Of a DNA stretch of 32,000 nucleotides, positions 1-32,000 are shown piece after piece; within the stretch, counting starts at the first letter, position 1, and each line of letters begins with the position of its first letter. This stretch comes from Roseiflexus castenholzii DSM 13941. Lineage in GTDB: Bacteria; Chloroflexota; Chloroflexia; Chloroflexales; Roseiflexaceae. Location: contig NC_009767.1 in the NCBI RefSeq assembly GCF_000017805.1, forward strand, positions 5,444,368 through 5,476,367, given 5' to 3'. A program made the translations under genes and the position numbers. The notes beneath the pieces are model-generated. The model had not been told where the DNA came from. It ran no database searches and saw nothing but the letters and a program-made list of their open reading frames with translations.

Positions 1-1143
1 ATCTGGAGCGCCGGTTGCGCAACCGGCGAAGAGGCGTATTCCCTGGCGATCACGGTGCTGGAAACGTTCGGTCTGGCACTGATACGTCCGGTTGAAATCT
101 GGGCAACCGATCTGAGCGAACTGGCGCTCGAAAAGGCGCGGACCGGATTCTACCGGGGGCGCTCGCTCAACAATGTGACGCCAATGCTGCTCAATCGCTA
201 CTTCGTGCGGCACGGCGACGGATTTCTCGTGTCGGACGCTGTGCGGGCGCTGGTGCGTTTCGAGCAACTGAATCTCCTCGAAACGTTTCCGCCGACGGCG
301 TATGGCGTCGACGCAATTTTCTGCCAGAATGTGACGATCTATTTTCGTCCGGAGACGCGGCGTTCATTGATCGAACGATTTCATCGCTGCCTGCCGGTCC
401 ACGGGCTGCTCTTCCTGGGATTTTCAGAAACGTTGTGGAATGTGTTCGATGGTTTTCGTTCACGCGAAGTATCGGGGGCGTATGTCTACCAGAAGGTCAA
501 TCCGCCCGACCGACCGACTCAGCATCGCAGCACTTCACCTCGACCATCGCTACCAACAGAGACCCGACGACGTTCACCGTCCGTCGTCAAAGTCGCATCC
601 ACCCCTTCTCGAAAGGCGCGACCGCCTGTTGCTGCGACAACCGCGCCAACTATGGAAGAGGATGTCGGTCGTGTGGAACAGGCGCAAGCCCTGATCGACG
701 CCGGCAGGATCGACGAAGCGATGGACCTGCTGCGCAGCATTCACCCCAACTCGTCGCTGGCGCCGCGCGCGCTGGTGCTGGTGGCGCGCGTGCATGCCGA
801 TCGCGGCGAACTCGACCTGGCCATTGCTGAAGCGCGCCGCGCGCTCGAAATCGATGCATTGCGCAGTGACGCCTATCTTCTCATCGGAACGATCTATGCC
901 CGCCAGGGTCAGGGAAACGAGGCGATCCAGGCGCTCGAACGAGCGCGCTACCTGGACCCCGACGCCGCGTTGGTTTCCTATCACCTGGCACTGGCATACC
1001 GTCAGGCGGGCAGGCAGGAACAGGCGATGCGCGAGTTTCGCAGTGCGCTGAGCAAACTGGCCAGGCACCGGTCCGAGGATCTCATCGAAGGCGTCGAAGT
1101 CGGTTGGTTGCGCACCACATGTGAGCAACACCTGGGCATGTAA
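1..1143 (+). CDS. cheR: CheR-type protein-glutamate O-methyltransferase with C-terminal TPR repeats (5' end outside window)
   Basis: Frame 1 is open from nt 1 (IWSAGCATGEEAYSLAITVLE), which is the CheR SAM-binding signature. It is followed by ATDLS..ALEKAR.G.Y, IFCQNVTIYF and LFLGFSETL blocks, a Pro/Ser/Arg-rich linker, then TPR-like helices (AYLLIGTIYARQGQGNEAIQALERA). The track starts at 55 only because of the first Met. Confidence 0.8.
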   Translation: MWSAGCATGEEAYSLAITVLETFGLALIRPVEIWATDLSELALEKARTGFYRGRSLNNVTPMLLNRYFVRHGDGFLVSDAVRALVRFEQLNLLETFPPTAYGVDAIFCQNVTIYFRPETRRSLIERFHRCLPVHGLLFLGFSETLWNVFDGFRSREVSGAYVYQKVNPPDRPTQHRSTSPRPSLPTETRRRSPSVVKVASTPSRKARPPVAATTAPTMEEDVGRVEQAQALIDAGRIDEAMDLLRSIHPNSSLAPRALVLVARVHADRGELDLAIAEARRALEIDALRSDAYLLIGTIYARQGQGNEAIQALERARYLDPDAALVSYHLALAYRQAGRQEQAMREFRSALSKLARHRSEDLIEGVEVGWLRTTCEQHLGM

Positions 1144-1149
1144 CACGTT

Positions 1150-2235
1150 ATGCGAACACGCGACAAACAATTGGGCCGCTCTTTCACCCTCCTCAGCCAT
1201 GCGCCAACGAGCCGTCTGCGGCGCGCCAGGCGCCCTGCACCACCGCCCCTGCAGATCAACCCGGAAGAAGCGCGGCGTCAGGCAGAGATCGAGCGCGAAC
1301 TCCTGCTGGCGCGCGATATTCAACAGGGTCTGCTGCTCGAAGCAGTGCCGCGTCTGCCCGGTTGGGAAATTCATGCTATTTCGCTGCCCGCGCGCGATCT
1401 TGGGGGCGATCTGTACGATTTTCTACCGCTTGGCGATGCGCGTCACGGCATTATGATCGGCGATGTTTCAGGCAAAGGGTTACCGGCGGCATTGCGCATG
1501 GCCGTGGCGCGCACCGTCTTTCGCTACGCAGCGCGGAGCGGCGCGATGCCGGGCAGCACGCTGGCGCGCGTCAACCGCGGCATTATCGCCGATATTCCAC
1601 AGGGCATGATCACGATGCTCTACGCCACGCTCGATCTGCGTCATGGCATCGTGCAGATCGCCAACGCCGGTCATCATTACCCCTTGCTGCTGAATGGACG
1701 GGTGAGTGAACTGGAATTGTCGGGCTTACCGCTTGGCGTGGATAGCGATGCCGGCTATGAAGAGATCTGCACCGAAATTGAGCCGGGCAACACCATCATT
1801 ATGTACACTGATGGCGTCGTCGAAGCAACCAACAACCATGGCGAGTATTTTGGGTACGAGCGGCTCGAACGCTTGTTGATCGAAGGCGCTGCATTGAAAC
1901 CGCGTGCGCTGGTGGCGCGCCTGCTGCACGAATTGCGCACCTGGAGCGATGCCGGTCAGGACGATGATATTACCGTTGTGGCGGTACGGCGGCGATTTGC
2001 ACGCCTGTCGGAAGAACTGCGCAGCATTATGCACGATGTGTTGGGGCGCGAACGCGGTGAAGAGGCATGGCTGAAATTGCCGCATCCGGGCGATGCTGGC
2101 GTGGCTGCATGGACCGAAGCATTGCCGGAGATCATCAAAGCCGCGCAGAGTCATTTGGGGCGCGGGCTAGCGCGCGAGTTGAATGCGCAGATCCGGCTGG
2201 CGCTCGAAGAGTATCGGGATCATGAAAAAATGTGA
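1150..2235 (+). CDS. PP2C/SpoIIE-family serine phosphatase (RsbU-like)
   Basis: 361-aa ORF with the conserved PP2C/SpoIIE blocks DLGGDLYDF, GDVSGKGLPAAL, ANAGHHYPLL, YTDGVVEA and DDDITVVAV. It starts a few nt after the CheR stop. Confidence 0.85.
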   Translation: MRTRDKQLGRSFTLLSHAPTSRLRRARRPAPPPLQINPEEARRQAEIERELLLARDIQQGLLLEAVPRLPGWEIHAISLPARDLGGDLYDFLPLGDARHGIMIGDVSGKGLPAALRMAVARTVFRYAARSGAMPGSTLARVNRGIIADIPQGMITMLYATLDLRHGIVQIANAGHHYPLLLNGRVSELELSGLPLGVDSDAGYEEICTEIEPGNTIIMYTDGVVEATNNHGEYFGYERLERLLIEGAALKPRALVARLLHELRTWSDAGQDDDITVVAVRRRFARLSEELRSIMHDVLGRERGEEAWLKLPHPGDAGVAAWTEALPEIIKAAQSHLGRGLARELNAQIRLALEEYRDHEKM

Positions 2236-2356
2236 CCAAGGCGCTACTAAACTGCAATCGAGTCGCGTTCAACAGAGCAAAGGTTCGTAGTAGAATACAG
2301 AAAAGCGTCAACCAGACGACGCACGAGCGCCAACTGGTGAAGGGCACAGGTAGACG

Positions 2357-3925
2357 ATGAGTTCGACAGAACCGCTCAATTTCATGCCGCTCGATCTGGA
2401 CACGTTCAACGGAAGCGAGCGATTCATGGCGGGGACGCGCCTGGGGGCGGCGTTTGGACAGGGCATTCGCGCCTACCTGCGCGCTGATTACGCAAATGCG
2501 ATCGAGCACTTCAAGGCTGCGTTGATCGCCGCCTATATCGAGGGAGAAGAACGTGCTCAGATCTATGATCGCGAACGTGCGATCATCTATCTCTACATCG
2601 GTAATGCACTGGCGTACCAGGAGGATTGGGAAGGAGCGCTGCGCGAGTATCTGGAAGCGGTGCAGACCGATCCGCAACTGTCGGAGGCGCACTACAACCT
2701 GGGCGTGGCATTTGCCGCGCAGGGGCGTCTTGATCGTGCGATTGCCGCGTTCAAGGAAGCCATCGAGCATAATCCGCGCCTGTACGAAGCGCACTTCTCG
2801 CTCGGACGCTGCTATCAGCGTCTCGACGACGCCGGGCGAGCGTATATTCACTACGACCAGGCATGTCAGGCGCGTCCTCAGGCGGCCGAGCCGCGCTACT
2901 ACATGGGGTTGATGCACCAGAGCCACGGCGCGCACGAACTGGCGCAGCGCTGTTTCGCCGAAGCGTTGCGCGTCGAGCCAACCTTCGTCTCGCCGGAGTT
3001 GCAGGACGAAGTGCTGGTCAATCGCTCGGAAGAAGAAGTCGCTCAGTGGTACTACCGCCTCAGCAACGATCTGAAGCAGCAGGGGTACGAAGAGGAGGCG
3101 GAGCGGATCTACCGGGCATTGCTCCAGTGGCGGCCAGAAGAACACTATGCGCGCTATTTGCTCGGCAACCTGCTGGCGCGCGCGCGGCGGCTCGATGAGG
3201 CGCTCGAAGAGTATGCTCAGATCCCGCCACAGGATAAATATTATGTCGATGCGCGTATTCGTATCAGTGCTATTCTCAAGTTGCAGAACAAAACACGCGA
3301 GGCGTATGACACCCTCTTCGAGTGCGCCAGGCTGCACCCTGCCAACGGTCAGTTGTTTCTGAACATGGGCAAGCTCCTCTACGATATGAACAAACATGCG
3401 GGCGCTATCAAGGCATTCGAGCGCGCGGTGCAGTTGCTCCCCAACGATCCGCAGGCGCACTATCTGTTGGGGTTTATGTACAACCTGATGGGTCGCGAGG
3501 GGTGGGCGCTGGCAGCCTGGCGCAAGGCGGTCGAACTTGCGCCGGACGCGCATTCGCTGCGCTACGACCTCGGCTATATGTATGTGCGACGCAATCGCTA
3601 CGATCTGGCGGCGAAAGAGTTTGCGCGCGTGCTCCAATTCTGGCCCGACGACGTCGAAACGAACTTTATGCTTGGGTTGTGCTACAAAGAATTGATGGAA
3701 CCGGCGCGCGCCATTCCGCTGTTCGAGAAAGTGCTGCGACGCAATCCGCGCCACGTGCAGGCGCTCTACTATCTGGGCGCATCGTACTTGCAGATCGGCA
3801 ACACCTCGCTGGGGAAAGCCTATCTCAGACGCTACGACTACCTGGCGAGCCAGGAGCAGACAAGCCCGCCCACGACGCGTCGCGCGATGCGGCAACGCAG
3901 CGTCGGGATGGTCGGTTCATCGTGA
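2357..3925 (+). CDS. Tetratricopeptide (TPR) repeat protein
   Basis: 522-aa ORF with an ATG start. It has many 34-aa TPR-like units (e.g. AHYNLGVAFAAQGRLDRAIAAFKEAIEHNPRLYEAHFSLGRCY; AHYLLGFMYNLMGREGWALAAWRKAVELAPD). The long antisense ORF 2135-3895 is its shadow. Confidence 0.85.
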   Translation: MSSTEPLNFMPLDLDTFNGSERFMAGTRLGAAFGQGIRAYLRADYANAIEHFKAALIAAYIEGEERAQIYDRERAIIYLYIGNALAYQEDWEGALREYLEAVQTDPQLSEAHYNLGVAFAAQGRLDRAIAAFKEAIEHNPRLYEAHFSLGRCYQRLDDAGRAYIHYDQACQARPQAAEPRYYMGLMHQSHGAHELAQRCFAEALRVEPTFVSPELQDEVLVNRSEEEVAQWYYRLSNDLKQQGYEEEAERIYRALLQWRPEEHYARYLLGNLLARARRLDEALEEYAQIPPQDKYYVDARIRISAILKLQNKTREAYDTLFECARLHPANGQLFLNMGKLLYDMNKHAGAIKAFERAVQLLPNDPQAHYLLGFMYNLMGREGWALAAWRKAVELAPDAHSLRYDLGYMYVRRNRYDLAAKEFARVLQFWPDDVETNFMLGLCYKELMEPARAIPLFEKVLRRNPRHVQALYYLGASYLQIGNTSLGKAYLRRYDYLASQEQTSPPTTRRAMRQRSVGMVGSS

Positions 3926-3946
3926 GCGTTGAGGAGCAACGTGTCC

Positions 3947-4381
3947 ATGCAGCAAGTCCTTGTGAATATTCCGTCCGTGCCGATATTCGAGCGTGTTGTT
4001 CGCGCCAGCGCCGATGAAGTCGGGCGCGCACTCGGGTTCAGCGCCGAGCGCGTCGAAGACCTGAAACTGGCGGTCAGTGAAGCCGTAAACAATGCCATCG
4101 ATCACGGCAACAAGCGCCAACCCGGCAAGCTTGTCGAAGTCGTCTTCGCGCTGCACACCGACAAACTTGAGGTCCACGTGACTGACGAAGGCGGCGGCGT
4201 CGAGACGGTCGATTTCTCCCGGAAGGTTGTCGAAGATCAGAATCTCGATGCGGGCATGCATCGCGGCTTCGGCATGTATCTGATCAGCGCCCTGGTCGAT
4301 GACTGTGAAGTCAATTCGTCACAGTCAGGCACAACATTGACCCTACGTCTCTATCGGAGGAGCCAGGACCATGACGAATGA
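3947..4381 (+). CDS. Anti-sigma-factor-type serine kinase (RsbW/SpoIIAB-like, HATPase_c)
   Basis: N-box-like LAVSEAVNNAIDHGN and G-box-like GFGMYLISALVDD. The GAGGAG Shine-Dalgarno at 3931-3936 favours ATG 3947 (GTG 3941 or TTG 3929 remain possible). Sits between the TPR and STAS genes. Confidence 0.75.
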   Translation: MQQVLVNIPSVPIFERVVRASADEVGRALGFSAERVEDLKLAVSEAVNNAIDHGNKRQPGKLVEVVFALHTDKLEVHVTDEGGGVETVDFSRKVVEDQNLDAGMHRGFGMYLISALVDDCEVNSSQSGTTLTLRLYRRSQDHDE

Positions 4382-4715
4382 GATGAACGAAGTGATCCGC
4401 CGGGAAGAGTTCGGCGATGTGGCGGTGCTGCACATTATGACAAATAGCGTCGATGCGGTGTCGGCGAGCGCCATCGAAGCCGTCGCCACGGCGACAGCGA
4501 TGCGCCCGATTACCGTCCTCGATTTTGCCAATGTGTCTTTTATCAATTCAGCCGGTATCTCCGCCCTGCTCAAGTTCGTTGTGTCGGCAAAGAAGTCTGG
4601 CTATACCCTGTACGCGATGAATGTCACGCCGCATCACCAGAAGGTCTTCAAGATGGTCGAGATGTCGCGCTATATGCCCCCTATCGAAGAGCGCGATCTT
4701 GCGGCGTATCGGTAG
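4371..4715 (+). CDS. STAS-domain anti-sigma-factor antagonist (RsbV/SpoIIAA-like)
   Basis: 114 aa. LDFANVSFINSAGISALLKF is the STAS core with the phosphorylatable Ser context. The ATG overlaps the upstream kinase gene by 11 nt, suggesting translational coupling. Confidence 0.8.
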   Translation: MTNEMNEVIRREEFGDVAVLHIMTNSVDAVSASAIEAVATATAMRPITVLDFANVSFINSAGISALLKFVVSAKKSGYTLYAMNVTPHHQKVFKMVEMSRYMPPIEERDLAAYR

Positions 4716-4761
4716 TCGGGCGCGAGAGTGGGTGAACGTTGAACGTCTGATGTGCAGAGAT

Positions 4762-4782
4762 GCGGGCGAAAGCCCGCTTTCT
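4762..4782 (+). terminator. Candidate intrinsic terminator after the STAS gene
   Basis: GCGGGC-GAAA-GCCCGC perfect 6-bp stem with a tetraloop, followed by TTTCT, about 45 nt after the stop codon. Confidence 0.45.
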
Positions 4783-4895
4783 CCCCTGCGCGAGACCCCA
4801 GGCGTCAGGGTGAACGTTGGACGTGGAAGAGGATGAGCGCGCTCCCAACCCTTGAGATAGAGATGCGCAGGTTTCGCAGGCAGTGTTCGGGCGCC

Positions 4896-5052
4896 ATTAT
4901 ACCAATGACGATTGAAGATGCCGCATGCGTGTTATGCCAAGCCCTTCGCTTCGCTCAGGGTAAACGCAGCGCGGAATCTGAGCGGGTCGCGCCAGACCCC
5001 TCGTGCTGCTCGGGGTGACCATGCCGGATGGTCACAGGTAAGTGGTATTACT
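4896..5052 (+). repeat. Copy A of a ~160-bp dispersed, MITE-like intergenic element
   Basis: Shares conserved ends with 15371-15527. 5' end: TTATACC.AT.ACGATTGAAGATGCCGCATGC. 3' end: GGAATC..AGCGGGTCG.GC.AGACCCCTCG.GCTGC.CGGGGTGACCATGCCGGATG..CACAGGT...TGGTATTAC. The middle differs. Contains the perfect hairpin GTGACCAT-GCCGG-ATGGTCAC. The termini are weakly inverted (TATACCA / TGGTATTA). Confidence 0.6.
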
Positions 5053-5110
5053 CTTTGCGGACGCCATGGTATCGGCACTGCAGCCTCAGGGCTTGTGCTG
5101 ACACAAACCG

Positions 5111-5144
5111 GGTTCGGTTCTCAGTTCTCGCTTCTCAGTTCCTC
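5111..5144 (+). repeat. Heptamer tract (GTTCTCA-like x4-5)
   Basis: ggttcg gttctca gttctcg cttctca gttcctc. The stop codon (5135-5137) of the minus-strand gene lies inside this tract. Confidence 0.8.
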
Positions 5145-6265
5145 CGCGGAACCACGAGCGCCTCGCCGCTGTCGAGAAAGAGGAACACTGTATCGTTCGA
5201 CGGACGGGATAGTATAAATCCCCGGACAAATTGCCGATACCCGCCTGTTTCGCCCTGCTCCGGTTCAACGGCCCAACCCAAACGTGACCGCACTTCCGCA
5301 TTATGCACCCATACATAGCCAAAGCCGCGTTCCGGCGCATACCTCCCGGCGGGAGGCATTTCGTCGAACCGTATCGGTGTTCCTTCTTGCCATTCATCGG
5401 CAAACATCTGCCAGGTGAAACGCTGGGGGTCGCTCGAATCAGCAGTAAGAACAAAGATTTCGGGCAGGATCGGCGCATCGCCCCATCGCCGCACCCAGAG
5501 CATGATGCCGCGCTCGAAACGCTGAACAGCGAGCGGAACCGGACGCATTTTCAGTTGCACCGGTCCCAACGGGTTGACCAGTTCACGCGACGAGGCAATA
5601 GGGCATCCGAGCAACCGCCGATAGGCGTAAGCAATCGGTTCATACATCGGCTCAAGTAGCACACAATTGTCGATGCGCATAACGTCCGCGCCCAATCGCC
5701 CCAGAAGCACTTCATAAGGCGTGCCGGCAAGTTCTGGATGGTACTCCATCCGCCGGCGCTCGAAGTATTGCACCTGATAGACCTTCCCCTCGATTTCTTC
5801 GTTCATGCGCTCAGTAATCGGGTAGCCGAACCGCTCCAGACCGCCGCGCACACGCCAGTAGATCAGAAATGGTTCGCACACCTGATGACCGGTAACGGCA
5901 AAGTAGGCGCATCCCGGATCTGCCTGCGCCACGGTCGGAAACGTCTGCCAGGGGCGGCCCTGCAACTCCAGATACCGCGCTCCAAGACGTCCAGCGGTCA
6001 CGTGCCCGTCCGCCTGGATTTCCAGACGGTCGCGCTCGAACCACTGCACGGTCAGCATCCGATCTTCAGCCGTCTGGATCGACTGATTACTGATTGGAAA
6101 GCCAAAGACTCTGAGACCGCCGTTTCGTTCCCAGTAGATCAGAATTGGTCCAGAGATGCAGTAGCCGGTTTCGCGGAAGCATCGCTCGCGACCGACAGCG
6201 ACGCCGGTCTGCGGGATCAGGACGGCGCTCAGGCAAAAAATAAGAAACAAATCGAGCCATTTCAT
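5135..6265 (-). CDS. Secreted hypothetical protein with an internally repeated YW..GGL..FG.PI motif
   Basis: Signal-peptide-like N-terminus MKWLDLFLIFCLSAVLIPQTGVA, with AGGAGG 9 nt upstream of ATG 6265. Repeated motif: ILIYWERNGGLRVFGFPIS / FLIYWRVRGGLERFGYPIT. The track start 6301 adds 12 unlikely residues. Confidence 0.8.
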   Translation of the reverse strand: MKWLDLFLIFCLSAVLIPQTGVAVGRERCFRETGYCISGPILIYWERNGGLRVFGFPISNQSIQTAEDRMLTVQWFERDRLEIQADGHVTAGRLGARYLELQGRPWQTFPTVAQADPGCAYFAVTGHQVCEPFLIYWRVRGGLERFGYPITERMNEEIEGKVYQVQYFERRRMEYHPELAGTPYEVLLGRLGADVMRIDNCVLLEPMYEPIAYAYRRLLGCPIASSRELVNPLGPVQLKMRPVPLAVQRFERGIMLWVRRWGDAPILPEIFVLTADSSDPQRFTWQMFADEWQEGTPIRFDEMPPAGRYAPERGFGYVWVHNAEVRSRLGWAVEPEQGETGGYRQFVRGFILSRPSNDTVFLFLDSGEALVVPRRN

Positions 6266-6428
6266 ACGCACACTCCTCCTGATGCCGGAGCAGCGGAACA
6301 AGAAAGCGCCAGGAAGATCACGCGGAACGACAGTGATAGAAACGCTGCACTATCTCTGGATTCTAACTCCGAACCAGATAGCGTATGGTACAGAAAGACG
6401 AACATTTCTGTGCTATACTATTAACAGT

Positions 6429-6442
6429 ACTGACCAGTCAGT
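6429..6442. promoter_or_regulatory. Candidate TetR operator (inverted repeat ACTGAC-CA-GTCAGT)
   Basis: Perfect 6+6 palindrome about 20 nt upstream of the TetR start, in the divergent intergenic region. Confidence 0.3.
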
Positions 6443-6461
6443 CGATCTCAGAGACAGGCGC

Positions 6462-7091
6462 ATGATTCACTCTGCCGACAAATGTTCCGATCAGAAGAGC
6501 ACCCGCGAACGGATTCTCGAAGCGGCGCTGGACATTTTTTCGTCGAAAGGGTACCACGACGCGCGCCTGGATGATATTGTCGAAGTGGCGCATATCTCGA
6601 AAGGGTCGATCTACTTCTACTTTCCAAACAAGGAGCGCCTCTTTCTGGCGCTCGTCGATCAATTCGCCGACCTGATCGAGCGACGCGCCACCGAAGCCAT
6701 TGAGCGCCAGCCGCGCGCCGGGATCGACCGGGTGCGCGCGGCGATCATGGCGGTGATCGAGACGTTCGGCAAGTATCGCCGTCCCGCCAAAATCCTGCTG
6801 GTGCAGGCGGTTGGGTTGGGGGCGCCTTTCGAGAAAAAGCGCCTGGAAGTCACTGATCGCTTTGCGGCGTTGATTAAGCGCCATCTCGACGAAGCAATCA
6901 CCGTGGGCGAAATCCAGCCGATCGACACGGCGGTGGTGGCGCATGCCTGGATGGGGGCAATCTACAACCTGGTCATCCGTTGGGTGATGACCGGCGATCC
7001 GCCCGCGGAGCGTATTCCGCCCACGCTCGTACCGTTACTGCTGCGCAGCGTTAATTATCCGGTGGAAGAGAAACAGGGCAACGCCGTATAA
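6462..7091 (+). CDS. TetR/AcrR-family transcriptional regulator
   Basis: The N-terminal HTH RERILEAALDIFSSKGYHDARLDDIVEVAHISKGSIYFYFPNKERLF is a textbook TetR_N signature. In-frame ATG 6462 gives a typical ~209-aa protein. Confidence 0.9.
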   Translation: MIHSADKCSDQKSTRERILEAALDIFSSKGYHDARLDDIVEVAHISKGSIYFYFPNKERLFLALVDQFADLIERRATEAIERQPRAGIDRVRAAIMAVIETFGKYRRPAKILLVQAVGLGAPFEKKRLEVTDRFAALIKRHLDEAITVGEIQPIDTAVVAHAWMGAIYNLVIRWVMTGDPPAERIPPTLVPLLLRSVNYPVEEKQGNAV

Positions 7092-7097
7092 GGACAG

Positions 7098-9135
7098 AGG
7101 TGAGAGGCAAGAGGCGAGCGGCGCGCGGCGCGAGGTGTGAGGCGCGAGGCGCGCGGCGCGAGGGGCCCGACCATGGCGTAGCGCGAGATTTATCTCGCAT
7201 TTGTGGCGCGCGGCGCGAGGGGCCCGACCATGGCGTAGCGCGAGATTTATCTCGCATTTGTGGCGAGGCGCGCGGCGCGCGGCGCGAGGTGCGAGGCGCG
7301 AGGGGCGCGGCGCGAGGGGCCCGACCATGGCGTAGCGCGAGATGTATCTCGCATTTGTGGCGAGGCGCGAGGGGCCCGACCATGGCGTAGCGCGAGATTT
7401 ATCTCGCATTGGTGGCGCGGCGCGAGGGACCCGACCATGGCGTAGCGCGAGATTTATCTCGCAACGAGGCGCGAGGCGCGCGGCGCGCGGCGCGAGGGAC
7501 CCGACCATGGCGTAGCGCGAGATTTATCTCGCATTGGTGGCGCGCGGCGCGAGGGGCGCGGCGCGAGGGGAGAGGCGCCCGACAATGGCGTAGCGCGAGA
7601 TTTATCTCGCATTGGTGGCGCGAGGCGCGAGGGGCCCGACAAGGGCGTAGCGCGAGATGTATCTCGCATTTGTGGCGAGGCGCGCGGCGCGAGGCGCGAG
7701 GCGCGAGGGACCCGACCATGGCGTAGCGCGAGATTTATCTCGCATTGGTGGCGCGCGGCGCGAGGGGCGCGGCGCGAGGGGCCCGACCATGGCGTAGCGC
7801 GAGATTTATCTCGCATTTGTGGCGAGGCGCGCGGCGCGAGGCGCGAGGGGCCCGACCATGGCGTAGCGCGAGATGTATCTCGCATTTGTGGCGAGGCGCG
7901 CGGCGCGCGGCGCGAGGGACCCGACCATGGCGTAGCGCGAGATTTATCTCGCATTGGTGGCGCGCGGCGCGAGGGGCCCGACCATGGCGTAGCGCGAGAT
8001 GTATCTCGCATTGGTGGCGCGGCGCGAGGGGCCCGACCATGGCGTAGCGCGAGATGTATCTCGCAACGAGGCGCGAGGCGCGAGGCGCGCGGCGCGAGGT
8101 GCGAGGCGCGAGGCGCGAGGCGTGAGGTGCGAGGCGCGAGGCGCGCGGCGCGAGGGGCCCGACCATGGCGTAGCGCGAGATGTATCTCGCAACGAGGCGC
8201 GAGGCGCGAGGCGCGCGGCGCGAGGGGCCCGACAAGGGCGTAGCGCGAGATGTATCTCGCAACGAGGCGCGAGGCGCGAGGCGCGCGGCGCGAGGGACCC
8301 GACCATGGCGTAGCGCGAGATTTATCTCGCATTGGTGGCGCGAGGCGCGAGGGGCCCGACCATGGCGTAGCGCGAGATTTATCTCGCATTTGTGGCGCGG
8401 CGCGCGGCGCGAGGCGCGCGGCGCGAGGGGAGAGGCGCCCGACAATGGCGTAGCGCGAGATTTATCTCGCATTGGTGGCGCGAGGCGCGAGGGGCCCGAC
8501 CATGGCGTAGCGCGAGATTTATCTCGCATTTGTGGCGCGGCGCGCGGCGCGAGGCGCGAGGCGCGAGGGGAGAGGCGCCCGACAATGGCGTAGCGCGAGA
8601 TTTATCTCGCATTTGTGGCGCGGCGCGCGGCGCGAGGCGCGAGGCGCGAGGTGCGAGGCGCGCGGCGCGAGGTGCGAGGCGCGCGGCGCGAGGCGTGAGG
8701 CGCGAGGCGAGGGGCGCGCGGCGCGCGGCGCGAGGGGAGAGGCGCCCGACAATGGCGTAGCGCGAGATTTATCTCGCATTTGTGGCGCGAGGCGCGAGGG
8801 GCCCGACCATGGCGTAGCGCGAGATTTATCTCGCAACGAGGCGCGCGGCGCGCGGCGCGCGGCGCGAGGGGCCCGACCATGGCGTAGCGCGAGATTGATC
8901 TCGCAACGAGGCGCGAGGCGCGAGGGACCCGACCATGGCGTAGCGCGAGATTGATCTCGCAACGAGGCGCGAGGCGCGAGGCGCGAGGCGCGAGGCGCGA
9001 GGCGCGAGGTGCGAGGCGCGAGGCGCGAGGCGCGCGGCGCGAGGCGCGAGGCGTGAGGTGCGAGGCGCGAGGCGCGAGGCGCGCGGCGCGAGGGGAGAGG
9101 CGAATGCGATGCCCTGAGCCTGCGAAGGGTTGAAC
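7098..9135 (+). repeat. ~2 kb non-coding hyper-repeat: 25 direct REP-like hairpin units separated by octamer (GAGGCGCG/GCGGCGCG) runs
   Basis: Unit: GAGGG(G/A)CCCGAC(C/A)A(T/A/G)GGCGTAGCGCGAGAT-NN-ATCTCGCA plus (TTTGTGGCG | TTGGTGGCG | ACGAGGCG). I counted 25 occurrences of GTAGCGCGAGAT..ATCTCGC, all on the + strand, at irregular spacing of roughly 53-165 bp. The fillers are low-complexity octamer repeats. All six frames stay open only because the repeats contain few stop codons. Confidence 0.95.
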
Positions 9136-9203
9136 GTATCATCCACTGTGATCCCTCACCAGCGTACATTGGCTATTGTACGAATGATCGCGCATTAGCA
9201 TTA

Positions 9204-9245
9204 GTTCTCAATTCTTAGTTCTCAGTTCTCAGTTCTCAGTTCTCA
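9204..9245 (+). repeat. Heptamer tandem repeat (GTTCTCA)x6 abutting the menF start codon
   Basis: gttctca attctta gttctca gttctca gttctca gttctca, followed directly by ATG 9246. No GGAGG-type SD is visible. Confidence 0.9.
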
Positions 9246-10706
9246 ATGACCAAACCCTTCCAACAACACTATGGTCGCCTGATCAGCCTGAGCATGCCGT
9301 GCCCTGGCGTGTCTCCCGCCGATCTGTTGCGCCATGCGCGCGGGCAGCCGCGATCATTCTGGGAGAGCGCCCGCGATGGGGTGGCGTTCGCCGGGATGGG
9401 GATCGCGGTCGAACTGATGGCGTGGGGCGCCAATCGTTTTGTCGAAATCGAGCAGCAGGCGCGCGCGCTGTTCGAGAACGCCGTCATGCTCGATGAGCGT
9501 GAGCCGCTGGCGGCGCCACGTCTCTTTGGCGGCTTTGCGTTCCACAACGATTTCGTGCCCGATCTGGCATGGGCTGATTTCCCGCCAGCACATTTTGTGC
9601 TGCCACACTACCAACTGGTGCGCGTTCGCGATTCGTTCTGGTTGACGCTGAACGTCCACGCGCCACCTGGCGAGGACCCGCGCGCGCTAGCGCCCGACTT
9701 GCGCGAGGCGCTGCTGGCGCAGGTCGATGCGCTTCAGAGCGAGCCGCCGCCACTGCCGCCGCGTTCGTCGGCGCGCCTTGCATATCCCATGCCGTTCGAG
9801 CAGTGGGCGCGCAGTGTGGAACGGATTGTCCGGCAGATCAACGTCGGTGAATTGAAGAAGGTCGTGCTGGCGCGGATTGCCGAGGCATCGTTCGACGCGC
9901 CGGTGGATGTCGATAGCGCCCTGGCGTGTCTGGCACAGCGCTACCCCGACACGTATCGCTTTCTCTTTGAGCCGCGTCCGGGGCGCGCATTCTTCGGCGC
10001 AACGCCGGAATTGCTGGCGCAGGTGAACGGCGACCGGGTGACGACAATGGCGCTGGCAGGCAGCATCCGGCGTGGCGCAACACCCGATGAAGATGAGCGT
10101 CTTGCTTTGGCGCTGCTCGATAGCGCAAAGGATCGCCACGAGCATCAGATTGTGGTCGATGAGGTGCGCAATCGTCTGGCGTCGCTGACCAGGCGCCTGG
10201 ATGTGGGAGCAACTGATGTGATGCGGTTGAGCAATATTCAGCACCTGCACACGCCAATCAGTGGCGTACTGCGCGAGCCACGCGGCATTCTGCCGATCAT
10301 TGCGACGCTCCACCCAACGCCTGCGCTCGGCGGTGAGCCGCGCGCGGCGGCGATGCGCCTGATCGCCGAACTGGAACCGGCGCCGCGTGGCTGGTATGCT
10401 GCGCCCGTCGGCTGGATCGACCGGCGCCTGGATGGGCAGTTCGGGGTTGCCATTCGCTCGGCAGTGGTACAGGCGACCCGCGCCTGGTTGTACGCCGGCG
10501 CCGGTATCGTTGCCGCAAGCGATCCGCAACGCGAGTGGGACGAAACGAACCTTAAGTTCCGTCCGATGCTCGAGGGGTTGGGGCACACGGATCGCCACGG
10601 GTTGGGGCACCTGGTAGGGACACGGATCGCCACGGATACGACGGATCGCCACGGGTTGGGGCACACGGATCGCCACGGATACGACGGATCGCCACAGATT
10701 AAGTAA
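9246..10706 (+). CDS. menF: Isochorismate synthase (menaquinone-specific), with a repeat-encoded C-terminal tail
   Basis: Chorismate-binding blocks: LAGSIRRGATPDEDERLALALLDSAKDRHEHQIVV, LHPTPALGGEPR, RGWYAAPVGW, AIRSAV, AGAGIVAASDPQREWDETNLKF. Clustered with menD/B/E. The last ~41 codons (GHTDRHGLGH...) are read from the ACGGAT repeat element. Confidence 0.88.
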   Translation: MTKPFQQHYGRLISLSMPCPGVSPADLLRHARGQPRSFWESARDGVAFAGMGIAVELMAWGANRFVEIEQQARALFENAVMLDEREPLAAPRLFGGFAFHNDFVPDLAWADFPPAHFVLPHYQLVRVRDSFWLTLNVHAPPGEDPRALAPDLREALLAQVDALQSEPPPLPPRSSARLAYPMPFEQWARSVERIVRQINVGELKKVVLARIAEASFDAPVDVDSALACLAQRYPDTYRFLFEPRPGRAFFGATPELLAQVNGDRVTTMALAGSIRRGATPDEDERLALALLDSAKDRHEHQIVVDEVRNRLASLTRRLDVGATDVMRLSNIQHLHTPISGVLREPRGILPIIATLHPTPALGGEPRAAAMRLIAELEPAPRGWYAAPVGWIDRRLDGQFGVAIRSAVVQATRAWLYAGAGIVAASDPQREWDETNLKFRPMLEGLGHTDRHGLGHLVGTRIATDTTDRHGLGHTDRHGYDGSPQIK

Positions 10707-11010
10707 CTCAATAATCCGTGGCCATCCGTACCATCCGTCTCTATCCGTGTCCTATTCTATTCAGCACACGGATCGCCACGGGTTGGGGCACCTGGTAGGG
10801 ACACAGATCGCCACGGATACGACGGATCGCCACGGGTTAATAACTTAATCATCCGTGGACATCCGTACCATCCGCGTCCATCCGTGTCCTATGCGCAACA
10901 ACCCGTGGCCATCCGTACCATCCGCGTCCTATGCTATCCAACACCCTGGCCGGCACGAGTTGGGAAGGACACGGATCGCCATAGATTGTGACCGATGCAC
11001 GTGGATAGGA
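10576..11010. repeat. ACGGAT-rich composite inverted-repeat elements (about 2 full copies plus fragments)
   Basis: Arms ACGGATCGCCACGG(ATACG)ACGGATCGCCAC face CCGTGGCCATCCGTACCATCCGT across AT-rich loops (ATTAAGTAACTCAATAAT; TTAATAACTTAATCAT). GGGTTGGGGCACCTGGTAGGGACAC is duplicated at ~10596 and ~10780. Confidence 0.8.
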
Positions 11011-11019
11011 CTTGCAGTC

Positions 11020-11068
11020 GTTCCCGGTTCTCAGTTCTCAGTTCTCGGTTCTCAGTTCCTGGTTCTCG
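11020..11068 (+). repeat. Heptamer tandem repeat (GTTCTCA-like x7) abutting the menD start codon
   Basis: gttcccg gttctca gttctca gttctcg gttctca gttcctg gttctcg, then tcc and ATG 11072. Confidence 0.9.
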
Positions 11069-11071
11069 TCC

Positions 11072-12814
11072 ATGCCCAATCGCAACATCCTGTACGCAAC
11101 GACACTGGTTGATGAACTCGCCCGCGCCGGGTTGCGCCATGTTTGCCTGGCGCCAGGCTCGCGCAATACGCCGCTGGTGCTGGCATTCGCCCGGCACCCT
11201 GCGATCCGGGTCTTTTCGCACCTGGACGAGCGCAGCGCGGCGTTCTTTGCGCTCGGCCTTGCGCTGGCGACCGATACGCCTGCCGCCGTGGTCTGCACCT
11301 CCGGTTCGGCAGCGGCGAATTTCTTCCCGGCGATTGTCGAGGCGCATCAGGCAGGTGTGCCACTCCTGGCGCTGACAGCGGATCGCCCGCATGAATTGCG
11401 CGACAGCGGCGCCAACCAGACGATTGATCAGGTGAAGATGTTTGGCAGTTTTGCGCGCTGGAGCGTTGATGTGGCGTTGCCGGAGGCGATGCCGCCTCCA
11501 GTTGCGCTACGCAACCTGCGGACGCTGGCAGCGCGCGCGATGGCGATTGCTGGCGGCGAGCCACGCGGCGTCGTGCATCTGAACCTGCCGTTCCGTCCGC
11601 CGCTGGAGCCAACCCCAATGCCAGGCGATCTGACCGAGCCTCCGGCGGCGGCACAGCCGCGTGACGATGGAGCGCCATACACATGCTTCCTGCGGTCTGC
11701 ACCCCCGGCGCCGCCGGAAGCGGTTATCGAACCGATCGCTGCCGTTCTGGAACAGCACGAACGCGGTCTGATCGTCTGCGGTCCGCGTTGCCCTGGCGGG
11801 GCATTTGGCGCCCTGGTGAGCGAACTGTCGCAGCGCACCGGCTACCCGGCGCTGGTTGACGGCGTGTCGGGGGTGCGCTTCGGCTATCCCGGCGTGATCG
11901 GCGGGTATGAGACCTTCCTCTTCGGCGAGCATGCCTTCCCGCCGCCTGAAGTCGTGCTGCGGTTTGGCGCGGTCCTCACCTCGAAATGGCTCAATCAGTA
12001 CCTCGACACGGCGGCATCGCCGGTTGTCATCCATGTGCGCGCCAGTGGCGTATGGGCAGATGATAGCCATCGCGTGAGCCATTTCGTCGTGGCTGACGAA
12101 GCCGCCTTCATTCGCGCGCTGATCCCGCGCCTGACCGAACGTCAGAGCGCCTGGAGGCAGCGTTTCGTCGAAGCGGAAGCGCGAGTGTGGGCAGCCGTTG
12201 AAGCCGGGATCGCCGATGAGCCGTACTTTGATGGCGGCGCAGTGTATGACGTGATCGACCTGTTGCCCGAAGGTGCATCGCTTTTCGTTGGCAACAGTCT
12301 GCCGGTGCGCCATCTTGATCAGTTTGGGAAGCCGGGAGTGCGACATATTTGCGCATTTGCAAACCGTGGCGCATCTGGGATTGACGGGAATATCTCGACG
12401 GCGCTTGGCATCGGCGCAGGACGACCAGACGCGCCGCTGGCGGCGATTGTTGGCGACATTACGTTCTACCACGATATGAACGGTCTGCTGGCAGTGCGGC
12501 GCTGCGGCGTTCCGGCGACGATTGTGCTGCTCAATAACGACGGTGGCGGCATTTTTCATCGTCTGCCGATCAATCGGTTTGAGCCGGAATTCACCGACTA
12601 TTTCGTGACGCCGCACGGACTGGACTTTGCACACGCGGCGAAGATGTACGGTCTGGAGTATGTTCCGGTAAAGGATCGCACAGCGTTCCGTAGCGCCTTC
12701 CGTGCCAGCATCGACGCGCGCGCCGCAACACTCATCGAACTCCGCACGGACGCGCGCACCGATCTGGTGCGGAGAAACGCCCTGATCCAGGCAGCCAGGG
12801 CGACAGGCGCCTGA
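11072..12814 (+). CDS. menD: 2-succinyl-5-enolpyruvyl-6-hydroxy-3-cyclohexene-1-carboxylate (SEPHCHC) synthase
   Basis: N-terminus MPNRNILYATTLVDELARAGLRHVCLAPGSRNTPL is typical MenD. ThDP-binding block GDITFYHDMNGLL...LLNNDGGGIF. The track start 11012 only reads through the heptamer tract. Confidence 0.92.
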   Translation: MPNRNILYATTLVDELARAGLRHVCLAPGSRNTPLVLAFARHPAIRVFSHLDERSAAFFALGLALATDTPAAVVCTSGSAAANFFPAIVEAHQAGVPLLALTADRPHELRDSGANQTIDQVKMFGSFARWSVDVALPEAMPPPVALRNLRTLAARAMAIAGGEPRGVVHLNLPFRPPLEPTPMPGDLTEPPAAAQPRDDGAPYTCFLRSAPPAPPEAVIEPIAAVLEQHERGLIVCGPRCPGGAFGALVSELSQRTGYPALVDGVSGVRFGYPGVIGGYETFLFGEHAFPPPEVVLRFGAVLTSKWLNQYLDTAASPVVIHVRASGVWADDSHRVSHFVVADEAAFIRALIPRLTERQSAWRQRFVEAEARVWAAVEAGIADEPYFDGGAVYDVIDLLPEGASLFVGNSLPVRHLDQFGKPGVRHICAFANRGASGIDGNISTALGIGAGRPDAPLAAIVGDITFYHDMNGLLAVRRCGVPATIVLLNNDGGGIFHRLPINRFEPEFTDYFVTPHGLDFAHAAKMYGLEYVPVKDRTAFRSAFRASIDARAATLIELRTDARTDLVRRNALIQAARATGA

Positions 12815-12912
12815 GCATTATCAGACGCCAGTGCGATGCGCCGACACTCCTGTACTCGGAACGCTGTTGCACCGCAATGGCGCTGCTACCAAAACGATAA
12901 GGAGGAAAACAC

Positions 12913-13776
12913 ATGGCACGTTTTACACCCACACTCTCATCGCTGGTCGAATGGACCGAGGTCAAGGAATACGAAGACATTACCTTCCACATCGGCGGCG
13001 GAATCGCGCGCATCGCCTTCAATCGCCCCGAAATCCGCAACGCTTTCCGCCCGAAAACAATCGACGAAATGACCGAAGCATTTCTGACCGCCTGGCACAA
13101 CCAGGAAGTCGGCGTCGTCATCCTGACCGGCAACGGTCCAAGCCCGAAGGATGGGAAATACGCCTTTTGCTCCGGCGGTGACCAGACGGTTCGGGGACAG
13201 GCGGGGTATGTCGACGATGAGGGTGTCGCTCGGCTGAATGTGCTGCAACTGCAACGTTACATCCGCACCATGCCGAAGCCGGTGATCGCGGCGGTCGCCG
13301 GATATGCGATTGGCGGCGGGCACGTGCTGCATGTCATCTGCGACCTGACGATTGCGGCGGACAATGCCATCTTCGGGCAGACCGGTCCAATCGTCGGGAG
13401 TTTCGACGCCGGGTTTGGTTCGAGTTATCTGGCGGCAATCGTCGGGCAAAAGAAGGCGCGTGAAATCTGGTACCTCTGCCGACAGTACAATGCGCAACAG
13501 GCGCTGGAGATGGGGCTGGTCAACACCATTGTGCCGGTGGATGAACTGGAGAATGAGGCGGTGCGCTGGGCGCAGGAGATTCTGGAGAAGAGTCCGATTG
13601 CCATCCGCTTCCTCAAGGCAGGCTTCAACGCCGACCTCGACGGTCAGACCGGCATTCAGGTGCTGGCCGGCGATGCGACCATGCTCTTCTACATGACGGA
13701 GGAGGGGAACGAGGGCAGGAAAGCCTACCTGGAAAAGCGCAAACCTGATTTCTCGAAGTTCCCCCGCCGTCCATGA
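12913..13776 (+). CDS. menB: 1,4-dihydroxy-2-naphthoyl-CoA synthase
   Basis: Crotonase fold with MenB-specific blocks: [82 protein letters not shown] upstream. Confidence 0.95.
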
Positions 13777-15248
13777 TGCGCGATTGGCTCTCGGCGCAGG
13801 CGCAGGCGCGTCCCGAAGGTGCGGCGCTGATCATCGGCGACACAACACTGACGTACCGCGCTCTGCACGAGCAAACGGCGACGTTCGCTTCCCGCCTCGC
13901 TGCGGCTGGCGTCGAGCAAGGCGCGGTTGTCGGCGTGCTGTTGTCGAATCGTCTCGAAGCGGCGCTGGCGGTGCATGCCGCGCCGCGCCTCGGCGTGACG
14001 CTGGCGCTGTTCAACACCCGCCTGACCCCTGCCGAACTCGATGCGCAGGTGCGCGCAGCAGTGTGTCGCATCCTCGTGTGTGAGCGCGACACGCTGTTGG
14101 CAGCGCTGGCGCTTCCTTCGGCGCCCCATGTGCTGTGCGTCGATCCGGTCGACGACCCACGCCTGACGCCGGTTGACCGGATTTCCGGGGATAGCGCCGC
14201 ATACTGCGAAGGCGCCATCGACCTCGATGCGCCGTTTGTGATGATGTTCACTTCGGGGACAACGGGGACGCCACGGGGAGTAGTGCTGACCTACGGCGCA
14301 TTCTTCGCCAGCGCGATGGCGTCGGCATACCGCATCGGCGTTCTGCCGGGCGACCGCTGGCTCTGTGTGTTGCCACTCTATCACATTGGCGGTCTCAGCA
14401 TTCTGCTGCGGTCCTGCCTCTACGGCACGGCAGTGGATCTCTGGCAACGTTTCGACGCTCCGGCAATCACAGAACGTTTGAAGGCGACACCGATCACACT
14501 CATTTCGCTGGTGCCGACGATGCTCTACCGCCTGCTCGATGACGCTGGCGATGCGCCACCGAACCTGCGGCTCGTGCTGCTTGGCGGAGCTGCTGCGCCA
14601 ACCGATCTGCTGGAGCGCGCACTGGAAGCAGGATGGCCCATTGCCACAACCTACGGGCTGACCGAGGCAGCGTCGCAGGTGGCGACGGCGCTGCCCGACG
14701 AGGTACGGCGCAAGCCCGGCAGCGTCGGGCGACCGCTGATCTTCACCCACGTGCGTGTGACGAACGAACAGGGACGCGACCAACCACCCGGCGTCTACGG
14801 CAACATCCTGGTGCGGGGTCCGACCCTGATGCGCGGATACCTCGGCGAAACGCCGCTCGACGCCGACGCCTGGTTTGCCACCGGAGACATCGGCTATCTC
14901 GACGCCGACGGCGACTTGTGGGTAGTGCAGCGACGCAGCGACCTGATTATCAGCGGCGGGGAGAATATCTATCCGGCGGAAGTCGAACAGGCGCTGCGCC
15001 AGCACCCCGCAGTCGCCGATGTTGCAGTCGTTGGCGTGCCATCAGCGGAGTGGGGGCAGCAGGTCGGCGCTGCCATCGTCCTGCGCGACCCATCGGTGAG
15101 CGTCGAAGCAATCCTGGCGTTCAGCCGCACTCGTCTGGCGGGATACAAACAACCGCGCGTCGTTCGCATCGTCGCTGAGTTGCCGCGCACCGCATCGGGA
15201 AAGATTCAGCGGGAAGCGGTGATCAATCTGTTGAAGGTTGCAGGTTAA
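13773..15248 (+). CDS. menE: o-Succinylbenzoate-CoA ligase (AMP-binding family)
   Basis: AMP-binding motif [14 protein letters not shown], then [42 protein letters not shown] and the C-terminal [12 protein letters not shown] overlap with menB. The menE assignment rests on family plus operon context. Confidence 0.82.
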
Positions 15249-15370
15249 AGGTTGCGGGACTGAGAACCAGGTTTGATCCGGTGACCCTCACCTCTGACAC
15301 GATGCACCTCACCTGCCCAGCTCGCCGCACGGGGCGACCACTACGAAGACGCCTGTCACCTCGTGGTGAC

Positions 15371-15527
15371 TTATACCGATTACGATTGAAGATGCCGCAT
15401 GCTGGTCATTCCGCGCGCAGCGACGGGTCATGCCGCGCGCAGCGAGGAATCGAAGCGGGTCGTGCAAGACCCCTCGCGCTGCGCGGGGTGACCATGCCGG
15501 ATGTGCACAGGTCATTGGTATTACACC
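15371..15527 (+). repeat. Copy B of the ~160-bp MITE-like element
   Basis: See 4896-5052. Conserved 5' block TTATACCGATTACGATTGAAGATGCCGCATGC and 3' block GGAATCGAAGCGGGTCGTGCAAGACCCCTCGCGCTGCGCGGGGTGACCATGCCGGATGTGCACAGGTCATTGGTATTAC. Internal duplication GTCAT(T/G)CCGCGCGCAGCGA. Confidence 0.6.
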
Positions 15528-15532
15528 CGGAG

Positions 15533-16480
15533 TCACCTGCGCCAGGAAGGAATTGCACACCCGTGATCGTCAGCAAGGACTTCTTCGATAGTGCGTTGGG
15601 CACAACTGACCCCTATGGGATTGGTATACAGATAGTAGGGAATGAAGATCAGCGCCTGAGAAAGCGCCCACCCCCGACCGCGCGCCCATGTCGCCTCATC
15701 CACGCCCAGCGCATCTCGAAACAATTTTCGACCATCCCTGGAGAACAGGTTCCACGCAACCATCAGGTCGCAGGCGGGATCGCCGACGCCAAGCGTTCCG
15801 AAATCGATGACCGCGTGCAACCGTCCCTGCCAGAAAAGAAGATTCCCTGGCAATAAGTCGCCGTGGAACCAGACCGGCGCGCAATCCCATACCGGCGTGC
15901 GCAGCGCGTCTTCCCAAACGACAGTCGCCAGACGCGCGTCGATCATGCCGTCCAGGGCTGTAATCGCCTGACGGGTGGAGGGGTCGCGCAGCGCCAGCGG
16001 CTTGCCGCGCGCCAGATCGTCCGCTCCTGGCGGTGGTCCGTCAGTCGCGTCAATCCGTTGTAACGCGGTGATGAACGCCGCCAGATCGATGGCAGTTTGC
16101 TCCGGATCAGGAAGCGGATCGATCGTCGCGGGATCGCCCTCGATCCACCGGAAGATCGCCCACCGCCAGGGATAATTCTCGTCTGGTTCGCCCTGCGCCA
16201 ACGGGACGGGAATGGCAAACGGCAGATACGGCGCCAGTTTGGGCAGCCAGAGCCATTCCTTGTCGATAAGGTCGGCAGCCCAATTGATGCGCGGCAGGCG
16301 CACCACCAGTTCATCGCCGAGCCGGTAGAGCGCATTGTCGGTTCCGGTGGACGGAACCGGACGCAGCGGCAGGTGCGCCCATCGGGGAAACTGTGCCGCA
16401 ATCAGGCGATAGACAAGCGACAGGGAAATAGTCAGTTCATCGGCGTGCATGCGATTGCTGGTCATGGTCGTTTCAAACAT
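15533..16480 (-). CDS. Aminoglycoside/choline-kinase-like phosphotransferase (APH family)
   Basis: Catalytic-loop and DFG-like motifs WFHGDLLPGNLLF and VIDFGTLGVGDPACDL. 315 aa. Confidence 0.85.
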   Translation of the reverse strand: MFETTMTSNRMHADELTISLSLVYRLIAAQFPRWAHLPLRPVPSTGTDNALYRLGDELVVRLPRINWAADLIDKEWLWLPKLAPYLPFAIPVPLAQGEPDENYPWRWAIFRWIEGDPATIDPLPDPEQTAIDLAAFITALQRIDATDGPPPGADDLARGKPLALRDPSTRQAITALDGMIDARLATVVWEDALRTPVWDCAPVWFHGDLLPGNLLFWQGRLHAVIDFGTLGVGDPACDLMVAWNLFSRDGRKLFRDALGVDEATWARGRGWALSQALIFIPYYLYTNPIGVSCAQRTIEEVLADDHGCAIPSWRR

Positions 16481-16502
16481 AGAACCGGGAACTGAGAACC
16501 GC
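16481..16502 (-). repeat. Heptamer tract abutting the APH start codon (minus-strand orientation)
   Basis: In gene orientation it reads gc ggttctca gttcccg gttct, followed directly by ATG (16480). Confidence 0.75.
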
Positions 16503-16903
16503 AGATCGGGGATTAGTTAGCAGCACATTTCTGCTTATACCTGTCTAACCTTCGATAACGGCCCGGAAAACGCCCCGCACCCCGCCAGTGACCTTCACCG
16601 CGTCCCATTCGCTCCTTACCCGGCAGCCGCGCCGCCGGGGGCAGTGACCAGGAAGACGCCCCGTTCCCTCGCTGATAACGGTCACTACGTTCCATTGCAT
16701 CAATCGATCAGCGATGAAGACTCAAGGGACAGGGGCATCTTCCACCTTCCCCGTTCAAAATGTAACGTGGCTACGGGCGACCGCCATGCACCTGAGCGCG
16801 CCGCTGGCGCGCCCCTACCCGCCGCCCACCGGCGCCCGCCATCCCCCTGAGCACGCTGTTGGCGCACCCCTGCCTGCAACCTTCAACCTCTTGCCCCTCG
16901 CCT

Positions 16904-17203
16904 CTACGTTGACCGCGCCTTTCCTGCCATCGCACCAATCGCCATGCCGATCAGCGCATACGTGATCAGGGAGAGCGGAGCAAGCGGAATGGCGGTCGCC
17001 AGGTCGTTGGTGAGGAGATTCACCGGAAACGCCAGATAGCCGATGGCGCTGTAGGCCGGATCGACGCAATACCAGGGTCCGGGTGCGGCAGGCGGGGCGA
17101 TGCGCAACGGGAGACATTGGGCGGCTATCGCCAGGACACCGCCAAGTATCAGAATGCCGACGACCAGACCGGCAATCGCTCCTCGTTTGGCTGCACTGCT
17201 CAT
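16904..17203 (-). CDS. Small hydrophobic membrane protein (hypothetical)
   Basis: 99 aa with predicted TM segments (AIAGLVVGILILGGVLAIAA; LSLITYALIGMAIGAMAG). GC3-rich codon usage. GGAG 8 nt upstream of the ATG. Confidence 0.5.
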   Translation of the reverse strand: MSSAAKRGAIAGLVVGILILGGVLAIAAQCLPLRIAPPAAPGPWYCVDPAYSAIGYLAFPVNLLTNDLATAIPLAPLSLITYALIGMAIGAMAGKARST

Positions 17204-17390
17204 CTGAATGCTCCATTGCGAAGTGTATCATAGATTGCAACGGCGCTCTTGACCAACGCAAACAAACGCCACATCTACGGTCAATGGACAGCATTTGTTT
17301 CCTGGAAGCCTGTGTTCCCGCGACCATGCAAAGACGAACACGACATCAATCTGCGCGAGGCAATCAAAGAGGCCGCATGCATCGCCGAAT

Positions 17391-18320
17391 ATGACGCTCC
17401 CGCATTCGCGTGATTGCGCGCGCTCGGGATCACTGCGCTGGCGATCTCCGATGATCACCCTGCCTGCCGCGTGGCGCGAAGCGAACATTGCCCTGGCGTT
17501 GGAACAACAGGCAGGCGGCGTGCCAGACGTCAGTTTGCGGCTGTACGACGTCCTCCCCAAACTGGAAACTCTGAACGGCACCCTTGATTCTGCCCGTAGG
17601 ATGGCAGATGACCTGGTTGCCTCCATGCAACGCGGCGGAATCACCAACGCCATAGACCGCGCCCGCGGACTGCGAGCCGAGTTGATGTTCAGGCTGGGCG
17701 ATTGGGCGGCGTTTGAAGCGTATGCGCAGGGGTATCATCCGCCCAAACAGCCGTTGTTCTTTCCCTATCGGCTGGAGACGCTGCTGCAAATCCGTTATCT
17801 GGCGCGGCGAAAGGCTTGGGATGAGAGCCGCCGTCTGATGCAGGAGCAGGCGCGGCTGGCGCGCGCAGCGGGGTATCTCGAATATGAGATGGAACTGCAC
17901 ATCGTCGGCGCGTTGCTGGAACAGGCGGCGGGCAATTCCTCCAACGCCATCCGAATGCTGGCGCGCGCGCTGGAGATTGGCAGGGCGGGCGGCTATGTGC
18001 GTGTTTTTCTCGATGAAGGCGAAGAGATGCGCACCCTGCTGGCGCAATTGCGCAGGGATGATTTTGCGGCGAGCCTGCTGGCGGCGTTTGGCAAGCCCGC
18101 CCATATTGACCAATCTGCCCTGATTGAACCGCTCACCGAGCGCGAGATGGACGTGCTGAAACTGGTTGCCGAAGGACTCTCGAACCCTGAAATTGCAGAA
18201 AAACTGTATCTCTCGGTTGGGACGGTCAAGACGCACGTCAAGCACATTTACGGCAAACTGGGCGTGGATGACCGCGTGACGGCGGCGGGCAAGGCGCGCG
18301 AGTTGGGGTTAATCAACTGA
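17391..18320 (+). CDS. LuxR-family regulator corresponding to the C-terminal third of MalT/LAL-type regulators
   Basis: C-terminal HTH LTEREMDVLKLVAEGLSNPEIAEKLYLSVGTVKTHVKHIYGKLGV. The preceding helical repeats end in GYVRVFLDEGEEMRTLL, as in MalT-like proteins, but there is no NTPase domain. Start uncertain (ATG 17391 or 17451; the ORF is open from 17295). Confidence 0.75.
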   Translation: MTLPHSRDCARSGSLRWRSPMITLPAAWREANIALALEQQAGGVPDVSLRLYDVLPKLETLNGTLDSARRMADDLVASMQRGGITNAIDRARGLRAELMFRLGDWAAFEAYAQGYHPPKQPLFFPYRLETLLQIRYLARRKAWDESRRLMQEQARLARAAGYLEYEMELHIVGALLEQAAGNSSNAIRMLARALEIGRAGGYVRVFLDEGEEMRTLLAQLRRDDFAASLLAAFGKPAHIDQSALIEPLTEREMDVLKLVAEGLSNPEIAEKLYLSVGTVKTHVKHIYGKLGVDDRVTAAGKARELGLIN

Positions 18321-18332
18321 CGGTCCACAAAG

Positions 18333-18598
18333 TGGCGCGAGACATTATCTCCGTAGGGGGGGTATCTCGTGTCGTAGCGCGCCATTCATGTCGCGTTTAG
18401 GGCGACATAAATGGCGCAATACGGTCGCGGTACGGTCGCAGTATCGGCGTAGCGCGCCATTCATGTCGCGTTTAGGGCGACATAAATGGCGCAATACGGT
18501 CGCGGTACGGTCGCAGTATCGGCGTAGCGCGCCATTCATGTCGCGTTTAGGGCGACATAAATGGCGCAATACGGTCGCGGTACAATTTCAATCGTAGG
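18333..18598 (+). repeat. REP-like array upstream of the RAYT gene (one degenerate unit plus 3 x 75-bp tandem units)
   Basis: GTAG at 18374, 18449 and 18524 (period 75). Each unit, GTAGCGCGCCATTCATGTCGC-GTTTAGG-GCGACATAAATGGCGC, folds as a 16-bp stem (1 mismatch) with a 7-nt loop, followed by AATACGGTCGCGGTACGGTCGCAGTATCGGC. Confidence 0.9.
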
Positions 18599-18606
18599 TT
18601 TTTTCC

Positions 18607-19245
18607 ATGTCTCACGATATTTTTTATCGGCGCAATTTGCCGCACATTCATCCCAAAGGTCACGCTTTTTTCGTCACCTTTTCGCTATTGCACGCCATTC
18701 CGTATGACGTCCTGGAACAACTCAAAGCGGAAAGGCAAAATGAACTTCGTCAGGTAGATTTGGCGCAACGCTACAGCATCCAGAAAAAGCATTTTGGGAA
18801 ATATGATGAGTGGCTCGACCGCTGTGAAAACAGCCCGCGCTGGCTGGAAGAACCCGAAATTGCCGCCATTGTTGCCAGCGAAATCGAGCGCATGAATGGG
18901 GAACGCTATACATTGATTGCCTACTGCATCATGCCCAATCATGTACATTTACTTTTGGAAGGACTGCTTGCAGCCGATGCGCGCCATCGCGGACAGTCGG
19001 CAAAATATCCGCTCACCGACACGCTGCGCTTACTCAAAGGTCGCACCGCTCGCGCGTGCAACCTTGCGCTGAAGCGGGAAGGGCAGTTTTGGCAGCATGA
19101 GAGTTATGACCATTTTGTACGGGACGATAATGAACTTGGGCGTATCATTGCTTATATCTTGAACAATCCAGTGAAGGCAGGGCTTGTAAAGGAATGGAGC
19201 GAGTGGAAGTTTTTCTATATCAATCCTGAGTGGGGAGAGTGGTAA
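18607..19245 (+). CDS. REP-associated tyrosine transposase (RAYT; IS200/IS605-type Y1 HUH enzyme)
   Basis: 212 aa. N-terminal YRRNLPHIHPKGHAFFVTFSL, HUH motif YCIMPNHVHLLL, catalytic-Tyr region FWQHESYDHFVRD. There is no tnpB and no IS ends. Both flanks are arrays of GTAG-prefixed palindromes. Confidence 0.85.
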   Translation: MSHDIFYRRNLPHIHPKGHAFFVTFSLLHAIPYDVLEQLKAERQNELRQVDLAQRYSIQKKHFGKYDEWLDRCENSPRWLEEPEIAAIVASEIERMNGERYTLIAYCIMPNHVHLLLEGLLAADARHRGQSAKYPLTDTLRLLKGRTARACNLALKREGQFWQHESYDHFVRDDNELGRIIAYILNNPVKAGLVKEWSEWKFFYINPEWGEW

Positions 19246-19251
19246 ATCTAA

Positions 19252-19765
19252 AAGTAGCGCGAGATTCTCGCCCTGAGCCTGCCGAAGGGTATCTCGCGTT
19301 TAGGCGACATCAATCCCCATTCGGGGACAACGTGTCGCAGTACGGCGTAGCGCGAGATTCATCTCGCGGTTTTAGGACGACATAAATGTCGCAGTACAGG
19401 CGGTGGCGCGAGATTCTCGCCCTGAGCCTGCCAAAGGGTATCTCGCGTTTAGGGCGACATAAATGTCGCAGTACGGCGTAGCGCGAGATTTATCTCGCGG
19501 TTTTAGGACGACATAAATGTCGCAGTACAGGCGGTGGCGCGAGATTCTCGCCCTGAGCCTGCCAAAGGGTATCTCGCGTTTAGGGCGACATAAATGTCGC
19601 AGTACGGCGTAGCGCGAGATTTATCTCGCGTTTAGGGCGACATAAATGTCGCAGTACGGTCGTACCGCGAGATTCTCGCCCTGTACCGCGACATTCATGT
19701 CGCAACACGGCGTGGCGCGAGATTTATCTCGCGGTTTCAGGCGATATCAATCCCAATTCTCAATC
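19252..19765 (+). repeat. REP-like array downstream of the RAYT gene (mixed hairpin classes)
   Basis: Alternating modules: GTAGCGCGAGAT-(TT/TC)-ATCTCGCG; the long form GCGAGATTCTCGCCCTGAGCCTGCC(A/G)AAGGGTATCTCGCG; and GCGACAT-AA-ATGTCGC. About 10 hairpins, with GTAG on the + strand. Confidence 0.9.
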
Positions 19766-19876
19766 CCCATTCGACGACGATGTCTCGCGCTGCGAATTTG
19801 CACATCTTTCGGCATACTACCTGACCCGTTTCATGTAATTGGTTCTGCAAGTACAATCGGCGCAGGAGTACACCCT

Positions 19877-20389
19877 ATGACCATTCTTATCCGCCCCGAA
19901 AGCCCCGCAGACCTCCCCGCCATTTTTCATGCCAATCAACTGGCGTTTGGGCGCGACAATGAAGCCCGCCTGGTGAACAAACTGCGCGACGCCAACGCAG
20001 TCGTTCTCTCGCTGGTCGCCGAACAGGATGGGCGCGTCGTCGGACACATCCTGTTCTCGCCTGTCACCATCCGCGATGGCGGGACGGAATGGCAGGCAGT
20101 CGGGCTGGGACCGATGGCGGTCTTGCCAGAAGTTCAGAAACAGGGCGTCGGCTCCGCCTTAATCCGCGCCGCGCTGGCAGAACTGAAAACGCTGGGGCAT
20201 GACGTCGTCATCGTGCTGGGACACGCTGAATACTATCCGCGCTTTGGATTCCAGCCCACGCAGCCGTTTGGAATCCGCTGGGAAATTGACGTGCCGGCCG
20301 AAGTCTTCATGCTGGCGGAACTCACCCCCGGCGCCCTGCGCGGCAGGCGCGGCGTTGTGCGCTATCACCCTGCCTTTGCAGGAGTCTAA
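19877..20389 (+). CDS. GNAT-family N-acetyltransferase
   Basis: 170 aa from ATG 19877. Acetyl-CoA motif VLPEVQKQGVGSALIRAAL. The upstream part of the track ORF (from 19646) just reads through the repeat array. Confidence 0.85.
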   Translation: MTILIRPESPADLPAIFHANQLAFGRDNEARLVNKLRDANAVVLSLVAEQDGRVVGHILFSPVTIRDGGTEWQAVGLGPMAVLPEVQKQGVGSALIRAALAELKTLGHDVVIVLGHAEYYPRFGFQPTQPFGIRWEIDVPAEVFMLAELTPGALRGRRGVVRYHPAFAGV

Positions 20390-20428
20390 AACCCATGAAC
20401 CTGTGTTTCCTAAAGCGACCCCGTTTTT

Positions 20429-21190
20429 TTATTCGCTGGCTTCTTCTTTGTACCCGCGCAGCAGGTAGATTCCATACACCATCAGCAGCGTGACCTGCAC
20501 CACATCCAGCGGGATGGCGGGGAAGTTAGTGTACTTCAACGCCAGGTCGTGCAGGGCGTGAAGTACAACGGGGAACCAGATGGTGTTCGCGCGTAGGCGG
20601 ATGGCGCTGAGACCAATTCCATGCACGAAAGCGCCGAGCATTTGGGCAAAGACGATGAAGGGATTGCGATAGAGCAGGTTGCCGATGTGCATGAGACCAA
20701 AGAGCAGAGACGAGATGACCACGCTGCGGGTCGTGCCTGTAGGCTTGAGCACGCGCAGAACGATGCCGCGCATGAGACCTTCTTCCATGAAGCCCGTCAG
20801 GGCGTAGGCAACTGCAAGATAGACGAAAGTCCCCGCGTCGCCGGTTTTGATGCCCATCAGAAAGGGCAGCCCCAGCACGATGAGAAAGGGAATGACCATC
20901 AGGCGCGAATCACGCCATTCAGCGGGGAAGTTGAAGCCTGCCGCCTTCCACCAGCCCAGCGCAGAAAGCCCAGCCGCCACCAGAACCGAAAGCGCAATCA
21001 GGGCGATGAATTCGGGCTGAAATTGCGGCAAGAGCTCCTGCGCAGCGAGACCAAACAGGGTGGAAAGAACGACAAACGCCACAAACAAAATCACCGCCGA
21101 AAGAACGGGGCGGCTTTCAAAAAACGATAGGATGGCGGCGCGCGCGCCCTGGCTGGACGATGGTACAGAAACGCGAACCTGGTTTTGCAT
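20429..21190 (-). CDS. CPBP-family intramembrane metalloprotease (CAAX protease-like)
   Basis: Polytopic membrane protein with the three CPBP motifs EEGLMRG, FGLMH and HALHD. Confidence 0.85.
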   Translation of the reverse strand: MQNQVRVSVPSSSQGARAAILSFFESRPVLSAVILFVAFVVLSTLFGLAAQELLPQFQPEFIALIALSVLVAAGLSALGWWKAAGFNFPAEWRDSRLMVIPFLIVLGLPFLMGIKTGDAGTFVYLAVAYALTGFMEEGLMRGIVLRVLKPTGTTRSVVISSLLFGLMHIGNLLYRNPFIVFAQMLGAFVHGIGLSAIRLRANTIWFPVVLHALHDLALKYTNFPAIPLDVVQVTLLMVYGIYLLRGYKEEASE

Positions 21191-21309
21191 GGAGACCTCC
21201 GATAAGCATTTGAAATCGTGAGGTCATTCTAGCAAGCGCCGGGGTTTTAAGCGTCGGTCTTAAGGCGGAGAGGATAGCCCTGCCTTGGGCTGAGCGCGCC
21301 CCGCAGGGT

Positions 21310-23358
21310 TCAACCGTTCGGAACGGTGACCGTGATCACCGTCCCCGCGCCGGGCCGGCTTTCGATGTGGAAAGCGCCGCCGATGTGCGCGGCGCGCTCA
21401 GGCATGGATTTGAGTCCCAGATGACCAGGGTATGGCTGCGCGGGGTCGAAGCCTTTGCCGTTATCGCGGATTTCCAGCGTCAGCGCCCCGTCTGCGTTCA
21501 GCAGCGAGAGTTCCACCCGCGTGGCGTGGGCGTGCCTGGCGACGTTGTGCATGGCTTCCTGCGCGATGCGGTAAAGGGCTTCCTTCGCTTCGAGCGAAAT
21601 CTCAGGTTCGGGGTCGAAGCGCGTGACCACGTCCAGTTTGTGGCGGGCGCGCAGGGCGTCCGATTGTTTCGTCAGCGCGGCGACCAGCCCTTCGGTCTGG
21701 AGCGATTCGGGGCGCAGTTCAAAGATAAGGGCGCGCATTTCGGAGAGTCCCGCTTCGGCGAGCGAGAGAATGTACTCAAGCGGCTCGCCCAGTCTGGCGG
21801 GGTCGCGCTCCAGTTGCGTCTGCGCGGTGCGCGCGCCGAGCGCAATCCCATATAAAGCCTGCGAGACGGAATCGTGCAGTTCGCGCGCCAGCCGCTGACG
21901 TTCTTCCAGCGCCGCCATTTTGACCTGCGTCTCTTTGAGTTGCAGTTCGGCGCTGGTTTGGGCGAGTTCGCGCGTGCGGCGGTTGAGTTCATCGGTCATC
22001 TGGTTGAACGAAGCCGCCAGTTCGCCGAGTTCGTCATTTGACGTTACAGGCACCGAGACGTCCAGGTTGCCCGCCGTGATGGCGCGCACGCCGCTCAGCA
22101 TGTCTGTCATGGGACGCGCCAGAAAGCGCTGACTGAGCCAGAGCGTGACCGCCGCCGCACCGATGAAAAAGAGCGCCATGATGAGCAGGGTGTTGCGCAC
22201 GGTGGCGATGGCGTCGGCTTCGATGGCGCGCGCCACGCTTTGCGATTCGGCGGTGACTTCGGCGAGTGGAACGACGATGGACAGAGTCCAGCCCAGGTTT
22301 GGGAGCGAAGCGCGCGTGACGATGACAGGCTGCCCGTTGAGAGAGATTTCCAGCGCATCGGGCGGCTGCGCCGCTTGCAGCGCCAAAGCCAATTCTGTGT
22401 TCAGCTCGGTCAGCGCCGCGCCGAGCAGACCGTTGGCTGCCTGCTCCTGCGCGCTGAGCGGACGATTGGCAAGCGCGGCGGCGCGCCCGTCTGGGACGGC
22501 AATCAGCCGCCCTTCCGAATCCAAAAGAAAGGCGAAACTGCCTGGCGTGGGTTTGAGTTGACTCAGCCGTTCGATGAGGCGGGTGAGCGAAACGTCAATG
22601 CCGATGAAGCCCTGAAACTCGTCGCCGTAGTAGATGGGCGTATCAGCGCTGACCAGCAAGCCCTGACCCGCGTCGTCGAGATAAGGCGGCAGCCAGACGG
22701 TTTTGCGCTGCGGGTTGTTGTTGGGCGCGACGAGAAAATCTTCAATGCGCGCGGTTTGCGCCGCTTCCGCCGCGCCATTTTGCAGTTCCAATTCGGGCAG
22801 CCCGCGCACCGGGTAGTAGCGGAAGGTCAGTTGCGGTCCCTGAAAATAGATGCCCACGCCCGTCTCGGTTTGCGCCAACAGAGAGGGGAACAGGTCTTCC
22901 AGAATCGCCGAGTCGCGCAGGCTGCGGTCGGTGACTTCATCGGGCGGGATGCTGCCGATGTGCAGAATTTCGGTGCGGCGCTTGGGGTTGGCGTCGTAGT
23001 AGAGCAGACCGTTGTCGCTCAGGGTCAGTTGCGCGGCTTGATACACCACGTTGGGCGCGGCAGAAGCATCCGGCGTTTTGCCCGAAGCGCGCGCCTGCGC
23101 CATGAAATCGGCGGCGATTTTGGTGGCGCGCGCGGCTTGCTGCAATTCCAGGTCGTAGAGTTGGGCTTCCTGCGCAGTGAGTTGAATCAGCGTGTTGCGG
23201 CTTTGCGTTTGCAAACTGTCGGCGCTGCGCTGCGCGGCGGCTTGCTCCGCCTGATGAAAGCCGCGCCAGACCAGCGCGCCGGTGACGAGCGCCAGCAGCA
23301 AGACAAATGCCATTACTCCCGCAGCGATTTTGGCGCTGATGCGGTTGAACCTGACCAT
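21310..23358 (-). CDS. Sensor histidine kinase (periplasmic sensor domain, HAMP, HisKA_3, HATPase_c)
   Basis: TM helix (IAAGVMAFVLLLALVTGALVW) followed by a ~330-aa extracytoplasmic region, possibly Cache-like. HAMP (VRAITAGNLDVSVPVTSNDELGELAASFNQM), H-box ERQRLARELHDSVSQ, N/G boxes (AQEAMHNVARHA; IRDNGKGF; GLKSMPERA). ATG 23358 (MVRFNRIS) sits a few nt downstream of the RR stop codon. Confidence 0.9.
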   Translation of the reverse strand: MVRFNRISAKIAAGVMAFVLLLALVTGALVWRGFHQAEQAAAQRSADSLQTQSRNTLIQLTAQEAQLYDLELQQAARATKIAADFMAQARASGKTPDASAAPNVVYQAAQLTLSDNGLLYYDANPKRRTEILHIGSIPPDEVTDRSLRDSAILEDLFPSLLAQTETGVGIYFQGPQLTFRYYPVRGLPELELQNGAAEAAQTARIEDFLVAPNNNPQRKTVWLPPYLDDAGQGLLVSADTPIYYGDEFQGFIGIDVSLTRLIERLSQLKPTPGSFAFLLDSEGRLIAVPDGRAAALANRPLSAQEQAANGLLGAALTELNTELALALQAAQPPDALEISLNGQPVIVTRASLPNLGWTLSIVVPLAEVTAESQSVARAIEADAIATVRNTLLIMALFFIGAAAVTLWLSQRFLARPMTDMLSGVRAITAGNLDVSVPVTSNDELGELAASFNQMTDELNRRTRELAQTSAELQLKETQVKMAALEERQRLARELHDSVSQALYGIALGARTAQTQLERDPARLGEPLEYILSLAEAGLSEMRALIFELRPESLQTEGLVAALTKQSDALRARHKLDVVTRFDPEPEISLEAKEALYRIAQEAMHNVARHAHATRVELSLLNADGALTLEIRDNGKGFDPAQPYPGHLGLKSMPERAAHIGGAFHIESRPGAGTVITVTVPNG

Positions 23359-23362
23359 GAAC

Positions 23363-24004
23363 CTATGTCTCCCCTTCGATAGACACCAGCCCAATCCGCA
23401 CAGCATATAAGGCGGCTTGCGTGCGGCTCGGCACATCCAATTTGCGCAAAATGGCGCTAACGTGCGTCTTGACGGTCTTCTCGCCGATGTTGAGTTCGCG
23501 CGCAATCTCCTTGTTGGCGCGACCCAATGCCAGCAGACGCAACACATCGGTTTCGCGCTCGGTCAGTTTTTCGGGGCTTTCGGGGGCGCGCACGTCGCGC
23601 ATCAGCCGCGCGGCGGCTCGCGGCGAGAGTTGCACCTGCCCCGCTGCGGCGGCTTTAATGGCGCGGCGCAATTCTTCCGCCTGCGTATCTTTGAGCAAAT
23701 AGCCCATCGCTCCCGCGCGCATGGCTTTCATCACGGCTTCGTCTTCCAGCACGCTGGTCAGGGCGATAACTTCGGTATCAGGAAAATCGCGGCGGATGCG
23801 CGCAATGGCAGTCACGCCATCCATGACTGGCATGAGCAAATCCATCAAGACGACGTCGGGATTCAACTCCCCCGTCAGGCGGATGGCTTCTTCCCCGTTC
23901 TCCGCTTCGCCCACGACCTGAAGGTCTGGGTCGAGACCGAGAAACATCTTCAACCCCTGACGGACCACCGCGTGGTCATCTACGAGCAGAATACGAATGG
24001 ACAT
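23363..24004 (-). CDS. NarL/FixJ-family response regulator (REC + LuxR HTH)
   Basis: MSIRILLVDDHAVVRQGL...DVVLMDLLMPVMDG receiver domain and C-terminal LTERETDVLRLLALGRANKEIARELNIGEKTVKTHVSAILRKL. The track extension to 24232 reads through the repeat array. Confidence 0.92.
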   Translation of the reverse strand: MSIRILLVDDHAVVRQGLKMFLGLDPDLQVVGEAENGEEAIRLTGELNPDVVLMDLLMPVMDGVTAIARIRRDFPDTEVIALTSVLEDEAVMKAMRAGAMGYLLKDTQAEELRRAIKAAAAGQVQLSPRAAARLMRDVRAPESPEKLTERETDVLRLLALGRANKEIARELNIGEKTVKTHVSAILRKLDVPSRTQAALYAVRIGLVSIEGET

Positions 24005-24029
24005 ACGAAACGCTCCTTGCGCCCTCACT

Positions 24030-25380
24030 GAGCTTTCGTACCGCTTTCGTACCGCTTTCGTACCGCGACATTTATGTCGCGCCCCATATTGGAGTGCTCT
24101 CGTACCGCGACATTTATGTCGCACCCCATATTGGAGTGCTCTCGTACCGCGACATTTATGTCGCACCCCATATTGGGGTGCTCTCGTACCGCGACATTTA
24201 TGTCGCACCCCATACCTGACGGGTATACACAAATGCGAGATACCCTTTGGCAGGCTCAGGGCAAGAATCTCGCGCTACGCCATTGTCGGATTAACTTGTC
24301 GCACCCCATACCTGGCGGGTATGCTTTCGTACCGCGACATTTATGTCGCACCTCATATTGGGAGAATGCGAGATACCCTTCGGCAGGCTCAGGGCAAGAA
24401 TCTCGCACCACGCCATTGTCGGATTAATTTGTCGCGCCCCATATTGGAGTGCTTTCGTACCACACTTTCGTACCGCGACATTTATGTCGCACTCCATATT
24501 GGAGTGCTTTCGTACCACACTTTCGTACCGCGACATTTATGTCGCGCCCCATATTGGAGTGCTTTCGTACCACACTTTCGTACCGCGACATTTATGTCGC
24601 ACCCCATACCTGACGGGTACACACAAATGCGAGATACCCTTCGGCAGGCTCAGGGCAAGAATCTCGCGCTACGCCATTGTCGGATTAATTTGTCAATCTG
24701 CAACATGTCGCGCCTCATATTTTGGATGCCTGCGCCGAAGGCGAGATAAATCTCGCGCTACGCCATGCGCTACGCCATTGTCGGATTAATTTGTCAATCT
24801 GCAACATGTCGCGCCTCATATTTTGGATGCCTGCGCCGAAGGCGAGATAAATCTCGCGCTACGCCATGCGCTACGCCATTGTCGGATTAATTTGTCAATC
24901 TGCAATATGTCGCGCCCCATATTGGGGTGCTTTCACACTTTCGTACCGCGACATTTATGTCGCGCCCCATATTGGGCGAATGCGAGACACCCTTCGGCAG
25001 GCTCAGGGCAAGAATCTCGCGCTACGCCATTGTCGGATTAATTTGTCAATCTGCAACATGTCGCGCCTCATATTTTGGATGCCTGCGCCGAAGGCGAGAT
25101 AAATCTCGCGCTACGCCATGCGCTACGCCATTGTCGGATTAATTTGTCAATCTGCAACATGTCGCGCCTCATATTTTGGATGCCTGCGCCGAAGGCGAGA
25201 TAAATCTCGCGCTACGCCATGCGCTACGCCATTGTCGGATTAATTTGTCAATCTGCAATATGTCGCGCCCCATATTGGAGTGCTTTCACACTTTCGTACC
25301 GCGACATTTATGTCGCGCCCCATATTGGGCGAATGCGAGACACCCTTCGGCAGGCTCAGGGCGAGAATCTCGCGGTACGA
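24030..25380 (-). repeat. 1.35 kb REP-like array, inverted relative to the other arrays
   Basis: Contains the reverse complements of the modules seen at 7098-9135 and 19252-19765. CGCGACATTTATGTCGC about 10x; GCGAGATAAATCTCGCGCTACGCC 4x; GCGAGA(T/C)ACCCTT.GGCAGGCTCAGGGC.AGAATCTCGC 5x. Higher-order ~101-bp units (AATCTGCAACATGTCGCGCCTCATATTTTGGATGCCTGCGCCGAAGGCGAGATAAATCTCGCGCTACGCCATGCGCTACGCCATTGTCGGATTAATTTGTC) occur 4x. Confidence 0.93.
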
Positions 25381-25499
25381 ATAGGGAAATATGCCCCATT
25401 ATAGTTTGCAATCGCCTTTCTCAAGTCAGACTTAAGACGGAGACGGAACCACAACCTTTTGCCGATGCGCCCAGCGCGCCGCCCGCCTATACTGGCGGC

Positions 25500-25880
25500 A
25501 TGATAACCATCCTGCTGGTTGACGACGACCCTAACATCCGCCGCGGGCTGAGAATGAATCTCGCGCTCGAACCCGATTTCGCCGTCGTGGGCGAAGCGGG
25601 TGATGGCTGGGACGCCCTGCGGCTGGCGCGCGAACTCCAGCCCGACGCGGTGGTGATGGATATCCGCCTGCCTTCGCTCGACGGCTTGAGCGCGGCGGAG
25701 CGCTTGCGGCAATCACAACTGCGCTGCGCCGTCATCATCCTGACATTGTACGATGAGCCGTCCAACCGCGCCCGCGCCCGACAGATTGGCGTGGCGGCGT
25801 TTCTTTCCAAGAGCGCATCGGCGGATGCGTTGAAACAGACCCTCCGCAACATCACTTTCGACAAAGGAGCGCAAACATGA
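25500..25880 (+). CDS. Receiver-only (CheY-like) response regulator
   Basis: MITILLVDDDPNIRRGL...DAVVMDIRLPSLDG...FLSK receiver motifs. 126 aa with no output domain. Confidence 0.85.
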   Translation: MITILLVDDDPNIRRGLRMNLALEPDFAVVGEAGDGWDALRLARELQPDAVVMDIRLPSLDGLSAAERLRQSQLRCAVIILTLYDEPSNRARARQIGVAAFLSKSASADALKQTLRNITFDKGAQT

Positions 25881-26173
25881 ACACCAAACGGACAAAATCG
25901 GGCATTGCAGGCGGCATCTTCTTGATTGGGCTGGGCATTCTGATTGTGACCGGCGGCTGGTATCCAGGCGTGCTGTTCGTTCTGGGGCTGGCAATCGGCG
26001 CCGACCGCGCCTTTCGCGGCAATTATGGGCAGGCGGTCACTGCCCTGGCGGTTTGTTTTGCCATCGGCTTACTTTCGGCAGTGGACCTGCCCTGGCATAT
26101 CTTCGGTCCCTTCATTTTGATTTCGCTGGGCGCGGTGGCGGTGACGCAGGGCGTCCTTTCCAAAGAAGGTTGA
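25877..26173 (+). CDS. Small membrane protein (hypothetical)
   Basis: 98 aa with 3-4 hydrophobic segments. ATGA overlap with the receiver gene stop. Confidence 0.6.
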   Translation: MNTKRTKSGIAGGIFLIGLGILIVTGGWYPGVLFVLGLAIGADRAFRGNYGQAVTALAVCFAIGLLSAVDLPWHIFGPFILISLGAVAVTQGVLSKEG

Positions 26174-26179
26174 GCCGCC

Positions 26180-26788
26180 ATGAGTGAACAGACTCGTCCT
26201 TATTGTGAAACCGCGCTGGGGTTGGAACGCATCGTCTTCTTCAGCGACGCGGTCTTTGCCATTGCCATCACCCTGCTGGCGCTGGAAATCCGCCTGCCCG
26301 AAGCGGCAGGGCTGAACGACGCTGAACTGTGGCGGGCATTGGCTTCCATCTATCCCAAATATCTCAGTTTCATGGTCAGTTTTCTGGTCATCGGCAACTT
26401 CTGGCTGGTTCATCATCGTCAATTTGGCTACATCGAGCGCTACGATACCCGTCTGATATTGCTCAACCTGTTCGTACTGATGATGATTGCCTTCATCCCC
26501 TTCCCGACGGTGGTCATCAGCGAAAACGGCAACCGCGCTGCTACCATCTTTTACGCGCTGACGATGTGTGCGACGGGCTTGCTCCTCGCCTTGCTCTGGC
26601 TCTACGCCTCCGGCACGCGCCGTCTCGTCGCCCCCAACCTGCCGCCTGCCATCGTCCGCCGCGGCATAATTCGCAACCTGAGCGTTTCCGCCGTTTTTCT
26701 GCTTTCGGTTGCGCTGGCATTCCTCAACCCTGACCTTGCCAAGTTTTCGTGGCTGTTGATTGCGCCTGCCGTTGTGTTGGCGAGGTGA
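26180..26788 (+). CDS. TMEM175/DUF1211-family putative potassium channel
   Basis: Signature first helix RIVFFSDAVFAIAITLLALEIRLP and six hydrophobic segments. 202 aa. Confidence 0.8.
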   Translation: MSEQTRPYCETALGLERIVFFSDAVFAIAITLLALEIRLPEAAGLNDAELWRALASIYPKYLSFMVSFLVIGNFWLVHHRQFGYIERYDTRLILLNLFVLMMIAFIPFPTVVISENGNRAATIFYALTMCATGLLLALLWLYASGTRRLVAPNLPPAIVRRGIIRNLSVSAVFLLSVALAFLNPDLAKFSWLLIAPAVVLAR

Positions 26789-26971
26789 TGATGATCACCC
26801 TTATCCGCTGCTTGCCCTGCCCACTGCTGCGTCTGTGTCACTCGCCGCAATTGTTTGCCGCCGATTGTCGCCGCTTGCCCTGATAACCCTCTCCGACTCA
26901 AGCCCACCAGAGAAGAGAAGACAACGACTTCTCCAAAGAAGGAATCTGATCAGGGAGCGCAACGTCGGGTC

Positions 26972-27592
26972 TCAACCGCACTCCATTTCGTGCGCATCCA
27001 AATCCGGCAGCACCTCACTCCCATTGGGAACAGCGCAGCGCAGGGCGAGCACGACCTGTGAAGTTGGCAGACGCACGATGCAGTAGATCGTTCCCTGGCA
27101 AACGAACTGCATATATTCGATAAACTTCGCAAATCCCAATCTGCCCGGTTGAAAGTCGGGAATGGCATACATGACAGCTTCTTTAATGACCGAAAGTGTT
27201 ATTCCTTTCTGAACCAAATCGACTGACGTTGTTGTATTCTGTGCGTACCAATCGAGGATCTCTCTAGTTTTGGCGACAATGTTCTCTGGTGTAGGCACGG
27301 TTACTCTCGCCACCTGTTCGGCGAGGCGAATATTGCGCGGGTCGGTGACCCCAAGTTGATCGGGCACATGCGCCGGCTGAACCTTCTCTTCCGGGTCGGT
27401 AATCCAAACGAATTCGTCACACACCGCTTGAAACGTCTTGTTGACTGCCGAACGGTAAGCGCAACCGATGACCGTCTTGCCATATTCGTGCAGCTTTTTG
27501 GCCAGAGCGGCAAATCCGCCATCACCGGATACAATCACAAACACGTCGAGACCGGGACGGATATACGCGCCAGATACCGCCCATTCACACAC
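26972..27592 (-). CDS. NYN-domain remnant (C-terminal half only) fused to an OST-HTH/LOTUS domain; possible pseudogene or frameshifted fusion
   Basis: LDVFVIVSGDGGFAALAKKLHEYGKTVIGCAYRSAVNKTFQAVCDEFVWI matches the distal part of NYN (PF01936-type) domains. ITLSVIKEAVMYAIPDFQPGRLGFAKFIEYMQF looks like OST-HTH. The frame is closed upstream by TGA TAA TGA at 27623-27631, so the catalytic N-terminal half of NYN is absent. Confidence 0.6.
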   Translation of the reverse strand: MCEWAVSGAYIRPGLDVFVIVSGDGGFAALAKKLHEYGKTVIGCAYRSAVNKTFQAVCDEFVWITDPEEKVQPAHVPDQLGVTDPRNIRLAEQVARVTVPTPENIVAKTREILDWYAQNTTTSVDLVQKGITLSVIKEAVMYAIPDFQPGRLGFAKFIEYMQFVCQGTIYCIVRLPTSQVVLALRCAVPNGSEVLPDLDAHEMECG

Positions 27593-28194
27593 CAGAAGTT
27601 TTGCAGGGAAGCCCAGGAGAAGTCATTATCAGGAAAGTTTGGTCGCCAATGTGAATTGCGCACATAGGCTTCTACATCCTCTTTTTTACACCATTTTGGC
27701 CGCTTCTTAATCTTCACAAGCCCAAAGTCTTTGTGATGAGGCTGATTCTGCCTATTCTGCTGATCCGACGGCTTAAACACCGTCTTGCCGCCTATCGCTC
27801 CATACTCGGCAATCAGGCGCAGGGTGGCGTCGAGCAGGCACCACTCCTCGTCCCGAATGGGTCGCAGGGGGATGAAGCGCAAGATGAAGGTGTGATTTGC
27901 CTTGATCTGGTTCTGAATGACCTGACCATTATCGTCCAGAATCATGAGCCGGAACTTGCGCGCCCAGCCGGTGCAGCCGAAGAGTTCGCAGACCACGCAG
28001 TGCCGACCGTCCTTGTCCGGGCAGCGCACATCCGACGTGGGATCGCACGCCTGGCCGCCGAGACCGCGCACCAGCACCTCAAACCACCAGCGCAGCGATC
28101 CCATGATGCCGGTGGGAATGAGGCGGTCGGGTTTCCCTGCTGCGTCTCCGGTCCAGATGTCGGTGTGGGCTTCGAGCTTCCATTTTTTCCCCAT
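27535..28194 (-). CDS. Orphan RAMP-superfamily protein (Cmr1/Cas7-like)
   Basis: WKLEAHTDIWTGDAAGKPDRLIPTGIMGSLRWWFEVLVRGLGG resembles the Cmr1 N-terminal signature (compare P. furiosus SIKGAMRWWFRAL). Cys cluster CDP..CPDKDGRHCVVCELFGCTGWARKF. Gly-rich loop YGAIGGKT. No other cas genes or CRISPR array in the window. Confidence 0.62.
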   Translation of the reverse strand: MGKKWKLEAHTDIWTGDAAGKPDRLIPTGIMGSLRWWFEVLVRGLGGQACDPTSDVRCPDKDGRHCVVCELFGCTGWARKFRLMILDDNGQVIQNQIKANHTFILRFIPLRPIRDEEWCLLDATLRLIAEYGAIGGKTVFKPSDQQNRQNQPHHKDFGLVKIKKRPKWCKKEDVEAYVRNSHWRPNFPDNDFSWASLQNFWCVNGRYLARISVPVSTCL

Positions 28195-28237
28195 TGCAGC
28201 ATCCTTGTAGTAGAATTCTTAATAGTGTGCTCGATAG

Positions 28238-28266
28238 TATACTCCACAGCGTTTGCTTTGTGTCAA
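28238..28266 (-). promoter_or_regulatory. Candidate sigma70-type promoter for the RAMP ORF
   Basis: Minus strand reads TTGACA-N19-TATACT in the AT-rich spacer. AAGGA lies 8 nt upstream of ATG 28194. The spacing is longer than optimal. Confidence 0.25.
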
Positions 28267-28315
28267 AAATAAATGAACCGGATGGCACTTCTTGCAGAAA
28301 CCGACCGTTTGGCAC

Positions 28316-28618
28316 CTATGTCCGTTTGGGTTTTTGGTCTATCAGGTTGAAATCGGCGATTACTGCTCGAATGCGATGGTCGCCGGCAGTTGCATCCAAC
28401 CGGTCCCGGAGCAAGGTTGAGGCAGCGCGATGACGAACAACGCTGTTCTCAGGGGAGGGGGTTGTCACTTCGCCGAGCAGGCGCTTACGCACGGCATCCG
28501 CATATGCCGGCAAAACCCTGGCCTGTTCTCGACGTTCCGTTAGCAGCGGCACAAACGAATTCGGCGGAAGACCATCTGGGATGCGTTTGGCTCGTCTGAG
28601 TCGTTTTAGTGGTCGCAC
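28316..28618 (-). CDS. Hypothetical small ORF (coding status uncertain)
   Basis: 100-aa ORF with a non-ATG start in the track and no motif I recognise. Co-directional with its neighbours. Confidence 0.3.
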   Translation of the reverse strand: MRPLKRLRRAKRIPDGLPPNSFVPLLTERREQARVLPAYADAVRKRLLGEVTTPSPENSVVRHRAASTLLRDRLDATAGDHRIRAVIADFNLIDQKPKRT

Positions 28619-28820
28619 GGTGTATGAACTTAATTTTCAGGAATAACGTCGTTGCTCATTATTATACCAATCCCACTGAACCATACTGTAACCACGACAG
28701 AGAGCGTTGCGCTCGATCTGCCGGTCGGCGCGGTAGGTGACGGCATGCGGCAGCAGCGCCGCACACCATCACCGATAGACACCTACCAACAGCGGGACAG
28801 GTAGGGTGTTATGGTCGTTT

Positions 28821-28921
28821 ACAGTTCTCGATCACTTTGTCCATCTTACACGCACTGTGTGCTCTGCGTCTGATTGTCTGCTTTGGGTAGTTCACAGTTC
28901 TCGATCACCTTGTCCATCTTA
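28821..28921. repeat. 28-bp direct duplication spanning the 3' end of the 28846-29466 ORF
   Basis: ACAGTTCTCGATCAC(T/C)TTGTCCATCTTA at 28821-28848 and 28894-28921 (1 mismatch, 73-bp offset). It encodes KMDKVIENC in the upstream copy. Confidence 0.85.
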
Positions 28922-29466
28922 CGCCTCAGATTGTTCCATATTGGAGCGTTCCAATCAGCCTGTCGTAGTTCTTCGCAGTAAGCCTCTAGCGCCTTCTGCA
29001 ATTCTCGGTGAAATGCTGTGGCGTTGATTATATTTTGCTCAGGATCGTACAGCGGACCTTTCCGCCGGATCCTCCAGCCGTTTGTGGTCTCGGCCTGGTG
29101 CAAAATACCGCAGCGCACTCCCGTGTAAAAGTCTTCCGCCTTGTTGCTGAATTCTCCTAATGCCAAATTGTTTCTTGAACATCGTTGGAAAAATTTACAA
29201 AAAGCTTTCTTGCTTTTTCTTGTAGTATCCTCCCAACCTTGCCAAAAAGATTCGAGGGCTTCGATCATCAAGCAGCAGATGGCCATTGTGCAGAACCCGT
29301 GTTTTTGTTCCTTATCGGTAGACTCGATAGGAGTAATATAGCGCTCTGTGAAGCGTTCCAGGATAAAATTGGCAATACCCTCGCGATCTTGCGCTTTTTC
29401 AAGTTCGCAATACTTCTTAACTTTTACGCTACTCGACAGCAAGACCTCGTCAATATTGGTGTTCAT
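28846..29466 (-). CDS. Hypothetical helical protein with an Rx4H motif (possible HEPN-like)
   Basis: 206 aa from ATG 29466, with AAAGGAG SD 8 nt upstream. AT-rich codons unlike the host genes. Motif FYTGVRCGILHQAET (R118-x4-H123). Confidence 0.7.
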   Translation of the reverse strand: MNTNIDEVLLSSSVKVKKYCELEKAQDREGIANFILERFTERYITPIESTDKEQKHGFCTMAICCLMIEALESFWQGWEDTTRKSKKAFCKFFQRCSRNNLALGEFSNKAEDFYTGVRCGILHQAETTNGWRIRRKGPLYDPEQNIINATAFHRELQKALEAYCEELRQADWNAPIWNNLRRKMDKVIENCELPKADNQTQSTQCV

Positions 29467-29520
29467 TGTCGTGCTCCTTTCATCGTTTGCGCAAACGGCG
29501 ATCACTGCATATCACCGTAA

Positions 29521-29550
29521 ATTATACTTCATATACGATGCCAATGGCAA
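29521..29550 (-). promoter_or_regulatory. Candidate sigma70-type promoter for the 28846-29466 ORF
   Basis: Minus strand reads TTGCCA-N18-TATAAT, about 55 nt upstream of the ATG. Confidence 0.35.
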
Positions 29551-29907
29551 AAAGGTAACACCGGAGGAGGTGATACGTACTCTACCGTATTATCGTTGTA
29601 GTAGATGGTGTAATCGTCTAGAATAGCAAAAAGGTAAACTTAGAGGGAAATGATACGGTGAGATGAACTGGTGTATGACCACAGCATTTTAGCCTTTGCT
29701 GCGATCCACTGTGATTTGTTGGGAGCACGGACAGCCTGCCCCAACCCCCGGTACCCCGTTGAGCGGAATAAACAGAGAGAGGTGGCGTGGGCGTCCCTCG
29801 CATCCCCGCTGCGTGGGTGCGGTCCAAATAGAAGGTGACGTCCGCTGGTGAGCCGTCGAGCGAACCGCACCACGCGCCGTCCACCGGAGAGTCGCATCTG
29901 ATGCGTG

Positions 29908-30366
29908 TTACGAACCCGCTAATGCTTCAATACTGCGGATGTAGTCGTCCGGTAGCCGATGCTGGCGCGCTCCTGTGATGATCGTCTCAAGATACTCAGT
30001 GCTCGGCTTGAGTGACTCGGCGGCGAGAAACCTCTCCCCGGCCACGTATGTCACTGCATCTAGCTCCTCACCACTGTCAAGTTGAACCCGAATCGCGTGT
30101 CGCTGATAGTGCCCACCCTTCACTCCCTCACACTTGTCCATCTTTTGGAGATCATCATAACTGCACCGGTACACAACACCCCAGACGGTCGCGCCTGCGG
30201 CTGGAACAATGTTCGCCTTACCTGTACCATCTTTTTTGCTGCGCTTGTTGAACACCAGCCGGTACCCGGTGAGCCACGCTACCCGCGCCTCCCTGCTGGA
30301 ACCGATGCGCTCTTCCATCTGTTCCTTCGATAGATTACTGCCGTAGGCAAAGTACCACTGATCCAT
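29908..30366 (-). CDS. Gamma-glutamylcyclotransferase (GGCT/AIG2-like) family protein
   Basis: WYFAYGSNLSKEQMEERI, VWGVVY, MDKCEGVKGGHYQRHAIRV and TYVA align, from my memory, with human GGCT (FLYFAYGSNLLTERI; VWGVVW; LDEQEGVKSGMYVVIEVKV), including the catalytic Glu context. 152 aa from ATG 30366. Confidence 0.85.
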   Translation of the reverse strand: MDQWYFAYGSNLSKEQMEERIGSSREARVAWLTGYRLVFNKRSKKDGTGKANIVPAAGATVWGVVYRCSYDDLQKMDKCEGVKGGHYQRHAIRVQLDSGEELDAVTYVAGERFLAAESLKPSTEYLETIITGARQHRLPDDYIRSIEALAGS

Positions 30367-30402
30367 AGGAAGATCCTTTCGCTCTGTCCTGACGATACTC
30401 CT

Positions 30403-30806
30403 CACGCGGCCTATACCCTGAGCGTTCTTGGCCTCCGCTGCGCCTGTGCGTAAGGGATGCAGCCCTCCCTCACGCGGCCTATACCCTGAGCGTTCTTGGC
30501 CTCCGCTGCGCCTGTGCGTAAGGGATGCAGCCCTCCCTCACGCGGCCTATACCCTGAGCGTTCTTGGCCTCCGCTGCGCCTGTGTGTAAGGGATGCAGCC
30601 CTCCCTCACGCGGCCTATACCCTGAGCGTTCTTGGCCTCCGCTGCGCCTGTGCGTAAGGGATGCAGCCCTCCCTCACGCGGCCTATACCCTGAGCGTTCT
30701 TGGCCTCCGCTGCGCCTGTGCGTAAGGGATGCAGCCCTCCCTCACGCGGCCTATACCCTGAGCGTTCTTGGCCTCCTCTGCGCCTTTGCGTAAGGGATGA
30801 CACTGC
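30403..30806 (-). repeat. Six tandem 68-bp repeats (5 near-identical plus 1 degenerate) immediately upstream of the GGCT gene
   Basis: CACGCGGCC starts at 30403, 30471, 30539, 30607, 30675 and 30743 (period exactly 68). One C>T change in unit 3. Unit 6, distal from the gene, is degenerate. Across each unit junction GCGTAAGGGA-TGCAGCCC-TCCCTCACGC can form a 10-bp stem with 1 mismatch. Since 68 is not a multiple of 3, no consistent reading frame exists. Confidence 0.95.
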
Positions 30807-30983
30807 CGGGGCTAAAGCAGACACCGGTGAACGATTTTGGGAGAGAGAACCATTCGTGAGTACATCTGTTATCTTCCCTATAAACTACTACTGCGTCGAC
30901 TTGACGTGATGACACCGGACTAGAACCCTAGTGACAAGGATGGGCGGGCAGGTTGCGCAGGAGCAAAGGGATCGGGTATCCGG

Positions 30984-31658
30984 TCACTCCTGTTGTGTAC
31001 ATAGTGATTCTAATCGGGTTAACCAATCGTGAAAATGCGGACATTTGTCTCGAATGGTTTCAATCCCGATTTTTTGGACTAGTAACGGACCGTGTAAACG
31101 TTTTTGATAGCCGGGAAAATATTGCCGGATGCGGGCAGCAGGATGGGTGGTGTCGCCGTCGTTGATTTCTTCTGGTGGCAAACCGTTAATATCTCTCTGG
31201 AGATCGGCAAGTTTGGCTTTATACTGAGGCAAGACATCGGCAAGATGTTCCGGTTCGGTCAGAACGAGAGCTTCGAACTCGTGCAAGACAAGAAAGGGCA
31301 AAAATCGCTGGCTTCCGATGTCCATGGCAAATGCATCTTGCAGAGCACGTACCCTTTCGGAGAGTGTACCGGTTGGCAATGTCGATATTCCCGGGAAGTC
31401 ATCTGGTAATCCGTAGTAATCAATCATTGTAGTCACTAATGCCACGTTAGGTGTATTTAGGAGATTACGAAGATCTTTTTTCACCTGCCCGTAGGAAACA
31501 ATGCCTCCTTTAAACGTCTGACCGGATTTGGTTCGTTTGGTCCGGGCTAGCGTAGGAATTACGAAGATGGAGCAGGTTGTGAATAGATGTGGCGCTAACA
31601 CGTCGCGCACGAAAGTCTCCTCGGTTTGCCCTTCCACATAAACAAGCACCTGCTTCAT
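30984..31658 (-). CDS. DUF4276-family protein (TOPRIM-like partner of an ABC-type ATPase)
   Basis: MKQVLVYVEGQTEETFVRDVLAPHL, GGIVSYGQVKKDL, TTMIDYYGLPDDFPG, LVLHEFEALVL and KCPHFHDWL match my recollection of the DUF4276 consensus. ATGA overlap with the upstream ATPase gene. Confidence 0.8.
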   Translation of the reverse strand: MKQVLVYVEGQTEETFVRDVLAPHLFTTCSIFVIPTLARTKRTKSGQTFKGGIVSYGQVKKDLRNLLNTPNVALVTTMIDYYGLPDDFPGISTLPTGTLSERVRALQDAFAMDIGSQRFLPFLVLHEFEALVLTEPEHLADVLPQYKAKLADLQRDINGLPPEEINDGDTTHPAARIRQYFPGYQKRLHGPLLVQKIGIETIRDKCPHFHDWLTRLESLCTQQE

Positions 31659-32000
31659 CGCGCCGGTCGTCCTCTCAGTAGATTCTTTTCCCACAGATCG
31701 CCGAGTCCGTAATCTTCCAGCCAAGATGCCATCTGCTCTTTTTCCAGTCGGCTGAATAGTGTTTCCCCTTGGACACGATCTACGACCAAAATGTCGTCCG
31801 GTTCGAACTGATTAACGAGGGTAACTGACTGCGTGGCTAAGATAATCTGCGTATGTTCCGCCGCACTGCGCACCATGTCGGCCAAGATAGCGATAGCATA
31901 AGGATGTAACCCTAGTTCCGGCTCATCGAGCACGATGGTAGCCGGAAACCGTTCGGGTGGCTGCAAAAAGAGCGTTGCCAGACAGATAAAACGCAGCGTG
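31655..32000 (-). CDS. AAA/ABC-type ATPase (AAA_21-like), C-terminal part only (5' end outside window)
   Basis: Walker B / D-loop region TIVLDEPELGLHP and ILATQS. The frame stays open to the window edge (..TLRFICLATLFLQPPERF). Confidence 0.8.
   Translation of the reverse strand, partial: TLRFICLATLFLQPPERFPATIVLDEPELGLHPYAIAILADMVRSAAEHTQIILATQSVTLVNQFEPDDILVVDRVQGETLFSRLEKEQMASWLEDYGLGDLWEKNLLRGRPAR

Follow-up and report, generated by a model that had tools for sequence, protein, structure and literature searches.

Head-to-tail GTAG-tagged REP singlets within a heptanucleotide microsatellite: a hypervariable TetR–menF array, probably amplified by slippage and unequal recombination

In the 32-kb stretch of DNA analyzed here (the window), the block between a TetR-family regulator gene and menF is probably a hypervariable array of head-to-tail, GTAG-tagged REP singlets set in a (GAGGCGC)n-type microsatellite and amplified by slippage and unequal recombination. 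The hairpin that recurs in this block is a GTAG-tagged REP, and its copies likely belong, as judged from sequence, to the family of a RAYT/TnpAREP gene located ~9.5 kb from the array in the same window, the two forming a predicted cognate pair. Most likely the array has no required function and is carried as a passenger within the transcript of the TetR 3' untranslated or intergenic region. Tandem REP clusters are already known, and the TetR–menF array is a large further example (Table 1).

Table 1. Features of the array, its flanks and the related REP loci in the window.
Feature	Position	Strand	Basis
TetR-family regulator gene, 209 aa, directly upstream of the array	6462..7091	+	Pfam TetR_N, 1.4e-15
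Left heptamer run, 74 nt, directly after the TetR stop codon	7092..7165	+	Sequence, Tandem Repeats Finder
REP unit array, 25 head-to-tail	7166..8961	+	Core search, unit parsing
Right heptamer run, ~140 nt; GAGGCGC, GCGGCGC and GAGGTGC variants	8962..9101	+	Sequence, Tandem Repeats Finder
Right-end remnant GAATGCGATGCCCTGAGCCTGCGAAGGGTTGAAC, conserved	9102..9135	+	Similar to the interior of the 'long-loop' REP variant
menF (isochorismate synthase), first men cluster gene downstream	9246..10706	+	Pfam Chorismate_bind, 1e-79
Long-hairpin repeats, GTAG-tagged, 75 nt x 2.8; REPtron left flank, just upstream of RAYT	18373..18583	+	Tandem Repeats Finder, motif search
RAYT/TnpAREP gene, 212 aa, likely cognate enzyme of the array REP	18607..19245	+	NCBIfam, Pfam and PDB matches
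REPtron right flank: same-strand REP-A (GGCGTAGC-GCGAGATTTATCTCGC), long-loop variants, inverted REP-B (GCGACATAAATGTCGC)	19250..19733	+	Motif search
Dispersed REP-A copies, four, sharing the array's 5' extension CCGACAATGGCGTAGC	24740..25217	-	Repeat and motif search

The array occupies the interval between the TetR stop codon (7089–7091) and the menF ATG (9246). A search for the 24-nt core GCGTAGCGCGAGAT-NN-ATCTCGCA returned 25 copies from 7176 to 8961, always on the + strand and none on the - strand (7092–9135), where 0 copies were expected by chance (100 dinucleotide-preserving shuffles). An earlier note on this DNA had likewise counted 25 directly oriented copies; the core of the 34-nt string that it gave is present in 25/25, but the full string in 19/25 only. 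The same-strand copies follow the pattern GCGTAGC-GCGAGAT-NN-ATCTCGC-A, and the complete unit reads CCCGAC(C/A)A(T/G)GGC-GTAG-C-GCGAGAT-NN-ATCTCGC-A, followed by a tail and a heptamer run of variable length (21–133 nt). The tails fall into three classes, TTTGTGG, TTGGTGG and ACGAGG (ATTTGTGG, ATTGGTGG and AACGAGGC), inside each of which the spacers vary in length by multiples of 7. The 5' extension occurs as the variants CCCGACAATGG and CCCGACAAGGG in four and two of the 25 copies, respectively. REP-to-REP periods ranged from 55 to 167 nt and were all 0, 1 or 6 mod 7. Blocks of whole units are duplicated within the array, and an exact 114-nt repeat recurs at a 140-nt offset (8305 and 8445); a search of the spacers for degenerate hairpins found none.

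The filler between the hairpins, described in the earlier note as octamers, was found by Tandem Repeats Finder to have a period of 7 throughout, with up to 20 copies; it is of the GAGGCGC and GCGGCGC type, and the commonest units were CGAGGCG (42), CGCGGCG (37) and CGAGGGG (22). With its head-to-tail 7-nt period and a copy number changing in 7-nt steps, the filler is a heptanucleotide microsatellite (SSR), and the + strand of the array is G-rich (G 918, C 562). The left heptamer run starts with GGACAGAGGTGAGAGGC in the window and in three related contigs (L136, L142 and L135), and the right run is near-identical in L142 except for heptamer count. The right-end remnant, to be compared with the long-loop REP variant GCGAGATTCTTGCCCTGAGCCTGCCGAAGGGTATCTCGC, was found in the window, L136 and L142, and also in the REP-less contigs L134 and L135.

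Each of the 25 array copies carries the palindrome GCGAGAT-NN-ATCTCGC, a perfect 7-bp stem with a 2-nt loop (TT in 15, GT in 8 and TG in 2), and GTAGC precedes the stem in all of them, a single base separating GTAG from the stem. Published GTAG REPs have stems of 6–13 bp and loops of 2–3 nt, often fitting TY, and occur in Chloroflexi (PMC3733652); since its stem, loop and tag fit this definition, the array hairpin is a GTAG REP. It is a short stem-loop with a small loop and a conserved GT[AG]G at the 5' stem foot, and its location is extragenic, all four REP clusters of the window lying between genes. These clusters hold 33 short-hairpin copies (GTAGC in 32, GTGGC in one), a relative has further copies at two other loci, and a GTCG form of the tag occurs in L136. 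The array is built from singlets alone and thus differs from REPINs, in which two inverted REPs form one long hairpin; REP-A paired with inverted REP-B was found only beside the RAYT gene. REP-A reads GTAGC-GCGAGAT-NN-ATCTCGC and REP-B GTACC-GCGACAT-NN-ATGTCGC. With 25/25 copies on the + strand, it is also distinct from BIMEs, which are defined by alternating REP orientation and defined linkers. A scan of genome contigs for the REP gave only three exact matches, all in one other Chloroflexota MAG, and the 5' extension CCGACAATGGCGTAGC was also found at loci L002 and L003 of Chloroflexota MAG-07r. A strict REP scan of metagenomes returned no match; a looser scan returned 120, mostly single and unrelated-looking, among which the one informative match was L068, with nine head-to-tail units at a 56-nt period.

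Folded as RNA or ssDNA, the REP hairpin has a 6-bp stem and a 4-nt loop. The folding suggested in the earlier note was carried out on single and double array units as DNA and RNA; the small REP hairpin was the only structure to form, and whole units were no more stable than shuffles (z about -1). Variation within the 16-nt palindrome is confined to the loop bases, as had been remarked before, the 7+7 stem bases being constant. Across 65 short copies of three arrays, which may share recent descent, none of 910 stem cells varied, compared with 61/715 cells in the 5' extension, 24/130 in the loop and 110/520 in the tail; counted by position, 0/14 stem positions were variable vs 16/28 others (hypergeometric p = 1.8e-4). 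Stem invariance could stem from recent common descent of the copies instead of selection.

We identified the likely cognate enzyme in the same window, flanked by the same GTAG-tagged hairpin, which bears out the link to a RAYT drawn in the earlier note. The protein matches the NCBIfam equivalog NF047646 'REP-associated tyrosine transposase' with 85.4 bits (cut-off 80), Pfam Y1_Tnp (PF01797) with 25.5 bits (cut-off 23) and TnpAREP of PDB 4er8 with E = 2e-4. Its HUH motif is HVH within IMPNHVHLL, accompanied by a single catalytic Tyr; relative to 4er8, the Tyr of AYILNNPV stands at Y115 and an Asn at N119, with Ala in place of H123. The match to the NCBIfam model begins at residue 78, and after the first strand, ahead of the HUH region, the protein is ~50 residues longer than the model. 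The gene neighbors encode a LuxR/MalT-type regulator and a GNAT protein, with no tnpB there. The same REP lies on both sides of the RAYT gene in the window and in its 97%- and 89%-identical orthologs (L132 and L133, respectively), the latter having neighboring genes different from those in the window, and a cognate RAYT flanked by the same REP constitutes a REPtron. The left-flank long hairpin folds as DNA with -21.2 kcal/mol (z = -4.8), and the orthologous right flank in Roseiflexus sp. GCA_026003855 extends over ~1.5 kb and contains REP-A in 16 short and 8 long copies. Comparison of the array linker with the REP-A/REP-B linker beside the RAYT gene revealed weak similarity over the first 11 nt only (p about 0.03–0.06).

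To place the array among its relatives, we retrieved related contigs through MenB and 209-aa TetR look-ups. Identical copies of the 209-aa TetR product from 6462 are present in public contigs, menF homologs in a Roseiflexaceae MAG are 92% identical, and the synteny TetR-menF-menD-menB-menE is kept in relatives. At 79–87% nucleotide identity, the relatives have a TetR–menF spacer of 216 nt, of 107 nt or an overlap, with no REP. Much closer to the window, L142 (JGI 3300038964) has flanks 99.4% and 98.7% identical and contains 24 REPs, as assembled in an order unlike that of the window; L136 (GCA_026003855) contains 19 REPs, five of them in identical 70-nt units; the L143 contig, with 100% identity to the window, stops where the first REP is reached; and L134 and L135 have heptamers but no REP at the site. 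Three assemblies with 97–99% identical flanks thus carry 25, 24 and 19 units in differing orders, and a fourth lineage carries none. These counts agree with the recombination or slippage hotspot offered as one option in the earlier note, which had called for a strain comparison. Judged from these assemblies, the array is specific to the lineage and appears to turn over fast among near-identical genomes.

The state of the RAYT gene follows the same division. Lineages with an intact 212-aa RAYT have 19–25 REPs at TetR–menF and 1.3–2.2 REPs per kb locally. The REP-less lineage (L134/L135), in which the RAYT gene is frameshifted (T6 -> T5), has 0 REPs at the site and 0.2 per kb, with imperfect stems in three of four tagged copies, its alleles being from short-read MAG or metagenome assemblies and possibly collapsed. 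The heptamer run is long even in this lineage.

We propose that the TetR–menF spacer first held a proto-microsatellite, like that of relatives at 87% identity, which then would have expanded. A REP copy with the CCGACAATGGC 5' extension may have inserted into the expanded microsatellite, after which REP-plus-flank units (minimum 55–57 nt) would have multiplied via replication slippage and unequal recombination between repeats. Because every unit has the same flanks, the units were copied along with them and not inserted independently. Within units, the heptamer runs would have continued to lengthen and shorten by 7 nt at a time, and the variants would have been mixed by exchange between units. 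The perfect stems may reflect recognition of the hairpin by the RAYT, selection on the structure or the recency of the copies.

A different account, which we consider unlikely but worth weighing, is that the RAYT itself made the tandem copies, through REP cleavage, extension of the 3'-OH by host polymerase, and a second cleavage with strand transfer, the heptamers serving as the linker. A rolling-circle-like model of this kind has been proposed for BIME amplification by E. coli TnpAREP (PMC3333891); the same paper gives mechanism and frequency as unknown, and RAYT-driven REP movement is undemonstrated in vivo in any organism. An intact RAYT gene 9.5 kb away, the largest same-strand arrays adjoining RAYT genes, and the placement of all copies on one strand, as a strand-specific ssDNA enzyme would give (PMC8266576), are consistent with this account. 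Because arrays track intact RAYT genes and are missing with the broken gene, some role of the RAYT, at least in seeding or maintenance, fits the observations; however, the correlation comes from a single broken-RAYT lineage and from short-read assemblies. Variation in heptamer steps, and heptamer expansion without REPs or a working RAYT, argue against the enzyme as the maker of the array, and tandem arrays are also produced by ordinary unequal recombination. Of the RAYT-mediated amplification suggested in the earlier note, the link to a RAYT stands, and the making of the tandem copies by the enzyme would be a further, hypothetical step. The more general proposition that arrays here and elsewhere grow only with an intact RAYT, and decay or vanish when it is frameshifted, seems to us doubtful; if true, the TetR–menF array would be a natural read-out of in vivo TnpAREP activity, which is undemonstrated for any RAYT.

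The remaining readings fare less well beside amplification by slippage and unequal recombination. It is quite improbable that the array is a selected cis-acting element, such as a multi-hairpin barrier stabilizing the 3' end of the TetR mRNA, an attenuator of read-through into menF, or a site for a nucleoid protein or gyrase as in E. coli BIMEs. Such roles are credited to REPs of other bacteria, the stems are invariant, and the hairpins all share the orientation of TetR and menF and would fall within the TetR 3' UTR, where the G-rich + strand would make the sense transcript a poor Rho substrate. However, a required function is unlikely because the relatives, in which TetR and menF are adjacent or overlapping, lack the array; moreover, its copy number and order vary freely among near-identical genomes, and single units fold no better than shuffles. 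No terminator-like site (a GC-rich hairpin, then a T tract) was found within 7092–9135, no + strand promoter-like site between 6200 and 11200, including for menF, and no match to Rfam covariance models at gathering thresholds anywhere in the window. A tRNA and tmRNA search found no genes, and the GC-skew profile gave no usable replication-direction signal. Inflation of a short repeat by mis-assembly is very improbable. Assembly of repeats made of 55–70-nt units is difficult, the edge of the array is where several short-read contigs break off, and the unit order of the window is wholly different from that of the contig with 99%-identical flanks; yet three independent assemblies (the window, L142 and L136) each have a REP array of 1.35–2.0 kb at this site and share both its left and its right junction, and the collapse in assemblies envisaged in the earlier note was not seen in them. 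A fourth contig equals the left junction of the window exactly up to the first REP, and many variants distinguish the units.

We regard as negligible the chance that the block is a minus-strand gene for a repeat protein, even though it has minus-strand ORFs of 216–311 aa in the window and gene-calling software predicted ORFs for L136 and L142, the ORFs called at the site in public records being 350–519 aa long. Stop codons are impossible in any frame of the reverse-complement heptamers because these contain no A. The three longest minus-strand ORFs over the array (216–311 aa) gave no match in a Pfam scan, the unit periods are not divisible by 3, indels change the length by 7 nt at a time, and ORF lengths and frames vary among assemblies. 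The absence of a credible gene, as the earlier note had it, is in keeping with these results, and the conserved coding gene that it thought homologous strains might have was looked for at the TetR–menF site of the relatives, where no gene was found. A CRISPR array was also considered, the superficial likeness being direct repeats of a ~30-nt, partly palindromic sequence with spacers. It was rejected: CRISPR spacers are unique and uniform in size, whereas those of the TetR–menF array are low-complexity heptamer runs of 21–133 nt, the flanking genes are TetR and menF, and no cas gene adjoins.

Among known systems, the window most resembles the GTAG REPtrons of E. coli, Pseudomonas, Stenotrophomonas and Thermomicrobium roseum (GTAG-23), which likewise combine a short extragenic palindrome that has a 2-nt loop and a 5' GTAG at the stem foot with a Y1 HUH transposase-like gene lying between copies of that REP; in them, too, stems are conserved and loops and flanks variable. 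In having a perfect palindrome, the array REP agrees with the small perfect-palindrome REPs described as a group in S. maltophilia and Marinomonas (PMC8266576). Unlike known REPtrons, the present one is found in a new host lineage (Roseiflexus-type Chloroflexota) with a new REP sequence, and the array is made of singlets only, on a single strand; no publication on a RAYT in Roseiflexus turned up in a literature search. In Pseudomonas fluorescens SBW25, direct tandem arrays (GI/GIII) reach 12 REPs (PMC3116915), 'singletons reiterated in tandem with flanking DNA' have been described (PMC3733652), and arrays of these kinds were attributed to a second, non-transpositional cluster-forming mechanism (PMC3116915, PMC3733652). 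The view that a direct array is unusual holds insofar as most genomes have few REP pairs in head-to-tail order, but direct arrays had already been described in these two papers. As in SBW25, the direct REPs at TetR–menF are repeated along with flanking sequence; the TetR–menF array, with 25 copies of one REP type, is twice as large as any in SBW25, and differs in that its linker is itself a length-variable heptanucleotide microsatellite and in that rapid turnover among near-identical genomes is documented. E. coli BIMEs are also REP clusters with short linkers, intergenic in operons, but alternate in REP orientation (Y/Z pairs), which the TetR–menF array never does.

REPs and their domesticated transposases are widespread, and the locus bears on how REP clusters grow. 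It provides a compact natural series within 95–99% identical genomes, in which the microsatellite occurs free of REPs or with arrays of 19, 24 and 25 units, and the RAYT allele is intact or frameshifted. The genomes come from hot-spring Chloroflexota, of which metagenomes are plentiful, and read-level analysis could measure array turnover and test the part played by the RAYT. The array misleads assemblers and gene callers, leading to broken contigs and annotated hypothetical proteins of 350–519 aa, and could be used as a high-resolution strain marker.

Small dispersed repeats inside heptamer runs are reportedly found in cyanobacteria as well. The heptanucleotide SSRs of Xanthomonas (GGGAATC), Nostoc (GGGGAYT) and Calothrix (PMC4692102) are likewise intergenic tandem 7-mers with one G-rich strand and, as in the TetR–menF filler, a copy number that is variable among close relatives. 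Unlike them, the TetR–menF microsatellite is regularly interrupted by a REP, and its G tracts, inspected by eye, are too short and sparse to form the G-quadruplex motif that has been considered in connection with the other SSRs. Other heptamer runs (AGTTCTC, GTGACGA and GATTTTT) occur in the window and in relatives without any REP.

The spacer between the TetR-family gene and menF holds 25 copies of a 24-nt core, GCGTAGCGCGAGAT-NN-ATCTCGCA, all on the + strand, where dinucleotide-preserving shuffles lead one to expect none, in agreement with the 25 same-strand hairpins described in the earlier note. The full 34-nt string claimed there for every copy is present in 19, with CCCGACAATGG in four and CCCGACAAGGG in two. 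As also proposed, the 14 stem bases are constant and the differences within the palindrome lie in the loop (TT, GT or TG); GTAG plus one base precedes the stem in 25/25 copies. The filler is not made of octamers: Tandem Repeats Finder gave a period of 7 everywhere, CGAGGCG, CGCGGCG and CGAGGGG being the most frequent units. REP-to-REP distances range from 55 to 167 nt, every one 0, 1 or 6 mod 7, and within each of three 3' tail classes (TTTGTGG, TTGGTGG and ACGAGG) the spacers step by multiples of 7. On the + strand of the array, G far outnumbers C (918 versus 562).

Features of the window and of related loci
Locus	Positions	Strand	Description
Window	6462 (true start)		TetR-family gene, product 209 aa
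Window	7092-9135	+	Array region, between TetR-family gene stop and menF ATG (9246)
Window	9203-9245		AGTTCTC/GTTCTCA heptamer run ending exactly at menF ATG
Window	10575-10699		24-nt and 19-nt tandem repeats, menF-menD junction; menF ORF extends into block
Window	11027-11058		AGTTCTC/GTTCTCA heptamer run at menD start region
Window	18373-18583		75-nt unit x 2.8, 100% identity, directly upstream of RAYT gene; holds long GTAG-tagged hairpin GCGCCATTCATGTCGC-GTTTAGG-GCGACATAAATGGCGC, DNA fold z = -4.8
Window	18607-19245		RAYT gene; four REP-A (array-type) copies just downstream
Window	24032-25379		Repeat-filled divergent intergenic region between two response-regulator genes; second REP family GTACC-GCGACATTTATGTCGC in head-to-tail arrays, 42- and 55-nt periods; 11-mer GCTTTCGTACC in runs
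Window	24.7-25.2 kb	-	Four REP-A copies, in 101-nt and 353-nt higher-order repeats
Window	26972-28191, 30984-31721	-	ORFs matching Pfam NYN domain, RAMP superfamily, DUF4276
Window	30400-30799		68-nt unit x 5.9, 98% identity
L132	6932-8546		Gene-free array 3' of RAYT gene, about three times window's length: 16 short and 8 long-loop REP-A, plus inverted REP-B (second family)
L134; L135	14156-14794; 14088-14726		RAYT orthologue frameshifted by one-base T-run deletion near codon 22; only 161-aa ORF called
L136	5010-6062	-	Public gene call on array, hypothetical protein, 350 aa
L142	10973-12532	-	Public gene call on array, hypothetical protein, 519 aa
L068 (JAANMU010000337.1)	2150-2660		Unrelated metagenome contig, another organism: 9-unit head-to-tail array between two genes, 56-nt period; GTAA/GTAG-tagged GCGAGATTCATCTCGC alternating with GCGAAATGAATTTCGC, hairpin nearly identical to array's

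The array element belongs to the GTAG-REP/RAYT kind. Published GTAG REPs have stems of 6-13 bp and loops of 2-3 nt, often TY, with members in Chloroflexi (PMC3733652), and the array hairpin with its RAYT link fits this definition; its perfect palindrome accords with the small-REP group of PMC8266576. The array lacks the alternating orientation of a BIME and the inverted doublet of a REPIN. The eight REP-A copies elsewhere in the window carry GTAGC, or GTGGC in one, always on one strand. The other hairpin family, GCGACAT-NN(N)-ATGTCGC, is set apart from REP-A by one compensated stem position and bears a GTAC tag in 14/14 copies. Given the period of the L068 array, head-to-tail arrays of ~55 nt recur in the array's REP family.

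The ORF at 18607-19245 encodes a REP-associated tyrosine transposase (RAYT). It scored 85.4 bits against NCBIfam NF047646 (cut-off 80) and above the cut-off against Pfam Y1_Tnp, and a PDB sequence search returned E. coli TnpAREP (4er8) as the sole match. The HVH motif is present, and in the alignment with 4er8 its Tyr and Asn fall on the catalytic Y115 and the metal ligand N119. GTAG-tagged hairpin repeats lie on both sides of the gene, matching the layout of a REPtron (PMC6006769), so that the RAYT connection suggested earlier now has a likely cognate gene within the window. Orthologues 97% identical (L132, Roseiflexus sp. GCA_026003855) and 89% identical (L133, among unrelated neighbour genes) are also flanked by the array's REP. 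The RAYT-side array, about 0.5 kb in the window versus about 1.5 kb in L132, varies like the TetR-menF array, faster than its flanks.

Variability was counted over 65 short hairpins of three arrays (window, L142 and L136), among which a check independent of stem sequence found no degenerate hairpins. Variant cells numbered 0/910 in the stems, 61/715 in the 11-nt 5' extension, 4/455 in GCGTAGC, 24/130 in the loop and 110/520 in the 3' tail. Variable positions were 0/14 in the stem versus 16/28 elsewhere (p = 1.8e-4, three arrays); in the window array alone the contrast was weak (p = 0.10). These counts support constraint on, or homogenisation of, the hairpin, and fall short of proof because the copies share descent.

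The order TetR-menF-menD-menB-menE is conserved among relatives, and MenF shares 92% identity with its counterpart in a Roseiflexaceae MAG and 90% with the protein of Roseiflexus sp.

The TetR-menF spacer compared (identity to window, flank or men block)
Locus	Identity	Spacer	REPs
L009, relative	79%	TetR/menF overlap	None
L005, L006, relatives	83%	107 nt	None
L004, relative	87%	216 nt	None; degenerate heptamers, e.g. GGTGCGAGGCGAGAGG
L135 (ERZ3623746), L134 (GCA_049700935)	Men block 96.5%	About 170-265 nt	Heptamers only
L136, GCA_026003855	98.7% upstream, 96-97% downstream	1493 nt	16 short + 3 long-loop
L142, JGI metagenome 3300038964	99.4% upstream, 98.7% downstream	2005 nt	24, same strand
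L143, short-read contig	100%		Contig ends at first REP

Unit-type order and periods in L142 are quite different from those of the window, and the L136 array includes four GTCG tags. The heptamer spacer of L134/L135 ends in a remnant, GAATGCGATGCCCTGAGCCTGCGAAGGGTTGAAC, as in the array-bearing window. This comparative series shows that the array, present in several independent assemblies and therefore real, is limited to a narrow lineage and turns over far faster than its flanks; its 25, 24 and 19 REPs in shuffled order among near-identical genomes support the recombination or slippage hotspot envisaged in the earlier note. TetR and menF are adjacent or overlapping in relatives, so no conserved gene occupies the site and a required regulatory function of the array is unlikely.

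The array region is not a gene, known RNA, terminator cluster or CRISPR. Its minus-strand ORFs (216-311 aa) had no Pfam match and its unit periods are not multiples of 3, consistent with the lack of credible coding potential seen at first reading. Since the reverse-complement heptamers are free of A, they cannot give rise to stop codons; the hypothetical proteins called on the L136 and L142 arrays are likely artefacts of sequence composition. Rfam and ARAGORN gave no match, and a consensus scan found neither terminator-like nor + strand promoter-like sites in the array. The unit folds as a small REP hairpin (6-bp stem, 4-nt loop), and its energy is what its composition would lead one to expect (z about -1). 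The spacers, low-complexity and 21-133 nt long, are unlike those of CRISPRs.

Every REP carries the same flanks, and therefore the units were copied with their flanks, not inserted singly. Within units, the heptamer runs change length by 7 nt at a time. Blocks of several units have been duplicated (a 114-nt exact repeat at 140-nt offset in the window; five identical 70-nt units in L136), and the CCAT/CAAT/CAAG flanks, TT/GT loops and three tails are common to the genomes in differently recombined orders. Heptamer expansion is also seen without REPs, and unrelated heptamer runs are common in the window and in relatives' genomes, which fits the over-representation of heptameric repeats reported for bacteria, where a connection to polymerase slippage is cited as a hypothesis (PMC4692102). 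We consider it probable that a REP seeded a microsatellite already in place, and that slippage and unequal exchange then multiplied it passively; this would correspond to the 'second mechanism' of cluster formation proposed by Bertels and Rainey for tandem REP arrays (PMC3116915). The main rival, considered less likely, is rolling-circle-like amplification by TnpAREP (PMC3333891). One finding speaks for it: L134 and L135, the sole REP-less lineage at this site, both carry the T6 to T5 deletion in the RAYT gene, and across 15 kb REPs are very scarce in this lineage and mostly imperfect; however, this correlation comes from a single lineage and short-read assemblies.

In architecture, the nearest counterparts on record are direct tandem arrays of up to 12 REPs in P. 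fluorescens SBW25 (PMC3116915) and clusters of 'singletons reiterated in tandem with flanking DNA' (PMC3733652). The earlier view that a direct array is unusual thus holds only in part. What is new here is the host lineage, the size, the microsatellite linker and the turnover among near-identical genomes; the array is chiefly valuable as a naturally occurring setting in which to ask whether REP amplification is driven by RAYTs.

Several other features were observed in the window. The AGTTCTC/GTTCTCA runs at the menF and menD starts, which lack an obvious purine-rich ribosome-binding site, are kept in relatives with different copy numbers. The menF ORF comes to 486 aa both in the window and in L136, as against 449 aa in L142, L134 and L004. 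The 68-nt repeat was ruled out as CRISPR-like, its entire period being conserved, and the NYN/RAMP/DUF4276 ORFs could be what is left of a defence or CRISPR-associated locus.

Follow-up and report, generated by a model that had tools for sequence, protein, structure and literature searches.

The window (the whole 32-kb stretch of DNA analyzed here) very probably contains a REPtron, in which a RAYT (TnpA-REP) gene, encoding a domesticated single-strand-DNA transposase, lies among its cognate REPs, accompanied by nearby clusters of the same REP family. The features on which this conclusion is based are the following:

18607..19245, + strand: RAYT / TnpA-REP gene, 212 amino acids (family models, residue mapping and fold match)
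18940-18948, + strand: HUH motif, H112/H114 (mapped onto E. coli TnpA-REP)
19090-19122, + strand: foot-recognition segment, W162-R172 (mapped onto E. coli TnpA-REP)
19153-19155, + strand: catalytic tyrosine Y183, followed by N187 (motif IIAYILNNP, mapped onto E. coli TnpA-REP)
18333..18600, + strand: upstream REP array (tandem-repeat analysis and hairpin catalogue)
19250..19795, + strand: downstream REP array (sequence and hairpin catalogue)
7096..9140, + strand: array 1, between TetR and MenF-like genes (repeat structure and sequence)
24022..25376, - strand: array 3, between two divergently transcribed response-regulator genes (repeat periods and hairpin catalogue)

The first-pass annotation had proposed a RAYT gene amid its own REP arrays, and this proposal is essentially right: the gene matches the NCBIfam model for REP-associated tyrosine transposases (NF047646; 85.4 bits, curated cut-off 80), the predicted fold of the protein is closest to 4ER8, and both flanks carry arrays. 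The open reading frame at 18607-19245, with its PNHVHLL motif, is real, and it also matches the Pfam Y1_Tnp profile (25.5 bits, cut-off 23). An AF2 model of the protein (pLDDT 87) has as its best match in the PDB 4ER8, the complex of E. coli TnpA-REP with a REP (E = 7.7e-8); IS200/IS605 TnpA structures are secondary matches (E = 2e-4 to 1e-2). In the residue mapping, H112, H114, W162, Q163, D168, H169, R172, Y183 and N187 coincide with the catalytic and GTAG-contacting residues of the E. coli enzyme, the foot contacts W94, Q95, E100, H101 and R104 being W162, Q163, D168, H169 and R172 here. Seven of the nine mapped residues (H112, H114, W162, D168, R172, Y183 and N187) are invariant among 48 homologues, as is the combination of H112-V-H114 with Y183-ILN-N187-P188; the Y---NP form of the tyrosine motif is the class 2 signature of TnpA-Y1 (PMC6006769). 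The tyrosine region had at first been placed in HESYDHF. That segment aligns instead with the GTAG contacts, its own tyrosine (Y167) falling on E. coli W99, and the catalytic tyrosine is Y183, within IIAYILNNP. Motifs, family models and predicted fold show the protein to be a RAYT-type Y1 HUH enzyme in which the active site and the foot-recognition residues are both intact.

The gene is chromosomal and probably vertically inherited. It is present once in the window, next to genes for a MalT-like regulator and a GNAT acetyltransferase, and is 95.9% identical to its copy in a sister genome, where the neighbors are the same and the flanking genes are about 94.5-94.8% identical. Its dN/dS is 0.10-0.13; that is, it is under purifying selection. 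As had been remarked at the outset, no tnpB lies adjacent to it, and its flanks are multi-copy hairpin arrays rather than the single distinct ends of an IS.

The REPs are GC-rich hairpins of 6-7 bp, each with a 5' foot (GTAG, GTGG or GTAC) located one base off the stem. Fifty-eight hairpins of the GCGA[G/C]AT..AT[C/G]TCGC family were catalogued in the window, and the footed 21-mer GTAGCGCGAGATNNATCTCGC occurs there in 33 copies at up to 2 mismatches, compared with 0.00 expected from 100 shuffles. The stems come in two variants, A (GCGAGAT) and B (GCGACAT), set apart by a compensated exchange of G:C for C:G. At stem position 5, the bases form a Watson-Crick pair in all 47 window copies (33 G-C and 14 C-G) and in 206 of 212 copies at other loci. 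The initial description of almost all hairpins as preceded by GTAG holds for the A type, if GTGG is included, but not for the B type, whose feet depart from the canonical GT[AG]G, being mostly GTAC and otherwise GTAT, and lie on the opposite strand. Since the GTAC of this second type is on the other strand, the units form doublets whose feet point outward, as in BIMEs/REPINs. Likewise, the presence of GTAG on the same strand of both flanks, which had been singled out as an oddity, is literally correct but not odd, the B hairpins with GTAC/GTAT being the inverted partners. This organization is found in the downstream array and in array 3, as A+B doublets, and upstream, as compound units. Doublets fold as single-stranded DNA with z-scores of -5 to -8, and in other genomes they make up 74 of 135 REP copies.

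The four separate hairpin sites of the 32-kb window are all intergenic, and together the arrays measure 4214 bp, or 13.2% of the window, in agreement with the early estimate of about 4.2 kb and 13%. Arrays are indeed seen on both flanks of the gene, at 18333-18600 and 19250-19795; the extent first given for the locus was right as to the arrays but not as to the end coordinate, the downstream array being some 30 bp longer. Beyond the locus there are two hairpin stretches (7096-9140 and 24022-25376) rather than three. The 68-bp tandem at 30400-30799 was considered as a further one and is an unrelated repeat, and the AGTTCTC heptamers, also checked, lie outside the RAYT-REP system.

The upstream array begins with a single degenerate long hairpin with a GTGG foot (18333-18372), followed by three identical 75-bp units (75 bp x 2.8 copies, 100% identity). 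Each unit reads GTAG-C-GCGCCATTCATGTCGC-GTTTAGG-GCGACATAAATGGCGC-AATAC and forms a REPIN-like compound hairpin in which the two halves are mutually paired (-19.7 kcal/mol as single-stranded DNA, z = -6.0). The downstream array has eight A-type hairpins, short and long, whose plus-strand feet are GTAG (4), GTGG (3) and GTAC (1); they alternate with B-type hairpins with a GTAC foot on the minus strand, forming foot-outward doublets (-17.2 kcal/mol, z = -5.2). In the long A form the loop is extended by a 23-nt insert, CCCTGAGCCTGCCRAAGGG, and the array repeats with a period of 131 bp (2.7 copies, 95% identity). Array 3 is built of the same hairpins, A in its short and long forms and B, in reversed orientation, with the A feet on the minus strand and the GTAC feet of B on the plus strand, and shows higher-order periods of 42, 55, 101 and 353 bp. 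Array 1, at 72% GC, is the exception to the doublet organization: it consists of 25 head-to-tail singletons of the form CCCGACMATGGC-GTAGC-GCGAGATnTATCTCGC, the B partner being absent. Between them lie runs, of varying length, of the heptamer GCGAGGC/GCGCGGC, such that the spacings between REPs fall into three classes differing by multiples of 7 nt. A CT dinucleotide, the usual cleavage site of characterized RAYT systems, is absent outside the stem in the array-1 units, and the array lies 9.5 kb from the RAYT gene. Long spurious open reading frames also arise from the arrays.

Relatives provide evidence that the hairpins and the gene belong together. The concern that the palindromes might be confined to the RAYT locus is answered by the two further intergenic sites in the window and by their dispersal, again intergenic, in relatives. 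The exact 21-nt REP recurs in about 45 other species-level genomes (at least 120 stretches); a single MAG contains no fewer than 27 REP loci, spread over at least 10 scaffolds. Outside the window, 115 of 135 REP matches fall outside proxy genes, which span 87% of the sequence (p about 7e-81). A RAYT gene is present at just 3 of the 120 REP loci. Conversely, 78 of 80 metagenomic RAYT relatives have foot-plus-hairpin elements no farther than 350 bp from the gene, at a density of 5.5 per kb near the gene versus 0.23 per kb distally, and footed hairpins also flank the RAYT in the 97%, 89%, 64%, 55% and 54% orthologues. The more identical the RAYTs, the more often the stem core is shared (6% rising to 89%), and none of 1000 permutations gives a difference as large. 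These data show that the stem sequence tracks the RAYT lineage and co-diversifies with the protein. The nearest homologues support the Chloroflexota-like origin suggested earlier; the hosts of the family are mainly Anaerolineae, and in metagenomes the family comprises 739 clusters (50% identity, E <= 1e-30). Some relatives carry double-foot REPs, or in-frame REP insertions between the HUH and Tyr motifs.

By analogy with characterized systems, the RAYT would bind a folded hairpin plus foot on single-stranded DNA (e.g., GTAGC-GCGAGATTTATCTCGC), and the foot would direct cleavage to a nearby dinucleotide. Y183, with the HUH-bound metal, would form a 5'-phosphotyrosine link, and the cut strand would be rejoined elsewhere, seeding new REP copies. 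We infer binding, cleavage and mobilization by the protein from relatives that are distant (18% identity to 4ER8); the underlying biochemistry is that of E. coli, Stenotrophomonas and Marinomonas (PMC8266576). After seeding, clusters would enlarge mainly as entire blocks, each a REP with its linker, are duplicated in tandem by slippage or unequal recombination, giving kilobase arrays. This second step is suggested by the anatomy of the arrays, whose units are 95-100% identical, linker DNA included, with nested periods. The spacer orthologous to array 1 is REP-free in two syntenic relatives, where it measures 217 bp and 108 bp and already contains a short heptamer tract, and array size differs between 0.5 kb and 1.5 kb in genomes about 95% identical. 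We do not claim that REPs cause the indels relative to the sister genome, as only one of four junctions abuts an array.

An identical 21-nt REP (GTAG foot plus GCGAGAT hairpin) is conserved base for base in at least four phyla, Chloroflexota, Planctomycetota, Ignavibacteriota and KSB1 among them, in genomes of 31-60% GC, and the RAYTs that accompany it are only 46-97% identical. This raises an alternative that we regard as rather unlikely, namely that the RAYT-REP pair spreads horizontally while its recognition code stays frozen, and that the enzyme itself, rather than host recombination, builds the kilobase head-to-tail arrays of the window on the spot, by cutting and rejoining again and again beside a copy already present. 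If true, it would contrast with the species-specific REPs usually described.

It is improbable, in our assessment, that the arrays are ordinary minisatellites produced and maintained by host slippage and recombination only, with the RAYT a bystander or domesticated for another task. RAYT-independent recombination could be the source of all array growth, and the block periodicities, the near-identity of units together with their linkers, the 7-nt steps in spacing, the distance of array 1 from the gene and the lack of CT in the flanks of its REPs are all in line with this explanation. So is the fact that mobilization of REPs by a RAYT has never been shown in vivo, E. coli included; the published wording is 'might represent' (PMC8266576). 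However, slippage enlarges arrays and cannot seed fresh loci, so that the same footed hairpin at hundreds of scattered intergenic sites of many genomes is left unexplained. The same is true of the hairpins flanking 78 of 80 RAYT relatives, of the co-diversification of stem and protein, and of the invariance of the foot-recognition residues W162, D168 and R172.

It is very improbable that the arrays are primarily host-selected cis elements, such as terminators, mRNA stabilizers or protein-binding/insulator arrays, or a CRISPR-like or RNA-gene array. REPs of E. coli have roles of the former kind (reviewed in PMC8266576 and PMC6006769), and all arrays here are intergenic, one of them between divergent regulator genes. 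Nevertheless, Rfam yielded nothing relevant, either at the gathering threshold on the whole window or at E <= 1 on 18300-25500, and neither terminator-like sites (13 versus 17.4 expected from shuffles) nor promoter-like sites (4 versus 5.7) are enriched. The 'spacers' between hairpins are themselves repeated and cas genes are absent among the neighbors; therefore, the arrays are not CRISPR. Array 1 is missing in syntenic relatives that retain the same flanking genes, and is therefore dispensable for regulation of those genes there. A cis-element role is nonetheless compatible with a REPtron and does not exclude it.

Lastly, that the open reading frame is the transposase of an autonomous IS200/IS605-type IS, with the hairpins as its left and right ends, is hardly credible: the Y1 HUH fold is shared, IS200/IS605 TnpA structures do appear among the fold matches, and hairpins with a guide tetranucleotide at their 5' side lie around the gene, but the protein reaches only 12.7 bits with the IS200 model (NF033573; cut-off 55), the tyrosine motif is Y---NP (class 2) and not Y---Q, tnpB is absent, the flanks are multi-copy arrays, hairpins occur without the gene at 117 of 120 loci, and the gene is syntenic, with neighbor-like divergence and a dN/dS of about 0.1.

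REPtrons are a kind of system known since 2010-2012, and REPs in Chloroflexi had reportedly been noted in 2013. The system in the window is one more REPtron, unusually rich in repeats. Less ordinary are the 2-kb head-to-tail array, which syntenic relatives lack, and the REP that is identical in four phyla. The text of Di Nocera 2013 gives no Chloroflexi species name, and Chloroflexi genera do not occur in the available part of the supplementary files of Quentin 2018. Our analysis adds a well-documented REPtron of the Chloroflexota (here, the class Anaerolineae and allies), a phylum whose REPs had been mentioned only in passing, and it shows that a RAYT architecture of which the 2018 survey had a few dozen sequences forms a large metagenomic family. 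REP arrays mark rapid length change between close strains and probably break short-read assemblies of such genomes. The family also offers a clean natural experiment on the recognition of foot and stem, with a compensated stem swap, foot variants, and the same REP alongside RAYTs that are 46-97% identical.

Among known systems, the best structural match is the E. coli REPtron (RAYT YafM, REP/BIME, 4ER8). Both enzymes have the Y1 HUH fold and conserve the HUH, the W-Q...[E/D]-H..R foot contacts and the Y...NP motif; in both systems, inverted pairs and tandem clusters of cognate REPs surround the gene, and the REPs are intergenic and far more numerous than the gene. The sequence identity is only about 18%, however. 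Unlike the E. coli enzyme, the window RAYT has an extra two-helix insert of about 45 amino acids (residues 33-72) between beta1 and alphaA, a region in which F63, D67, D71, W79 and L80 are invariant among the 48 homologues; it also lacks the C-terminal tail and has D in place of E100. The window REPs are short, with perfect 6-7-bp stems, whereas those of E. coli are long and bulged; the foot is less strict, being GTA[G/C/A/T] or GTGG, and the arrays reach 2 kb.

Two subclasses of Quentin et al. 2018 (PMC6006769) are closest by motif: subclass 2.7 ([ND]HVH, WQ, YI[LR][NQ]NP; median 213 amino acids) and subclass 2.4, i.e., Bertels group 4 (NH[IFV]H, WQ, YIxNNP). The NHVH, WQ and YILNNP of the window RAYT fit both alike. 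Its length (212 amino acids) and the absence of a tail domain resemble subclass 2.7, and the change of E100 to D, present as D168, has been reported for subclasses 2.5 and 2.7 (PMC6006769). With 2.4, the family shares the double-foot REPs and the relatives with in-frame REP insertions. We therefore do not regard subclass 2.7 as a decisive assignment, since the 2.4 motifs fit equally and relatives carry REP insertions within the gene. The patchy distribution across phyla is common to both subclasses and this family; however, 2.7 and 2.4 are known mainly from Cyanobacteria and Bacteroidetes, with 'long' REPs, whereas the window family has mostly short REPs and Anaerolineae hosts.

The REPINs of group 3 / subclass 2.5 (Pseudomonas, Stenotrophomonas, Marinomonas) resemble the window REPs in being short and perfectly paired, with a foot 1-2 nt off the stem, in forming inverted doublets able to fold into a single long hairpin, and in having clusters reiterated tandemly with flanking DNA (PMC3733652). 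Their RAYTs share the change of E100 to D, and in Marinomonas, foot variants such as GTAC retarget cleavage (PMC8266576). The window RAYT differs from these in being longer, with an N-terminal helical insert, and in having NHVH rather than DH[LF]H, and each of its doublets joins two different stem variants (A/B), whose feet also differ. Finally, IS200/IS605 TnpA shares with the window RAYT the fold and the logic of a single-strand hairpin plus guide; in contrast, the window RAYT has a class-2 Tyr motif, no tnpB, no unique ends, and the behavior of a resident gene.

The RAYT gene, i.e., the open reading frame at 18607-19245 on the forward strand, begins with ATG and encodes a 212-residue product which, as the first-pass annotation had recognized, includes the HUH motif PNHVHLL. 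The product passes the cut-off of the Pfam Y1_Tnp profile, a check suggested in that annotation (25.5 bits, cut-off 23), and that of the NCBIfam equivalog NF047646, 'REP-associated tyrosine transposase' (85.4 bits, cut-off 80). Its score with the IS200 model is 12.7 bits, far under the cut-off of 55; this score, the Tyr motif, the lack of tnpB, flanks made of repeat arrays and the behavior of the gene as a syntenic resident together reject an IS200/IS605 element. No tnpB gene is found among the neighboring genes in the window, as had been stated.

The sole sequence match among solved structures is E. coli TnpA-REP (4ER8). A confident AlphaFold2 model computed with 48 homologues (pLDDT 87, pTM 0.86) predicts a fold for which 4ER8 once more ranks first in the PDB (E = 7.7e-8; TM 0.66 on the target); the ISDra2, IS608 and IS200 transposases rank behind it in this model-based search (E = 2e-4 to 1e-2). 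In an alignment to TnpA-REP, whose residue roles have been described (PMC6006769), the HUH histidines are H112 and H114, the GTAG-contacting residues W94, Q95, E100, H101 and R104 correspond to W162, Q163, D168, H169 and R172, and catalytic Y115 and N119 correspond to Y183 and N187. The C-terminal stretch of this alignment was also obtained independently from a structure-sequence search (4ER8). Because of this mapping, the segment HESYDHF, previously taken for the Tyr region, is reassigned to recognition of the foot, i.e., the GT[AG]G-type tetranucleotide 5' of each hairpin, and the nucleophile is Y183, in IIAYILNNP. H112, H114, W162, D168, R172, Y183 and N187 are invariant in the 48 homologues (56-97% identity), and dN/dS relative to the two closest orthologues is 0.10-0.13. 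Unlike E. coli TnpA-REP, the protein lacks a C-terminal tail and, in the model, has two added helices (residues 33-72) between beta1 and alphaA; F63, D67, D71, W79 and L80, in this region and its vicinity, are invariant.

The hairpin catalogue contains 58 copies of GCGA[G/C]A..T[C/G]TCGC in the window, all within four blocks:

7096-9140, intergenic, hairpin block (array 1)
18333-18600, intergenic, hairpin block upstream of the RAYT gene
19250-19795, intergenic, hairpin block downstream of the RAYT gene
24022-25376, intergenic, hairpin block with inverted doublets (array 3)

Together the blocks occupy 4214 bp (13.2% of the window), in agreement with the earlier estimate of about 4.2 kb and 13%. 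That estimate came with three further hairpin-filled stretches; just two (7096-9140 and 24022-25376) contain A or B hairpins, the two stem variants described below. A tandem repeat at 30400-30799 (68-bp unit, 5.9 copies, 98% identity), between minus-strand ORFs 29908-30405 and 30984-31724, was considered as a REP stretch and rejected as unrelated sequence: it is free of A/B hairpins and shows no evident link to the REPs. Allowing up to 2 mismatches, the window has 33 copies of the footed 21-mer GTAGCGCGAGATNNATCTCGC, whereas 100 shuffles that preserve dinucleotides give an expectation of 0.00. Repeat structure, neighboring genes and an RNA-family search exclude a CRISPR or a known RNA family, and terminator and promoter patterns are not enriched in the arrays. 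The arrays (7035-9169, 23997-25880) give rise to long spurious reading frames, the largest of 311 aa, and add false N-terminal extensions to the two response-regulator genes; gene callers would likely annotate array-encoded 'hypothetical proteins'.

The A stem is GCGAGAT-NN-ATCTCGC, with a GTAG (or GTGG) foot one base upstream; the B stem is GCGACAT-NN-ATGTCGC, with a foot that is mostly GTAC, on the strand opposite to the neighboring A. The two differ by a compensated swap at stem position 5, which is Watson-Crick paired in all 47 window copies (33 G-C, 14 C-G) and in 206 of 212 copies at other loci. The basic unit of the downstream array is a foot-outward doublet, GTAGC-[A]-GTTTAGG-[B]-AGTAC, which array 3 carries inverted. 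The first-pass annotation had described GTAG as lying on the forward strand in both flanking arrays rather than in inverted orientation; this is literally so, but inverted partners do exist, as the B hairpins, and the architecture is therefore that of the usual BIME/REPIN. The upstream array includes three identical 75-bp units, each with a compound hairpin in which pairing between the two halves, GCGCCAT..ATGTCGC and GCGACAT..ATGGCGC, is better than pairing within either half.

Folding of REP units as single-stranded DNA
A alone: -5.7 kcal/mol, z -2.3
A+B doublet: -17.2 kcal/mol, z -5.2
Compound unit: -19.7 kcal/mol, z -6.0
86-nt composite typical of other species: -30.1 kcal/mol, z -8.4

Both A and B also occur in 'long' forms, with an additional stem-loop within the loop. 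In long A hairpins the loop insert is the 23-nt CCCTGAGCCTGYCRAAGGG (19259-19297, 19408-19446, 19539-19577, 24235-24273 and others), a remnant of which closes array 1 (about 9113-9131). Among 202 loci scanned, it recurs only in the sister genome (L121, 7244-8440) and at three Chloroflexota/Anaerolineales loci, and could represent a small element nested in the hairpin. Elsewhere the foot and left arm alone are duplicated in tandem (ATGGCGTAGCGC x2 and ACGGTCGCRGT x2.6, at 24755-24778 and repeats, 18415-18443 and 18490-18518; GTAGCGCGACATT x3 in the downstream flank of L047, a locus in another genome). Such duplications may have been left behind by cleavage and rejoining, or may reflect slippage at the base of the hairpin.

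The sister genome (GCA_026003855.1) carries a 97% orthologue on a contig of 5.08 Mb, with the MalT-like gene upstream as in the window and the GNAT, Rce1-like and kinase genes downstream, past a 7-kb indel. At 95.9% nucleotide identity the RAYT gene matches its flanking genes (about 94.5-94.8%) in divergence, which points to a resident gene. The downstream array measures 0.5 kb in the window versus 1.5 kb in the sister genome, and the upstream arrays differ in composition. The MalT-like regulator 5' of the RAYT gene is reduced to its C-terminal 341 aa in the window, versus 880 aa in the sister (17295-18320 versus L121 3257-5899). Two stretches that flank the REPtron in the sister genome, one of 4.4 kb and one of 7 kb (window 19751-19821 versus L121 8450-15383), are absent from the window; just one of the indel junctions abuts a REP array.

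Array 1 comprises 25 head-to-tail A hairpins without a B partner (72% GC), separated by GCGAGGC heptamer runs, between TetR and MenF-like genes; this scale and head-to-tail form are less ordinary for a REPtron. In two syntenic relatives (84-89% nucleotide identity) the same spacer measures 217 bp in one and 108 bp in the other, and no A/B REP occurs anywhere in 13 kb. One of these REP-free spacers (L203, 5784-6001) holds a short GCGAGG-type tract, and the heptamer microsatellite, which reaches 20 copies between array-1 REPs (especially 8963-9102), therefore seems older than the array and co-amplified with it. Another heptamer, AGTTCTC, gives 12 dimer matches versus 0.12 expected (5116-5136, 9203-9244, 11026-11053; also 16487-16500 and 28889-28902). 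Its longest run is just 5' of the MenF-like gene, another is at the start of a MenD-like ORF, and the TetR-MenF spacer of the relative L204 has a similar GTTCTC-rich tract; it may be a conserved upstream motif. REP spacings in array 1 fall into three classes differing by multiples of 7 nt, and in the other arrays periods of 42-353 bp are nested within one another, with units 95-100% identical that take in linker DNA. Slippage alone, as the maker of the arrays, accounts for their growth but leaves seeding at new loci unexplained.

The palindromes are not confined to one locus: besides the four intergenic blocks of the window, a scan of one genome per species for the exact 21-mer yielded at least 120 stretches in about 45 genomes, chiefly MAGs of Anaerolineae/Anaerolineales. 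In one MAG the 21-mer lies at 27 loci or more, spread over at least 10 scaffolds, with seven sites along a single 1-Mb scaffold. Matches outside proxy genes (greedy longest ORFs, covering 87% of sequence) number 115 of 135 (binomial p about 7e-81), and a RAYT homologue lies inside only 3 of the 120 loci listed. Orthologues at 97%, 89%, 64%, 55% and 54% identity all carry hairpins of this family in the flanking DNA, and 78 of 80 metagenomic relatives (41-65% identity) have a foot-plus-hairpin element within 350 bp of the gene, at a density of 5.5 per kb versus 0.23 per kb beyond 1 kb. In a control with no foot requirement, GT[AG]N occurs within 6 nt on 38% of hairpin sides, versus roughly 9% by chance. 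Slippage alone does not explain this association with RAYT genes, nor the co-diversification of stem and protein: stems vary with protein lineage (GCGACAT, CGCAAGAT, GACAAACT, GTCGAAAT, CACAGGAT and others), and a common stem core is seen in 6% of RAYT pairs less than 45% identical but in 89% of pairs more than 80% identical, a difference reached in 0 of 1000 permutations. The foot is relaxed, which is also less ordinary; a scan demanding a GTA or GTGG foot counted GTAA 101, GTAG 90, GTAC 55, GTAT 21 and GTGG 21 in RAYT-flanking hairpins. Metagenomes commonly contain the full-length RAYT architecture: clustering at 50% identity gives 739 clusters with E <= 1e-30 and 5743 with E <= 1e-10.

The identical 21-mer is found in Melioribacteraceae (665-kb contig, about 31-32% GC), Planctomycetota (~42%), KSB1 (54%) and Chloroflexota (~56%), and in these compositionally different genomes it pairs with differing partner hairpins, as foot-outward doublets. 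The RAYT-REP system would thus have spread across phyla. RAYT relatives only 46-48% identical, on contigs of 39-46% GC, are still flanked by GTAG-GCGAGAT hairpins. At the loci in other phyla (L111 1200-1900, L097 3330-3720, L070, L074 and L052) the 21-mer also forms tandem arrays with a period of ~125-130 bp.

In the scheme we favor, a site would first be seeded with a REP; slippage or unequal recombination would then amplify the block made up of REP plus linker. By analogy with characterized RAYTs (PMC8266576), the protein would recognize the REP as folded single-stranded DNA and leave its complement unbound; the foot would guide the choice of a nearby CT or CA dinucleotide; and the Tyr would form a 5'-phosphotyrosine intermediate, resolved by the 3'-OH of another strand. 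In Marinomonas a GTAC foot shifts cleavage to GA or GT (PMC8266576), so the GTAG (A) and GTAC (B) feet may set different cut sites. No CT lies outside the stem in array-1 units; thus, either CA would be used or the array-1 copies would not be substrates.

GTAG REPs were listed for Chloroflexi already in 2013, and the label RayT is already in use for such proteins at JGI and in NCBIfam; our literature search found no paper specific to the Anaerolineae RAYT family. The motifs NHVH, WQ and YILNNP appear compatible with both subclass 2.7 and subclass 2.4 of Quentin. The length of 212 aa, the missing tail and the E100-to-D change also fit 2.7, and two hallmarks of 2.4 occur in the family: double-foot REPs (11 of 135) and relatives with in-frame REP insertions between HUH and Tyr. 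Insertions there of 30-110 aa, with repeated peptides such as VGRDSSR, are seen in the relatives P0260, P0262, P0272, P0278 and P0336. In P0260 the repeated VGRDSSR is the translation of GTAGGGCGAGATTCATCTCGC, a footed A-type REP in frame; insertion of REPs into the RAYT gene has therefore taken place, in line with what is described for subclass 2.4. Subclasses 2.4 and 2.7 reportedly have a patchy, horizontally spread distribution, which the cross-phylum 21-mer fits, extending the picture without a new principle. The initial reading of a RAYT gene amid its own REP arrays is thus supported, with the catalytic Tyr, the doublet organization and the number of arrays corrected, and we conclude that the gene and its arrays very probably form a REPtron, in the sense in which the term is used for E. 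coli and others (PMC6006769, PMC8266576).
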